NCBI GenBank assembly: GCA_965197905.1
Contig: CBDAOB010000002.1
Location: 352,001 to 416,000, forward strand
DNA: 64,000 nucleotides
Direction: 5' to 3'
Source: Candidatus Latescibacterota bacterium
GTDB taxonomy: Bacteria; Latescibacterota; UBA2968; UBA8231
Notes under the pieces: model-generated
The model's database searches: none
Told to the model about the DNA's origin: nothing
The model's input: the letters and a program-made list of their open reading frames with translations, nothing else
Position numbers and translations under genes: made by a program
Part shown: piece after piece, positions 1-64,000 of the stretch
Layout: each line of letters starts with the position of its first letter
How positions within the stretch are numbered: position 1 is the stretch's first letter

Positions 1-208
1 CCACGACGTTGGTCACCAAGCAGGATTGGCCCTGCCTCTTTCTATTCCGTGGCGAGGCGGTGGACGGCATCAACGAGTATCGCTCATGCCCGCCTTTCAA
101 CGCCGATCGGCACATGGAATTTCGCAGCTGCGAAACCTGGTTGCAGTGATCCTTCCCTATCGTTTCTTGTGCGCCCAGCTCCTACGGCCGCTCCGTCCCG
201 GTGCTATC

Positions 209-1882
209 CTATTCCACGAGTCCGAACCCTTCTCTAACGATCAGTAGGCGATCGACAGACAGATCGGCGATGCGGTCCACGGTCCCTGAGGGCCAGCGCA
301 CTTCGACCGTGTCCACCCGCGTGCGCTCGCCCAGCCCAAAGTGGGCGCGCATATCGTTCTGCGACAGATAACTCGACCCCGAGCGGATCTCCCGCAGCTG
401 CACCAGTGAGTCCACTCGGACCCGGACGCGGGCTCCGATGCCCAAACGATTGCTCTTTGTGCCCACCGTTTTTACCTGCAGCCAGTGGCGGTCATTGCCT
501 CCCTTGTTGCGCAGAAGATTGGGTGTATCGTCGATGTTGAACACGGCGATATCGATATCCCCATCGTTGTCGTAGTCGCCGAAAGCCGCCCCGCGACTCG
601 ATTGCACCAGGGCCAACCCTGGACCGGCCTGCTCGGTGACCTCTTCAAAGCGCCCGCCATCGTTGCGAAAGAGCTGGTTCGACTGCCGGTAGCGCTCTGC
701 ATGTCCCTCTACCGCATCCAGCTGCGGGTAGATGTGACCGTTGGCAATGAACAGATCCAGATCCCCGTCGTGATCATAGTCGAAAAACGAGGTCCCCCAG
801 CCCAGGGTCGCGTAGGTCGGTTTATACAGACCGGTGGCAGGGGTAATGTCGTCGAAGTACTTGCCCTGGTTCGTGTACATGGTTGAATAGTCATTGGCAA
901 AATTGGTGACGAAGAGATCGAAATCTCCATCGTTGTCGTAGTCGCCTGCATCGACCCCCATACCCGCCTGCGCTACCCCGTGCCAGGAGCGCCCTGCGCT
1001 CATGCGTGCCCCCACCTCTTTAAAGGTGCCGTCCCCGTTGTTCCGGTAGAGAAAATTCTGATGGATGTCGTTGGCGACGTAGATGTCCGGATCGCCGTCG
1101 TTGTCGTAATCCGTGAGACAAACCCCAAAGCCGTAGGAAGGAACCCAATCCTTCAGACCCGCCTGTTCGGTCACATCCGTGAAGGTGCCGTCCCCGTTGT
1201 TGCGGTAGAAAACATCGGGGTCGCCCTTGAGCCCGCGAGGTCCTACCAGGACGTTTCCGACACCCATCCAGACCAAACTCCGCTCCGCCTTCAGGACCTC
1301 TTCTATGGGGTAGTTCACATAGTTGGCCACATAGAGATCCAAGTCGCCATCCCCGTCATGATCCACGAAGATCGCGCCGGTACCCCCGCTGTCGTCGCCG
1401 ACTCCGGTCATGCTCGTGACGTCGGCAAAACTGCCGTCACCGCGGTTGCGGTAGAGCACGTTCGAGCCCGTGTTGGTGACGTATAGATCCGGATGGCCAT
1501 CGTTGTCGTAATCGCCCACGCTCGCGCCAACGCCCCAACCCCGGTCCCCAACTCCGGCACGGGTCGTCAGATCCTCAAAGCTTCCATCTCCTCGGTTGCG
1601 GTAGAGCACATTGGCTCCCCTCAGCGTCACCTTCCGGTCTTGGATCCTCCAGCCATTGACCACGTAGAGATCGAGATCGCCGTCGTCGTCGTAATCGAAG
1701 AACGCCCCTCCGGTGCCGCTCGCCTCCTGGATGTGGTTCTTTTCCAGGCTGCCGCAGTAGGTCACCACATCCAGGCCGGCCTGGGCTGCCACGTCCTCAA
1801 AGACGACCTCCGCCCACACCTTCTGCCCCAAAGCAGGCGGGAGGAGCAATATTGCCGCAACCGCATACCAGACCTGCACCAT
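209..1882 (-). CDS. CRTAC1/ASPIC-UnbV family FG-GAP repeat secreted protein
   Basis: Repeated DYDNDGDxDLYVxN and NxLYRNxGDGTFxDVT motifs, C-terminal ASPIC/UnbV motif (SNRLGIGARV...SQNDMRAHFGLG). Start set at ATG 1882 (AAGGAG RBS, signal peptide follows) rather than 1933. Confidence 0.9.
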   Translation of the reverse strand: MVQVWYAVAAILLLPPALGQKVWAEVVFEDVAAQAGLDVVTYCGSLEKNHIQEASGTGGAFFDYDDDGDLDLYVVNGWRIQDRKVTLRGANVLYRNRGDGSFEDLTTRAGVGDRGWGVGASVGDYDNDGHPDLYVTNTGSNVLYRNRGDGSFADVTSMTGVGDDSGGTGAIFVDHDGDGDLDLYVANYVNYPIEEVLKAERSLVWMGVGNVLVGPRGLKGDPDVFYRNNGDGTFTDVTEQAGLKDWVPSYGFGVCLTDYDNDGDPDIYVANDIHQNFLYRNNGDGTFKEVGARMSAGRSWHGVAQAGMGVDAGDYDNDGDFDLFVTNFANDYSTMYTNQGKYFDDITPATGLYKPTYATLGWGTSFFDYDHDGDLDLFIANGHIYPQLDAVEGHAERYRQSNQLFRNDGGRFEEVTEQAGPGLALVQSSRGAAFGDYDNDGDIDIAVFNIDDTPNLLRNKGGNDRHWLQVKTVGTKSNRLGIGARVRVRVDSLVQLREIRSGSSYLSQNDMRAHFGLGERTRVDTVEVRWPSGTVDRIADLSVDRLLIVREGFGLVE

Positions 1883-2264
1883 TCTGTGCTCCTTCAATTT
1901 ACCCCAACTAGTAGGGGTAGAAACGCGCCTCATGATCCGCTATATCCCCTCCTGCCATTCCACGGTGACCGTCGCCAATGTACTCACATTGATATTCTGG
2001 GCATCTATCGTAAAATTGTGTCGCATATCTATGCTGGCCAACTGTCGTCACGCCCTCCCCCGGCTCAAAGGTCAAAAACATGCAGCAAGCACCATTTTTT
2101 TATATTCATAATGATAGCGCTTGGCTTTGCCCGGCGACACAGGTGGGCCCTGGTTGACACGCTGGCGGAATTGGGTCTGGATGTGGAAGGGATCGAAGCG
2201 GAAGTGGATTTTATTGGTCGGCTGGTCGAGAAGATGAGAACCTGATGTTCAGGAGGAGGCGCAG

Positions 2265-3284
2265 ATAAAACGGTGGCTAATGGCCCTATTGCTTAGCGCT
2301 GTGTACAGCGCCTCTGTATGGGCCCAGAACGTTGACTTCGAGACCGCCCGTAGCCAAGCAGAGGTAGTAGTCCTGGAGGGCGACTTTGCGATTGGTTCCC
2401 AAGAAGATCTCGACGGGCTGATCACTGCTGCTGGAGACAGGTCCTTCGCTATTGCGGGCAACCTGACCGTGGAGCAGTCTCCTCTCACCACGCTGGCCGG
2501 TTTGAAGAATCTCACCAGCGTCGGGAGCCTGGTTATCGATCGCAATGCCGCTCTGACCAGCTTGGTGGGGCTGAGTAACCTCACCGGCGTCAAGAGCTTG
2601 ACGATTCGCTTCAATGGGTCTCTGACTACCCTGGAAGGTCTGAACAACTTCACCAGCGTCGGGGGGTACTTGGCAATCGCAAACAATGCTGCACTGACGA
2701 GTGTGGCGGCGTTGAGTAACCTCACCCACGTCGGGGGGGACCTGAGAATCAGCGGCAATGCCGCTCTGACCAGCCTGGTGGGGTTGAGTAACCTCACCCG
2801 CGTCAAGAGCCTGACTATTCGCTTCAATGGGTCTCTGACTACCTTGGAAGGTTTGAATAATCTCACCAGCGTCGGGGGGGACCTGGTAGTCGAGAACAGT
2901 GTCGGTCTGCCGAATCTGGCGGCGCTGAGTAACCTCACCCACGTTGAGGAGGATCTGGTCATCGACTTCAATCCTGCTCTGACCAGCCTGGAAGGCCTGA
3001 ACAACCTCACCCGCGTCGGGGGGGACCTGGTAGTCAAGAACCATGGGTCTCTGACTACCTTGGAAGGTTTGAATAATCTCACCCGCGTCGGGGGGGACTT
3101 GGTAGTCAGGATCAATGGCGCTCTGACCAGTCTGGCGGCGTTGAGTACTCTCACCCGCGTTGGGGGGGACCTGGTAGTCAGTGACAACTCAGTTTTACCA
3201 ACCAATTCAGCTCAGGCCTTTGCAGACAGGCTGATTGCGGGTGGCTTTACAGGTCAGGTCACAATCAGAGCGAATAAACCATAG
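2265..3284 (+). CDS. Secreted leucine-rich / receptor-L-domain-like repeat protein (about 10 repeats of 23-24 aa)
   Basis: Repeats LTSLxGLxNLTxVGGDLxIxxN, N-terminal signal peptide. Strong SD AGGAGGAGG (2251-2259) precedes an in-frame ATA at 2265. First ATG is at 2280. Confidence 0.85.
   Translation: MKRWLMALLLSAVYSASVWAQNVDFETARSQAEVVVLEGDFAIGSQEDLDGLITAAGDRSFAIAGNLTVEQSPLTTLAGLKNLTSVGSLVIDRNAALTSLVGLSNLTGVKSLTIRFNGSLTTLEGLNNFTSVGGYLAIANNAALTSVAALSNLTHVGGDLRISGNAALTSLVGLSNLTRVKSLTIRFNGSLTTLEGLNNLTSVGGDLVVENSVGLPNLAALSNLTHVEEDLVIDFNPALTSLEGLNNLTRVGGDLVVKNHGSLTTLEGLNNLTRVGGDLVVRINGALTSLAALSTLTRVGGDLVVSDNSVLPTNSAQAFADRLIAGGFTGQVTIRANKP
3184..3210 (+). repeat. 27-bp direct repeat, copy 1 (ACAACTCAGTTTTACCAACCAATTCAG)
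   Basis: Identical to 4307-4333. Confidence 0.95.
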
Positions 3285-3461
3285 CAGGCCGAGTAATATT
3301 TGCGGTCCGCCGCGCAACCTGACCAGGATCGCGACCAACCCATCTGCGTGGATATCGCTACTCCGCCGCACTTCAAGTGGGTTTGGTGCCCGGTCAAACC
3401 AAGTAGTGCTTCTGAGGCGCGGAGAAGGAGTGTCGACGATAGACAACAGCAGGAGGATGTG

Positions 3462-4298
3462 ATGCGGCTAAGTCCAATGGTGGGGATTCCGAAAGACGGC
3501 GCGGCCGGGGATTCACTGGTGCAGACGGTAGATCGGTTCTCGGCGAAAACCATATCGACCTATACGGGCGGTGACTGGTCCGAAAAGGATGTGGTTCAGG
3601 CGCGCAGTATTCTGGACGAATGCGGGATCTCGGTGGGCGAGTTCTGCTGGATGAGGATCGATCTGAATGCCTCCCTGAGTGAGCAGACTGAAGAGTTTAA
3701 GCGGCATCTATCCCACGGTGCGCTACTCAAGGCCCATTGCGCCGGTTTTGCCATGAAACCAGAGGGAGCCACTCCCTTCGATCCGGTGACGGAAAAGAAC
3801 TGGAACCGCGAAACCTGGTTGCGGTGTCTCGATCGCGTTGCGGTTCTGCTGCAAATTGCTCAGGAGCAGGATATGGTGGTTGCCGCGCATCCGCATTTGC
3901 TCACGCCGTTGAACTCCATCGCTCGATACCGGGAACTGTTGGGAAGCTTCAACGCCAGACACTTGAAGGTGCTCTTCGATCCGGTAAACCTTGTGCATCC
4001 GGAGGATGTCTTCAACACGGCTCAGGTTATCAACGACCTCTTCGATGCCCTTGACGAGGACATCGTGGCCATTCACACCAAAGACGTCATCCTGACACAC
4101 GGATCGGGGGGATTGCTACAACTGGAAGAGACCGTACCAGGTCGCGGCGTCCTCGACTACAAGGTCCTGCTGCGGCGAGGCAGTGCGCTGGCGCCCGAGG
4201 TGACGATGCAAGTGGAGCATTTCGAGGGGGACGACATCGTCGAGGGCCAGGACTACATACGGCGCGTAGCCGGAGACCTGAATCTCACCATCGGCTGA
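3462..4298 (+). CDS. Sugar phosphate isomerase/epimerase (xylose-isomerase-like TIM barrel)
   Basis: Motifs LKVLFDPVN, IHTKD, PGRGVLDY, VEH. AGGAGG RBS before ATG 3462. Confidence 0.8.
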   Translation: MRLSPMVGIPKDGAAGDSLVQTVDRFSAKTISTYTGGDWSEKDVVQARSILDECGISVGEFCWMRIDLNASLSEQTEEFKRHLSHGALLKAHCAGFAMKPEGATPFDPVTEKNWNRETWLRCLDRVAVLLQIAQEQDMVVAAHPHLLTPLNSIARYRELLGSFNARHLKVLFDPVNLVHPEDVFNTAQVINDLFDALDEDIVAIHTKDVILTHGSGGLLQLEETVPGRGVLDYKVLLRRGSALAPEVTMQVEHFEGDDIVEGQDYIRRVAGDLNLTIG

Positions 4299-4306
4299 AG
4301 TCAATT

Positions 4307-4333
4307 ACAACTCAGTTTTACCAACCAATTCAG
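4307..4333 (+). repeat. 27-bp direct repeat, copy 2 (intergenic)
   Basis: Identical to 3184-3210 inside the LRR gene. Confidence 0.95.
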
Positions 4334-4388
4334 GCGCACTATCGGGCGGCCACACAACTAACTCGAATTTGAGCATTGCAATCGCGGG

Positions 4389-5671
4389 ATGGGGACGTTG
4401 CGTTTCCGAATAGAAATAGTCGTTTTTATCGCCGGGGCGGCAATAATGATATTCGAGCTCGTGGGTTCGCGTGTCATGGCGCCGTACCTTGGGACTTCGC
4501 TCTACGTATGGACCAGCCTCATCGGGGTTATTCTGGGCAGTCTCAGTTTCGGATACTGGTACGGGGGACGGCTTGCTGACAGGCGGCCCGAGCACTGCGG
4601 TGCTTTCAAAGATACTCTTCGCAGCTGCGATTCTTGTAGCCGGCAGTTTCGTATTTCGATTACCTCACATTGAAATTCGTGCGGAGCTTGCTTCCCGACC
4701 TGCGCGCTGCCTCCTTCGCTGGCGCGGTTATTCTGTTTGCTCCAGCGAGTGTGCTCTTGGGAATGGTGGCGCCCTTTGCCGTGCGCCTGCAGTTGAGCGA
4801 CATCGAAGAAACTGGTGAAGTTGTCGGACACCTATACGCGATTTCCACGGTTGGCAGCATTAGCGGGACGTTTCTCGCCGGGTTTTTTCTCATTGCCTTT
4901 TTCGGAACGACGCAAATCCTTCTGGTACTGTCTGTTCTTCTGCTGGCAGCGTCGTTTGTCGGGCTCACAATGAAAAAGACGAAGCGCCGGGTAGTAGCCA
5001 GCCTTCTTCTCTTACTTGCGGTATCTTTCCGCGCACATCTACATCACAACTCCGATACCGGGCGAATCGATATTGACACAGATTATAACCGAGTGTGGAT
5101 CGATGATTCAGTCTTTGGGGAATCGAAGCGACGGGGGCGCCTTCTTCGAATCGATGGCTTATTCGCGCAAGCGGCGGTGTACCTCGACAATCTCAACGAA
5201 CTCTACCCGAACTACACGCGATTCTACCGCCTCGCAGAACATTTTCGTCCGGACGCCCGTGCTGCGCTGGCCATCGGCGGCGGCGGCTATACCTTTCCTC
5301 GCGACTATCTTCGGCGCAATGCAGATGTGGCAATTGACGCTGTGGAAATAGATCCGCAGCTTACGGAATTGTCGCGTCAATATTTTGCTCTCCGCGATCA
5401 TCCGCGGATGAAGATTCATCACGAAGACGGCCGCATGTTCGTCGCGCGGACGGAGAAAAAGTACGATGTTGTGTTCTTAGATGCTTTTAACTCAGCAGCG
5501 ACCATTCCGTTTCACCTTACAACGCTCGAATTTACCAGAGAGCTCGTGGGCGTGCTCGGGCCCAACGGCGTTCTCATTACCAATGTCGTATCTGCGATTG
5601 AAGGCGACCGCGGCCGGATGCTTCGCGCTTTGTATGCAGCGTACCAAAAGGTGACGATGTTGCAGCATTAA
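4389..5671 (+). pseudogene. Fused MFS/spermidine synthase-like gene, two +1 frameshifts and apparently truncated C-terminus
   Basis: N-terminal ELVGSRVMAPYLGTSLYVWTSLIGVIL in one frame, STAVLSKILFAAAIL in a second, and the rest (LAIGGGGYTFP, VEIDP, EDGR, YDVVFLDAF, PFHLTTLEF) in a third. Shifts at CCC 4587-4589 and TTT 4654-4656. Ends abruptly at YQKVTMLQH*. Confidence 0.75.
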
Positions 5672-5902
5672 CAGATAATTATGCCCCCGTAGAGCACTAT
5701 TCGAAGGGCGTACTTCAGTACTACTTATGAGATGTGGTTTTGAGTAAAATCTGGCTCCAGCCGCGGAACGGGGCGGCGGCCAATGGCCCCCCTTCGCGGT
5801 TCTAAGACGCACCGCTCTCCTCGCACTCGCCGCTCGCCTTTGGTCATAGGGACTGGATGCTCGAGGGGCACGTTGCGCTGAAAAGGATCTACGCAGCAGG
5901 AC

Positions 5903-8797
5903 ATGCCTAGCGCGATGACCGCACCACGCCGCAGCTCCGCCTTGCTCGCCGGAGCGTTGTTCACGCTGTCAGGGGCGCTCGGACTGGGGTACCAGCTCGT
6001 GTGGATCCACAAAGCAACCCTGGTCGTGGGCGCAAGCCAGATCGCCCTGGCCACAGTGGTCACCAGCTTCTTCCTGGGACTTGCTCTGGGCAGCCTGGTG
6101 GTGGGGGGGCACCTTCGCAGCCGGCGTTTCTCACCGCTCTACGTCTACGGATTTTTCGAAGCAGCCATCGGCATCTACGCGCTCGCATTTCCGCTATTTT
6201 TCGAGTGGGTTGAGGCTGCGTACGTGGTCCTGTATCCCTTCGTTGCGATCAGCAGCGAGGCGCTCTTCCTGTTGCGCTTTGGACTGCTGTTCCTACTGTT
6301 CCTCGTGCCCACCTTCTTTATGGGAGGCACGCTGCCGCTGCTGCTGGACGGCCTCGTGGAACGAGACGCTGCGATCGGCTCCCTCACCAGCCTATTCTAC
6401 GGCCTCAACATTATGGGCGCCGTGCTCGGCGTGCTGTTAACGGGCTATCTGGCGATCCCCGGCTTGGGCATGAACGGAACCAGCCTTGCCGCCGGCATCG
6501 GGAATCTCTCCATCGCCGCATTGGCCCTCGTCGCCTTTCGGCGTGCGGCACCGATTCACATTCCGTCCGAGGCGGCCAAACGCCTGCCGGGACCGAACGC
6601 CTTCTTCTGCGTTTTGGCCGTTCTCTCAGGGCTCGCGGCGATCGGATACCAGGTTGCCTGGATGCGCTATTTCTCGCTTTTCAAACCAGCCAGCGTGTAC
6701 CTCACCGCGATCCTGCTGGCCGTGTTCCTCGCCGCGCTGGCCGCCGGGAGCATGATCATGGCGCGAGTGCTCGCGAGCGGCATTCACCCTCTGCGGGTCG
6801 TGGCCCTGCTGCAGCCGTTGGCCGCCTTGCTCGTGCTCTACAGCCTGGATTGGTGGACCCTGGCAGGCTACGAGATCCCCTCGCAGACTGCGACGGGGCG
6901 ACCGAGTTGGTACTTTGTTAGCGAAGCCGCCGACGCCACCTTCTTTGCGCCCCTCTTCCAGATCAGCCTCGTGGTCTTTCTTCCCGTGACGCTGCTAGGT
7001 ACTGCGCTCCCCGGTATCATCGCCGCTGCCACGCGACACAGCGCCGAGCTACGGAACGCGGCAGGCCGCCTGGTCTTCTGGAACACGCTGGGCGCGAGCG
7101 CCGGAGGCTTCGCGGCAGGCTATCTCCTGATTCCAGCGTTGGGCCTCACCAGCACGCTGTTCGCTTTGACGCTGCTGACTCTGGCGCTGGGAATTGCTGC
7201 CGAGAGCCGGCTCGTGAGCGCAGGCGGTCGTTCAAGGCGATTCCCCTTCGGTCTGGGTCACGGCTTCTGTATTCTGGTACTGGTCGCCTGCTTTTTGTTC
7301 TTACGGCGCGACGTGACCCTGCATACGGTGCGCACCCATGGTGTGGGTAAAAGGTTCAAGGATGCGCAGCTCATCGACATGGTGGAGGGACCGATCGCGA
7401 CGGCTTCTGTCTTCGCCGACCCAAAGAACCGCTACATCGCATCGGGGGATCAGGTCCTGGCGGTGGTGCGCGACGGCGTGCTCCCCGTCCAGGCGATCGA
7501 GGGCCACCTGCCCGCGCTCTTCTACCCGCGGCCCGGAACGCCGAAGCGCATCCTCGGCATCGCCCTCGGCTCCGGACAGTCCTTCGGGGCCCTGCTGCAC
7601 TATCCGATTGAACACATGGACGTGGTCGACATTTCGCCTGAGATAGTCGAGCTGGCCCTGGAACATTTCCGGGAATTCAACGGTGATCTAGGCAACGAGC
7701 CACGGGTATCCGTGCACCTGGACGACGGACGCCACTTCGTGCAGCGCGCTGCGCCGGCCTCCTACGACGTCGTCTCCATGGAGCCTCCACCACCTACCGC
7801 GGAGGGGGTGCACGCGCTCTACTCGCTGGAGTTCTACCGCGGTGTAGAGCGCGTCCTGCGCGAAGACGGTGTGCTGATGCAGTGGGTGCCTCTGTACTGG
7901 CTCACGCCGAATGAAGCGCGGGGGGTGGTGAAGACGCTGGCGGCCGTCTTCCCCCACACGTTCGTAGTGCGCACGGGCGCGGTCGACTTCATGACGCTGA
8001 GCTTCAAGCGGAAGGACCCGCCTCGCTTCAGCACCGCATGGATCGAGGAGCGCGCGAAGATCTTTGCACAGGAGCGTTGGGTGAAGGCCAAGCGCTGGAC
8101 CGAGGAGTGCCGTCACGAGACCGCGTCGCTGGAGGGCATCCTGGCGCTAATCCACGCTGGTCCGGAAGACATCGCACGCATGCGGGCACCGTACATCTAT
8201 CGGGATGACGACCAGCGCCTGAGCTTCTCTAGCGGCGATCGCCAGCTGTTGCGGCGCTACCCGTTCAAGCGTCGGATCTCCTTCACGTTCGCGGCGCTGC
8301 CGCTAACGCCGTTCCGCGAGCTCCAGCGCTACTTCGTCGAGCCCATTCCGGTGGCCGAGCTCGACGAGGAGCGGGCGCGGGCGCTGAGGGCCGGCCATCA
8401 CCTGGCCTCGCCCGCCGAGGTCGCCGAGGCAGAGAAGCGATTCCGCAGCGCCGCAACGCCGGCGGCTCGCGCGGATTGGGCGCTGCGTGTCGCCGAGCTG
8501 CGGCGCCTCGATTTTGAGGTGAGCCTGGCCTGGCTGCGCCGGGCCATCGACGCTCACCCTGCTAGCGGTAGCGATCGGCGTGCCAACGCGGTCGCGCGGT
8601 CGCACGTACACGTTCACGCGTCAGAGCTGCGGCACTGGATCGACGCGCTCCCGCCGCGGGCGCGGGCGTCGCGCCTTGTGCACGCCGTCGAGAATGAACT
8701 CAAAAGCTACCTGGAGGGCGAGCGCGAGCAGCGCTCGGCGTACCTGTGGCACAAATTGACGCAGACGTTGTCGGTGGGGACGACAGAGTCGGAGTAA
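5903..8797 (+). CDS. Fused MFS/spermidine synthase-like SAM-binding membrane protein (964 aa)
   Basis: Two hydrophobic halves (SGALGLGYQLVW, SGLAAIGYQVAW), then a SAM fold (ILGIALGSGQS, VVDISPEI, DDGRHFV, YDVVSMEPPPP, LYSLEFY) and a helical tail. Confidence 0.85.
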   Translation: MPSAMTAPRRSSALLAGALFTLSGALGLGYQLVWIHKATLVVGASQIALATVVTSFFLGLALGSLVVGGHLRSRRFSPLYVYGFFEAAIGIYALAFPLFFEWVEAAYVVLYPFVAISSEALFLLRFGLLFLLFLVPTFFMGGTLPLLLDGLVERDAAIGSLTSLFYGLNIMGAVLGVLLTGYLAIPGLGMNGTSLAAGIGNLSIAALALVAFRRAAPIHIPSEAAKRLPGPNAFFCVLAVLSGLAAIGYQVAWMRYFSLFKPASVYLTAILLAVFLAALAAGSMIMARVLASGIHPLRVVALLQPLAALLVLYSLDWWTLAGYEIPSQTATGRPSWYFVSEAADATFFAPLFQISLVVFLPVTLLGTALPGIIAAATRHSAELRNAAGRLVFWNTLGASAGGFAAGYLLIPALGLTSTLFALTLLTLALGIAAESRLVSAGGRSRRFPFGLGHGFCILVLVACFLFLRRDVTLHTVRTHGVGKRFKDAQLIDMVEGPIATASVFADPKNRYIASGDQVLAVVRDGVLPVQAIEGHLPALFYPRPGTPKRILGIALGSGQSFGALLHYPIEHMDVVDISPEIVELALEHFREFNGDLGNEPRVSVHLDDGRHFVQRAAPASYDVVSMEPPPPTAEGVHALYSLEFYRGVERVLREDGVLMQWVPLYWLTPNEARGVVKTLAAVFPHTFVVRTGAVDFMTLSFKRKDPPRFSTAWIEERAKIFAQERWVKAKRWTEECRHETASLEGILALIHAGPEDIARMRAPYIYRDDDQRLSFSSGDRQLLRRYPFKRRISFTFAALPLTPFRELQRYFVEPIPVAELDEERARALRAGHHLASPAEVAEAEKRFRSAATPAARADWALRVAELRRLDFEVSLAWLRRAIDAHPASGSDRRANAVARSHVHVHASELRHWIDALPPRARASRLVHAVENELKSYLEGEREQRSAYLWHKLTQTLSVGTTESE

Positions 8798-8858
8798 GGA
8801 GGAAGACGGGGGAGAGCAGCCGCCTGGCGTTCGCTGCGGACTTCCTCACGCACTACCC

Positions 8859-8898
8859 AAAAAAATACAGGGGCAGATCATTACAATCTGCCCCTGTA
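8859..8898 (-). terminator. Rho-independent terminator
   Basis: 13-bp perfect stem TACAGGGGCAGAT (8866-8878) / ATCTGCCCCTGTA (8886-8898) with an A7 run (U-tail on the minus strand), just after the stop of 8926..10872. Confidence 0.85.
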
Positions 8899-8925
8899 CG
8901 GTTTAACGGATCGATCAGATCAGGA

Positions 8926-10872
8926 CTATTTCAGCAGGGTCACAGAGCGGGTGGCCGAAAAATCGCCGGCCTCCATCCGGTAGAAATAGGTCCCGCTAGA
9001 CACGGCCTGACCGCTATGATCGCGGCCCTCCCACACCGTCTTGTAGGCCCCCGCACTCAAGGTCTCGTCCACCAGCTTCGCCACCCGCTGGCCGGCCGCG
9101 TTGTACACCTCGATCTTCACCAGCCCAGCGGCACCAGGCGGAACGGTGAACTCGATCGTGGTCGCGGGGTTGAACGGGTTGGGATAGGCCTCGTTCAACG
9201 AGTAGCTGTCGGGCGTGCCTGCGCTTTCGACCTCTTCGACCACGGTCACGCCAGCGCCCAACCTGCGGGTCTGTATATCGAAGGGAATGTGCAGCAACAT
9301 GCCCGGAGGAAAGAAGTCACCAGAATCGCCGAGTCCAGTATGGCCATCCAGTCCATATCTGCCATTCCAATACATGCCGTCCCACGGTCCCGGCTGGCCC
9401 GCATTTCTGCCCTCGTAGGGATCGCCGCCGACTCTGGATCTGTTGTTCTGAACGAAGATGTTCCACTTCGACCCAGACGGCACGAACGGACCGACCGTAT
9501 GGCTTATAAAAATACGGTACATCCCGAAGCCATCCCGTGAATAGGCGTTCCATTGGTGGCCCAATGGGTTGTGATTTTCGGCGCCCAAGACAAACTTTCC
9601 AGTCAGGTCGACCGAAAACCTGGTTAGTGCGGAGAACGAGCCCTGCGGATTCCCAAACCTGGCGGCCAGTTCATCGGGTATCACGTCGCCGTAAAAGTCG
9701 CCCGGGCCATTGGTCCAGATGGGGTCGCCGTTGTGGTCCATCTTGAGAAAGTGTTGGGACCCATGGCCGTGCACGTAGATTCCGCTGTCGTCAACGATAA
9801 TATTGTCCGGTCCACGGAGAGTATGTGTCTCATTGCCATCCGCATCAACATTGATCCAATCGGAGAACTCGGTGACGTCATACTCTTGGAGGAAGGTGCC
9901 GGTGGCCCTGTCCCAGACCTGGACCGTGCCCGTCGGTGGCTCGGATTTGGTGTTGTTCGCGTTATAGAGCTTATCCTGATAAATTTCAAGCACCTTAATT
10001 CTTTCATTCTCCCTACCCTGGGCAGTAGAGAACATGACACCATCGTCGGCCCAATCCGTGACCAGGTCAAACGTCCTGCCGGCGCGATTGATTTTTAGCT
10101 TCAAAATGGCCGGACCCGGTTCGGGCCTCGACACGACCATCCAGAAGATTTCTTCATCGTCGGGATCGGGACGTATACCGCCATCGCTCTGTTTAGTGCC
10201 TTCCCAGGGGATCTTGCTATGAAAGTCCCAGCGTTCCCAGCCATTGGGATTGGCAATGAGATCCGTACCAAACTCTACGCGCGCCACATTGCCAACCTCC
10301 AGACCGAACAACGGTTCGTCGACCTCCGTGGTCCAGTTCTCGGGAGGATCCTTGCGCATATCAATGATAGGGTCGATGAAGCCCGTGCGAGGGGCTACTC
10401 CCATCAGCACCGGGTTATCCAAAACATTGATCCCGATCACGTCGAATTCGTAGTTGCCGGGGCCGACCGCATTACCTTGCCAATCCCGGCCGTCCCAGGT
10501 CACCACGTTGTTGCCCGCTTCCAGATCGGCACCCGGAGTGTTGTTCAGGTACAGGTCCTGCGCCTGAAACCTGTGTATGGAGCCGTTGAGACCGGTGACT
10601 CCCGTCACGTTACTGCCGATCTCGTACACCGAGATCCACACCGTGGCGCGCTGGCTCAGGCTGATCGGAATGTCCACTGAGCCACTCCCGTTCCATGACA
10701 CGTCCGAAGCGGTAATACGCAGCGGGTTCGGAGTCCCTGATTGCTCGGGAAGCGCTGGATTTGTGCCTTCGGGAAGCGAGGGCTGTGCGGGAAAGGTTTG
10801 CGAAAATGTGGAGCTGGCGGCCATAAGGACTACGGCGAGCGCGGCTGCCAACACAAATTGCAGTTTCTGCAT
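8926..10872 (-). CDS. Secreted protein with N-terminal FlgD-like Ig domain, beta-rich core and C-terminal FlgD-Ig/T9SS type-A sorting domain
   Basis: Signal peptide, internal VTWDGRDWQGNAVGPGNY, C-terminal YPNPFNPATTIEF...VYNAAGQRV...WEGRD...SGTYFYRM...LLK. Confidence 0.85.
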   Translation of the reverse strand: MQKLQFVLAAALAVVLMAASSTFSQTFPAQPSLPEGTNPALPEQSGTPNPLRITASDVSWNGSGSVDIPISLSQRATVWISVYEIGSNVTGVTGLNGSIHRFQAQDLYLNNTPGADLEAGNNVVTWDGRDWQGNAVGPGNYEFDVIGINVLDNPVLMGVAPRTGFIDPIIDMRKDPPENWTTEVDEPLFGLEVGNVARVEFGTDLIANPNGWERWDFHSKIPWEGTKQSDGGIRPDPDDEEIFWMVVSRPEPGPAILKLKINRAGRTFDLVTDWADDGVMFSTAQGRENERIKVLEIYQDKLYNANNTKSEPPTGTVQVWDRATGTFLQEYDVTEFSDWINVDADGNETHTLRGPDNIIVDDSGIYVHGHGSQHFLKMDHNGDPIWTNGPGDFYGDVIPDELAARFGNPQGSFSALTRFSVDLTGKFVLGAENHNPLGHQWNAYSRDGFGMYRIFISHTVGPFVPSGSKWNIFVQNNRSRVGGDPYEGRNAGQPGPWDGMYWNGRYGLDGHTGLGDSGDFFPPGMLLHIPFDIQTRRLGAGVTVVEEVESAGTPDSYSLNEAYPNPFNPATTIEFTVPPGAAGLVKIEVYNAAGQRVAKLVDETLSAGAYKTVWEGRDHSGQAVSSGTYFYRMEAGDFSATRSVTLLK

Positions 10873-10948
10873 GTCAATTCCTCCTGGTTTGGGTCGAAAA
10901 CAAATAACCTATCCACCTGAGCCGGTCAAAAACTCAGGAACTTCAAAC

Positions 10949-10977
10949 ATTATAACGAGAAATTTTAGGGGTGTCAA
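10949..10977 (-). promoter_or_regulatory. Perfect sigma70 consensus promoter of the T9SS cargo gene
   Basis: Minus strand TTGACA-17 nt-TATAAT. Confidence 0.85.
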
Positions 10978-11005
10978 TATTTTTACGCAATTAGCATTTT
11001 AAGAC

Positions 11006-11034
11006 TTGACATTCGCCCTCTTATTGGTTATCTT
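11006..11034 (+). promoter_or_regulatory. Transposase promoter starting inside the left TIR
   Basis: TTGACA-17 nt-TATCTT, 36 nt upstream of ATG 11070. Confidence 0.65.
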
Positions 11035-11069
11035 AAATATAAGAAAAACAAGCAATACGGGAGCGAAGA

Positions 11070-11939
11070 ATGAACTTGATTACCGTGACAGAGAGATTCC
11101 CGACGCAAGAATCCTGCATTGCTCATCTGGAGCGGATACGCTTCGGCGATGAGCCCTTTTGCCCCTTGTGCGGCACGGTCGGGGAATGCGCCCGCAAGAA
11201 GCAGGGGAATGTAATCGGGCGTTGGAACTGTCACGCTTGCAAATCCAGCTTCAATGTCTTATCCCAGACCATGTTTCAAGGCACGCATCTTCCCTTGCAA
11301 AAGTGGTTCTGCGCCATCGCCCTGATCGTGAACGCCAAGAAAAGCCTGTCCAGTTGCCAGCTCGGGCGTGACTTGAACCTGAATCAGCGGTCCGCCTGGT
11401 ACATGCAACAGCGCATCCGGGCTGAAATGGCTACCAAGCAGGGAAGAATCAGGTTAACTGGACTCATCGAAGCCGACGAGACCTACGTCGGCGGACGCCC
11501 CAGGAAGCGCAACAGGCGCGACGACGACAAACCCAACCTCAGAGGACGGGGAACGCGCAAGACCGCGGTTATCGGCGCTGTGGAGCGCTCAGGGAAGGTT
11601 GTGGCTCAGGTCGCCGACGATCTCTCCGCTAAGGGCGTGCTCGAGTTTATCAAACGTGCCATCAATCCTGACGCCTCGACGTTGGTCACGGACGAATATG
11701 GGGCCTACAACGTAGTGCGGCGGATCATGGATCACTGCGTGATTCAGCATTCCAAGCGTTATGTTGATGGCACGATTCACACGAACACGATCGAAGGCGT
11801 GTGGTCTTTGCTCAAGCGGGCGTGGTATGGATCGCATCATCACTACACGCCGCTTTACGTGGCCGAGGCTTGTTTCAAGTACAATCACCGCGACGACGAC
11901 AACGCCTTCGGTTCTTTCCTACAAGGGTGCTTCAAGTAA
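11070..11939 (+). CDS. IS1595 family transposase
   Basis: Zn ribbon CPLCG...CHAC, HTH, DDE motifs EADETYVGG / LVTDEY / HTNTIEGVWSLLKR. Confidence 0.95.
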   Translation: MNLITVTERFPTQESCIAHLERIRFGDEPFCPLCGTVGECARKKQGNVIGRWNCHACKSSFNVLSQTMFQGTHLPLQKWFCAIALIVNAKKSLSSCQLGRDLNLNQRSAWYMQQRIRAEMATKQGRIRLTGLIEADETYVGGRPRKRNRRDDDKPNLRGRGTRKTAVIGAVERSGKVVAQVADDLSAKGVLEFIKRAINPDASTLVTDEYGAYNVVRRIMDHCVIQHSKRYVDGTIHTNTIEGVWSLLKRAWYGSHHHYTPLYVAEACFKYNHRDDDNAFGSFLQGCFK

Positions 11940-12025
11940 TTGCGGATTCGCCGTTGGCCTGGCCTCGAAGTGAGGAAGCTTACGGGAATTATCGCAAACC
12001 ACTTTAGGGGGAAAGGCCAAAGTCG

Positions 12026-12458
12026 TTAATAAGAGAAGGTAAAATGACCGTCACATGACACCGTTAAAACGCCTCGTTTTAAAACGTCTTGGCCTAAAAG
12101 AACTCCATACTTAGCATTTGAACCAGGATTGAAATGTATAGCTTGAACCAACATAAGTTGTAATTTTGCTCCATTCGGATCTTGTTCGTCTTCAAACGCG
12201 AATCCAACCAGAACGTTATAAGCGTTCATGGTTAACGTTATAAGCGTTCATGGTTACAGCCCGCTCAGAGTTTTGAATATCTACTTGCCCGATTGGTTCT
12301 AAGTTTAGAGCTTCAACAACTGACGGTGATATGCATGTGTATGTGGCTCCAGTGTCAACTAATGCGGTGCAAGGATGGATATTATCTTCATCGACAGCTA
12401 TAGCAACGTCACATGTAATGCCAACTGCCCAGTCAAACCGAGATACTACCACGGACAT
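12026..12458 (-). pseudogene. Retropepsin-like (clan AA) aspartyl protease, frameshifted by a 22-bp tandem duplication
   Basis: ALVDTGATYTCIS in 12216..12458 and LLGQDVL in 12026..12229. Removing one repeat copy gives a single 136-aa ORF. Confidence 0.85.
12212..12255. repeat. Perfect 22-bp tandem duplication AACGTTATAAGCGTTCATGGTT x2
   Basis: 12212-12233 is identical to 12234-12255. Confidence 0.95.
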
Positions 12459-12690
12459 GAGAAAAATACCCCAAATCTATAGGTCGTGAAGATACCTTTT
12501 GAATGGAAAATAATTTTCCAGGCAGGAACGTTTTTCCTGCTTCAATAGCATCCTGGCCGGTTTCAAACAAAGCCACAATTCCCCCGTTATGCATTAGAGC
12601 CGTTTTCCCATAATCGGTCTTGGACAGATTTGCAAGTTGCTCTTTGAAAGCATGGTAATTTCTCTCCACTTCTTCCTGCTGGGTTGGCAT
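12433..12690 (-). CDS. Small DUF5678-like protein (85 aa), overlapping the protease start
   Basis: ERNYHAFKEQL...YGKTALMHNGGIVALFET..DAIEAG pattern recalled from small proteins preceding clan-AA proteases. 26-nt overlap with the protease gene. Confidence 0.7.
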   Translation of the reverse strand: MPTQQEEVERNYHAFKEQLANLSKTDYGKTALMHNGGIVALFETGQDAIEAGKTFLPGKLFSIQKVSSRPIDLGYFSHVRGSISV

Positions 12691-12754
12691 GTGAGTACCC
12701 TCGTGGCTTTTAGTGGGTGCTACACTGAAAACCTAGTCGAATGGTGTATACGCT

Positions 12755-12783
12755 ATAATACGCGCATTTGAGCGTATTATCAA
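12755..12783 (-). promoter_or_regulatory. Promoter with overlapping palindromic operator for the small-gene/protease pair
   Basis: Minus strand TTGATA-17-TATTAT, overlapped by inverted repeat ATAATACGC-N8-GCGTATTAT (12755-12780). Confidence 0.65.
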
Positions 12784-12795
12784 GAATTATTCAGT

Positions 12796-13020
12796 TCACC
12801 CAGTTCCCAACCCCGGGCTCTTGCCAATTTCAACATAAAAATCTCCATCCAAATGCAAGAAGCGTTCTTCGAATTCGCTATAAGGTATGATTGTTTCTGG
12901 TTCACAAACCAACCTTAAGATTTTCGCATATCCCAACTTCTCTTCTATTATTCCTTTGCTTGTGTCTGTTCCTCCCGTTTGATGCTCCAATAGAATAACT
13001 GTTCCAATTGGCGAAGCCAT
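12796..13020 (-). CDS. Hypothetical 74-aa passenger protein
   Basis: Strong AAGGAGGT RBS before the ATG, AT-rich, no recognisable motif. Confidence 0.6.
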   Translation of the reverse strand: MASPIGTVILLEHQTGGTDTSKGIIEEKLGYAKILRLVCEPETIIPYSEFEERFLHLDGDFYVEIGKSPGLGTG

Positions 13021-13060
13021 GATACCTCCTTCTAAAAGTTGGGTAGTATCCTAATAACCG

Positions 13061-13114
13061 AATGTCAAGATTGTCGCCAGTCCAAATTGTTCTATTTTTG
13101 AAGTTGGGTTCCAT
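13061..13114 (-). pseudogene. N-terminal remnant of a site-specific DNA methyltransferase-like gene
   Basis: MEPNFKNRTIWTGDNLDI resembles the start of N4/N6 MTases (normally continuing LRG...DLIYLDPPF), then the sequence diverges. Confidence 0.55.
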
Positions 13115-13131
13115 TGCGCGTTGACAAGGGG

Positions 13132-13160
13132 AATGTATTGAAGTTACTTCGCGAGGGCAA
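13132..13160 (-). promoter_or_regulatory. Inward promoter from the right TIR driving passenger genes
   Basis: Minus strand TTGCCC-17-TACATT, upstream of ATG 13114. Confidence 0.5.
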
Positions 13161-13346
13161 GTCTTAAAATGCTAATTGCGTATTTTTTCGTGATTTTCAC
13201 AGCGATATATGGTGGTCGGAAACGTTTGAGAGACACGATCTGCGCTGTCGTATGCGGACGAAGGGAAATAACTTCCGAGACGGAAAGGAACTATTTTCCT
13301 GCGCCTGGGTATTCTCTGGGAAATTTAGTCTGGAAAGGGCGGTTTC

Positions 13347-16300
13347 TTAGGAAGGCGAACGGAGTTTGTGGGGTGCAAATGTGGATCGACGTCGCAAGGC
13401 GGATGCCACGATCTTGCGACTGAACTCGCGCACATCGTCCAGAAGGGTGTAACACAACGGTACGATAAGGAGCGTCAGCACCATCGACGCCAGAAGCCCG
13501 CCCATCATCGTACGTCCGAGCGGGGCGTAGTTGGCGCCGATCACCTTGCTGTTGCCGATAGCCATCGGAACGAGGCCGAAAATGGTGGTGAAGGTAGTCA
13601 TCAAGATGGGCCGAAAGCGGTGTCGCCCTGCCTCGATCAGAGCGTCGAACCGCTTCAAGCCCTCGGAGCGCAGGCGATTGGTGAGGTCCACCAGCACGAT
13701 GGCGTTGTTTACGACTACCCCCACGAGTATCACCGTGCCGATTCGGGACATGTCGTCGAACGTCGTTCCCGTTGCGTAGAGCGTCCAGTAGACCCCCAGG
13801 AAAGAGAACGGAATAGCGATAATGACCGAAAGTGGCAGTACAAACGATTCGAACAGCAGTCCCATCAGCAAGAACACGAAGGTCACCGCCAGAACAATGG
13901 CGAACTGTTGCGATGCGTCGCTCTCTTGCATGCGTACATAGCGTGCCCCCTTGTCCCAGCGATATCCGCGCGGCATCTCGAACCCTTCCATCGCCAGATC
14001 GATCTGCTCGAAGAGGTTCTCGGATTCTTCTTTCGTTGCCGTGGCAGTTACCGCCACCATCGTCTGCCGGTTGTGGCGGCGGATGCGACCGATGCTCTGG
14101 TTTACGTAGAACGAGCCCAGCGATTTCAGCTGCACCTGCTTGCCGTCCACGGTTGGAAAGCTCAGGTTGCGCAAGTGTTCCATGTTGCTGATGTCTTCTT
14201 CCTGCAGGCTCATGCGCATAACCAGCTCGCCGCGATCTGTCCGGAAGCGACTCAACTCAACGCCGCGAAGTTGGTTCGACGGCCATCGGATCCCGAGATT
14301 GCTTGAGATAGTTCTGGCTTCGATGCCGTACTGATCGAGCTTGGCCCGGTCGAGTCGAACCTGCAGCTCAGAGTTCCCTCCCACGGCCATTTCCGTATAC
14401 ACCCGCTCCAAACCCTCAATACCCAAGAGGCGACGTTCTACTTCCTCGGCCAACGCGGTCAATAGCCGCGTCTCGTGGCCGTAAAGATTCAGCGTCACGG
14501 AGGCGTCCTGACCGGTGCGCTCGCGGTTCATGGTCAAAACGATGCCGGGCTTCGACGGGATGCGGCTCTTGATATCCTTGACGACATCCTCATATTCCAT
14601 TCCGGTCTTTTCACGAAGACCAAGCTTGTCGACAATCTCGTAGAAAGCCACGCTGTACCACTCGAGGTTCTCCCCTTCTTTCAACACCACGCCGGCTCCA
14701 CCGCGCCCGGTCGTATACCAGATCCTGACGACGTCGGCGTTGTACTCGTCTCTGTGGTTCATCAGGGTATCCTCGACGCTGTCCATATAGTCGCCCAGCG
14801 CTTCCACGGAAAGTGCCGGTGGCACGTCGAACCTCATGTGAATCCAGCTGCGCCGATTCTGCTGGTCGGTTTTCTTCATGCCTTCGATGGGGATGTAAAT
14901 GGACCCCATCAAGAGCAGCACGACGATGAGTCCGTCCAGACGATGGTTGAGCGCAAATCGCAGGCAACGCAGGTACCGATCGCGTAGTTTGGCGATCAGT
15001 CTCAGCTCTTCCTTTTCTTTCTCGGTAGAAAGACGCTGCGCCGCCAAGGGAATGAAGATCAAAGCGATAAATAAGGAAGCCAGCAGGCCGACGATCACTG
15101 GCAAGCCGATGCGAAACATCCAGAAGGCGAACGATTCTTCATCGCTCATGAGAATCAATGGCAGGAACACGACCACAGTAGTCAAGGTCGCTATGGTTAC
15201 AGCGAGTCCCACTTCGCCGGCGCCCTCGATGGATGCCCGGCGCGCCCCTGTTCCAGACTGCTGCTTGCGATAGATGTTTTCCACGATAACGATGCCATTA
15301 TCGACCACCAGTCCGAGACTCAACATCAATCCCATCATCGTCGCGATATTGAGCGACCAGCCAGCAAAGTAGAGAACAGTTATCGTTACCAGTATCGACA
15401 GTGGAATCGCCAGCACGATCAGCATTGTCATACGAACCGCCCGGAGGAAGAAGAACAGGATCAACGCCGCGAAGAGCCCTCCCCACAACCCCGACTTCTT
15501 CAGATTTTCGATCGACTTGACGATATACTCTCCCTGATCCCACACAATCTCGATGTTGACTTTGTCGAAAACGGGATCGGACTTGAGCTCCTCCAGCAAC
15601 CCGCGTATGGCGGTCGTTACGGCAACTACGTTTCCCACGGCCGTGCGCTGAACGCCCATCCACATAGCTTCGTTGCCGTTGGTACGGTTGTACCAGTCTT
15701 TCTTCGCCTGCTGCATGTGAACATTGGCGACTTCGGACAGCCGCAGATCGAACTCGGAGTCGAGAACCAGGTCGCGAATCTCTTCCAGAGAATCGAGGCT
15801 GGCCACGGAGCGGACATAGAGCCGCTTGCCGCCATCGCGGACGGTTCCGCTGGGGAAGATGAAATTCTGATTCCGAAGCTTGTCTACGACGTCGATCAGG
15901 TTCGCCTTGTGGCTTTCAACCTTGCGCTGGTCCAGCTGAATCAGAACCTCTTCTCGAGGCACCCAGGTTTTGATGTTGGCGACGCCGTCGATACGTTCTA
16001 GCATCGGTTTGAGCTGACTCTCCACCAGGGCCATAGGCTGGGTGACCCCCGGTTGGAAATTGATGTTCATCCACATGATCTCGTCGTCGTCGTCGCTGTC
16101 CCATTTTCCCACTGTAATCGGTCCGTACGGCAGTTCGGGTGCGAGCCGGTCCATGCGCTCGGTGAGCTCGCCCCACGCCCGCGACATGTCAGCGTCGGCG
16201 CGAAAATAGATTTTGGCGATAGCCCGTTCCCGCATTCCGGCCGTTTCGAACTCCTTGACTTGCCCGAGGGTAGCCAGCGCCGCTTCTAGAGGCAGGACAA

Positions 16301-16508
16301 TCGACCGTTCCGTCTCTTCGGGGCTGGCGTTGGGATACGGTATCCACACCCAAAGGCGTTTGTCATCGCGCCCCCTAGGTACGAGGTTGAGCGGAATTAG
16401 GGTGTAAGCAATGTAGCCCACCACTAGTAGCGCAGTGAGGATCATCACCACAGTCACCGGCCGGTCGACCGACAGGCGTGGCAACAGATAATCGCGTTTT
16501 TTGGTCAC
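13347..16508 (-). CDS. RND efflux transporter permease (AcrB/AcrD/AcrF family)
   Basis: 1053 aa, SVDRPVTV start, GLVVDNGIVIVENI, TLTTVVVFLP, RFRPILMTT, PLGRTMMGGL. Confidence 0.95.
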   Translation of the reverse strand: MTKKRDYLLPRLSVDRPVTVVMILTALLVVGYIAYTLIPLNLVPRGRDDKRLWVWIPYPNASPEETERSIVLPLEAALATLGQVKEFETAGMRERAIAKIYFRADADMSRAWGELTERMDRLAPELPYGPITVGKWDSDDDDEIMWMNINFQPGVTQPMALVESQLKPMLERIDGVANIKTWVPREEVLIQLDQRKVESHKANLIDVVDKLRNQNFIFPSGTVRDGGKRLYVRSVASLDSLEEIRDLVLDSEFDLRLSEVANVHMQQAKKDWYNRTNGNEAMWMGVQRTAVGNVVAVTTAIRGLLEELKSDPVFDKVNIEIVWDQGEYIVKSIENLKKSGLWGGLFAALILFFFLRAVRMTMLIVLAIPLSILVTITVLYFAGWSLNIATMMGLMLSLGLVVDNGIVIVENIYRKQQSGTGARRASIEGAGEVGLAVTIATLTTVVVFLPLILMSDEESFAFWMFRIGLPVIVGLLASLFIALIFIPLAAQRLSTEKEKEELRLIAKLRDRYLRCLRFALNHRLDGLIVVLLLMGSIYIPIEGMKKTDQQNRRSWIHMRFDVPPALSVEALGDYMDSVEDTLMNHRDEYNADVVRIWYTTGRGGAGVVLKEGENLEWYSVAFYEIVDKLGLREKTGMEYEDVVKDIKSRIPSKPGIVLTMNRERTGQDASVTLNLYGHETRLLTALAEEVERRLLGIEGLERVYTEMAVGGNSELQVRLDRAKLDQYGIEARTISSNLGIRWPSNQLRGVELSRFRTDRGELVMRMSLQEEDISNMEHLRNLSFPTVDGKQVQLKSLGSFYVNQSIGRIRRHNRQTMVAVTATATKEESENLFEQIDLAMEGFEMPRGYRWDKGARYVRMQESDASQQFAIVLAVTFVFLLMGLLFESFVLPLSVIIAIPFSFLGVYWTLYATGTTFDDMSRIGTVILVGVVVNNAIVLVDLTNRLRSEGLKRFDALIEAGRHRFRPILMTTFTTIFGLVPMAIGNSKVIGANYAPLGRTMMGGLLASMVLTLLIVPLCYTLLDDVREFSRKIVASALRRRSTFAPHKLRSPS

Positions 16509-16633
16509 GGCAGTGGGATGCTACTCACTAGCTGCTGGCTAGGCAGGATGACAATAAGAGGCCGCAGGCGCGTAGCGCGAGGGATAGGAGTGAGTCGTAC
16601 TGAGGGATACGAGGCTCACGTAGGGCTGAGTCT

Positions 16634-17563
16634 CTACTTTGGCAGACCGACGTCGTAGAAAACCTGGTTGATCTTCCATGAGCCGCTTTTGCGACTGGCC
16701 AGCCAAACTACGTGGCGGTCGAGGCTGTGTTCGGCAGGCCCTTTGTCGTATTTGGTAGTTACCGTCTCCCTGGTTACGGCAACCGCCTCCTGACCGTTGT
16801 CGCCTAGGGTAGCATAGACCACATTGCGATCAATCTCGTACTTGGCGTTTCCCAGTCGTTTCGTGAGCCAGCCTTCCCAATCCTCGGAATGGCCGAAGAT
16901 GATTTTCCACTTTGCCGGCTTCACCTCTTTTTCGCCGCTGTAGGCCGCCAGCTTTTCGGTGTAAAAGCCGGCGATCGATCCTGGACTGCCCTGCTCCCAC
17001 GCTTCCTTCTCCTGCTCTAGCAGCTCGGTCAATTCGGGAACGGGATCAAAGGGTCGGGTCACGCCCACAGTCGTGGAGTCACCCAGATTCTGCACGTATC
17101 CTGATACCAGCCACTCATCGTCAATCTTGTCGAAGAACCACAGTCGTTCCTCCCACAGCGGCTCAGGATTTCCCGTCGCCTTGTCGATGACAACACCGGA
17201 ATCGACGGTGGTCGCAATCGCTTTTTCGTGCTGGGGTGCCAACACGAGGATGAACGGCATCACCCGGTCGAAGTCGAAGCGCTTGGCCTGCAGCTCGATA
17301 GGAAGCGATCGACCGAGATCGGCTCGACTCTCATGGAGAACGGACCAGCCTCGCGGATCGATGGTCCCGTGACCTTCGTACACGGCGATTTCCTCCGTAT
17401 AACTCTCCAGCATCTGCTCGGTGTTGCCGCGCCGCTTGGCAAACTTCTCGTTGTCGATGGTCTTGCGGATCAGAATGGTCTCCGGTGTTTCGGCGGCTTT
17501 GGCGTGCGTCCCCAGTATGCCCACCATGATTGCTCCAACTCCGACGCATCTAGTGATTCTCAT
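16634..17563 (-). CDS. Secreted tandem NTF2/SnoaL-like (DUF4440-like) protein
   Basis: Signal peptide after GAGGAG RBS at ATG 17563. Two similar halves ending FDKIDDEWLVS and RKSGSWKINQ. Confidence 0.6.
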   Translation of the reverse strand: MRITRCVGVGAIMVGILGTHAKAAETPETILIRKTIDNEKFAKRRGNTEQMLESYTEEIAVYEGHGTIDPRGWSVLHESRADLGRSLPIELQAKRFDFDRVMPFILVLAPQHEKAIATTVDSGVVIDKATGNPEPLWEERLWFFDKIDDEWLVSGYVQNLGDSTTVGVTRPFDPVPELTELLEQEKEAWEQGSPGSIAGFYTEKLAAYSGEKEVKPAKWKIIFGHSEDWEGWLTKRLGNAKYEIDRNVVYATLGDNGQEAVAVTRETVTTKYDKGPAEHSLDRHVVWLASRKSGSWKINQVFYDVGLPK

Positions 17564-17868
17564 GACAATCTCCTCAATTTCGCAATCCCTACTTCTCTTC
17601 AAGCGTGTCGTGATTTCCCTCAACCTGGACAGGGAGACCAGAACTAATATCACCAACGTCGGTCTGCAGCGCGAGGTCTTCCTCAAAGCCTTGGGGCAGA
17701 GGGATTTATATGCGCTATGGTGCGGCTGCAATGGCCTGCCTCCTAGCTCTGGCTGATCAGTTTCTCTTCCATCAAGGCCTGGATATTCGCCTCTGAGCAC
17801 ACGCCTTCGATGTCTTCGACCTATTCATTCTGCATGTGAAAATCCCCTATAGTTGAATCTGCGGACAC

Positions 17869-18594
17869 TCAGTGTTGCGCTTCCTTCAAGTACTCGTGGA
17901 GTGTTCGAGGGTCCGGCAGTGGCATCCCGACAACCCCGCACGCCACCGCCCGTTCCAGTTGCTCCCGCGTCCGCACAGTGGTGGATAGTATGAACAATCC
18001 GCTAGCCGCACACGATGCGGTCAGCTCGGAATTCAAAAGCTCGTTCCAGATTACTATATGATGAGCTCCCAACTCGCGCGCGCGCTCAATATTCTCCTGG
18101 CTCGGCTCCAGGCAGGTGAAACCAACACCGATATCAGGTGCCAGCTGTTTCACAAGTGCGAGGGATTCGGAATTTCTTCCTATTACATAAACCTGCTCCG
18201 AACGCCCACAATTCTGAACGACCTCCACTAGCTGCTCGACGACGTCCGGACCTTTTATGTCCAGCAGGTAGTTGACCCTGGCGCCGCAAACGTCGAATAG
18301 CTCCGCCAATGTTGGAATCCGCTCGTCCGCAAATTCAGCATCGAACCAGCTTCCAGCGTCGAGCCGCTTGAGATCATCGAGATCTAGATCGCCGACGGCT
18401 CCCTGCCCGTCCGTGCTGCGGTCAACGGTTCCATCGTGCAGAAGAACGAGGTGCCCGTCTCGTGACATGCGGAGATCCACCTCGATCCATCCGATGCCGT
18501 ACTCCATCGTACGTTTGAAGGAAGCAAGGGTATTCTCGGGCGCATATCCCTCTCCGCCTCTATGAGCTACATCCCAGAAACTGTCGCTACTCAT
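17869..18594 (-). CDS. Glycerophosphodiester phosphodiesterase family
   Basis: AHRGGEGYAPENTLASF, IEVDL, LLHD, IPTL, LDIK. Confidence 0.9.
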   Translation of the reverse strand: MSSDSFWDVAHRGGEGYAPENTLASFKRTMEYGIGWIEVDLRMSRDGHLVLLHDGTVDRSTDGQGAVGDLDLDDLKRLDAGSWFDAEFADERIPTLAELFDVCGARVNYLLDIKGPDVVEQLVEVVQNCGRSEQVYVIGRNSESLALVKQLAPDIGVGFTCLEPSQENIERARELGAHHIVIWNELLNSELTASCAASGLFILSTTVRTREQLERAVACGVVGMPLPDPRTLHEYLKEAQH

Positions 18595-18607
18595 GGCATT
18601 TCCTCCT

Positions 18608-19585
18608 TCAGCTGCGATACCAGGCGATCGCTTCTTCGAGCGCGGTTCGAATCGAAGTATATGTAATGTTGAGCTCGCGTTCGGCCTTGCTACCGTCCGC
18701 GTCGATCCCCTCTTTGATGGTTCTCATCTGATCGACGGCCATTCCCCACCTTGGTGTCTTCTTCGTGATGTTCGACATGGCTGTAAGAGCAGCTGCGTTC
18801 AGCGTGACGAGTGGTCCGGGCATCTGCATCCTGGGCAACGGCACGCCTGAAATCTCGCTGACCATTCGGTTGAATTCGCGCATGGTCAAGCGCTCGCCGC
18901 AAACCAGGTACTTTTCACCCACGTTCCCCTCTTTCTCCAGCGCCCGCACGATGGCTTCCGCTACATCTTTGACGTGTACCCACGTTATGGTCGAGTCGTC
19001 GAACACCCGGGTCGGAAGTCCCCGGTTGATGAGGTCTAACACGTATTGACCGCTGGCCTTCGTGTCTCCTGGCCCCACGACCCCGCCGGGATAGACCATC
19101 AATACCGGTAGCTTCTTTTCTTGGTGAAGCTTCCATGCGATGAGGTCCCCCACGTGCTTGGTACGGGCGTACTCGCTGAACTGCACCGGACCCATCGGTG
19201 TCTCTTCCGTGAACGGCAGCTCCGCCGGCTTGCCGTAGGTCACAACCGAGCTTACGTGGGCAATCTTGGAGACACCGGTCTCGAGGGCCGCCTCCATGAC
19301 ATTCCGCGTACCTTCGATGTTGACCTCGGTGTAGATCTCCCGCCGCGGCTCCCAAAAGGAGTAGACGTTAGCGAGGTTTGCTACCCAATCGCAACCGTTC
19401 ATCCCGTTTAGCAAAGACACCCGGTCGGTCACGTTGCCGATCACGAGGGTCGCCCCTAGCTTTTCCAACTCGACCACATTGCTTGACGCTCTGACCAGGC
19501 AAGAGACCTGGTGGCTCGTAATGGAAAGTCGCCTGACCAGGTGAAGACCGATGAATCCCCTTGCTCCGGTTACCAGAATCTTCAT
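18608..19585 (-). CDS. NAD-dependent epimerase/dehydratase (dihydroflavonol-reductase/HpnA-like)
   Basis: ILVTGARGFIG, VNIEGTRNV, YARTK, VHVKDVA. Confidence 0.9.
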   Translation of the reverse strand: MKILVTGARGFIGLHLVRRLSITSHQVSCLVRASSNVVELEKLGATLVIGNVTDRVSLLNGMNGCDWVANLANVYSFWEPRREIYTEVNIEGTRNVMEAALETGVSKIAHVSSVVTYGKPAELPFTEETPMGPVQFSEYARTKHVGDLIAWKLHQEKKLPVLMVYPGGVVGPGDTKASGQYVLDLINRGLPTRVFDDSTITWVHVKDVAEAIVRALEKEGNVGEKYLVCGERLTMREFNRMVSEISGVPLPRMQMPGPLVTLNAAALTAMSNITKKTPRWGMAVDQMRTIKEGIDADGSKAERELNITYTSIRTALEEAIAWYRS

Positions 19586-19956
19586 GGGTTTTCGTTTTCC
19601 GTAGTCAGAATCACCACGGAGGCTTGGTCACCAAGATCGATGTTGACCGTTCCCGGTCCAACCGCCAAGACGCTCTGTTGTGAGTCTGTGCACCGCTGCG
19701 ACGACCGTCCACCTTCCGCTTCAACATCGATGCCGACGGTTCCGGTACACCGCCAGCTCAGCCGTATACGACCATCCGGTAGATTGTAGGCACCGCTATT
19801 GTCGATGCGCGCAGAAATACCAATCGGGAGAGTATCGCCCGGCGCCAGCGTAGTGGAGGGCTCTCCAATGTTGGACGTTGTGACCTTTTTCTCGGTGGAG
19901 CAACCGGCACGTAGAATAAATGTCAGCAGGAAAATAAGAAACGTGGCTCTGGTCAT
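19582..19956 (-). CDS. Hypothetical protein, possible lipoprotein
   Basis: Hydrophobic N-terminus ending in AGC, 4-nt overlap with the downstream gene. Confidence 0.5.
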   Translation of the reverse strand: MTRATFLIFLLTFILRAGCSTEKKVTTSNIGEPSTTLAPGDTLPIGISARIDNSGAYNLPDGRIRLSWRCTGTVGIDVEAEGGRSSQRCTDSQQSVLAVGPGTVNIDLGDQASVVILTTENENP

Positions 19957-20010
19957 CGGGTTCTTATCCTGTTCCAGGCGAAGGCGTGGAGCTTGCGTAC
20001 TCTTCCTCGC

Positions 20011-20880
20011 TCAATGCTGCTCCGAATGATCGAAGTCGATTGCCAGCGCATCTCCCACTGCTCGATAGCCGATCTTGGCATATATGCTGTTCGAGGTGGG
20101 ATTGGCCAGGTCGGTATAAAGGCTGCAGAACGAATATCGTTCGGAGAGCAACTTCCGAGTCAGGGAATGGACACATGATGTGGCGTATCCTTTGTTCCGA
20201 TTTCCTGCAGGAGTATACACTTTGTTGATGGTGATTCCATGCCGGGTAGCACGGGATTCCGCGGCCAGCGAAACAGGCTCGCCATCTTCCCATATATACA
20301 GCTGCTGCTCCTCGATATATCTGATCGTGCTGCTCTTGGCCTTTGCAAGATCGGTCGTTTCGCCGATCGCGTCCGAAAAATCATGTACCCATTGCGTCAT
20401 GAGATCGCAATCGGCCATCGACGCGACCCGCAGGAATCCTGAAGATAGAGGAAGATCCGAGACATCCCGAATCTCGAAGACACGCATCCGCATAGAGATG
20501 TTGACCGAGAACCCGGGCACCTCTCTCAACCAGGCATCTACAAAAGCAGTGGCTTCAGAGGCGGGTCCGACAACACCAGGCGTAAGCGCATCGCTGGAAT
20601 GTAGGTGTGCCGCGATCCCGGCGGTGCACACCTCGTGGCTCGCTTCCAATCGACTCAGGATGATCCTCTTCGGAGGTGTCATAACCGCAACGCCTGCAGG
20701 CTGGCCGTCGTCCAGGACGCTAAGTAAAAGCGCCGGTTCGGGACCGTAGTAAAGTGGGTTTTCAGCCAGCGTGTAAACGAGTCCTAGAGGCAGACTGTTT
20801 TCACTCTCGCGGTTCTCGAGGAACGACCCGGAGAGTGAAATGAGCTGGCGCGCATTGGAATGTGATAAAATCTCGATCAT
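20011..20880 (-). CDS. GNAT acetyltransferase (FR47-like C-terminal domain)
   Basis: VYTPAGNRNKGYA, LYTDLANPTSNSIYAKIGY. Confidence 0.9.
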   Translation of the reverse strand: MIEILSHSNARQLISLSGSFLENRESENSLPLGLVYTLAENPLYYGPEPALLLSVLDDGQPAGVAVMTPPKRIILSRLEASHEVCTAGIAAHLHSSDALTPGVVGPASEATAFVDAWLREVPGFSVNISMRMRVFEIRDVSDLPLSSGFLRVASMADCDLMTQWVHDFSDAIGETTDLAKAKSSTIRYIEEQQLYIWEDGEPVSLAAESRATRHGITINKVYTPAGNRNKGYATSCVHSLTRKLLSERYSFCSLYTDLANPTSNSIYAKIGYRAVGDALAIDFDHSEQH

Positions 20881-20887
20881 GAGTCGG

Positions 20888-21781
20888 TCAGGGAGCTAGC
20901 GCCCGCGCTACCTCTTGATGGATCCAGTTAGCTGATGCCCGGGCAAAAAGCCAAAGTCGAACGCGCTCGCTATCCACCTCCAGCAGATCGGCGAATCGTT
21001 GCACAAGTCCTAGCGGATCCGCCCGCAACCGTTTCTCACAATTGAAGAGATGCTGGGTTGCATCGTACGCCGGATCCCCGACGAACGGCTTCGGATCGAT
21101 GACCAGCCATGGCTCACGCTGCGCCTCGAGCACGTTGCCGGCATGCAGGTCGGTCGCCAATAGCACCTGTCGGGAAGCCGTACGTGGAAGTTCCTGAAAC
21201 AACCGAAGTGCCTCTCGGACCAGGCCAGGGTCGAACCACTGCTCCTCCTTTTTGAGTGTCGATTCGCTCCAGTGGTCTAGCATGGCGGTCAACGGACGGA
21301 ACGGATGAGGCTCGGCCGGCGTGCGCCAGAGTCTTCGCAACATTCGGGCCATGACGACATCCTGCTCGGGCTCGGATCTTGCACGCAGCACTGTCCCTGG
21401 CTCACAGCGCTCCATTAACATCGCGTTGCGATCGACGTCTTCCTCCAGAAGCCACACGGTTGGGTCGCCGTTCCAGAAGCGTATTCCGTGAATCTCATGC
21501 ATCGCTTCCATGTGGGGCATCCCGAGCTTGATCATCGCAGTGGAGCCGTCCGCGCGCGTTACGGGGGCCACCCAGGAGCAGGTAACTTCGTCCCCGTCGA
21601 TGGGCGCACCGAGGTTGATGGACCAGCGCCGTTCCAACTCATGAAGAGCGCCGGGAAGTCCTTTGAGCCACGTCATTCTTTCCGGGTTACCTTCGCAATA
21701 ATTTTCTATTTTTTTTGGGATCGGTATGTCCATGTGACAGCTCGAATACACACGGGCGGGAAGAACGAAGGACGGGGCCAC
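20888..21781 (-). CDS. Aminoglycoside/hydroxyurea kinase family (APH(6)-like)
   Basis: LMERCEPG, DLHAGNVL, WLVIDPKPFVGDPAYD. Start may be ATG 21733. Confidence 0.85.
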   Translation of the reverse strand: MAPSFVLPARVYSSCHMDIPIPKKIENYCEGNPERMTWLKGLPGALHELERRWSINLGAPIDGDEVTCSWVAPVTRADGSTAMIKLGMPHMEAMHEIHGIRFWNGDPTVWLLEEDVDRNAMLMERCEPGTVLRARSEPEQDVVMARMLRRLWRTPAEPHPFRPLTAMLDHWSESTLKKEEQWFDPGLVREALRLFQELPRTASRQVLLATDLHAGNVLEAQREPWLVIDPKPFVGDPAYDATQHLFNCEKRLRADPLGLVQRFADLLEVDSERVRLWLFARASANWIHQEVARALAP

Positions 21782-21794
21782 CTAGCCAAAGAGC

Positions 21795-22616
21795 CTAACT
21801 CAAAGGGATTAGGTACCGCTCTCGATTCGAAAAAGCGACCTCGGCCTCAATGCCGGACTCGCGAAGAATATCAGCTGCCTCGTCGAAGTGGTCGCCGATC
21901 TCCTCGAATTTGTGCGAGTCGCTCCCAATACTCACTACCCTTCCCCCTAACTCCACGTACCGCTCGATCGTCCATGGGGCCGGCATAGGTTCCCCCACAT
22001 TGTCTCGCAAGGTGCTCGTATTGATCTCTGGTGGAATATCCGCGGCAATCGTTGTTCGCAACACCTCGTCCACCAGATCTCCGTGCCGGCGAATATCGAA
22101 GGTGTTCCAGAAGCGTTGTGAATACCGCTTGGCCAGGTCCATGTGACTCAACACGTCAAACGGTCGCTCACCCTTCTCCTTCAGTGCCAGACAGAATTTC
22201 AAAGCGCACAGCACCTCTTCCAGGTAGAATCGGGTCAGTTCGTGACAGTCGGTCCAGTGATCCTTGACATGCGCAGGTTTGCCATCACACCAGTGAATGC
22301 TGAGAAGAACGAGGTCGAATTCGCGATTCGCCAAATATTCGAGGATCTCCGACATGACGATAGGCTGGTAACACACCTCGATGCCAAGCCCTATCTCCAA
22401 CCGGCCGGCAAACTCCTCTCGCAGCGCAAGAACCGATTCAGAGATGGCGGAGTAGTCCCAAATGCAACTTGGGCGGTCCTGCGGATGCATATCGTAGTGC
22501 TCGGTAAACGTAAGTCCACTCAACCCGCGGGCTATCGCCTGGAGGCAATTCCCCCTCGGATCGGCCTCCGAATCGATGGAGAAGCGAGAATGCAAATGTT
22601 GATCGCGCAGGTTCAT
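21795..22616 (-). CDS. Histidinol-phosphatase HisJ / PHP family
   Basis: DQHLHSRFSIDS, FTEH, EINTS, IGSDSH. Confidence 0.9.
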   Translation of the reverse strand: MNLRDQHLHSRFSIDSEADPRGNCLQAIARGLSGLTFTEHYDMHPQDRPSCIWDYSAISESVLALREEFAGRLEIGLGIEVCYQPIVMSEILEYLANREFDLVLLSIHWCDGKPAHVKDHWTDCHELTRFYLEEVLCALKFCLALKEKGERPFDVLSHMDLAKRYSQRFWNTFDIRRHGDLVDEVLRTTIAADIPPEINTSTLRDNVGEPMPAPWTIERYVELGGRVVSIGSDSHKFEEIGDHFDEAADILRESGIEAEVAFSNRERYLIPLS

Positions 22617-22701
22617 CAGTTGGAAAACACCTGTGTGGAGTGAATAGTGTCAAAGTATTTCTCATCGTCATGCGAGAGTTCTCTTCTGTGACCCGCACCT
22701 G

Positions 22702-23682
22702 TTAGAATGCTGCCATCCACGTGGGCCGCGATGGTGGAGAAAGCACCTCGAGGTGGATATAGAGTTTCTTGATATCCGGATTTCCGATGGTTTCCTTCAC
22801 GCCCTGCGCATATTGATGCAACAAGACTGGGTAGGGTTGGTTCGCTTGCTGTTCCGGATTCAACGTAACTGGATCCAAACCAAGGTCATGTAGCCCCGCC
22901 TGGTAGATCTCCGAGATCTGCGAAGCGATGGCTGACCATTGACCTATCTGCTTATGGCCCTTTTGAATGAGAGGCAAACAGGTGGCAGCGGGTCCGGAAA
23001 GACGACTGAATTCTCGATACAGCCATTTGTGATACGGCGCGTATTGGTGAGCCAGTAAGAAACCGACCTTCATGGCGTAGGTAGAAAATCGACACCAATA
23101 CATCGAAGCAGCGATTTCGTCGCCTCTGGCTTCCGCTCGCGGCAGATGTTTGGCACCCCACTCGCCAAGCCAGGCGAGGCAAGCACTGAGCCTTTTCTTC
23201 CATACGTCGCTCGGATACGCCTCAAAAGATTGAAATCTCTTGGTGGCTTCCTCGGTAGCATCGTAGAAAACGGGACGGTGCGTTATCTCAAAGAGGTGCT
23301 CTTCGGGAATGTGAAGCCAGTCGACGTCACGTTCCGGTGCGGTCGCGCATCCAACGACCGAGGTTACGTACTCGTCGAGCTGCTCAACCGCACATGACCT
23401 CTTCGGAGACTTTGACCAACCTAGTCCGTTGTATTCTTGCGGCAGTCGATCGAGTACCTCCTGCAAAGACCGGGCGAATCGTTCGTGCGCAACCCCAGAT
23501 AGCCAGACTCCGAATCCTGGACCCCAAGCGTGGTCTCGAGATATCTCGTCATCGTTACCATGGCATTGCGAACCTCCAAACATGCCCGCCGCCATGAACC
23601 GAGTGCATTCAGGAAGGTCTCTCCGGATGGCTGGGAGACCAATATTCATGAAGAATTGCTCGCAAAGATCGCGTCCCTTCAA
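22702..23682 (-). CDS. DUF4037-like nucleotidyltransferase-fold protein
   Basis: MKGRDLCEQFF, GSQCHGNDDEISRDHAWGPGF, YAPYHKWL. TTG start with RBS. Confidence 0.8.
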   Translation of the reverse strand: MKGRDLCEQFFMNIGLPAIRRDLPECTRFMAAGMFGGSQCHGNDDEISRDHAWGPGFGVWLSGVAHERFARSLQEVLDRLPQEYNGLGWSKSPKRSCAVEQLDEYVTSVVGCATAPERDVDWLHIPEEHLFEITHRPVFYDATEEATKRFQSFEAYPSDVWKKRLSACLAWLGEWGAKHLPRAEARGDEIAASMYWCRFSTYAMKVGFLLAHQYAPYHKWLYREFSRLSGPAATCLPLIQKGHKQIGQWSAIASQISEIYQAGLHDLGLDPVTLNPEQQANQPYPVLLHQYAQGVKETIGNPDIKKLYIHLEVLSPPSRPTWMAAF

Positions 23683-23701
23683 CGTTCCTAACTCCTATTC
23701 T

Positions 23702-24280
23702 TTAGCTGGCGTACTCGTGATCAACCGGCATGGGACGCAAATCCCCGTCGAAAAAGCGTCCAACAATGTGTCTGTCTGAATCAAAGGCCATGGCGGGCAG
23801 ATCTTCCACCGAGGATACCCATTGCAGTTCTTCAAGGTCATCCCCGGGCGCTTGGTCACCTCCAATGACCCGACCTTGTAGCACGATTACCAGGGTCTGA
23901 AGATCAAAGGCAAGAAAATTGGAGACGACGTTGATTATCGCTTCGACTTCGACAACAAGCCCGGTCTCTTCATACACCTCGCGCCGCGCGGCCGAGAGGA
24001 AATCCTCACCAAACTCGATGAATCCGCCTGGCAGACACCACTTGCCGGGTTCGAAGCTGTCCTTGCCTCGTTTGCCGACGAGGACATGCCCGTTTCTATG
24101 TACAATCGTCACAGCACCGGGCAACGGGTTCTTGTACTCCACGGCTCCGCACGAACCACAGATTCTGGAATTTGACGGAACGTCGGAGTCGAATAGAGTA
24201 CCACACCTCGAACAGAACGATTTCGGTTCGTGAGTATACTTCGTAACGTCTTTGACTTTGAATACCTGTCGTGTCGGCAA
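23702..24280 (-). CDS. NUDIX hydrolase with N-terminal Zn ribbon
   Basis: FCSRCG...CGSCG, Nudix box GGFIEFGEDFLSAARREVYEETGL. Start trimmed to avoid overlap with the upstream gene (uncertain). Confidence 0.85.
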   Translation of the reverse strand: MPTRQVFKVKDVTKYTHEPKSFCSRCGTLFDSDVPSNSRICGSCGAVEYKNPLPGAVTIVHRNGHVLVGKRGKDSFEPGKWCLPGGFIEFGEDFLSAARREVYEETGLVVEVEAIINVVSNFLAFDLQTLVIVLQGRVIGGDQAPGDDLEELQWVSSVEDLPAMAFDSDRHIVGRFFDGDLRPMPVDHEYAS

Positions 24281-24285
24281 GTCGA

Positions 24286-25053
24286 TCAAACCTTCCGCAA
24301 GTACCAGATGTATCCGCCGAATTTCAGCGTCTTTTCTTGTTCTTGGAAAAATGGCGCCAAAGATGTCCTCAATGCGGATCGCATGCAACTCTCCTTTTTA
24401 CCCGAGGCCAGGGCAACTGCGACATTCGACTGGGTCAACAGATAGTCCACATACCCTGCCATGGTGAACCTCACGTCATTGGTATAATCATCGGAGCTCG
24501 TGAATTCGAAGCCGTACCCAAGCGCCTCTTCGGGAGAGATCGGAGACTCGTCTCTTGGCGGCTTCGGATACTCCTTGTGGAATGACTCCTCGTGCCACTG
24601 CGCCAATCCTACATCATCGTTCATGATTCCTTGGTGCGTGTTGTCGTAGACCACCACAAAACAGCCCGCTTTCAAGTTGCTCCTTGCCTCTTTGAAAAAA
24701 CTGGGGCGATGAATCCAGTTTATGGCTCCGGACAAGGTGATTAGCTCGAATTCACAGTTGAAAGGTAGACTCTCGGCGGCGCAGCTACAGTAGGTCACTC
24801 CGTCGTATTCAATCGCAGACCGTATCATCGAGCTGGAGGAATCCACGCCGACAACCCTCTTGGCAATCTTGGTTAGCGCCATGGTCGAAAGCCCCGCTCC
24901 ACATCCTACGTCCAAGGCTTTTCCAAGTTTGTCTTCGATTGAAAGTGTCGACATCACCCGCTCGATTACATGGGGATGAAAAAACGGCCTGTTTCGGGCG
25001 TAGCCGTTGGCTATTGCGTGCGTGTTGAAGTAGGACATCCCTACTGGAGGCAT
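24286..25053 (-). CDS. Class I SAM-dependent methyltransferase
   Basis: ALDVGCGAGLST, AAESLPF. Confidence 0.9.
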   Translation of the reverse strand: MPPVGMSYFNTHAIANGYARNRPFFHPHVIERVMSTLSIEDKLGKALDVGCGAGLSTMALTKIAKRVVGVDSSSSMIRSAIEYDGVTYCSCAAESLPFNCEFELITLSGAINWIHRPSFFKEARSNLKAGCFVVVYDNTHQGIMNDDVGLAQWHEESFHKEYPKPPRDESPISPEEALGYGFEFTSSDDYTNDVRFTMAGYVDYLLTQSNVAVALASGKKESCMRSALRTSLAPFFQEQEKTLKFGGYIWYLRKV

Positions 25054-25089
25054 CTCCTCAAGCGCAACCGATCAGAGGGTGACTCTCGA

Positions 25090-25524
25090 TCAGTCGTGCT
25101 TCAACGGTTTCTGGAAGAATATTCGGCTGTGATCGGGCGGCAGGTTTGCGATCTCTCCCCAGGCCAGGTAGCCGTTCTTTCGATAGAAGTCCGGCGCTTG
25201 GAAACTCAGTGAGTCCACAAAGGCTCCCATGCATCCACGGTCAACTGCTTCCTTTTCCGCCATGGCCAGCAACCTCGTGCCAATCTGCTGATGGCGGTCG
25301 CTTTCGTTGACCCACAGTATGCTGATATGTAGCCATCGCCAGAACGTCTCTCCCAACAGACCACCGCGAATCGCGCCGCTGTCGTCGCGGGCGAAAATCG
25401 CAAGCGGCCTGAGATTGTCGGGGCCGGCGAATGGGCCGTTGTAGTTGTTCAATCCATCGCGAACGATCTGGCAATCCTCCTCTCGAGGGTCTGCTTCGAT
25501 CGCGAACTCGATAGCCTCTGCCAT
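25090..25524 (-). CDS. GNAT acetyltransferase
   Basis: LWVNESDRHQQIGTRLL, SFQAPDFYRKNGY. Confidence 0.9.
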   Translation of the reverse strand: MAEAIEFAIEADPREEDCQIVRDGLNNYNGPFAGPDNLRPLAIFARDDSGAIRGGLLGETFWRWLHISILWVNESDRHQQIGTRLLAMAEKEAVDRGCMGAFVDSLSFQAPDFYRKNGYLAWGEIANLPPDHSRIFFQKPLKHD

Positions 25525-25541
25525 TGCGAGCGTAACCTGCG

Positions 25542-25910
25542 TTACAGCTTCTTGGACCAGCCGTAGGTCCAGTCTGACACTTTAAACCCGAAATTGCTGT
25601 AGAATACGAAGGCTCGGTGGTTGTCCCACGCCGTACTGATACCCATGCGCCGATATCCCAGAGCATAGGAATCATTCAATGTCTGCTGAAGAAGGAATTT
25701 TCCAACTCCCTTGCCCTGCCAGGGCTCCTCGACGCCCAGCCAGTCCACAAACCCTCGATCTTCGACCTCCTCGCTCCTCTGGGTCTCCGCGCTGGAAATT
25801 ATGCAGCACTGACCGACTTCCTTGCCGTCGATCCATGCTAAGTTCTTCAGCCCGGGCAACACGCCCTGACCTGGCGCCTCTTCGGATCTCACTTCAAGAT
25901 ACTGGACCAT
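25542..25910 (-). pseudogene. C-terminal fragment of a GNAT acetyltransferase
   Basis: WLGVEEPWQGKGVGKFLL, NHRAFVFYSNFGF. No convincing N-terminus, abuts the truncated nitrilase. Confidence 0.6.
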
Positions 25911-26266
25911 GGGAGCAGGATCTTGGGATACACCTTCCGGTAACGCCCCATCACCGTGCCACGATGGAAGATGACCGCCGTGTTATACAGCGCTCCTGAT
26001 TCTGACGACTCGGTAATTCCTACAATGGTACTAACGGTATCACTTGTCAGTGGCGTCAGAACCTTCTCTATTGCGCCGTTCTCGACGCCGAACGCAAGCT
26101 CGAAGGGCTCCCTGGCGTAATCCGCCAACCCGCCGAGGACTGTTTCCGGACAGCACAGAATCTCGACTCGTTCTGCTTCACAAACAGCTACCTGCTCTCG
26201 CAGTCGATCGATCACCTCCATCGAGCCACCTTCGAGCAACGGAGCCTGGTAGGCAGCAACCCTCAT
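25889..26266 (-). pseudogene. N-terminal half of a carbon-nitrogen hydrolase (nitrilase family)
   Basis: MRVAAYQ, ILCCPE, LYNTAV, GRYRK, then stops before the catalytic Cys motif. Confidence 0.75.
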
Positions 26267-26344
26267 CTACTTCGACTTCTCGTAGGAAAGGACCCTGCTT
26301 GAATTTCCACCTTGCCTGTTAGGTAATGGAGGCGAGGCTTCTGG

Positions 26345-26402
26345 TTCGGTGTGTGTGAGAATTCCAATTTCATTCCATCTGGGTCCTCGAAGTAAACCGC
26401 CT
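26345..26402 (-). pseudogene. VOC/glyoxalase C-terminal remnant
   Basis: AVYFEDPDGMKLEFSHTP motif with no upstream domain. Confidence 0.55.
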
Positions 26403-26600
26403 CTACGTATCTCGCCTCATAAGGCTGTAGCTCTGAGCCGTCGGACGAACAAGAGGTTGAGTCGCCAGGAAAAGAGCCAGGGGAACGACTTCTTCCAGAG
26501 ACTTGACCCACTCGCTGTCTATGGCGAAGGCGGAGGTATCTCCCTCCTCCCTGTCCGCCATCGTCGTTCTCACCGGTCCCGGGATAAGCTCTTTCTGCAA
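26403..26600 (-). pseudogene. SDR oxidoreductase C-terminal remnant
   Basis: ELIPGPVRT...EEVVPLALFLA...TAQSYSL, no Rossmann N-terminus. Confidence 0.55.
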
Positions 26601-26771
26601 TGCCTGTCATAGTATATGCGTCAAAGCTCGAGCTCTAGTCACCGGCGGGATTGTGAACAGCTGCTTGGTTGACCTGTAGCCGGAAGTGTTCTAGCGCGGT
26701 TTGTAGGCGCTTCCGGTTACACACCAAGAGTCACCGATAGAGGGGGAACTCAGCGCGATCGGTCGAGCTTC

Positions 26772-27477
26772 TTAGAGCTTGAGCTCAGAAATGCTCCGTA
26801 TGGTGCTGTCCGGGTTCACTGGTGAGTCTCTCGGAAGGCCTTCGTCGGCGAAGTCGACCCATATGGCGGTCAACCCAAGGCGCTTCAACATCCCATTCCA
26901 GATTGTCTCCGACCATCCAGGCATCTTCGGGCCCGACTCCCAGCCGTGCGAGCACCTCCAAATACACCCGCTCATCCGGTTTGCCAAGCCCAAACTCACC
27001 CTCAATGAGGATGACTTCGAAATATTGAGCGAGGTTGAATCGCTCGATTTTCGCTCTCTGGGTGTCGATCGAGCCGTTGGTGACGAGGGCCAAGTGGATC
27101 CCCTTGTCCGCGAGCCTGACGAGTGTCTCTATCGCCCCCGGAAACAGTCTGATACTCTCTTCTCTCAATTGGTCGTAGGAATCTGCCATTTCCATTGACA
27201 GACTCTCCTCGGAACAGTCGAGAGTGGCCAGCGCACTTGCGGTGATCCTTCTGCGCGCGGCAACCAGATTCATTCTGCCTTCTCGGTGGCGCTCGGGATC
27301 GGCCCAGAAGCTGGAGCGGCTGTTGTTCAGTGCTTCCAGCAATGCGGCCGGCGTGGCCCCTGACAGCTTATCCGCGAATTGGTAGGCAATCGTCCTCCAG
27401 GTTGGCTCCGCTCCTTCCGTGAAAGCAATGATTGTATCGTCGAGATCGAAGAGAATAGCTTTGGGCAGCTTCGTCAC
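26772..27477 (-). pseudogene. HAD-IA hydrolase with C-terminal frameshift
   Basis: LFDLDDT, LVTNG, KPD, MVGDNLEWDVEAP, then the family tail RLGLTAIWVD...PDSTIRSISEL continues in another frame (shift near 26880). Confidence 0.8.
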
Positions 27478-27525
27478 GTCGTTCTTTCGTTCACGCAGCG
27501 TATGATGCTCGGTCTCGGCGTGAAC

Positions 27526-28575
27526 CTAATTCACCTTGAAACGGATACTCTCGTTCGTTTCGACCCTCGACTTCCCACTCTCACCGAAGTCCAAGACTCC
27601 TCCCTCACCGATTCGATCGCCCGACATATTGGCGGGCACATTCTCAAAAATCACGTCCTCCCCGGCGTCTAACATCAACTTTCCGACGAACCCGCTGCCG
27701 ATCGACAAGGAGACATTCCCGTTCCGCGTCCGGGCCTTTACCGGACTAGGTGATTCGTCGCTCAGGTCAATCGAAATACGGCTGTTTGAAGTCTCGGCAT
27801 TTACAGATTGATGTGCGCCTGAAATTTCAATATCGTCATTTGTTGTTCGCGCTTTGACGCCCCCAGTGACATCGGAGATCATGATCCTGTCGTTGGAGGT
27901 TTGGGCGCTAACAGCTCCGTGATGATTCCTGATCTCTATGCGATCGTTGGTCGTATTGAGCTCAATCTCGCCCTTCGATCTAATCACCGAAATCGGACCA
28001 TTGGATGTTCGCGCAGAGATGTTTCCCACGTTGTCTGAAATCGTGATTCGATCGTTGCTTGTATTGAGGTTGAGATCACCGGTAACGTGGTCCACGACGA
28101 CCTTGTCGTTGGATGTCTTTGCTATAACTGGACCGTCGTGGTTCCGGATCTTGATGGGTCCATTTGTTGACTTCAATTCGGCGCGTCCAGAAAGCCCGAC
28201 AACCTCAATGGCATCATTTTGTGTGCGTGCATGAATTCCAGACACGGCAGGAACCTCGATCTCGAATCCTACACCCTCCTCGCCCGTCCTATCGGGCCAC
28301 ACGGCGTTAACTGTGAGTGAGTTGTCGTCATCGTATTTTACTTCGACATGGGGCAATTCCAGACGCGCGTTTGTGTTCGCCGTTATCTTGGCAGTTACGC
28401 GAACGTTCTCGCCGTCTTTCTGTTTCACCGATATCTCCGCATTCCATGCCTGGACCTTGAGCGATGTTCCCCCTACGAACGGTGCTGTCACAATCTCATC
28501 TTTGGAGGCTTTGGCATGAAGCAGTGAGCCTCCAACGAAAAGGTATATGGCAATTGTAACGATGGTGTTCGTCAT
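27526..28575 (-). CDS. DUF4097 / putative adhesin beta-strand repeat protein
   Basis: Repeated A(K/R)TSN(D/G)xI units, signal peptide, GGAGG RBS before ATG 28575. Confidence 0.85.
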   Translation of the reverse strand: MTNTIVTIAIYLFVGGSLLHAKASKDEIVTAPFVGGTSLKVQAWNAEISVKQKDGENVRVTAKITANTNARLELPHVEVKYDDDNSLTVNAVWPDRTGEEGVGFEIEVPAVSGIHARTQNDAIEVVGLSGRAELKSTNGPIKIRNHDGPVIAKTSNDKVVVDHVTGDLNLNTSNDRITISDNVGNISARTSNGPISVIRSKGEIELNTTNDRIEIRNHHGAVSAQTSNDRIMISDVTGGVKARTTNDDIEISGAHQSVNAETSNSRISIDLSDESPSPVKARTRNGNVSLSIGSGFVGKLMLDAGEDVIFENVPANMSGDRIGEGGVLDFGESGKSRVETNESIRFKVN

Positions 28576-28837
28576 TTCCGACCTCCATTCAGAAAACAGC
28601 TGCGACAGATGAACATTGTCAACGAGTTTCCTGTGGATTCGCCTGCCCTTCAACGACATCCGCCGCGTCCACGATGCGAGTCATCTCGAGATCTCTCTAA
28701 CCTTGGTGCAGGATATGTGGGATATCTTTGTGCGGCTGTGCACTCTAGCCGCATGCTCCGCCCGCAAACAGACCCGAGATTGCCTCGAGCGACTTCGTCA
28801 TTGGTGAAGATCTGTTCCGACATCAGTGGAGCAACGA

Positions 28838-29170
28838 CTAGCCCGGTGGCTCCGAGCCGGTGCTGAATGGATGCCGCGACGCCCACGCTTCGAAGCCGCC
28901 GTCCATGCTATAGACCTCGGCGAAGCCGTGGTCGACCAGGTATTGGGCCGCCATCTGACTGCTGTTTCCGTGGTAGCAATAGACCACCACGGGATGCTCC
29001 TTCTCGCTTGACGTCAGAAACGACTCCGCGCTTTCGTCCGTCAGGTGAACGGAGCGTTCGATATAGACGGCTTCGCGCGATTCCTGGTCGCGGATATCCA
29101 GGAAGACTGCGGTCCCGGCATCGAGGTGACCCTTCGCTTGGTCGATATCGATATGTTGGAACTGGCTCAA
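28838..29170 (-). CDS. glpE: Thiosulfate sulfurtransferase (rhodanese)
   Basis: VVYCYHGNSSQMAAQYL, VYSMDGGFEAW. TTG start with GGAGG RBS. Confidence 0.85.
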   Translation of the reverse strand: MSQFQHIDIDQAKGHLDAGTAVFLDIRDQESREAVYIERSVHLTDESAESFLTSSEKEHPVVVYCYHGNSSQMAAQYLVDHGFAEVYSMDGGFEAWASRHPFSTGSEPPG

Positions 29171-29192
29171 AGGTTCCTCCTTGTGAAGACTC

Positions 29193-32096
29193 TCATAACA
29201 CCTTCACGATGTCGAGAAAGTCTGACCGCAGCTGGTTGGCAGCCTCGAGCTTGTCCGGCGCCCCGACGACCACGACTCGGCCGTCGCGGTTGAGTTGCTC
29301 CAGAATCTTTGCGAATTCGCGGAAAGCTGACACTTCCGTGCCCAGAACCTGATCGCGCATCATCTGCCGATACTCTTCCGTGACGCCGGTAAGGTGGCGC
29401 AACATGGAGGTGTACCCTTTGGCATCGGGAAGTTGATAGCCATCCATGTCCCCGATGGTGCCGATGATCGCCTTGTGAAGCTCGTCTTCGTTTATCTCGG
29501 TCTCCGCCAGAAACCGACTGGTTTGGTCGTACACCTCCACCGTTTCCAGCAGATTCGGATCGCGGTAGGAGGCGTAGGACAAGACGCCCGAGAAGTGATC
29601 GAAGGAGCAAAAAACCCCGTACGCACCGCCCTGCACGCGCACCCGATCCCAAAGCCACGAAGTCCCCATGAATCGGGTGATTACCGCGACCGAGCCATCC
29701 AGCTGGTAGCCCAGGTCGTAGATATTGGCCGCTTTGGCCACGTAGTTCACCTGACTTGGCACCGCCAGTCCTTCGTTGCGAGCGATGAACTCGGGCGACC
29801 AGGGAGTTGGACGGGTGTCTATTTCTGGGAGTTGTGCAGCGAATCGTGCGAGCTCCTTTTCCACGACGGCACGATCGTCACCGTGATATGTGCTGTTACA
29901 GATCATGGAACGACGGTTGACCAAACGGTTGCGGATATCCTCCAACCGTGCCTGCACCTGGTCCCAATGGTTCTCACAGTCTTCTGCCAGCTGTCGCAGA
30001 AAGAACAGATACTCGACCCCTTTCATTTGTTCGCTGGCCCAGCTGGCCTCGTCGTACTGGGCTCGAAGGCGCAGGTTAGCCACCCGGTGACCTCCCGGGA
30101 CCAGACCTGCCTCCTCGCCGGCTTTCTCTTCCAGCACCATCTGCATGAGGCGCTCTCGATTGTCGAGCCGGGCCGTCGCCAACACCTCCTGCATAATCTC
30201 CAGGAGCTCCGCGACCTGGTTGGTCATGCCTTTTCCCCGCAAGAAAAACCACGCTGCCGCTTCGCCTCCCTCCCGTTTCGAAGTGATCAATGAGTGGGAG
30301 CCGATACCGCCGGTTTTCATACCGATCCGTTGCCCCAGCGCGACGAAATCCTCGCGGTCGGTACCCGTTTCTACGAGCGCGCGGCCGAACAGAGGCACGT
30401 AAGGCAGTAGCTCTGAGGGCAATACGTGCAGATCGAAACCCATATCCAAGTAGACGATACCATTGGTGAACAGATCGTGATACAGGGTCATCAATCCGTT
30501 TTCGTTGCCCACTTCCAACGGGATCTTGCGAGTAGCACGATCAAGATCATCCAGCTGCAGACGGGGGAGTTTGGCCAGGTCCTCCGGCGCGTCCGGGGCT
30601 TCCTGCATGCGACGCAGTTCGAGGGTGTTCGCCACGTGTGACTGGAGCTCCTCGCTGTCCATGCCGGCACGCGCTCGTGCCAGACGTTCGGTCTCTTCAG
30701 CCTCTTCTGCGGCAACCAGATCTTCGTCCGGTTCTAGCACGATGGTCGTGCGGTGATGGTTGGAAAGCAATTGGGTGCGGATCAAACCTTCGAAAAATCC
30801 GGTTCCGGGTGCGGACTTTGCTTTGATCGTTCCCAGTGGGGCTTCGAATTTAAGCGGCTCGAGAGGATCGCGGTCGTGGAGCCAGGTGCTGAGTGCACGC
30901 AGCATCAACGCCAACCCGCGGGGATAGGAGCCGGTGTTGTTTTCGCGCAAGCGAAACTCGGTGGTGTTCAGAGCAGCAGCGATCGCATCTGGATCGAGGC
31001 CCTCGTCGGCAAGGGACTCCAGCGAGTTGAGGATCAGGTCCTCGACCTCGTCTACCCGATCTGGTTCCACGCCGCGGAGACCGACGGAGAAATAGAGCTG
31101 CATCAGCTCCGATTCCATTCCCACACCCGCCAGGTCCTCTCCCAATCCGGACTCGATCAGGGCCTTTCGCAACGGTGACGCCGGGGTGCCCAGCAGAATG
31201 TGCTCCAGGATGTGTAGTGCCATGATCGTCTCGGCATCGAGATCGTCGTGCAACAGCCAGCTGACTGTGGTCATGCTCCTGTTGTTCTCACCGTCAGCAC
31301 TTACTGGATACGGCTGAACGACTCTGCGCGGCTCGTCAAAGCGGCGTTGACTCGTCACTTGCGAGGTTATCTCCCGCGATTGGAAGTCGGCCAGGTACTC
31401 CTCCAGAAGTTCCAGGCGTCGCTCGGGATCGTCGTCGCCGTAGAGGTAGATGCGGCTGTTGGCCGGGTGATACAGGTCGCGGTGGAAGGTTTCGAACTGC
31501 TCCCAGGTGAGATCGGGAATGTGACGCGGGTGCCCCCCTGATTCCACCCCGTAGGTGGTGTCTGGAAAGATGGAGTGCTGCGCATACTCCGCCAGCCGGC
31601 GTTCCGGGTCGGAATAGGCTCCCTTCATTTCATTATATACAACTCCCTTGAAGGTCAGCGGCTTTTCCGTGTCGTCGAGCTCGTAATGCCAGCCCTCCTG
31701 TTGCAGAATCTCTGGCGTCAATCTCGGATAGAAGACTGCGTCCAAGTAGACGTCGACGAGGTTGTAGAAGTCCTGAAGATTCTGGCTCGCCACCGGGTAA
31801 CAGGTCTTGTCAGGATAGGTGAAGGCGTTGAGAAAGGTGTTGAGGGACCCCTTCAGCAGCTCGACGAACGGTTCTTTTACCGGGTACTTGCGAGAGCCAC
31901 ACAGTACCGAATGTTCAAGGATGTGGGCGATCCCGGTCGAGTCGGAGGGCGGCGTGCGGAAGTTGATGCCGAACACTTTGTTCTCGTCGTCGTTGACCAG
32001 CGACAGCAATTCCGCGCCGGTGCGGTGTTTGTAAAGGAACGCCTCGGTCTGTAGTTCACCGATTTTTTCTTGTCGTTGCAGTTCGAATTGGTGCAT
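29193..32096 (-). CDS. M16C insulinase-family metallopeptidase (presequence-protease-like)
   Basis: HILEHSVLCGSRKYPVKEPF (inverted HxxEH), GVVYNEMKG, RVQGGAYG, SYRDPN. Confidence 0.95.
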   Translation of the reverse strand: MHQFELQRQEKIGELQTEAFLYKHRTGAELLSLVNDDENKVFGINFRTPPSDSTGIAHILEHSVLCGSRKYPVKEPFVELLKGSLNTFLNAFTYPDKTCYPVASQNLQDFYNLVDVYLDAVFYPRLTPEILQQEGWHYELDDTEKPLTFKGVVYNEMKGAYSDPERRLAEYAQHSIFPDTTYGVESGGHPRHIPDLTWEQFETFHRDLYHPANSRIYLYGDDDPERRLELLEEYLADFQSREITSQVTSQRRFDEPRRVVQPYPVSADGENNRSMTTVSWLLHDDLDAETIMALHILEHILLGTPASPLRKALIESGLGEDLAGVGMESELMQLYFSVGLRGVEPDRVDEVEDLILNSLESLADEGLDPDAIAAALNTTEFRLRENNTGSYPRGLALMLRALSTWLHDRDPLEPLKFEAPLGTIKAKSAPGTGFFEGLIRTQLLSNHHRTTIVLEPDEDLVAAEEAEETERLARARAGMDSEELQSHVANTLELRRMQEAPDAPEDLAKLPRLQLDDLDRATRKIPLEVGNENGLMTLYHDLFTNGIVYLDMGFDLHVLPSELLPYVPLFGRALVETGTDREDFVALGQRIGMKTGGIGSHSLITSKREGGEAAAWFFLRGKGMTNQVAELLEIMQEVLATARLDNRERLMQMVLEEKAGEEAGLVPGGHRVANLRLRAQYDEASWASEQMKGVEYLFFLRQLAEDCENHWDQVQARLEDIRNRLVNRRSMICNSTYHGDDRAVVEKELARFAAQLPEIDTRPTPWSPEFIARNEGLAVPSQVNYVAKAANIYDLGYQLDGSVAVITRFMGTSWLWDRVRVQGGAYGVFCSFDHFSGVLSYASYRDPNLLETVEVYDQTSRFLAETEINEDELHKAIIGTIGDMDGYQLPDAKGYTSMLRHLTGVTEEYRQMMRDQVLGTEVSAFREFAKILEQLNRDGRVVVVGAPDKLEAANQLRSDFLDIVKVL

Positions 32097-32174
32097 GGAT
32101 CCTCGTAGCGATTAGATACCCGCACAGGGGTGGACACTAGTACTAAAATAGCCGCATGGGATCAACTGGCAGGT

Positions 32175-33323
32175 TCACGCAGGTGCAATCTTTCCAAGAA
32201 TGACCGCACGCTGAGCCCCGGTGGCGGATGGCACGTTCCCAGTTTGACCGGCGATGGTTTCGTTCGCCAATACCGCAAACGCCAGCGCCTCGCGCGCACC
32301 TGGATCGATGCCCAACCCGGTGAACGAATCCACCTTCAGTTCAGATAACCCCTCGGTCAGATGACGCACCAGCGTTTTGTTGTAAGCCCCACCACCACCC
32401 AACCAGAGCTCGTGCATTTCACGCATGACGAAGCGGTTTATTCCGCGAATGATCGACTCGGAGGTAAAGGCTGTGAGCGTTGCCAGCATGTCTTCGGGAA
32501 CGAGAGTCACCTCTTTCAGCAGCGCCTTGAAGTACGTAACGCCAAACTCCTCCCTGCCGGTGGACTTGGGCGGCTGCCGGTGCAAAAACTCGTGTCTCAA
32601 CAGGCGTTCCAGAAACTCTTGGTCGATCTGTCCGCGGCCGGCCCAACGGCCATCCCGATCGAACCGCTCTTCGCCACTGGAATAATGGTTCACCGCGGCA
32701 TCTATCAGCATGTTTCCCGGACCCAGGTCGAACGCGGTTACCTGTTCTCGAGATCCACCGGCCGGCAGCACCGTCACATTGGAGATCCCGCCAATGTTTA
32801 ACAGCAGCCGACCCTTCTCTTCGTCGTTGAACAGCAGATAGTCTGCAAGGGGAACGAGGGGCGCCCCCTGTCCTCCCACCGCCATGTCGGCGGGTCGGAA
32901 GTCGCCGACCGTGGTGATTCTGGCTCGCTGCGCGATCACCGAGATGTCGCCGATCTGTAGGGTCGACGGCGGCGTTCCGCCGGGAAGGTGACGCACGGTC
33001 TGACCGTGAGAGCCGATGAGATCCACCTGCTCCACGCGCAAGCCCACGTTGGATATGATCTGGATGGCCGCCGCCGCGAACGCTTCTCCGACGGCTGCGT
33101 TGAGCTCGCATAGGTCGTCCAGGTTTGCGGTCGGCTCGAACAGTTGGAAGATCCTTTTGCGAACCTCCTGTTCGTAGCTGACGGTCTCGAATCCGAGCAT
33201 GTGGAAGCGGGTTGCAGCTCCCGATCCCTCTAGCACGCATAACACTGCGTCGATGCCGTCTACCGAGGTCCCGGAGATCATGCCTAGGACAGTCCTTCGG
33301 AGCTTTGCACCTACCGCGTTCAT
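32175..33323 (-). CDS. anmK: Anhydro-N-acetylmuramic acid kinase
   Basis: GMISGTSVDGID, GSHGQTVRH, GGQGAPLVP, LNIGGISN, KSTGREEF, EALAFA. Confidence 0.95.
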   Translation of the reverse strand: MNAVGAKLRRTVLGMISGTSVDGIDAVLCVLEGSGAATRFHMLGFETVSYEQEVRKRIFQLFEPTANLDDLCELNAAVGEAFAAAAIQIISNVGLRVEQVDLIGSHGQTVRHLPGGTPPSTLQIGDISVIAQRARITTVGDFRPADMAVGGQGAPLVPLADYLLFNDEEKGRLLLNIGGISNVTVLPAGGSREQVTAFDLGPGNMLIDAAVNHYSSGEERFDRDGRWAGRGQIDQEFLERLLRHEFLHRQPPKSTGREEFGVTYFKALLKEVTLVPEDMLATLTAFTSESIIRGINRFVMREMHELWLGGGGAYNKTLVRHLTEGLSELKVDSFTGLGIDPGAREALAFAVLANETIAGQTGNVPSATGAQRAVILGKIAPA

Positions 33324-34753
33324 GAAAGGGCCTTGCGGTTTCCGACGAGGGCGATGAGCCCGAAGAGGGTGGCGTAGACCAGAGCGAAGCGGCCGTTGAC
33401 CATTGAGCCGTCACTGACTCCGAGTGCGGCCATTGCGATGATCACAGCGGTCGCGGCGGCAGCAAACGCGCGCACGTGCGGCTCTTCGGCGTTCTTGAAG
33501 GTCTGGCGCGCCAGTCGCAGCACACTCCACAGCAGCCAGAGGAACGCGAGCGTACCGATCAGTCCGCTCTTTACTAGCAAGCTCAGGTAGAGACTGTCGA
33601 GAGTCCAGGTGGTCATGTTCTCGAAACGTTTTATGTCCTCGTTGAACATCGGCACGTCTAGCGTGGTGCCCTGGCCGAGACCCGTCACCGGATGTTCGGC
33701 GAACGCTCCTATCGCCAAGCGATAGGATTGCAGCCTGCCGAGAACGTGTACATCGCGTTCGAAATCCACGAAAGTGCGGGAGCGCTCTAGGGCGTGGGCC
33801 CCGATGGCGGCTCCAGTAACGCGTTGGAAGAGGAAAACCGTCGTTCCCCACAGAACCAGGACACCGAACACCAGCATCACCGCCCGTCCTACCCGCCGTC
33901 CCTGTCCCTCACCTCCCACGTAACGCAACAGGATGGAGGCCACGAGTCCGATAGCAAAAGCGACCCACATCCCCCGGCCGACCGTCAACACGAACGCGAG
34001 GCCCATGGGCACAGCCAGAGCCGCCAGCATCCAACGGCTGTACCGCCCGGGATCGTGCAGATACTGGTTTACCAGGAATAGCAATCCGATCGGCAGCGAC
34101 AATCCTTGCAGACGTGCGACCCGCTTGAAGCGACTGCCCATCGAGAGATCGATGGCACCGACGAATTCCAGGATGTATTCGAAGCTGACCGCCAGTCCGG
34201 CAAGCACGAGCACCGGCACAAAAACACGCAACGCCGTGTTGCGATCGACGAAGGAAGTCACCAGAAAGATAGCGGCGTAGTACAGCGGAAACCGGACGTC
34301 CCTCAGCACCAACGACAGCGAATTCCCGTTTAGCAATCCGACACCTGCCGACAGCAGGGCAGCGAGAAGGAAAACCGCGACGGCGCCGTCGAGTGGGCCG
34401 CGACGACAATGCAGCTGTCGATACATCAGTAGATCGATCGCAGCGAAAACAAAGGCCGCTATCAAAATTGCTTCGTGGAAGCGGAAGCCCCCCGGCAGCA
34501 CCAGGGCCCCGAGCATCTTGGCCGGCAGGATGATGGTCAACGCCAGCAGTGCCAGCAGAGTCCGTTCCACCGAAAACGCCACCAGCGCCAGGAACACCAG
34601 CTGCCCACTGATCAACCAGGTATAGTTGACCGAAAACAGCGAGGGCAGGACGATCAACATCACTTGGGCTGCGCAGACCAACGCCAGCAAACCGTTGCTG
34701 TACGGCGACAGTGACACCATCGGGATACGGGTCGTGTTCACGATCGGCGCCAC
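33320..34753 (-). CDS. O-antigen ligase-like (Wzy_C) membrane protein
   Basis: Polytopic, LTVGRGMWVA, HPVTGLGQG, DSLYLSLLVKSGLIG. Confidence 0.8.
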   Translation of the reverse strand: MAPIVNTTRIPMVSLSPYSNGLLALVCAAQVMLIVLPSLFSVNYTWLISGQLVFLALVAFSVERTLLALLALTIILPAKMLGALVLPGGFRFHEAILIAAFVFAAIDLLMYRQLHCRRGPLDGAVAVFLLAALLSAGVGLLNGNSLSLVLRDVRFPLYYAAIFLVTSFVDRNTALRVFVPVLVLAGLAVSFEYILEFVGAIDLSMGSRFKRVARLQGLSLPIGLLFLVNQYLHDPGRYSRWMLAALAVPMGLAFVLTVGRGMWVAFAIGLVASILLRYVGGEGQGRRVGRAVMLVFGVLVLWGTTVFLFQRVTGAAIGAHALERSRTFVDFERDVHVLGRLQSYRLAIGAFAEHPVTGLGQGTTLDVPMFNEDIKRFENMTTWTLDSLYLSLLVKSGLIGTLAFLWLLWSVLRLARQTFKNAEEPHVRAFAAAATAVIIAMAALGVSDGSMVNGRFALVYATLFGLIALVGNRKALS

Positions 34754-35934
34754 TTCGAGACGAGATGGTTGATCGACCAGGCGGCCGGCACCATGAGCAC
34801 CGCATCAACCGGAAGCCGGAAGCGGGTATGGGCGAAGAAGAGGGCATGCACGATGGATAGGGACAACGCCAAAGCCGCTATCGGCCAAGCGATCGGATGC
34901 CGGCGCAGTTGCCAGGTACCCCAGGCGCCGAGCCCGACGACAGGAAGGTAGCTCAACACCGCGACCAGATTTCGTAGGCGCGATTCTCCTGAAACGATCG
35001 GGCTCCAGAGTAGAAGCAGCTTTCGCAGACCCAGCTCCAAGGTTCGGCCAGGGGCCGCAGCCATGCGGGAGATCATCTCCCGCAGCGCCGCCCGCTCGCG
35101 GCTGACGGCATCTGGTTGAGTTCCGGTCATGCGGTGCAGCAAGCCAACATAGTCGGCGCCGTCGCGATACACCCCTCGCGCTTCCGGCTCGTGACCTACC
35201 AGAAGATTCATGCCGGCGTTGGAGGAAATCGGCACCAAGTAGCCGGTTACCGCGTAGTTCCGCATCGTCCAGGGAGCGATCGCCAGGCAGAGCGCGGCGA
35301 CAATGGCCATCACATGTCTACCAGTCGCCCGTCTTGCTCCGCCATCGGGTGTAACCCATCCAGGCCAAACCAGCAGTCCACCTGCCAACAATACCGCCCA
35401 CCCGAGCATGACCGGCTTGCAAAGAGCCCCGAGGCCAAGGGAAACCCCCAGCGCGGCCGCGCGACGGACCGACGGTTCGTTCTGGAACTCAAGAGTGAGG
35501 TAGAGGGAGAGCACGGCGAGCAGAATCAACAGGGTCTCCACCATCAACACGCCCGCAAAGAATACAAAGAGCGGATAGACACCTCCCATTACCGCTGCAA
35601 TCAGTCCAACCCGCTCGCAGTCGACGTGACGCCCGATCAAAAAGAGTAAACCACAGGTGAGGGTGCTCAGTACTGCTTGCAAGACCCGGACGACTTCGAC
35701 GTCGGATCCGGCGACATAAAAAACGGTGGCGAGAAACAGCCCGTAGAGGGGTGGACGATATGTTCCGATGTCTGGGTGCATCGGTCCCAGATTCACAAAA
35801 TGTTGGGCAAGGCGCACCCAGTGGGTTTCGTCGGCAGACGCTTCCATGCCCGATCTCGAGATGCCAAAACCGAGACGGAGCAACAGAGCTAAAACCAGGA
35901 CGATTCCCAGCGCTCTATACCTCAAACCTCTCAT
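34738..35934 (-). CDS. Glycosyltransferase family 39 / ArnT-like membrane protein
   Basis: YRPPLYGLFL, LMVETL, PWTMRN, RFRLP. Confidence 0.85.
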   Translation of the reverse strand: MRGLRYRALGIVLVLALLLRLGFGISRSGMEASADETHWVRLAQHFVNLGPMHPDIGTYRPPLYGLFLATVFYVAGSDVEVVRVLQAVLSTLTCGLLFLIGRHVDCERVGLIAAVMGGVYPLFVFFAGVLMVETLLILLAVLSLYLTLEFQNEPSVRRAAALGVSLGLGALCKPVMLGWAVLLAGGLLVWPGWVTPDGGARRATGRHVMAIVAALCLAIAPWTMRNYAVTGYLVPISSNAGMNLLVGHEPEARGVYRDGADYVGLLHRMTGTQPDAVSRERAALREMISRMAAAPGRTLELGLRKLLLLWSPIVSGESRLRNLVAVLSYLPVVGLGAWGTWQLRRHPIAWPIAALALSLSIVHALFFAHTRFRLPVDAVLMVPAAWSINHLVSKWRRS

Positions 35935-35935
35935 C

Positions 35936-36598
35936 CTATATGTCTGGTTTGCGAGCTACCAGGAGAAAGTTCCAGCAGTCGCTCTCTACCCGGTGAATCC
36001 GGTCGAAAGCCCACGCCAACAGCTGCACCACCGCGTAGAGCGGCAACAGCACCGGCTTCATCCCTATTTTCTCGAACTGCTGCAGGTAGTAGCAGAAGCG
36101 GGTGCCCGCAGTCACCCAGTAGCCGGCCATCGCTTCCACTTTTACCGTGTTCAAACCGGCTTTCCCTGCCAGGTGGGTCAACCCGAAGTTGGTGAAGCGA
36201 AAATAGTCGTTTGGCTCCTCGTGGATTCCCCAAATGTGCGGCGCGGAGAGAATGAGATGCCCGTTCGGTCTCAACACCCTGCCGATCTCTCGGAACATCG
36301 CCGCCGGTTCGGAAACATGTTCCAGCACCTGTGCACAGAAAACCGTCTCGAAGCATTCGTCGCAAAAAGGCAACTCGATGCTGCTACCCCATAAGTCGGG
36401 AGGTGTATCACGATAGCGGGAGCGATCGTATTCGATGCCGAGGCAGGAAGAGGCCTGTTTCTGTTGCAGATCCAGATAAGGTTTGCGCCCGCAACCCACA
36501 TCCAGCAACCGACCGCGCGCGAAGTCTACCACAGAGCGGTGCAGGTGCTGCCGGCATAACCGGTTCACCAGCCAGTTGACCGAAAAGGGTGAGCCCAT
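35936..36598 (-). CDS. Class I SAM-dependent methyltransferase (type 11)
   Basis: LLDVGCGRKPY, QVLEHV, HEEPNDYFRFT. True start taken as ATG 36598 (GGAG RBS). Confidence 0.85.
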   Translation of the reverse strand: MGSPFSVNWLVNRLCRQHLHRSVVDFARGRLLDVGCGRKPYLDLQQKQASSCLGIEYDRSRYRDTPPDLWGSSIELPFCDECFETVFCAQVLEHVSEPAAMFREIGRVLRPNGHLILSAPHIWGIHEEPNDYFRFTNFGLTHLAGKAGLNTVKVEAMAGYWVTAGTRFCYYLQQFEKIGMKPVLLPLYAVVQLLAWAFDRIHRVESDCWNFLLVARKPDI

Positions 36599-36609
36599 TA
36601 CTCCCGGTC

Positions 36610-37722
36610 TTATTGGCGATCCCGGGCGGTATGGGTGAAGTAGTCGGTAATGTGTCCTTCGCCGTCGACGACGAAAGCGCCCGGATAGCGAATCGCAGTG
36701 GGGCAGACGTGACCTGGCACAGCCAGCAAATAGCCGCCGACGGTTGGCGCTTCGCCCGGCCAGTCGAATACACCATGCTCCTCGTTCTGAAGCTGCAGCT
36801 TGGCTTCCCGGTGTCCTAGAAGGCGAGCCCGTTTTTCGAGCGGAGTGTCGGCCGGGATCGCTTTGCTGCCCAGGTCGGTGGTTACCATTTGGTGCTGGGG
36901 GTAGACCTCCACGATCTGAGTGAGAACGCATGCGGACCACCTGAAAGGCATGTCCACGAGAAGGTCTCCGTACCCGGTGTCCCAGTAGGTGCAGGTTCCG
37001 GGGGAGCCGAACATGCCCTCGGCACGGGCGTAATAGGGAAAGGTCCAGGTGTTGCCGGCAACGATCTTGGGAACCGACAGGCCGCCGCGTTCGAGGCTGG
37101 CCTTGAGCGCCTGCAACTCACCCACGTGGCGTTGCGAGGTTTGTTCCCGCTCTGTCGGATCGGTGATATGTTCGTGGCCGTCGTACCAGTGTAGACCCGA
37201 AGCCCGCAAGAACTCGGCGCGATCGATCTGGCGATAGAGATCTTCCGTCGCGTGACCCATGGCCACACCAGTTCGGTGCATCCCCGAGTCTACGTCCACC
37301 ATGACGTTCAGCTGTTGTCGCTTCGACCTACTAACCCGATCGAGGAGCTCGAAATGCAGAGACGCGCTGGCGATGGCATTTACGGTCGCTTCACCGTGAG
37401 TGCCACACAGATCGCAAAGGCGTTCCACCTTCAGTTGCTGAACCAGCGGGTACGCCATCACTACGTCCCGGGCGCCGGCATCCAACACCATCTCCAGTTC
37501 CTTCAAGGTCGCACATTTGAAACCAGCTACTCCCCGTTCCATCTGGCGATGCACCACCTGAGCCGACTTGTGGGTCTTTACATGTGGCATCAGGTTCTGT
37601 GGCCCGCCTGCCAATTCGAAGGTGGTTTCCAGATTGTGGTTCAACTGATTCTCGAACACCACCATGGCCGGTGTTTCCAGAGCATCCGGATTGGCAACTT
37701 TGTATCCTTCGTACTCGATCAT
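36610..37722 (-). CDS. D-threonine aldolase / alanine-racemase-fold PLP enzyme
   Basis: PHVKTHK, KCATLKE, DSGMHRTG, YDGH, NEEHG, PGHVCPT. Confidence 0.9.
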   Translation of the reverse strand: MIEYEGYKVANPDALETPAMVVFENQLNHNLETTFELAGGPQNLMPHVKTHKSAQVVHRQMERGVAGFKCATLKELEMVLDAGARDVVMAYPLVQQLKVERLCDLCGTHGEATVNAIASASLHFELLDRVSRSKRQQLNVMVDVDSGMHRTGVAMGHATEDLYRQIDRAEFLRASGLHWYDGHEHITDPTEREQTSQRHVGELQALKASLERGGLSVPKIVAGNTWTFPYYARAEGMFGSPGTCTYWDTGYGDLLVDMPFRWSACVLTQIVEVYPQHQMVTTDLGSKAIPADTPLEKRARLLGHREAKLQLQNEEHGVFDWPGEAPTVGGYLLAVPGHVCPTAIRYPGAFVVDGEGHITDYFTHTARDRQ

Positions 37723-37738
37723 TGTTTGCTCCCGTGCA

Positions 37739-38641
37739 CTACGGTATTTCCAGTCGCTCGCGAAAGATCTCGTCGGGGTTGCCGTTTAGGCGCCAGTACG
37801 GCTCGCGAATAGATTTTACCAACTCGCCGCTACCGCCGTGGGAATCCTGCCACCCCAGAATCTTCCTCGGAGGGGCGTCCTCCACCCATACGGTCTTCGT
37901 TGTACCGCCCGCCGACCAGGTCCACGGAACGGCGGCGTACTCCGTACCCGAGACCGTCTTGAGGACTGCCTCACCTTTCTCGATCCGGGCATCTGCCAGC
38001 CTGTGCGGCCGGTGTTCCATGCGAAAGGACCAGAGACTCGGCAGAAGCCGCATATCGCGGGTTTCCCCCGGTTCCATCCATGGCCCGGCCAACTCGCGAA
38101 TTCGGATCAACAGGTGATCCTCCGCCTCGAAGCGGTCGGGCAGCTCGATCTGGTAGTCGGTGCGGCCTTCGCTCTCGAAATAGCTGTTCAAGGCGCCGTC
38201 GAGCCGACCGTTCCGTATGCGACTTTCATCGAAAACGTGTCCACACCATTCCTGCGCGCTCAAAGTAACCTTGCACAGCTCGAAACCGTGCCCGCGCTCA
38301 TATCCTTCCACCGCGCTGAACACCGAGGTCATCACGGAATAGTCGTAGATGCCGGTGTTGAACTTCAAAACGTTGTTGAGCTTCAGCACGTAGATGCGCT
38401 GGTCTGCTGGCTGCGGGGATTCCACCTTGATCAGCGTTTGGCGATTGAGCTCTTCGGTGACGAAGATCAACACCCCATAGCCCCTGCGCTGCTCCCCGTA
38501 GCGTGGCTGGACCACCGTATAGCTGGATATCTCGGCCTGACCGTCGCCCCAATGGGCGTAAAATTCGGACGAGTCGCCGTAGGTCGGCGCGACGGCGACG
38601 GTGGCAGAAACGGCTAACACCAACAAGAACGCAAGGATCAT
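37739..38641 (-). CDS. Conserved hypothetical secreted protein (AQEWCGHVF motif)
   Basis: Signal peptide, WGDGQAEISSY, IFVTE, VLKLN..FNTGIYDYSVMTSVF. Confidence 0.75.
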   Translation of the reverse strand: MILAFLLVLAVSATVAVAPTYGDSSEFYAHWGDGQAEISSYTVVQPRYGEQRRGYGVLIFVTEELNRQTLIKVESPQPADQRIYVLKLNNVLKFNTGIYDYSVMTSVFSAVEGYERGHGFELCKVTLSAQEWCGHVFDESRIRNGRLDGALNSYFESEGRTDYQIELPDRFEAEDHLLIRIRELAGPWMEPGETRDMRLLPSLWSFRMEHRPHRLADARIEKGEAVLKTVSGTEYAAVPWTWSAGGTTKTVWVEDAPPRKILGWQDSHGGSGELVKSIREPYWRLNGNPDEIFRERLEIP

Positions 38642-38654
38642 ATTGAACCTGCAA

Positions 38655-39161
38655 TCAGTCTATTCGCGTGTTCGGATCCACCCGCAGAAACCACATCTCG
38701 TAAATCGGAATCAGAATGCAAAGCAACATGGTGATGCCCAGCAATGCAGAGTTGAGCGGCGCCAGCGCGGCGAACGGATCCCCGCCGTAGCGGATGAGCC
38801 ATGGTTTCGCGATGTCCAGAACGATATAGGCGAAACAGGAGCTGATCACGAATGTCTTGCTGCGCCGGCCCCATGCGCTGAGCAGGAAGAGATGGCCGGT
38901 GGTCACGAATACCAGGGGCATCATGAAGAGATGGTAATGGCTGGTCTCCATCAACTCGGGTATCTCTTTGGCGAAAACCATTCCATCTTCCGTGCCCTGA
39001 TAATACTCGGCGGCGCCCACTGAGGTCAGACTGGTTCGTTGGTAGGTCATCAGGATGGAAACACCGGTCGCCACCAGCATCAGCACCAGAAAGAAGGTCA
39101 TGATCAGCTTGGTGTGGAAATCCATTCGCGCTAGCTGCGAACGATTGGTAAAATATTTCAT
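38655..39161 (-). CDS. Hypothetical 4-TM membrane protein with intramembrane His residues
   Basis: Hydrophobic segments with ETSHYHLF and TGHLF. Confidence 0.7.
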   Translation of the reverse strand: MKYFTNRSQLARMDFHTKLIMTFFLVLMLVATGVSILMTYQRTSLTSVGAAEYYQGTEDGMVFAKEIPELMETSHYHLFMMPLVFVTTGHLFLLSAWGRRSKTFVISSCFAYIVLDIAKPWLIRYGGDPFAALAPLNSALLGITMLLCILIPIYEMWFLRVDPNTRID

Positions 39162-39192
39162 CGCGAAGGCTAATCTCGAGTCGAACCCTGGA

Positions 39193-39756
39193 TTAGGGAC
39201 TTGATGCAGGACCGTACAGCTGCGTTACGAGGTAAACCGATTCCCTGACGCCCCTGTTGAGCGTCCGCACGGAGAGGGTTGCTCCGGTGATATTGATGAT
39301 GTCCCTGTTGATGCGGACCGGATCGCTCGTCCTCTTCCCTCTGTACTGGCGGAGGAAGCGTGCGCGCCGAACCTCACCACCGCGGCTTTCCCGGTAAACC
39401 AGAACGGCGACATCCTTTATGCGGAAGTCGCGGGTTACACCCACCATGAAGGTGATCGGGCGGTACTTGCCGATTTCGTTGAGCAGAACGGAGTATCCCA
39501 GCTGTTTTCCATCTTCGGCGTAAGCAATATAAAGCTGCAGACTGTCAGCGGCAAAGCTTTCGATTCGGTTTGCCCGTCCCCGGGAACGAGGTAGGGGCAC
39601 CGTTGTCACCTCGTGATATTCCGCCTTCGGGAAGATCTTCGAGCGTGCCTGCTCGGGCGTGAGATAGACGCGAATAGAGCCAATCTCTGCCGCCGTCGGC
39701 ATCTCCTCGCCGACAGCCGCTGCGGATAGAAGCAAGATCGATAGGACCGCGAACAT
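39193..39756 (-). CDS. FMN-binding (flavinylation-substrate) periplasmic protein
   Basis: EIGKYRPITFMVGV, YRESRGGEV, DIINITGATLS ([S/T]GA[S/T] motif). Confidence 0.85.
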   Translation of the reverse strand: MFAVLSILLLSAAAVGEEMPTAAEIGSIRVYLTPEQARSKIFPKAEYHEVTTVPLPRSRGRANRIESFAADSLQLYIAYAEDGKQLGYSVLLNEIGKYRPITFMVGVTRDFRIKDVAVLVYRESRGGEVRRARFLRQYRGKRTSDPVRINRDIINITGATLSVRTLNRGVRESVYLVTQLYGPASSP

Positions 39757-39776
39757 GACTGGAAGAGAACCGGGGT

Positions 39777-40884
39777 CTAGAAGTAAGACGCGACGGAGAG
39801 GATGAGCCCGTTGCTGTCGTCATCCTGATCGTAGATCTCGTAGTCCAGCTTGATGACGGTCTCCTCCTCCGGACGGAAGTTCACCCCGAAGGTGTACCTG
39901 GTTTCGTCGCTCGAGTCGAGGTCGATGTGATCGTACCGCGCTACAGCGGTGAAGATGGAGTTGGGGAAGGCCGCCATGGCCCCGGGCAAAAAGTGATATC
40001 CGACCTGGCCGTAGACACCGAACTGGGAATCATCCGCGGTGCCGTCGATGGAAGCGGTGGCGTACTCGCCCAGGATATCGACCGGCCCGCGGGTATATGT
40101 AGCGTCCAGGGCGAAGATGGCCAGGCTTTCGTCGCCCGCATCATCGTAGGCTCCGGAGTGAAACGAGCCGCCGATGTCGAGGCCGAGGAACGGGCTGTAG
40201 TTTATGCGGCCGACAATCGACTTCTCCTCGTTGTTGTCAGTCTTCTGGCTTCCTCTGCCCGCGCGGATACCCACCGAGCCGTCGGCATTAACAAGCCCGG
40301 CGTTGAAGCCATTGACCACGTAGAATTCGTATCCCACAACCGACGCCTCGCTGGGGTAAAGGGTGCCGAAGAACCCCATGCCCGACTCGGACAAAGTGGT
40401 CGGCACGATCTGCCGTGCCACCAGCGGCCGGTTGGTCAAATCGTTCAGCGGGCTGTCGTGGCTCAGATTGAATTTACCCAGCGGGGAGAGAATGACTCCG
40501 CCGCGATAAGTCAGCCACTCGGCGAAGGTGATGTCCAGCGTTGCGAACTCCAGTTTGACTTCACCGTCGGAGTTGCCCGACCCCTATGACCAGACCGCCG
40601 TGTTCGAATTCGACCTCGGCGGTGACGTGGATTCTATCAGACACTTCCCCGTGAATGAACGGAATAAACCGGTGCTGGTCGAAGGTCTTCTTCTTGTCGG
40701 TCCAGAACAGCTCGTGGTCGATGTAACCGCCCAGGCTAGTTCCCTTGCCGCCTCTGGCAATATACGGCTTGTCGTAGACCCCGCCGGAAACAGCGGGTCT
40801 CTGATCCTCTGCCCCTACCTGAACGGAAACGGCGAGTCTGGATACGGCAAGTGCCCATGCCAAGCTGTTGATCTTCGCGAGCAT
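39777..40884 (-). pseudogene. Outer-membrane porin, single +1 frameshift near 40581-40584 (possible assembly error)
   Basis: FDQHRFIPFI...EVEFEHGG in 40561..40884 continues as SGNSDGEVKLEFATLD...ASYF (C-terminal Phe) in the 39777 frame. Confidence 0.8.
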
Positions 40885-41049
40885 TTGCGACTACCTCCTT
40901 TAGGTTTCGGCCTGGTTGCCGATGGTGAAAAAGGGTTACTGACGATTTTGCCACACGAATCGAGAGAAGTTTTAGTCTATTAGCTGGGACATGATTCCCC
41001 CGGTTAGCTGTGGCATGCACGGCACAGACGTATGCTATGGTATCTTTAC

Positions 41050-41085
41050 GTTTGGTATACAATATAAATGTTTGATTAACCATAC
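41050..41085. promoter_or_regulatory. Two tandem imperfect GTTTGG-N4-CCAAAC operator boxes
   Basis: GTTTGGTATACAATAT (41050-41065) and GTTTGATTAACCATAC (41070-41085), just downstream of the porin promoter. Confidence 0.5.
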
Positions 41086-41096
41086 AAACGTCCTGC

Positions 41097-41125
41097 ATAC
41101 TAACCTAAAAGCGAGCAGTCGTCAA
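41097..41125 (-). promoter_or_regulatory. Sigma70 promoter of the porin operon
   Basis: Minus strand TTGACG-17-TAGTAT. Confidence 0.6.
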
Positions 41126-41185
41126 GTGATCTTCGTAACCTGTTGTGAAAAGAGTTGCGTAGCCAGACATCAGTAGGGCAAGACA

Positions 41186-41250
41186 TTGACAAGTTTTGTA
41201 AACCGAATATGTTTTCTACTTGCCAATCGTTTGTTTGGCGTGCCAAACAA
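41186..41250 (+). promoter_or_regulatory. feoAB promoter and palindromic operator
   Basis: TTGACA-16-TATGTT (41186-41213) followed by TTGTTTGGC-GT-GCCAAACAA (41231-41250). Confidence 0.6.
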
Positions 41251-41358
41251 TGGTCGTCCCAGTTGCAACTTTTGAAAATGTACCGCTTCTTTGACCGGCG
41301 GTATGCTTCTTGCTATTTCCGCTGTTACCAATCGGTTCCTCACGGAACGAGATAACGT

Positions 41359-41658
41359 ATGAGGTTATTTCATCGCGGTTCATCCGCAAGCTCACCCTCC
41401 GGAAGTGGGAGTGAGGGACCCTTGTCCTCATGGCAGCGCGGTCGCGAGGCGGTTATCACCGCCGTCGCTGGAACGACCCGTTTGGCGGCACGATTGCGAG
41501 AGATCGGTGTTGTTCCTGGCGTAAAGCTCAAGCTGTTGAGGACCGGCACCAGAATCGTTTTTCAAGTGGGAGAATCCCGATATTGCCTGCGGCGGTGCGA
41601 CGCGGAGACGATTCAGGTATGCGCCATATCTAGCGAGAGCGACCCATTCGCCCGTTGA
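41359..41658 (+). CDS. feoA: Ferrous iron transport protein A
   Basis: RLREIGVVPGVKLKLLR, directly upstream of feoB. Confidence 0.85.
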   Translation: MRLFHRGSSASSPSGSGSEGPLSSWQRGREAVITAVAGTTRLAARLREIGVVPGVKLKLLRTGTRIVFQVGESRYCLRRCDAETIQVCAISSESDPFAR

Positions 41659-41670
41659 TTCGTCTCTGGG

Positions 41671-43911
41671 TTGCCTGAACCACCTACCCCACTCCCTTCC
41701 GTGACTGCCAACGTACCGCAAGCCACCCACACCAAAACGCTTGCCGTCGTTGGCAATCCGAACACCGGCAAAACGACCCTTTTCAACGCACTGACCGGCC
41801 TTTCCCAGGAGATCGGAAACTATCCCGGCGTGACGGTCGATCGCAAGATCGGCAAGCTGCAGCTGCGTACCGAAGCCGTCGAGCTGTTGGATCTGCCCGG
41901 ATCCTATAGCCTGGCCGCACATTCTCCCGACGAGATGATCGTGGCAGACGTGCTCCTGGGGCAGCAAGCCGGAGTCTCCCCGGTCGAAGGGGTGTTGGCG
42001 GTGCTCGACGCCGCCAACCTGAAACGCAACCTCTACCTTGTATCGCAGGTCGCAGAAATTGGTCTGCCGATGGTGATCGCGCTCAATATGAGCGACGTGG
42101 CCACCGCGCGCGAAATTCATATCGACCACCAGGCGTTAGCTGAGCGGTTGGGGGTCGCGGTTGTTCCGACCTGCGCCCTGCACAGTGAAGGTCTGGAGGA
42201 GCTGCGCGCGGCGATCGATCTGTTGTGCGAGCAGCCCGGTAACTCGGTTCCTCGCTCAACACCCGTACTGCCGCCGAAACTGGAGCAGTCGACGCGACAA
42301 CTCTCGGCCCACCCCGGGCTGAAGGATAAAGGTGTGAGAATGGACAGGGTGGAAGCCCTGCGCACGCTGGTAGACACGGGAGGCCACGCCGAGGCGCGTC
42401 TCCTGGAACAGACCGGAGCCGGGTTTGCAACCGAGCTTCATCGTTTGCGCACGGACGCAGGCGTGGAGTTGTCGGCGTTGGAGTCGGAAGCACGATACGC
42501 CTGGATCGCCAAGACCCTGAAGGGGTGCGGACCGGTCGATCAAACCCTTCTCAGCCGGCGCTCCGACCACGTTGACCGCGTACTCACGCACAGATTCCTG
42601 GGTATCCTGACCTTCATTACGGTGAACATAGTTGTGTTCGAGGCCATCTACTCGTGGTCTGCCCCGATCATGGATGGGATTAACGGTCTGTTCGGGTTTC
42701 TCGGCGCATGGGTGGGTAGCGCCATCGCGGAAGGGGCGCTTCGGAGCCTGATCGTCGATGGTCTTTTTGCCGGCGTTGGCGGCGTCCTGATCTTCCTGCC
42801 ACAGATCGCCATTCTCTTCTTTTTCATATCGCTGCTTTCTGACTGCGGGTATATGGCGCGCGCCGCCTTCCTGACGGATCGACTGCTAACTAAATGCGGC
42901 CTGTCGGGTAAGTCGTTCATCCCTCTGCTCTCCAGCTTCGCCTGCGCCATTCCCGGTGTCATGGCGACGCGAACCATCGAGGACAAGCGGGATCGCTTTA
43001 CCACCATGATGGTGGCCCCGCTCATGAGTTGTTCGGCGCGCCTTCCGGTCTATGTCATCTTTATCGCAGCGTTTATCCCGGACCGGCCGCTGCTCGGTGG
43101 TTTGATCGGCTTGCAGGGGCTTACCCTGCTGGGGATGTATTGCGTCGGCGCCGCCGTCGCCATCCCCGTCGCCTGGATATTGAAGAAAACCCTTCTCAAG
43201 GGTGAACCACCCCCGTTCTTGATGGAACTCCCATCCTACAAGTGGCCGAGCCCGCAAGCCGTATTCCTGCGGGTCTACCAGAGCTCTCGTGCTTTCGTAG
43301 TCAGGGCCGGCAGCATCATTCTTGCGACAACCGTGGTCATGTGGGCCCTGGCCTATTTCCCACGTTCGGAAGAGGTGACGTCCAGGTTCGACCAGCGGCG
43401 TGTCGAAGTCTCCGAAGCTCTTTCGGGCGAAGCCTTGGACACCGCGCTGAGGAGACTCGAAGCCCGGCAAGCAGGACAACAATTGCGCCAAAGCTATCTG
43501 GGACAGGCCGGCAGATTGGTCGAACCGTTGGTTCGCCCGCTGGGATGGGATTGGCGCATCGCCATGGCGACCCTCGCCTCCTTCCCCGCCCGCGAGGTGA
43601 TCATTTCCGTGCTGGGCACGATCTACAGCCTCGGGGGGGATCAGGACGAAAACTCCGACGACCTTCGCTTTGCCATTCGCAACTCTACGAACGATCAGGG
43701 CCAGCTGGTGTACTCCATTCCAGTTGCCCTTTCCATCATGGTGTTCTTCGCCTTGTGCGCCCAATGCGTTTCTACCCTCGCGGTGATCCAACGGGAAACC
43801 CGTTCATGGCGATGGCCGCTTTTTACCTTTTCCTACATGACTGCGCTGGCATACGTGGGTGCCTTGGTGACCTACCAGGTAACCAACGCTCTGGGATGGG
43901 GGGGGACCTGA
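41671..43911 (+). CDS. feoB: Ferrous iron transport protein B
   Basis: GNPNTGKTTLFN, NYPGVTV, DLPGSYSL, NMSD, PLMSCSARLPVY, FLMELP. Confidence 0.97.
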   Translation: MPEPPTPLPSVTANVPQATHTKTLAVVGNPNTGKTTLFNALTGLSQEIGNYPGVTVDRKIGKLQLRTEAVELLDLPGSYSLAAHSPDEMIVADVLLGQQAGVSPVEGVLAVLDAANLKRNLYLVSQVAEIGLPMVIALNMSDVATAREIHIDHQALAERLGVAVVPTCALHSEGLEELRAAIDLLCEQPGNSVPRSTPVLPPKLEQSTRQLSAHPGLKDKGVRMDRVEALRTLVDTGGHAEARLLEQTGAGFATELHRLRTDAGVELSALESEARYAWIAKTLKGCGPVDQTLLSRRSDHVDRVLTHRFLGILTFITVNIVVFEAIYSWSAPIMDGINGLFGFLGAWVGSAIAEGALRSLIVDGLFAGVGGVLIFLPQIAILFFFISLLSDCGYMARAAFLTDRLLTKCGLSGKSFIPLLSSFACAIPGVMATRTIEDKRDRFTTMMVAPLMSCSARLPVYVIFIAAFIPDRPLLGGLIGLQGLTLLGMYCVGAAVAIPVAWILKKTLLKGEPPPFLMELPSYKWPSPQAVFLRVYQSSRAFVVRAGSIILATTVVMWALAYFPRSEEVTSRFDQRRVEVSEALSGEALDTALRRLEARQAGQQLRQSYLGQAGRLVEPLVRPLGWDWRIAMATLASFPAREVIISVLGTIYSLGGDQDENSDDLRFAIRNSTNDQGQLVYSIPVALSIMVFFALCAQCVSTLAVIQRETRSWRWPLFTFSYMTALAYVGALVTYQVTNALGWGGT

Positions 43912-44084
43912 TGGAATGGCAGACCTATGTTGCCGTGCCCGTGGCGGTGGGCTGCGCCTGCTGGGTCGGTTGGCGACTGTTGCGTCCGTTCGTGAAGCGA
44001 GAGAGACCCGAGGGAGCTTCGATTCCGCCTGCCAGCAACGGCAAGTTGATAGAGATCTCCCCGGTTGACAAGAACGGTGGATAG
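43911..44084 (+). CDS. FeoB-associated small membrane protein (57 aa)
   Basis: TGATG overlap with the feoB stop, MEWQ plus a single TM helix. Confidence 0.65.
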   Translation: MEWQTYVAVPVAVGCACWVGWRLLRPFVKRERPEGASIPPASNGKLIEISPVDKNGG

Positions 44085-44102
44085 TGACTGGTCAACAGTG
44101 CA

Positions 44103-46318
<2,216 letters not shown>

Positions 46319-46801
46319 CTAGCCGTGGACAGGGTTGAGGCGCAGGCGTTCCGCAACCACGGGGGGGACGAACGGCGCGATGTCGCCACCCATCTGCGCC
46401 ACCTGACGCACCACCGTCGAGCTCAGAAACATGAAGTCGGAGCGAGTCATCAGAAAAACGGTTTCCAACTCGGGCCAGAGACTGCGATTGGTCAGCGCCA
46501 TGGTAAACTCGTTGTCGAAATCGGTGACGGCGCGAAGTCCTCTGACGGCCACCCGCACCTTGTTCTGGCGGGCGTAGTCCACGAGCAGACCGTCCCAGCT
46601 GTCGACGCTGACGTTAGGCCAGCGCGAAGTGGCCTCACGAATCATTTCGACATTTTCCTCGGTGGAAAAAAGGGACTTCTTCCGCGGATTCACCGCCAAC
46701 AACACGGTTACCTTCTCGAAGATGCCCAGAGCGCGCTCAATGATGTTCATGTGGCCATAGGTGATCGGATCGAAACTTCCCGGATAGAATGCCGCCTCCA
46801 T
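46319..46801 (-). CDS. coaD: Pantetheine-phosphate adenylyltransferase
   Basis: YPGSFDPITYGH, RGLRAVTDF, LSSTVVR. Confidence 0.97.
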   Translation of the reverse strand: MEAAFYPGSFDPITYGHMNIIERALGIFEKVTVLLAVNPRKKSLFSTEENVEMIREATSRWPNVSVDSWDGLLVDYARQNKVRVAVRGLRAVTDFDNEFTMALTNRSLWPELETVFLMTRSDFMFLSSTVVRQVAQMGGDIAPFVPPVVAERLRLNPVHG

Positions 46802-46850
46802 GCCGTTTTCCTTTCTTAGTCTGCGCCGCCTATTGCTTGCACCCGGTTGG

Positions 46851-47834
46851 TTATCTCACGAGCACGTCGACTACGGCGTAGATATGTGCGTTCTGCCATG
46901 AGCCGCCGTTGCGGTATACGGGCACCATCACCAACTCACTGAGGGTGGTCAGCTCTCCCGCCTCCTGGAGCCGCTCGGCGAACGCGGCGATCTGGTCGTA
47001 CGAACCTTTACCCCAGATTTTTTGACGATGCTTCGACAAGCCCTTGTTCAGCGCCACCGGAATCGGCCCTTCCACCGTGAGCGACCGGATTCCGCTGGCC
47101 CGTGCCCATGACGACACATCGCGCAGCACGGAAGCTGACTTTTTTGGCGTCACGGGTGCCAGATCGAAGGGGGCCGCGTCTTTAACCCGGCCCGTATACG
47201 AAAACCGGCGCTCGCTGCTCCCAGGTGTCTTCCCTTGGGTCCAAACCGTCAGGCGAACCTCGGCTGATTCCTTCAGGAGCTGGTCGTGCCACGTTTCCGC
47301 CGACGACTGGGAGATCCCAGATCCTTCTATGGTATAGCTGCCGTCTCCGCGTCCCAGCAGTGATGTCACTCGGGCGCCGTTGGGTTGGTGGCGCAGAAGA
47401 CCAACGGCGATGGCGCACGCACGGCTGGATCGGGGAAGCGGCCGCATCACGGGAGCGGCAGCAGAGACCCTGGCTGCCGGGGGGCGTGACCTAGCCGGGA
47501 CCGTCTGCTGGCTTAATGTCGCCGCTGCGGCCGTTGTAGCCGCCTGTCGCGTGCTCAACTCCGGCGACGATACCTCGCCGGAGGGAGCCGGAGCGTCGTA
47601 ATTTTCCGGGTCGCGATATTCCGTGGCGACTAGGTCAGGTAGGGGTTCTTCGTCGTCCGCCTGGAACATCACAGCGGTCATCTCACTCCACAATCGCAAG
47701 ATCGGGAACTGTCGATCGACCAGGTAGATCGCCGACACCAACAGCGCACCCGACCCCACAAGCAGGAACAGACGCATCAAAATCGCGATGATCTGCGAGT
47801 CCTGCCTTCCCAGTAGGTGGATACGTATCATCAA
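46851..47834 (-). CDS. Hypothetical single-TM protein, possibly PilN/PilO-like
   Basis: N-terminal TM, linker, ferredoxin-like tail (GKGSYDQIAAFAERL), coupled to the pilM-like gene. Confidence 0.5.
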   Translation of the reverse strand: MMIRIHLLGRQDSQIIAILMRLFLLVGSGALLVSAIYLVDRQFPILRLWSEMTAVMFQADDEEPLPDLVATEYRDPENYDAPAPSGEVSSPELSTRQAATTAAAATLSQQTVPARSRPPAARVSAAAPVMRPLPRSSRACAIAVGLLRHQPNGARVTSLLGRGDGSYTIEGSGISQSSAETWHDQLLKESAEVRLTVWTQGKTPGSSERRFSYTGRVKDAAPFDLAPVTPKKSASVLRDVSSWARASGIRSLTVEGPIPVALNKGLSKHRQKIWGKGSYDQIAAFAERLQEAGELTTLSELVMVPVYRNGGSWQNAHIYAVVDVLVR

Positions 47835-48754
47835 GGTTCGCTCAAGCCGCGGTGAGCCAATCCGGCAGTAACGGCGAATCTGTGACTGCCTTCTAGGAGC
47901 GTCGGGTCGCTACAACGGCAGTTCTCTCTCTCAACCCCGGCGAACGGGTCGAACAAGGTCACAGAAGCAGCAAAGCGTTCGACCAAGCTGGACTTCCAGG
48001 TTGCGTCGGAGCCGGAGAGACCCGCCACCCAGAAGTTGGCCGGCAGCTCGGTGTGACCGCTACGCTTAGCCATAGCCTCGACGCGATCACTCAGGATTTC
48101 CAGAGGCTCCGCCTCGCCCGGAGCGTCACTCTGCCACGGCCAGATGTCTAGCGCCACCAAATCCCCCTCTAGCAAGAGCAAGGCACTCGCACCGGAGGCG
48201 CTAATATCGAGGACCAGCTGAGGTTCATCCTGAATGCTGTCGCTGGATTCGAAGGCGTTGAATAGGGCTAACGGCGCGACATCGAAATCGGGATCTTTCA
48301 ACCCCGCTGACTCGCACAGATCCAGATAGATCTCCAACGCTCGCTTGCGCGAGGCAACGGCAATACTGCAATGGCTGGTAAACGCGAAGTCGACACCGTA
48401 CTCCGAAATCTCGTCGCTGAGAAACTGTTCGGTTTCCCATTGGACCTGGGCGCGATCGAGCTTGCCCGTTGCCTCGGGAAGCTGTGGCCACCACTTGATC
48501 CAGTATGCCTGCGGATCGAGGCAGATCAGGATATTCTCGAATCTGATGTCGCATTCTGCTTCCGCCCGCGAAAAAGCCTCTTCCAACTCGACGCTGGATT
48601 CGTCTGACTCCAACCCTTCGGGGGTGTAGGAACCGTTCAGATCGAACTGGGCGAGTCCCAGAAGCTCCGCTCCGCCCTTGTTCGACCCCAGCTCGACGAT
48701 TTGAAGTTTACCATCTACAATGTAGATACCCGTGGCACTTCGACGCGCAGACAT
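47831..48754 (-). CDS. PilM-like actin-fold protein (divergent)
   Basis: TGIYI...LQIVEL, QVQWETEQFL, DVAPLALFNAF, LVLDISAS, WVAG, FDPF. Confidence 0.65.
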   Translation of the reverse strand: MSARRSATGIYIVDGKLQIVELGSNKGGAELLGLAQFDLNGSYTPEGLESDESSVELEEAFSRAEAECDIRFENILICLDPQAYWIKWWPQLPEATGKLDRAQVQWETEQFLSDEISEYGVDFAFTSHCSIAVASRKRALEIYLDLCESAGLKDPDFDVAPLALFNAFESSDSIQDEPQLVLDISASGASALLLLEGDLVALDIWPWQSDAPGEAEPLEILSDRVEAMAKRSGHTELPANFWVAGLSGSDATWKSSLVERFAASVTLFDPFAGVERENCRCSDPTLLEGSHRFAVTAGLAHRGLSEP

Positions 48755-48763
48755 CCGTTGGCA

Positions 48764-49132
48764 TTACTCCAGAACAACGTGTGGACGAATCATTTCCAAT
48801 GTACGTTTGCCGACACCGCGGATCTTTGCCAGGTCTTCCAAGCTCTTAAACGCGCCGTGCTCGCGACGGTACTTTACAATCCGCAATGCCATTTTCGGAC
48901 CGATATTTGGCAACTGTTGCAATTCCCCTTCGGTGCCGCTGTTCAGGCGAATCGGCTGACTCGCTTCAGTCGTTTCCACGACGACCGGGGCCGGCACCGG
49001 TACAGCCTTGTGGATTACCCGAAACTCTTCGAGCGCGGAAGGCTGATAGTAGTCCCAGATCGAAACTGCGCTGCCCACCAGAAACGATCCACACAGGAAC
49101 AGCAGAGCCACTTGCTCAGTTCGGTTAAACAT
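48764..49132 (-). CDS. comEA: ComEA-family helix-hairpin-helix DNA-binding protein
   Basis: LQQLPNIGPKMALRIVKYRREHGAFKSLEDLAKIRGVGKRTLE plus an N-terminal TM. Confidence 0.85.
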   Translation of the reverse strand: MFNRTEQVALLFLCGSFLVGSAVSIWDYYQPSALEEFRVIHKAVPVPAPVVVETTEASQPIRLNSGTEGELQQLPNIGPKMALRIVKYRREHGAFKSLEDLAKIRGVGKRTLEMIRPHVVLE

Positions 49133-49173
49133 TGAAAATAGATCTGCCTATTGGGAGGGGCAACCGGAGCGGA

Positions 49174-52100
49174 TCAGCGGAAAAACATGGTTCCCGAAAG
49201 TCGGACCTCGCGGACCTTGCGGGCTTTCTCGGTGAGGTTGTTCCGATTGTTCTCGAGGCGAATGATGCCGTCGCCGCGAAAGCTCTCGCTGAATTTGTAG
49301 GAAGCGGTGAACGATGTTCGCCAGCGGTTGACCGAGTTGATCGGCGCCCGTTCGGCATCTCCGGTGCCGTTTGATCGAATCTCGTTCTCCAGGGAAACCT
49401 CGAATTTCAGATCGACGTTGCTCTTCAGCTTTCCGAAGATCGGCAGGCTTCTCGGTCTCAGATTGTGGGAAAGGCTGAAGGTGGTCGTCGTCTTCTCCAA
49501 CTCACCGCTCCCGCGCAGGGGCCGGAGATTGCCCTCTACACTCGCGCTGTCGTCCTCGGCAACCAGCTCGAATTCCAGGTCGGTGCCACTGGCCACAACG
49601 CGTTCCACCTTAGCTACAGGGCCTATCCTCAGTTTCCCGTTCCACGAGGCTCGGGTCTCTTTTGATTCGCTCTTGGTGATAAGATGGCCCGGTCGTAGAC
49701 TGCCTTCACCCTCACTGCTTTCGGTCTGCTGGAACGAGAACGAAAAATTGGCGCTGTTTACGACTTTCTTGATCAGCGGAATGCGGTCCGCCCTTCCCCA
49801 GTTTACATTGAGCTTCGGATAGCGGGTTTCCTGGCGCACGCGGGTTCGTTCCTGTGTACTGCCACTGCGGCGTTCGAGCTTGTCGTTGAAGTCGGTTTTC
49901 ACACTGAACCCCATGGGCAACTTGAGTCCCGAGCCCATGTCCATGTTCCGCGTGCGTCCGAACTGGTCTTGTTGCGTGAGCCCCACCGAGGCTTGAGGCA
50001 CGTCGAGAGAGTCGTTGAGGCCAAACTGATAGAGCAATCCGGGCCGGTCGACGAGATTGAACGACCTAGAGTTTCTATTCTTTCGCCAGGTCACATTGAA
50101 CGGTTCGATAAATCCGCCGGCGAAATGTAACGTTCGCCACAGGAAAAACGGCTGGGAGGGTTCCTTTGGCGGTTCCGCTTCTGGCTTTTCACCATCGGCC
50201 TCAAGTTCTTTGGTTGCTGTCTCTTCCTGCCGTTTCTTCGTCGGTTTCACCGTCGTCCTTTTCTTACCGGCAAAACTCTTGAGCAACATGGGGAGTTTGA
50301 GATTGAACCGCGTGGACAGGCTGTTCTTGGTATCGATGTCCAACGGCTTTACCGGCAAGCCCGATGTGCTGTCGATGAGCACCTGCGCTCGCCGCTGCGT
50401 GGGATCGCTGTTTTCGTTGTAGCTCGCTTCGAACGTATATTGCTGATCCAACCAGCGAATCCACCTGAGGGTTACCTTGACACTGCCCTTCTGTGTGCGG
50501 CCGATCTCCCGACCGAAGCTGAGCTTGTTCAGCTCGTACTTCTTCCGGAGGTCGCGGTTTATCTTAAGGTCGTAGTCACCGCTGATGCCGCTAAACGGAT
50601 TCACCTTTGCCACGTAGGTCTCGTTCACCGCAAAGTGCTCCTGCACCGTCTGTTCGGCGTCGGATCGCTGCTGGGTCTTCTGCTCCTTGCGATTGGCGAC
50701 CATAGAGTAGGTTATGTGGGAAGGAAAATATCGCCACTTCAGCTCTCTCCAGGTGCGGGGTGAGCGTTCGGGCAACCAGGTCAAAATGGGCAGCTGGGGA
50801 CTCGGAAGTGGCATCTTGTAGCTGAAGTTCATGGTTTGGGCGTCGGTGCGATCCAACGGTCGTGTCGTGGAAGAGCCCTGCTCTTGCAGGTTGGACAACC
50901 TCACGTTCATCTGATCGATGGTCCAACGAAACACTCGATTTCGTCCCGATCGTTTCGACAGCGAGAGCTCGTAGAAACGTTTGGTGCGGAAGGTCCTTTG
51001 CTCCCTCTGCGTCTTCTTGTCAAGCTCCACATCCGAGTTCGGTCCGAAGCGGGGCAAACTCTGGTTTTCGGAAAAACTCGCCTTGAACGGGATGGAGAAC
51101 CCCCACCTTCCCGGCAGAAAACGGTGCAGATTGGTCGTGGCCGACAGGCTCTGATTGAGATCGGTGGTGCTGCGCTGGCGGGAATTGAGGGTGCGAAAGT
51201 CGCCACCGGTCCAGGTAATCTGGCCGTCCAGGTTCATCACGTCGGCGAGCTTGGTGTTGACGCGCGCAAAGGCCGCCCCACCCGGATCGTTGCGCCCCTC
51301 TTCGAGACGGAGCTCGTTGACCAGCACCTCGCCCGTATATATACCTTGACCGCGGTTGCGGATGCCGATGGTCAATTCCTTTATCTGCTGCATGGAGGGA
51401 TTGCCGCGGACGCGATAGACGGCCGGCCTGAAGTCGCGCAGTCGCGGCTCGGCGATCACCGTATCCAGAATCGCCAGCTGCTGCCCCAGGGAGTCGAAGC
51501 GTCCCGCCTGCAAGAGCGACTTCACACGGGCGATCTCTAACAGGTCGATATCCACCTCGTTTCCCTTCCAGCCGGCGCGTCCTCCATCCCACCCAGGCAA
51601 TATTCGACTGATGAACTCGTAATAGTTGGTGCTGTCGGCTCCAAAACGGATGAACATCTCCAAGTCACTGGAGTCCCCAACGACGTAGGCAGTGTTGACG
51701 TCGTCGCCGTGCACGAACATGCGCATGCGGGTGTACTGGGTGTAGTTGGCGTTACGCGTCAGAATTTTCGTAGCGGAGACTTGATGCTGCGGCTCGAAGT
51801 TATCGTAGTTAAGCCGTAACGACTGTTCCCGCTCGCGAGTTCGCGTCTGCCGGTTGCGACGGATCTTGATACCCGGGGGCGGCTCGTAGTCGATGTTCTT
51901 GTCGGTACCGACGACACTCACCGCCACCGATTCCTCCGGCCCCACATCGTTCCCCCCCTCCAGAATCAACACCTCATCTTCCTGCCACTCGTTGCCGATC
52001 ACCTCGATGAGCGCAATCTCCACCGTGATGGAATCGTCGGTCGCCGCTGTTTCTCCGTTCACCACGATCCGCGCGAACTCGATTCTGCTGGAATCGGGTA

Positions 52101-55100
52101 GACCCTCCCTGGGCGTGTCGTCGAAAAGTGGAAGCCGGAACAGGCGCCAACCGTTGCTATCCGTGCCGGATACATGGGGATCCGATTCCAGATCGATCGT
52201 GTAGCGGTAGTAGTCGTTTCGCGTGTTCAGTACGCCGTCGTTGTTGAGGTCTTCGCTGTCGGGCCGATCGGCCGCCTCGCGATCGCTCTTGTTTCCTTCG
52301 GTCCCGTTGATGCGGCGGTAGTCGTTCTTGCGGTTGCCGGTAGCATCGTAATGCCAGTTGTCTCCCTGTGGGTCGTCCACATCCCGCTCGCCATAGCTTT
52401 GCAGGAATTGCTGACGTTTCTGTTCCAGGGTCAGGTCGGTCGTATCGACGCCGACTTCGGCCAGGTAGAAGTTCAACTCTCCCCGATCATCCCGACCGTC
52501 GATGCCCACGTCCTCGGCTTGAGCAACCAAGCCATCGCCGGTGGTCCGGCCCGGAAAGGGCTCATCTTCGGTATCGACGGCGCCATCCTCGCGAAAATTG
52601 AGGGGATCATCCGTTGTCTGATCGCAACAGAAATCCTCGCTGATTGTACCCAGATCGAGATTGAGGGTGCCACGTTCACCTCGCACCCAGATCTCCAGGA
52701 ACTTCGACAGGGAGTAATCGTTGACCGATCCGAGCGAGGTCATCAGACCGCCCCACACCTGCTGTTGATCAGCTCGTGGTTTCAGCCGCATGACCAGCAC
52801 GTCGGTCCGATTGTTCTGATTCTCCACCTGCTCCTCCTGACCCGGCCATATATCCTTGCGCAGGATCCCGTCAAACGGGTTGTACCAGATCAGGTTGCCA
52901 CGGGTCTCGTGGGGGAAATCGAGAGCGACCGGTCGGCTGGCGGGAGTCCAGCTCGTGCGGGCGATGCGCAGACTGCTGGGCCGCTGGCTGCCTTCGAAAT
53001 CGTCGATGAATCCCTTGCCCTTGGTGTTCAGGTTGGGACGGCTTTGTGCCACTTCCCCTTGCAACTCGATGGTGGAACTGGATGCTGTTTTGATCAGCGG
53101 AATGGCATCGACAACCCGGGTTAGAAAGGGCGCCGCAAACTTGGCGCGCATGTCTGTGCTCCATACCACGGTGCGCGCCGGTTCGGCTCCCACCCGCACC
53201 CGCCGTTCGCCGCTGCGTTCGTTGTTGTATAGCATGGTGGTTCCCCACTTCCCTTCCCCCCCGAGAAATTCGTACTGCGTCCGCATGCCTATGAGGGTCT
53301 TTTGCTGACTGCCCAGTCCCAATAAATCTTCCGTCTCGTAGGTGATCTCCAGGTCGGCCCCGGGATCGGCCACCTCCTGGGCGGTGGTTCCGACGAACGT
53401 GATGTCGCCCGCGAAACCCACGTTGTAGTCGGTGCCCTTCTGCTTGCGTTGACCGTTGAGCCGCACTTCCACCGTTTCCGGCCGCACGCCGAGACCGAGG
53501 CTGATCCGCTGTTGGCCGGAGCTTGAGCGGACCTCGATAATGTAGGCGCTGGCCTCCACCTGATCTCGTTGCTGCTGCCGGGTGTAGATCTCGGGAATCT
53601 TCTCTTCCAGCTCGGAGCTTCCCGGATCTTCCGGGGTTTCCGGATTGAATGGGGTTCGAGCCGGGAAGACCAGGTGTCCGCGGAAGTCGTCGAGACCGGC
53701 GTAGTCGCGGTCCACGACCCGATCGGGAGCGCTGCCGGGATCCTGACCGCGCTCGTCGAGACCGAAGATCTGCAGATACGATTTGCCACCCTGAGAGGGT
53801 TGGGACTCCTGACCCGCAATCTCCTTCAAAACCTGCACTTCCACAGTGGACGGATCGAACTTGCGACCCGCGGCGAAGCCGGTGGCGATGCGATAGACGT
53901 TCTTCCACTCCAAATCCCAGGTCGGAAATCCAGGTCGGGCGTCCCGCGCCTTGATCAGCTTGAGTTGCAGGGTGTCTCCGCGGGTATCGCCAAACTGTTC
54001 AGTCCCTACGTTCGGTCCGCCCCGGGTGCGATAGCTCACCGCCAGCGCATGGCGATCTTGCACCATGCGATTGAGGATTATGAAGCCGGCTCCTTCCACC
54101 ACCGAATAGTCGTCGTCGGGGTCGAGGCGATGCCAGGTGCCTTCCTCGAAGCAACCGCTGGCTTCGACGGGCAGTCCATTCGGATTCACGCAGACGACCT
54201 CGTCGTCGTCGCTAACGTCGCTCGCCGCCACCCTCGCGACACCCGGTCGCGCCAGCAACTCTGGATCGTTGATGGTATTGAAATCGTTGATGTAGACCTG
54301 TAAGCTGCCCGAATCGACAAAGTCCGAACCTGGAATACGGGCGCCGGCCACCAGCTGCCGGTAGTCCGGCAAATTGACCCGATAGAACTCATCCAGGAAG
54401 AAATAGGTGTTGCGCAAGAACTGGTAATCCCGAAGCGAGAGAGTATCCTGGACGGCGCCACCCCGAAAGGTTCGGCGGTTGCTCTTGCTGCTCTCGTGGC
54501 TGGCAATGGTGGTAAAACTGAGAGGCCCTACCGCTCCCTTGGCGCGTATCCCAAAAAGCCCCTTGTTCTGCTGTTGGAAACCGACGAACCTAGATCGCGG
54601 GAGGGCGAGAGTCGTGTTCCCCGCCTGAATCTCCTGGAAGATCGCGTCCTCGTCGTTCTTGTAGTCCAGCTTGATCTGGTTGGCAATCTGATCGCGGAGA
54701 TTCAAGGTGCTGACAGCGCCGCCGGCGCTCTCCGTATCCTGGTCAATGCGAACGTTTATCAGTTCCCCAACCTTGCCTTCGACTGTGAATCGCTGCTCCT
54801 GCTCCATCGTCAGAGCCGGAAAGGTAGAGGGACCACCCGCCGCGGTCTGGACTTCGCCCGCCGTCCACTCACTCTTTCCCGAGATCGATACCTTCAGCGA
54901 GCCGCTCATGCGCAAGCTGGGCCCTTCCTCGCCGATGAAGCGACGCAGGGATTTAGGCGCCGTGAACGGCACGGTCCACTCCAGCCGCCGAGTACCCTGT
55001 TGCCGGTCGCGCTGCGAGGCAACTCGAAATTTCTGACGAATCTCTCGACGCCATACATCTCGTGCGCCATAACTGTAGATCAGACGCAGGTAGTCGTCTT

Positions 55101-55422
55101 TGCTCATAGCCGCTGCCGCCCCCGTTGGGAATCCGCCCGAAAGCCGGGTGAACGACACGTGACTGGAGTCCACATCGACCTGGTTTGCCAAGAGGTTCGC
55201 CGGCATCCGCATGCGCAGCAACGGGGCGTTTTCTTGCATGAGAGAAACCTCACCTGACTTCTCGAAAAATTTTCCGAGCGGGCCGACCAGAGGGTCCGGG
55301 CTCAACGCCGGAGCGCTCCATGCCGGGTCGAACGCAGTAACCAGCAAACACAGCCCACCAAACAGGCCTATAGACCCGGGCAGACGTGGTTTACCTGTCG
55401 AATAAGAATGATACCGAAACAT
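49174..55422 (-). CDS. sprA: Type IX secretion outer-membrane translocon SprA
   Basis: 2082 aa, IQAGNTTLALP...GLFGI, LMWKN-like DLEWKNVY, QQKTLIG, IDDFEGS, RGNLIWYN, DLGTISED, DSEDLNNDG, GWRLFRLPL, beta-barrel C-terminus. Confidence 0.9.
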   Translation of the reverse strand: MFRYHSYSTGKPRLPGSIGLFGGLCLLVTAFDPAWSAPALSPDPLVGPLGKFFEKSGEVSLMQENAPLLRMRMPANLLANQVDVDSSHVSFTRLSGGFPTGAAAAMSKDDYLRLIYSYGARDVWRREIRQKFRVASQRDRQQGTRRLEWTVPFTAPKSLRRFIGEEGPSLRMSGSLKVSISGKSEWTAGEVQTAAGGPSTFPALTMEQEQRFTVEGKVGELINVRIDQDTESAGGAVSTLNLRDQIANQIKLDYKNDEDAIFQEIQAGNTTLALPRSRFVGFQQQNKGLFGIRAKGAVGPLSFTTIASHESSKSNRRTFRGGAVQDTLSLRDYQFLRNTYFFLDEFYRVNLPDYRQLVAGARIPGSDFVDSGSLQVYINDFNTINDPELLARPGVARVAASDVSDDDEVVCVNPNGLPVEASGCFEEGTWHRLDPDDDYSVVEGAGFIILNRMVQDRHALAVSYRTRGGPNVGTEQFGDTRGDTLQLKLIKARDARPGFPTWDLEWKNVYRIATGFAAGRKFDPSTVEVQVLKEIAGQESQPSQGGKSYLQIFGLDERGQDPGSAPDRVVDRDYAGLDDFRGHLVFPARTPFNPETPEDPGSSELEEKIPEIYTRQQQRDQVEASAYIIEVRSSSGQQRISLGLGVRPETVEVRLNGQRKQKGTDYNVGFAGDITFVGTTAQEVADPGADLEITYETEDLLGLGSQQKTLIGMRTQYEFLGGEGKWGTTMLYNNERSGERRVRVGAEPARTVVWSTDMRAKFAAPFLTRVVDAIPLIKTASSSTIELQGEVAQSRPNLNTKGKGFIDDFEGSQRPSSLRIARTSWTPASRPVALDFPHETRGNLIWYNPFDGILRKDIWPGQEEQVENQNNRTDVLVMRLKPRADQQQVWGGLMTSLGSVNDYSLSKFLEIWVRGERGTLNLDLGTISEDFCCDQTTDDPLNFREDGAVDTEDEPFPGRTTGDGLVAQAEDVGIDGRDDRGELNFYLAEVGVDTTDLTLEQKRQQFLQSYGERDVDDPQGDNWHYDATGNRKNDYRRINGTEGNKSDREAADRPDSEDLNNDGVLNTRNDYYRYTIDLESDPHVSGTDSNGWRLFRLPLFDDTPREGLPDSSRIEFARIVVNGETAATDDSITVEIALIEVIGNEWQEDEVLILEGGNDVGPEESVAVSVVGTDKNIDYEPPPGIKIRRNRQTRTREREQSLRLNYDNFEPQHQVSATKILTRNANYTQYTRMRMFVHGDDVNTAYVVGDSSDLEMFIRFGADSTNYYEFISRILPGWDGGRAGWKGNEVDIDLLEIARVKSLLQAGRFDSLGQQLAILDTVIAEPRLRDFRPAVYRVRGNPSMQQIKELTIGIRNRGQGIYTGEVLVNELRLEEGRNDPGGAAFARVNTKLADVMNLDGQITWTGGDFRTLNSRQRSTTDLNQSLSATTNLHRFLPGRWGFSIPFKASFSENQSLPRFGPNSDVELDKKTQREQRTFRTKRFYELSLSKRSGRNRVFRWTIDQMNVRLSNLQEQGSSTTRPLDRTDAQTMNFSYKMPLPSPQLPILTWLPERSPRTWRELKWRYFPSHITYSMVANRKEQKTQQRSDAEQTVQEHFAVNETYVAKVNPFSGISGDYDLKINRDLRKKYELNKLSFGREIGRTQKGSVKVTLRWIRWLDQQYTFEASYNENSDPTQRRAQVLIDSTSGLPVKPLDIDTKNSLSTRFNLKLPMLLKSFAGKKRTTVKPTKKRQEETATKELEADGEKPEAEPPKEPSQPFFLWRTLHFAGGFIEPFNVTWRKNRNSRSFNLVDRPGLLYQFGLNDSLDVPQASVGLTQQDQFGRTRNMDMGSGLKLPMGFSVKTDFNDKLERRSGSTQERTRVRQETRYPKLNVNWGRADRIPLIKKVVNSANFSFSFQQTESSEGEGSLRPGHLITKSESKETRASWNGKLRIGPVAKVERVVASGTDLEFELVAEDDSASVEGNLRPLRGSGELEKTTTTFSLSHNLRPRSLPIFGKLKSNVDLKFEVSLENEIRSNGTGDAERAPINSVNRWRTSFTASYKFSESFRGDGIIRLENNRNNLTEKARKVREVRLSGTMFFR

Positions 55423-55953
55423 CTAATCGCGCATGTAATGAGCCCGACCCTTGTCTTTCGCAAATAGAACGGTTTCGGTCGAACCCGACGGCGAGGACTC
55501 TGAAAACACTCCGCGAGAGGGGAGTGTTGCGCCTGTTGGGGGAGCAATCCTCGTAAACGAGCGCCCTGTCAAACAGAGCACTGGACGTTAACTATGCGCG
55601 ATAAGCGTCTCCGGTCGCGGGTAGTTGTGCGTTTCACGTGGAGGGGGTTGGATGCCGATGTGCCCTGCAGGAGATCTGCGTCAGCGCCAGACAACTTAAT
55701 ATAAGGCCCCTCGCGATTCAAGGCGTCATCTCGGGTGAAGCAAGCCACGTGCCGACGCCGTTCTGGACCATCCGCTTTTTAGGTGAAGCACCTTCCACCT
55801 ATATTTGATCGGCAGCTCTTGCCGCTGCGTTCAGCGTTCAACTCACAACGACTGATCTCCATATCGACGAGGATCCATGGTCATCAGTTCCTGGCGTGCT
55901 GCCACGTTTACTTTACACTCACGTGAACAGACGGTGACGGGAGCCAGAGAATC

Positions 55954-57276
55954 TTGAGCACGCTATCGCGATACCTGCTACGCGAACACCTAGGCCCCTT
56001 CGGTCTCGCCCTCGCTCTGATCATCTTCGTGCTGGTCATCGATGTGGTACTGCAGATGATGGACCAGGTGTTGAGCAAAGGTCTATCGGCGTCGGTGGCG
56101 GTGCAGCTCTTCGTCTACAACCTGGCATGGATTGTCGCGCTGGCCGTGCCGATGGCCGTGTTGGTGGCGGTGATCATGGCCTTCGCCAGGCTCTCGGCAG
56201 ACAACGAGATTATGGCCGCAAAGGCGTGCGGCATCGGCTTCTTGCACCTGTTGCGGCCGGTAGCATTGGGCGCCGGCGCGCTGATGGTGATCATGATCCT
56301 CTTCAACGACTGGGTACTCCCAGATTGGAATCACCGCGCCCGCAACATCACTGCGAGCTTGAAACGCTTGAAAGCCGCGCTCGTTCTCAAAGAGAAGGAA
56401 GGCGTCTTCATACACAAGCTCGGCAACCGCTACAGCTTGCTTATCCGCGAAGTGGACGAAGAGCGCAACGCACTTCGCGGGATCACCGTCTACGACGCCG
56501 GCAAGAAAGGACCGCCCACTACCTTACACGCGGCGGAGGGCCGGATAGAGATCTTTGGGGATGGCAGTTACGTTCGGTTGACGCTGGACAAGGGCGAGTA
56601 CCATACCGTCGATGCGAACAATCCCGAGCGTTTTGTCCGCGGTTCCTTCGAGCGCCAGTCTATCCACATCGAGGATCCTCAGCGAGCTTTCAGCGATCGC
56701 TCATCCTCCTATCGTGGCCAGCGCGAAATGAACATCGCAGCGCTCTATGCGGCGGTGGAAAAGCGAAGGGTCGAGCAAACCCGGGGGCTCAAGCTGATTG
56801 ACAGCACGGTGCAACGCTACCACTCCATCACCTCCAGCCCCGAAACCGCGCTGGATGACTCCACGGGGGAGAACGCCTCGCGGGAAAGTCAGACCCTGAC
56901 CAAACAGCTGCAGCAACAGCGGCGCCTTGCCCATAGCCGGGCGAAGCAGATCGACGAATTCATGGTGGAGATCCACAAGAAGTTCTCCATCCCTGCCGCC
57001 TGCGTGGTGTTCGTATTGGTCGGCGCGCCGTTGGGTGTTTTCATTCGGCAGCGGGGCGCCACCGTTTCAGTTGGCGTGAGTCTGGTTTTCTTCCTCGTCT
57101 ACTGGATGTTCCTTATCGGCGGAGAGGAACTGGCCGACCGCGGGTTCATCCCCCCGGCGGTCGCCATGTGGGCACCAAATGTAGTGTTCGGCCTCGTGGG
57201 TCTGTTCCTCGTGCGGGCAGCGACCCTGGATCTTTCGGTATGGCAATGGCGGCACGCGCGGAGCTCAGAATCATGA
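55954..57276 (+). CDS. lptF: LPS export permease LptF
   Basis: LSRYLLREHL, RLSADNEIMAAKACGI, EIHKKFSIP, MWAPN. Confidence 0.85.
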   Translation: MSTLSRYLLREHLGPFGLALALIIFVLVIDVVLQMMDQVLSKGLSASVAVQLFVYNLAWIVALAVPMAVLVAVIMAFARLSADNEIMAAKACGIGFLHLLRPVALGAGALMVIMILFNDWVLPDWNHRARNITASLKRLKAALVLKEKEGVFIHKLGNRYSLLIREVDEERNALRGITVYDAGKKGPPTTLHAAEGRIEIFGDGSYVRLTLDKGEYHTVDANNPERFVRGSFERQSIHIEDPQRAFSDRSSSYRGQREMNIAALYAAVEKRRVEQTRGLKLIDSTVQRYHSITSSPETALDDSTGENASRESQTLTKQLQQQRRLAHSRAKQIDEFMVEIHKKFSIPAACVVFVLVGAPLGVFIRQRGATVSVGVSLVFFLVYWMFLIGGEELADRGFIPPAVAMWAPNVVFGLVGLFLVRAATLDLSVWQWRHARSSES

Positions 57277-58343
57277 GACTGCTGGACAAGTACCTTCTGA
57301 GCCGGTTCATCGCCGCGTTGACGCTGAGCGTTGTCAGTCTCCTGCTTATCGCAATCGTCGTCGACCTGACCGAGAATATCGACACGTTTATCGATCACCA
57401 TGCCGCCGTCACCCAAATCCTGTTCTACTATCTCTATCACACTCCGTACTGGATTATTCTAACCCTTCCCATTGCCGCTTTGATGGGAGCCTTGTTCTCA
57501 CTCAACGGACTCGCTCGGCGCAACGAGATCACCGCTATGAAAGCGGCGGGCATCAGTCTCTATCGCGTCCTGGCGCCGGTACTCGTCTTCGCCGCCGTCT
57601 TCAGCGGCCTGGCTTTTCTATTCGCCGACCGGGTGCTGCCCCCAGCCACCTTCCGCTACAACACCATTCGCGACGAGATGCGTTCCTACAGTCGCTCCGA
57701 TGGCTCGCGTCGCCAGGTCCTGCTGCAGGATGTGGACGGTCAATATATCTTCACCCGCTCTTACGACGCACGCCGACGCAAAGCCCACGAGATCCTGTGG
57801 GAGCGTCAACGGGACTCCCGCATCGCCGAGCGGGTCGTAGCAAACCGGTTGGAATGGCGAGATGGAGGATGGATGGTGTTTGAAGGCCGGCACTACCGTT
57901 TCGGAGCGGAGGAAATCGCCACCAGTGCCTTCGACACGCTGAAACTGGAGCGGCTAACCCTCCAACCGTCCGATCTCGAGCGCCAGCAGAAGAAACCGGA
58001 AGAGATGAATTTCGCCGAGCTGCAGAGTTACATATCCCGCGCACGCGCCAACGGCGAGGACGTAACCCGGCAGCTGGTCGATCTCCACCTGAAGATCTCC
58101 TTTCCGGTCACCTGCTTCATCGTCGTGTTGTTAGGGGCGCCTCTGGGCGCCAATACGAGACGGGCCGGTTGGGCCAATAGCTTCGGTGTCGGCATCCTCG
58201 TCTGTTTCGCGTTTTACAGCTGCGTCAAGATGGGCCAGGCGCTGGGATGGAATCAGATTCTGCCGCCGATGTTGGGTTCCTGGCTGGCCAATATCGTTTT
58301 TGGCCTGTTCAGTGCCATTCTCTTGTGGAGGGCCCACAAGTGA
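57273..58343 (+). CDS. lptG: LPS export permease LptG
   Basis: MRLLDKYL, RRNEITAMKAAGISL, PEEMNFAEL, SWLANI. ATGA overlap with lptF. Confidence 0.85.
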   Translation: MRLLDKYLLSRFIAALTLSVVSLLLIAIVVDLTENIDTFIDHHAAVTQILFYYLYHTPYWIILTLPIAALMGALFSLNGLARRNEITAMKAAGISLYRVLAPVLVFAAVFSGLAFLFADRVLPPATFRYNTIRDEMRSYSRSDGSRRQVLLQDVDGQYIFTRSYDARRRKAHEILWERQRDSRIAERVVANRLEWRDGGWMVFEGRHYRFGAEEIATSAFDTLKLERLTLQPSDLERQQKKPEEMNFAELQSYISRARANGEDVTRQLVDLHLKISFPVTCFIVVLLGAPLGANTRRAGWANSFGVGILVCFAFYSCVKMGQALGWNQILPPMLGSWLANIVFGLFSAILLWRAHK

Positions 58344-58377
58344 CGACGGCCCCACGGTCGGGCTTGCTGGATTATTT

Positions 58378-59442
58378 TTATGCGAGGCCCTGCTGCATGT
58401 GGTAAATCTTCAGCTTCAAGGCGGCGGACCGGAGTTTCCACGACTCCAATAGCTCCGCTGCTTGCTCCCCGGCCGAACCACTCAGCCGGTTGCCAAGATC
58501 GACCAGCAACTGCGCCAGGCGGGCGATCTTCTCTTCCGATGCGTGGCTGGTGAGCCGCTCGATATGTTTGAGAAAATCGGGGCCGACGAAACGATCTGCC
58601 CGCATCAATACGGCGTCCAGGAACCGGGCGTGTCGGCGGGCGAACCGCTCCTCCTCGCTGCTCTTCTCGAAGAGAAATCGCAGCAGTTCCGGACCCGGAG
58701 AGGCTTCCAGGACCTGCTCGCAGGCTCGCACCAGCCGCCTCCAGGCGCGGTCCTGTTCGGGACGATCCAACGCCCGCTCCGGACCATTACCTTCGATCAC
58801 CACGTTGAAGAGTGGCACCTGGGGTAGCTCCTGGAAGAGGGCGTGCAGAGTATCTTCGTCGGACCCGGTCAGATCCGCGTCGAGGATCAAATAGACCAGC
58901 TCCTTGACCAGGCGCGGATCGACCGTACGCAATTTTTCCAATAGAATCCTGCGGTTTTCGTTTTCCTGGCCGGCGAACAGATAGCTGATAAGCGAGCCGG
59001 CGGTGGCGCTGTTGATCGGCAGCCCCAGCACCGCCTCCCGGGCAACCCTTGGTTGGTCACGGAAAAGAAACTCCTGTATCTCGTCCTTCTGTCGCAGCCC
59101 CCAGACCAGCGCGCCCGCCACCTCCGTGTCCGGCTCGGCCCGAATCATCCGCTGCAACCGCTCGATCGCCGGTGCCGATGAGATCCACCGGCGGTGATAC
59201 CCGAGGAGCTGGGCCGCTAAGAGCCGCCGGGGATTCCTGGGCTGTTCCATTACGCTCCAGAGAAGTTTGGTTCCAGTGCTGCCCGGAACCAGGTGACGTA
59301 GCTGTTCGACAGCGCGCGCGCGTTGCGCCAGAGTCTCTGCTTCGGCAGCAACGGTTAGCAGATCCTCCAATTGCGGCACGCTTTCAACCTCTTCCGAAAT
59401 GGTCGGTTGGGGTTCATCTTCCTCTCTGATATCCAATACCAT
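58378..59442 (-). CDS. Hypothetical all-helical (HEAT-like) protein
   Basis: 354-aa Leu/Ala/Arg-rich ORF, e.g. RRLLAAQLLG, EPDTEVAGALVWGL. Confidence 0.6.
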   Translation of the reverse strand: MVLDIREEDEPQPTISEEVESVPQLEDLLTVAAEAETLAQRARAVEQLRHLVPGSTGTKLLWSVMEQPRNPRRLLAAQLLGYHRRWISSAPAIERLQRMIRAEPDTEVAGALVWGLRQKDEIQEFLFRDQPRVAREAVLGLPINSATAGSLISYLFAGQENENRRILLEKLRTVDPRLVKELVYLILDADLTGSDEDTLHALFQELPQVPLFNVVIEGNGPERALDRPEQDRAWRRLVRACEQVLEASPGPELLRFLFEKSSEEERFARRHARFLDAVLMRADRFVGPDFLKHIERLTSHASEEKIARLAQLLVDLGNRLSGSAGEQAAELLESWKLRSAALKLKIYHMQQGLA

Positions 59443-59455
59443 GACAATTCACCAT

Positions 59456-60289
59456 TCATTGCCCAGCTTCATCGCTGGGTATCGGCCTCTCGGCCAGAAA
59501 GAAATGCTCCAGGAAGATGTTGACCTGCTCCACCGCCGCCCTGGCGTGCCCCAGGTCGAACCCCGCTGGATTCTCCAGGTACCCGGCGATGACGCCAAAC
59601 GGCTGAACGAGATCGGAACGCATGCGCGCGAACATTTCCTCCTGGATGTCGGAGTGGGTTCGAGCGGCATCTGCCTGAGACGTGGTATCCCGCAGCAGAA
59701 TCATGATTCCCGGACCGTGCGCCAGCTCGCAAGCGTGCATGGTTACTTCCAATGGAAACGGCTTTTTGCGTGAGAAGGTTACTTCCGGGAAACCTTGTAG
59801 GACGATCAGCGGATCGAAACCGGTCAGGTCGGCGAAAACGGTGCTGTCCAACGTCGAATCCTCGACGCCGAGCCAGCTCCTGGCCAGGCTGTTGGTGGCC
59901 TCCAGGCCTCCCTCCGCATTGAGCATGATCAACCCCAGCGGCAGGCCGCCCAGAAAATCTTCGAGGCTGGCGCTGGAGCGCAGAGACCCCGTGTTGGCCG
60001 GAACCTGTGTAACCAGGTTTTCGATGGTGGTCGACAAGTGTTGCAGATCGAACATGAAACCCCGTTGACCGGCGGACTTCATGTAGCCGCTCTGGCATAA
60101 GCCGTTGAGCGCCTCGACGGTCTCCGGTCTCGGCATGCCCAACCGCAAGCCCACCCCTTGGAAGTCGTCGTCCAGGAACGGGTTGGCGAGGAACTCACGC
60201 ATAATCTTGCACTCCGCCTCGGCAAGCGGTTGACCGGTAGGTACCGGCAACTCCGCCAGCAGCGAATCCGCGCTCGAATCCGTGTACAT
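59456..60289 (-). CDS. wHTH-PAS protein with degenerate HisKA-like tail
   Basis: N-terminal FLANPF...LRLGMPRPETVEALNGLCQSGY, PAS-like LPLGLIMLNAEG..TNSLARSWLG...LLRDTT, tail RSDLVQPFGVIAGYLE. Confidence 0.6.
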   Translation of the reverse strand: MYTDSSADSLLAELPVPTGQPLAEAECKIMREFLANPFLDDDFQGVGLRLGMPRPETVEALNGLCQSGYMKSAGQRGFMFDLQHLSTTIENLVTQVPANTGSLRSSASLEDFLGGLPLGLIMLNAEGGLEATNSLARSWLGVEDSTLDSTVFADLTGFDPLIVLQGFPEVTFSRKKPFPLEVTMHACELAHGPGIMILLRDTTSQADAARTHSDIQEEMFARMRSDLVQPFGVIAGYLENPAGFDLGHARAAVEQVNIFLEHFFLAERPIPSDEAGQ

Positions 60290-60374
60290 ACGAGCCCCTT
60301 TGCGAATCTTGAAAGGGAGATCTACCAAGGGAATGTGGGAAGGGGGGAAGCTCAGATTTTATAAAGCGTTACCG

Positions 60375-60403
60375 AATATAAAAAGTGCCAGGGCAATATG
60401 CAA
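60375..60403 (-). promoter_or_regulatory. Sigma70 promoter for the wHTH-PAS operon
   Basis: Minus strand TTGCAT-17-TATATT. Confidence 0.55.
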
Positions 60404-60666
60404 GATGGCGTTTTTTCCCCCGCCCGACTTTCGGACTCTACAGGCGACGGTGTGGTCGGCGTAGGCCTGTCGGGCAAGGAACGGGACGGCTGCCTGGTCT
60501 CGTTTTTGCGGCTTTAATTCAGCGGAATGGTCCGGATAGGATCATAACATATTGTATATAAACGAGTTATGTGAAATACGTGAGCGCCGCATCAACTCCC
60601 GAATGAGAAGATTTTGCGGTAGCGGGGGAAAACAGTGCGGAATGAGCTAGAGAGGAGGATAGGAAA

Positions 60667-61704
60667 ATGGAAGTCTACAGCAAGGAAGAGATAAAGAGAG
60701 AGGCGGAGGAGGAGGAGCTCAGCCCGCAGGAAAAGGCAGCTATTTTGATGGTCGCCCTCGGTGAGGAAAGCGCTGGTGAGGTGATGAAATACCTCGCGGA
60801 CTACGAGATCGAAGACCTCACCCAAACCATCACCCAGCTCAAACACCTACCCGTCGAGCTGCAGGACAACGTTCTGGAAGAATTCGAACAGCATCTCCTG
60901 GCCGGGGCCTGGCTCAGTCAGGGCGGCGTCGACTTCGCCCGCTCAGCCCTCGAGCGCGCCGTAGGCCCCCGCCGCGCTCAGGAGATTCTCGATCGTATAG
61001 CGAGCACGGTAACCTCGGGGTTCTACATGCTCAAGAACGTCCCGCCCGAACAGATCGCCCCATTCATTTCCAACGAACACCCGCAAACCATTGCCTTGAT
61101 TCTGTCCCAGTTGGAACCGGCACAGAGCGCGGGTATCCTCGCCCAGCTGTCGGAACGAACGCAAGCTGAAGTGGCGTACCGGATTGCCACCATGGACAAC
61201 ATCACACCCAGCGTCATTAATCAGATCGAGGAGAGCCTGCAGACCAACCTGAAGGACATCCTAGGCGGTCACAAGGACGTGGGCGGACCGAAAATCGTTG
61301 CCGACATCCTCAACCTCACCGGCACCAGCGTCGAGAAACATGTCCTGGACAAGATCGACGCCCAGGATCCGGAGACCGCCGAGGTCGTGCGCAACATGAT
61401 GTTCGTGTTCGAAGACCTGATCACCTTGACGGACCGCGAGATTCAGATATTGCTGCGGGAGGTCGACCAGAAGGACCTGGTGATCGCCATGAAAGCAGCC
61501 AGCGAGGAGTTGAAGGAAAAGATCCTCGTCAACATGTCCGACCGAATCCGCACCTTCATGCAGGAGGAAATGGACTTCATGGGACCGATGCGGCTGCGCG
61601 AGGTGGAAGATGTCCAACTGCGCATCGTGCAGAAAGCACGGCAGCTCGAGGATCAGGGCCAGCTCAACATCGTCCGCGGTCATGCGGAAGACACCTTCGT
61701 GTAG
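60667..61704 (+). CDS. fliG: Flagellar motor switch protein FliG (orphan)
   Basis: KAAILMVALG, EHPQTIALILS, GG linker, MFVFEDL, NMSDR...EEMDFMGPMRLREVE. Confidence 0.95.
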   Translation: MEVYSKEEIKREAEEEELSPQEKAAILMVALGEESAGEVMKYLADYEIEDLTQTITQLKHLPVELQDNVLEEFEQHLLAGAWLSQGGVDFARSALERAVGPRRAQEILDRIASTVTSGFYMLKNVPPEQIAPFISNEHPQTIALILSQLEPAQSAGILAQLSERTQAEVAYRIATMDNITPSVINQIEESLQTNLKDILGGHKDVGGPKIVADILNLTGTSVEKHVLDKIDAQDPETAEVVRNMMFVFEDLITLTDREIQILLREVDQKDLVIAMKAASEELKEKILVNMSDRIRTFMQEEMDFMGPMRLREVEDVQLRIVQKARQLEDQGQLNIVRGHAEDTFV

Positions 61705-61720
61705 GGGTGGAGAAGACCGC

Positions 61721-62152
61721 TTACGCCCGATCCTCCGCGGCGTAGGTTTCAACCCTTAAACTGAAGGGATCGTCCTCAGTCTCCAGTCGCACCACCACCA
61801 CAGTCTCTCCGTCGATGCGGACCGTCGCCTTGCGGCGAATGCGGTCGTCCGCAGAAATCTGAAAGGCGAGATCGAACTCGACCTCCGTATCTGCCGGCAG
61901 CACACCCGCTGAGATATCGCGTCGCTCCCCCACACCCACGAGGCTGCGCACGATGCCCGGGTCACGGCTGGTGAAACTGTCCACAAAGGCCACCTCAACC
62001 AGGTAGGGCGTCAGATTCTCCATGAAGACCCGCCCCGATTCTGGCTGCCCTGACCCATCCGGACTTTCTTCGGGATCATCCGGCGCCACTGGGCTTTTGT
62101 CGCCAGCACACGCGAGCAGGACACAGGCGACAAGCAGTGCCAACGATTTCAC
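61721..62152 (-). CDS. Hypothetical lipoprotein
   Basis: GTG start overlapping the selA stop (GTGA), lipobox LLAC. Confidence 0.7.
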   Translation of the reverse strand: MKSLALLVACVLLACAGDKSPVAPDDPEESPDGSGQPESGRVFMENLTPYLVEVAFVDSFTSRDPGIVRSLVGVGERRDISAGVLPADTEVEFDLAFQISADDRIRRKATVRIDGETVVVVRLETEDDPFSLRVETYAAEDRA

Positions 62153-63555
62153 CTTTGCTCCTCCGCAATGGAGTTCAGACTGCTTGCGATCAGAGTGAGC
62201 TGGCTGTCGCTCACCGTGCACATATCGAGATACAGCCGGTCCCGCTGAATCCTGCCCACGACCGGGAGCGCACCGGTTCGCAACAGCCGGGCAAGCCCTT
62301 CCACGGAGCAGAAGTCGGGGCATAGCGTGATGGAGTAGCTGGGAATCTCCTCCAACGGCAGCGCCCCGCTTCCAACCTGCGCCACGGAGTCCTCCAGTCG
62401 CGGGTTCAGCAGGTTGGCCGTCGACTCAGACAACATCGCGACCAGTCGTTCGCCGCGAGCTTTTACCGTGCCGGCCGGCGCGCTCATCATGTTCAACACC
62501 GGATGCAGCTCCGCCAATTTTGCGGGCGCCAGAAAGAAAAGCCTGAGGCAAGCTTCCAGCGCGGCAAGGGTGAGTTTGTCACAACGCAACGCCCGCATCA
62601 GCGGATCACCTTTGAGTTGCTCGACACATGAGCGCGATCCGACGATCAGACCCGACTGCGGTCCTCCAAGTATCTTGTCTCCGCTGAAGGTTACCAGGTC
62701 AACACCGGCAGCGAGACTCTCCGCGACAACCGGTTCGGAGGGCAGACCCCAGATTTTCAGATCGACCAGCACGCCACCTCCGAGATCGTGCACTACGGGC
62801 ACCTGGGCTTTTCGCCCCAAAGCGACCAACTGCTCGAGTTCCACGCTGGCGGTGAATCCCTTGACTTGGTAGTTGCTCGGGTGGACCACTAGAATCATCG
62901 CCGTGTCCAGGCTGAGTGCCTCAGCGTAGTCGTTGAGGTGAGTGCGATTGGTGGTACCTACCTCCCGAATGCGCGCACCGCTGGAAGTGATGATCTCAGG
63001 TATGCGGAAGGAACCGCCGATCTCGATGAGCTCCCCGCGGGAAACCAGAACCTCGCGTCCCCTGGACAGGCTATTCAACGCCAGCAGGACCGCTGCTGCG
63101 TTGTTGTTGACCACGATGGCTGCTTCGGCGCCCGCCAAGCGGCAGACCATCTCCTCCACGTGGTCGAGACGGGAACCCCGGTCGCCCCGGGCTAGATCGA
63201 TCTCGAGATTACAATACCCTTCGGCTACGGTCGCCAGTGTTTCCCGCGCTGCCGCAGGCAGCGGCGCGCGGCCGAGTCCAGTATGGAGAATGACCCCGGT
63301 GGCGTTGATGACCGGCCGCAGACGAGGTTGGTCTGCTCCAGCGATCCGAGCTCTCAGCTCTAGGGCCACCCGCTCCGGCAGCGCGACCGGGTCGGCGGCG
63401 ATACCTCCCTGGCGAATCTGGTCGCGCCAAGCGGTCAGGATGAGGCGTATCTGACTGACCACGAACTCGCGGTCATAGCGCTCCAGCAATTCTAGAGTTA
63501 TCGCTTCTTGCAAAACCGCGTCGACAGAAGGTAAGTCCCGTGCTATCAAAGACAT
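62149..63555 (-). CDS. selA: L-seryl-tRNA(Sec) selenium transferase
   Basis: VINATGVILHTGLGRA, VVNNNAAAV, SRGELIEIGGSFRIP, FSGDKILGGPQ. Confidence 0.97.
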   Translation of the reverse strand: MSLIARDLPSVDAVLQEAITLELLERYDREFVVSQIRLILTAWRDQIRQGGIAADPVALPERVALELRARIAGADQPRLRPVINATGVILHTGLGRAPLPAAARETLATVAEGYCNLEIDLARGDRGSRLDHVEEMVCRLAGAEAAIVVNNNAAAVLLALNSLSRGREVLVSRGELIEIGGSFRIPEIITSSGARIREVGTTNRTHLNDYAEALSLDTAMILVVHPSNYQVKGFTASVELEQLVALGRKAQVPVVHDLGGGVLVDLKIWGLPSEPVVAESLAAGVDLVTFSGDKILGGPQSGLIVGSRSCVEQLKGDPLMRALRCDKLTLAALEACLRLFFLAPAKLAELHPVLNMMSAPAGTVKARGERLVAMLSESTANLLNPRLEDSVAQVGSGALPLEEIPSYSITLCPDFCSVEGLARLLRTGALPVVGRIQRDRLYLDMCTVSDSQLTLIASSLNSIAEEQR

Positions 63556-63707
63556 ACCGAGGAGTATACAGCGCCGGTCTGGTCCCGGCAAGTAAGGATC
63601 GGCAGGCCCAGAAAGGGGCGCAAAAAATCCGACTTTACCCTTTCTGCCTATCGGCTTATCTTTCTGAATACCCCATCCCTGCTTAGACCTATCTCCTTGT
63701 AAAATCT

Positions 63708-64000
63708 ATGCATTCCGTCAATAAAGGCGGATTCGTGTCCGCTCTGGCGGGCATTTGCCTGTCCGCCTTTCTGAGTGTCAGCCCGTGCTTGGGCTCGGTT
63801 CACGTCGTGCGCCCTGGCGACACCCTGAGCGAGCTTGCCGCCCACTTCGGTGTTTCTACACAACAGCTGCGCCAATGGAACGGCCTGAGGGGTGACCGCA
63901 TATACCCCGGCCAACGGTTGACAATCACTGTTGACGAAGCGCGGTATGTCGTGCGAAAAGGGGACAGCCTGTCTCGAATCGCCACCCGATACGGCATCTC
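63708..64000 (+). CDS. LysM-repeat secreted protein (partial, runs off the window)
   Basis: Manual translation: signal peptide, HVVRPGDTLSELAAHFGVSTQQLRQWNGL..DRIYPGQRL, then YVVRKGDSLSRIATRYGI. Confidence 0.9.
   Translation, partial: MHSVNKGGFVSALAGICLSAFLSVSPCLGSVHVVRPGDTLSELAAHFGVSTQQLRQWNGLRGDRIYPGQRLTITVDEARYVVRKGDSLSRIATRYGI

Follow-up and report, generated by a model that had tools for sequence, protein, structure and literature searches.

The 64,000-nucleotide stretch of a Latescibacterota genome analysed here (the window) carries two small overlapping genes on its reverse strand, one encoding an 85-aa protein and the other a retropepsin-like aspartic protease whose start codon (12458) lies inside the 3′ end of the first, giving an overlap of 26 nt. 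As assembled, the protease is divided into two ORFs of 80 and 67 aa, the first of which contains the motif DTGA and lies above the Pfam cut-offs for Asp_protease_2 and gag-asp_proteas, while the second contains LLGQD. Removal of a single 22-bp copy yields a protein of 136 aa, and the two pieces match a family profile built from intact relatives at positions 1–85 and 80–149. A first-pass annotation had described this gene order, both motifs and the repaired length, all of which were recovered (Table 1). It had further proposed that the pair forms a protease-based toxin–antitoxin (TA), defence or addiction module on a mobile element, with the small protein acting as inhibitor, substrate or activator. 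A search of the whole genome found no further intact copy of either gene beyond two transposon copies. Contigs from RNA runs (X4, X5) were identical to parts of the pair, which is no proof of transcription.

Table 1 Features of the gene pair and of the element that carries it, in window coordinates.
Feature	Position	Strand	Details
Left target-site duplication, 8 bp	10978..10985	.	
Left terminal inverted repeat, 23 bp	10986..11008	+	
IS1595-family transposase, 289 aa (Zn ribbon + DDE_Tnp_IS1595)	11070..11939	+	PF12762 E 8e-34, PF12760 E 6e-7
Retropepsin-like aspartic protease gene (DTGA ... LLGQD)	12026..12458	-	Predicted toxin
22-bp perfect tandem duplication shifting the protease frame	12212..12255	.	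Probably a consensus artefact of assembly
Small DUF5678-related gene, 85 aa	12433..12690	-	Predicted antitoxin or inhibitor
Tail codons DLGYFSHV of the small gene, conserved	12454..12477	-	His-Val codons contain the protease ATG (12458-12456)
Sigma-70-like promoter match TTGATA-17-TATTAT with overlapping 9-bp inverted repeat	12755..12783	-	
Passenger ORF, 74 aa, no family found	12796..13020	-	Outside the conserved pair
Right terminal inverted repeat, 23 bp	13158..13180	-	
Right target-site duplication	13181..13188	.	7/8 letters match the left

The pair is carried as passengers by an IS1595-family element of ~2.2 kb (10986–13180) with perfect 23-bp terminal inverted repeats, and the kilobase from 12001 to 13000 has a G+C content of 42%, compared with 52–66% in the rest of the window. 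A second copy lies at another site in the same genome (G000:C3:784944-787144), and is flanked by a perfect 8-bp target duplication; a single substitution and, where the window has its 22-bp repeat, a 28-bp duplication are all that set it apart from the window copy. The hallmarks of an IS1595 element with passengers, namely a DDE transposase with a Zn ribbon, terminal inverted repeats, an 8-bp duplication and copies at different sites, were therefore all present, confirming the earlier placement of the pair on a mobile element. Both insertions share one 8-base A/T-rich target (window 10978-10985; G000:C3:784936-784943), which suggests a target preference. Two related IS1595 elements of the same genome (L003, G000:C3:205973-207892; L002, G000:C5:1661331-1664753) have similar terminal repeats and other cargo, one having a broken transposase and one a 532-aa lipoprotein-like ORF. 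The 74-aa passenger ORF had no Pfam, PHROG, PADLOC or Atlas match and, among the loci fetched, occurred only in the two genome copies; contigs with 3–4 differences across this stretch in runs X1 and X6 suggest that it rides other elements too. The genes beside the element, encoding a 964-aa membrane protein with a spermidine-synthase domain (5903-8797, + strand) and a 648-aa secreted protein with FlgD-Ig and C-terminal sorting-like domains (8926-10872, − strand), are unrelated to the pair.

The frameshift in the window protease was examined in read graphs from two short-read runs of one sample (X1 and X2), possibly the source of the assembly. In these graphs, the left unitig ends at L001 6201, a 59-base unitig (depth 3) and a 31-base unitig (depth 2) follow, and the right unitig begins from 6201. 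Of five simulated allele mixtures, only the combination of an un-duplicated allele with the 28-bp duplication reproduced this pattern, whereas mixtures of the 22-bp and 28-bp alleles broke the left unitig at 6193 instead, and the 22-bp duplicated allele was absent from both graphs. The sample therefore contains an intact, un-duplicated protease allele, and the 28-bp frameshift is genuine, while the 22-bp frameshift is probably not in the organism’s DNA. The window copy is probably the intact allele, a link that stays at this strength because contigs drop rare variants and do not tie an allele to its flanks. An origin of both frameshifts by separate duplications at a single hotspot was abandoned, as the read graphs contain just one of the two, and the single substitution of the C3 copy, a change to DTGAP, was unsupported by X1, X2 and X5.

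The first-pass annotation had assigned the pair a dedicated promoter overlapped by an inverted repeat, in the manner of an operator. A TTGATA-17-TATTAT match is indeed present (12783–12755), though it is plausible only, as such sites occurred at chance level in the scan (2 found versus 2.4 +/- 1.7 expected). The overlapping inverted repeat (9-bp arms at 12755–12763 and 12772–12780, 8-nt spacer) is likewise present and locally unusual, being equalled in 2 of 200 shuffles. Among relatives, however, upstream inverted repeats reached p<0.05 in 4 of 48 cases, which is the chance level, and shared no sequence. A conserved operator was consequently rejected, the repeat being found in the window only. 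The small protein matched no HTH, RHH or AbrB family. Operator-based autoregulation thus found no backing, with the repeat unconserved and no known DNA-binding family or fold found in the small protein, and on present sequence evidence it is probably not a family trait.

The protease belongs to a family of single domains of ~100–150 aa with the D[TS]G and hydrophobic–hydrophobic–Gly–x–Asp motifs. Residues M1, L40, D42, G44, A45 and G128 are invariant in 48 intact relatives and D130 is conserved in 90% or more, while TIGR03698 and TIGR02281 match 29 and 20 of the 48, respectively. The model predicted for one relative (L060, pLDDT 95.2) has the fold of APRc (RC1339) of Rickettsia conorii (E 8.8e-5, TM 0.58/0.65 against 5c9f) and of retroviral proteases, and the family shares both fold and motifs with APRc and with the FIV, RSV and HTLV-1 enzymes, at an identity to APRc and other retropepsins of 12–18%. 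Its best sequence match is the RVP domain of Ddi1 (E 2.4e-6). No signal peptide was evident by hydropathy in the window protease (maximum 19-residue window 1.39; family median 0.98), and a hydrophobic N-terminal window above 1.8 occurred in only one of the 48 relatives, which makes a cytoplasmic location probable for the family. Whereas APRc processes itself and is linked to the membrane, the protease of the pair appears as a stand-alone cytoplasmic domain that has an obligate small partner. Clan AA aspartic proteases of this type must dimerise. Proteases of a distant subfamily (L042, L137, L140) end in a SEC-C-like motif, GRNDxCPCGSG, and their partners in a different conserved tail, T[FY]HSR, while another subfamily ends in LPASVLY.

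A full HMMER search recovered 350 relatives of the small protein at the level of 50% clusters, and 97 proteins, those of 75–100 aa among the best 150, were aligned. PF18929 (DUF5678) weakly matched 27 of the 97 at E<=0.1 (best 4.4e-5), while the window protein fell below the family cut-off (23.2 bits) with no match at all; an Atlas lead (0.89) pointed to a cluster whose members are 10% DUF5678. By sequence, the window protein is thus best placed in a DUF5678-related subfamily and is no member by threshold. It had no Pfam, PADLOC or PHROG match and no plasmid match. Its predicted model (pLDDT 77) comprises a helix, two strands, a helix, a strand and a low-confidence tail, and a fold search gave no match with Z>=5 among 48,161 chains and no Foldseek match with E<=0.001, negatives from which no new or different fold can be concluded. 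A search for longer or fused forms yielded three proteins, none of them with a recorded Pfam domain and one consisting of the domain repeated in tandem, which is weak evidence. Tandem duplications of the small domain, together with one ORF fused to an HTH-like N-terminal part (judged by eye from the sequence), were observed in P0008, P0010, P0011, P0140 and P0051. Relatives of the pair match the two components of a cassette of DUF5678 (PF18929) and a clan AA protease (TIGR03698 / TIGR02281), the small proteins weakly. The window protein differs from this cassette in having no PF18929 match and in its own DLG[FY][FY]SH tail, in which the protease start codon is embedded. No published function for DUF5678 was found in a literature search that reached few subscription journals.

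With few exceptions, the 71 protease-anchored loci, which were not selected on the tail, encode a small protein with the tail motif [DN]LG[FYW][FYL]S[HY]A, and in 69 of them the protease ATG falls within the His/Tyr-Ala codons. Synonymous codons in the tail vary freely, and the six Leu, four Gly and four TCN Ser codons all occur, so that the motif is kept as protein and is under selection at that level, apart from the overlap; the same variation rules out conservation merely as a ribosome-binding site. Aspartic proteases often cleave between aromatic residues. As the aromatic pair resembles such a cleavage site, the tail is a candidate pseudo-substrate, or it may alternatively complete the terminal dimer sheet. 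Mean identity was 0.44 for the small protein and 0.32 for the protease, and the distances of the two partners are correlated (Mantel rho 0.365 versus 0.221 for the best of 2000 shuffles), for which shared descent alone could suffice.

Co-occurrence was surveyed from both sides of the pair. The small-gene-anchored set, the best 80 of 106 confirmed loci in GTDB genomes, spans the Alpha- and Gammaproteobacteria, Latescibacterota, Acidobacteriota, Chloroflexota, Spirochaetia, Nitrospirae, Planctomycetota and others. Within it the downstream protease was intact at 50 loci, cut by a contig end at one and broken at 29, and no small gene lacked at least a protease remnant. Classified by eye, 19 of the 29 broken proteases had large deletions or truncations and 10 had small lesions, which are possibly assembly errors, as the window’s own lesion probably is; two of the latter alter the catalytic motif (DTEA in L050, DAGA in L051). 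The first protease codons were retained in all nine loci that the protease profile missed. From the other side, among the best 80 of 252 confirmed protease loci in metagenomes, the upstream small gene was whole at 72 (two with a run-on C-terminus) and met a contig end at seven, while the sole locus lacking it had a protease that was itself 5′-truncated. The earlier expectation that a neighbourhood survey would find the genes together was thus borne out, with almost obligate co-occurrence across phyla.

The decay of the pair runs one way. The partner was broken at 29 of 79 small-gene-anchored loci versus 0 of 72 protease-anchored loci (Fisher p 3e-10, a value that is overstated, as kin are not independent, the two collections differ and each set was selected for an intact anchor). 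After clustering at 90% identity, 26 of 73 clusters had a broken protease and 0 of 55 a broken small gene, and broken proteases also occurred in the genomes outside the UUID-named set (14 of 53). In the window’s own phylum, where 168 genomes were searched both ways, 30 small-gene loci were fetched, of which 16 had an intact protease (the window being scored as broken), and 30 protease loci, of which 28 had the small gene upstream, the other two being a contig edge and a 5′-truncated protease. The distribution is patchy (43 of these 168 genomes). Damaged small genes were found only beside broken proteases (L039, L092, L102, L115). At one locus (L029 and L131, G158:C13) a rearrangement has split the pair, leaving the small gene and the first protease codons ~38 kb from a 5′-truncated protease. 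For comparison, counts in PMC13617665 for validated type II TA systems of Photorhabdus give the toxin alone broken in 185 cases, both genes in 186 and the antitoxin alone in 8. This match in decay order suggests that the protease is likely the harmful part and the small protein its guard. Of the three roles proposed for the partner, one-way decay narrows the choice towards inhibitor, with substrate and activator less favoured.

Among the 150 neighbouring ORFs listed, 143 were scanned and 60 had a Pfam match, of which 13 were mobile, TA or defence-type and 47 were not defence genes, most being housekeeping. No third gene or target gene was conserved among the 143; only FtsK/LolA recurs, in eight alphaproteobacterial loci, where the pair adjoins ftsK and/or lolA (L083, L107, L108, L110, L113, L119, L124 and L126, mostly sphingomonads). 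Further signs of mobility are neighbours that are unrelated between loci, a second kind of IS1595 element, bounded by 24-nt terminal repeats, that encloses the pair at L057, and an IS1595 transposase adjoining it at L036 and L045. Thirteen protease loci are on viral contigs, all with a full or partial match to the small family upstream. In PADLOC, the protease weakly matches the B component of PDC-M08 (4 of 4 proteases, E 2e-4 to 0.05), while none of the 97 small proteins matched the PDC-M08 partner models, so the pair does not qualify as PDC-M08. The make-up of PDC-M08 is absent from the main text of 10.1101/2024.01.29.577857, and a search for literature on PDC-M08 found none. With most identified neighbours housekeeping and the PADLOC matches weak and confined to the protease, the defence role proposed in the first-pass annotation gained little.

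Several known systems resemble the pair in part. E. coli Lit is likewise a mobile-element protease that damages the host cell once activated, as is predicted for this module. It is, however, a Zn enzyme that responds to a phage peptide, and no cognate inhibitor gene is known to accompany it. Like type II TA systems, including pairs borne on Tn3-family transposons (PMC7157771) and eroding chromosomal ones (PMC13617665), the pair consists of two small coupled genes with the smaller first, is patchy, mobile and transposon-borne and loses its putative toxin first. Two small coupled genes, a mobile patchy distribution and toxin-first decay are thus all in place. The pair differs in that its putative toxin is an aspartic protease and that no known DNA-binding domain or conserved operator was found for its partner, features that are usual though not universal in type II TA systems. 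The TA-type proteases mentioned in the relevant part of Makarova 2009 (PMC2701414) are Zn proteases with HTH partners only, with no aspartic protease among them, and term look-ups in the main texts of PMC2701414, PMC6393860, PMC4158269 and PMC9425974 returned no aspartic-protease pair. The Pseudomonas RimB and RloA-type retropepsins are likewise bacterial single-domain enzymes; they sit in Rim/Rlo operons, and those of the Rlo type are reported to be secreted (PMC11957791, PMC12239564), whereas no such neighbours were found around the pair. No publication describing the pair itself came up in the literature searched, which took in few subscription journals.

Taken as a whole, the overlapping pair is best interpreted, with moderate confidence, as a self-contained mobile module of TA type, its aspartic protease being a harmful cytoplasmic enzyme that the coupled small protein keeps in check. 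The pairing, the start codon fixed within the partner’s tail, the mobility and the one-way decay are the observations from which this reading starts, while toxicity and binding, like the target and the trigger, are inferred. The overlap would couple translation, so that the protease would be made only after its partner; the protease would dimerise and could cut one or more cellular proteins in the cytoplasm. The partner is expected to bind it, most likely through the DLG[FY][FY]S[HY] tail acting as a pseudo-substrate or as a propeptide in trans. Loss of the partner, through loss of the element, stress or phage, would free the protease and arrest growth, and breaking the protease first would be the cell’s way out. 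Of the two transposon copies here, one already has its protease broken by the 28-bp duplication and the other is probably intact. The first-pass proposal of a protease-based TA module is therefore strengthened by co-occurrence, mobility and protease-first decay, while its operator part found no support. In a bolder version, which we put forward tentatively and at somewhat less than even chances, the pair would represent a widespread undescribed class of TA or abortive-infection systems with a retroviral-type aspartic protease as toxin and a trans-encoded propeptide as antitoxin, whose aromatic tail would plug the active site while its codons hold the toxin start, and whose removal or mimicry by phage or stress would release the enzyme.

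A dedicated anti-phage role by abortive infection, in which a phage protein would displace or mimic the tail and so switch the protease on, overlaps the TA interpretation and is rather unlikely as the main role; the weak PDC-M08B matches of all four proteases, the 13 mobile, TA or defence-type genes among 60 identified neighbours and the pairs on viral contigs are consistent with it, but the absence of a PDC-M08 partner match in 97 small proteins and the 47 non-defence neighbours are not. Alternatively, the pair could be a regulated protease with a split propeptide that performs a useful but dispensable job, for example on a stress or signalling target, the free enzyme being mildly costly and the module non-addictive. 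The decay order would be identical if the unrestrained enzyme were costly, the lack of any operator or DNA-binding domain found is as this account would have it, and the pair is kept near ftsK/lolA in eight alphaproteobacterial loci. Against this stand the lack of a conserved third partner or target gene among 143 neighbours and a patchy distribution (43 of 168 genomes of the phylum) with more than a third of proteases broken, which ill fits a steady benefit, making this account unlikely.

One-way decay would equally follow if the small protein were useful alone and selected independently, with the protease an optional enzyme acting on its aromatic tail to trim or degrade it. Its higher mean identity, its persistence beside a broken protease in 29 of 79 loci and the resemblance of the tail to a cleavage site agree with this, yet among the best 80 of 106 GTDB loci none lacked a protease remnant, and small genes decay once the protease is gone (L039, L092), so that independent usefulness appears distinctly improbable. 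The converse assignment, in which the small protein would be the toxin and the protease would destroy it, was excluded, since proteases are commonly lost. Finally, the pair could be a neutral passenger whose apparent asymmetry stems from the design of the searches and from errors in assembly, given that each search keeps its best 80 only and that the window’s own frameshift looks artefactual. However, 19 of the 29 lesions are large deletions or truncations, the pattern recurs in the same 168 genomes searched both ways and outside the UUID-named set (14 of 53), and errors should strike small genes too, of which 0 of 72 were struck; this explanation is very improbable.

If the TA-like interpretation is true, aspartic proteolysis would join the known chemistries of TA toxins, a first function would be assigned to the DUF5678-related family, which numbers at least 350 clusters at 50% identity, and a natural protein inhibitor of the retropepsin fold would be at hand. 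It would also give a reason for the many stand-alone HIV-protease-like genes in bacteria and archaea. Intact pairs are carried by two cultured sphingomonads, Sphingobium algorifonticola (L126) and Sphingomonas gellani (L127).
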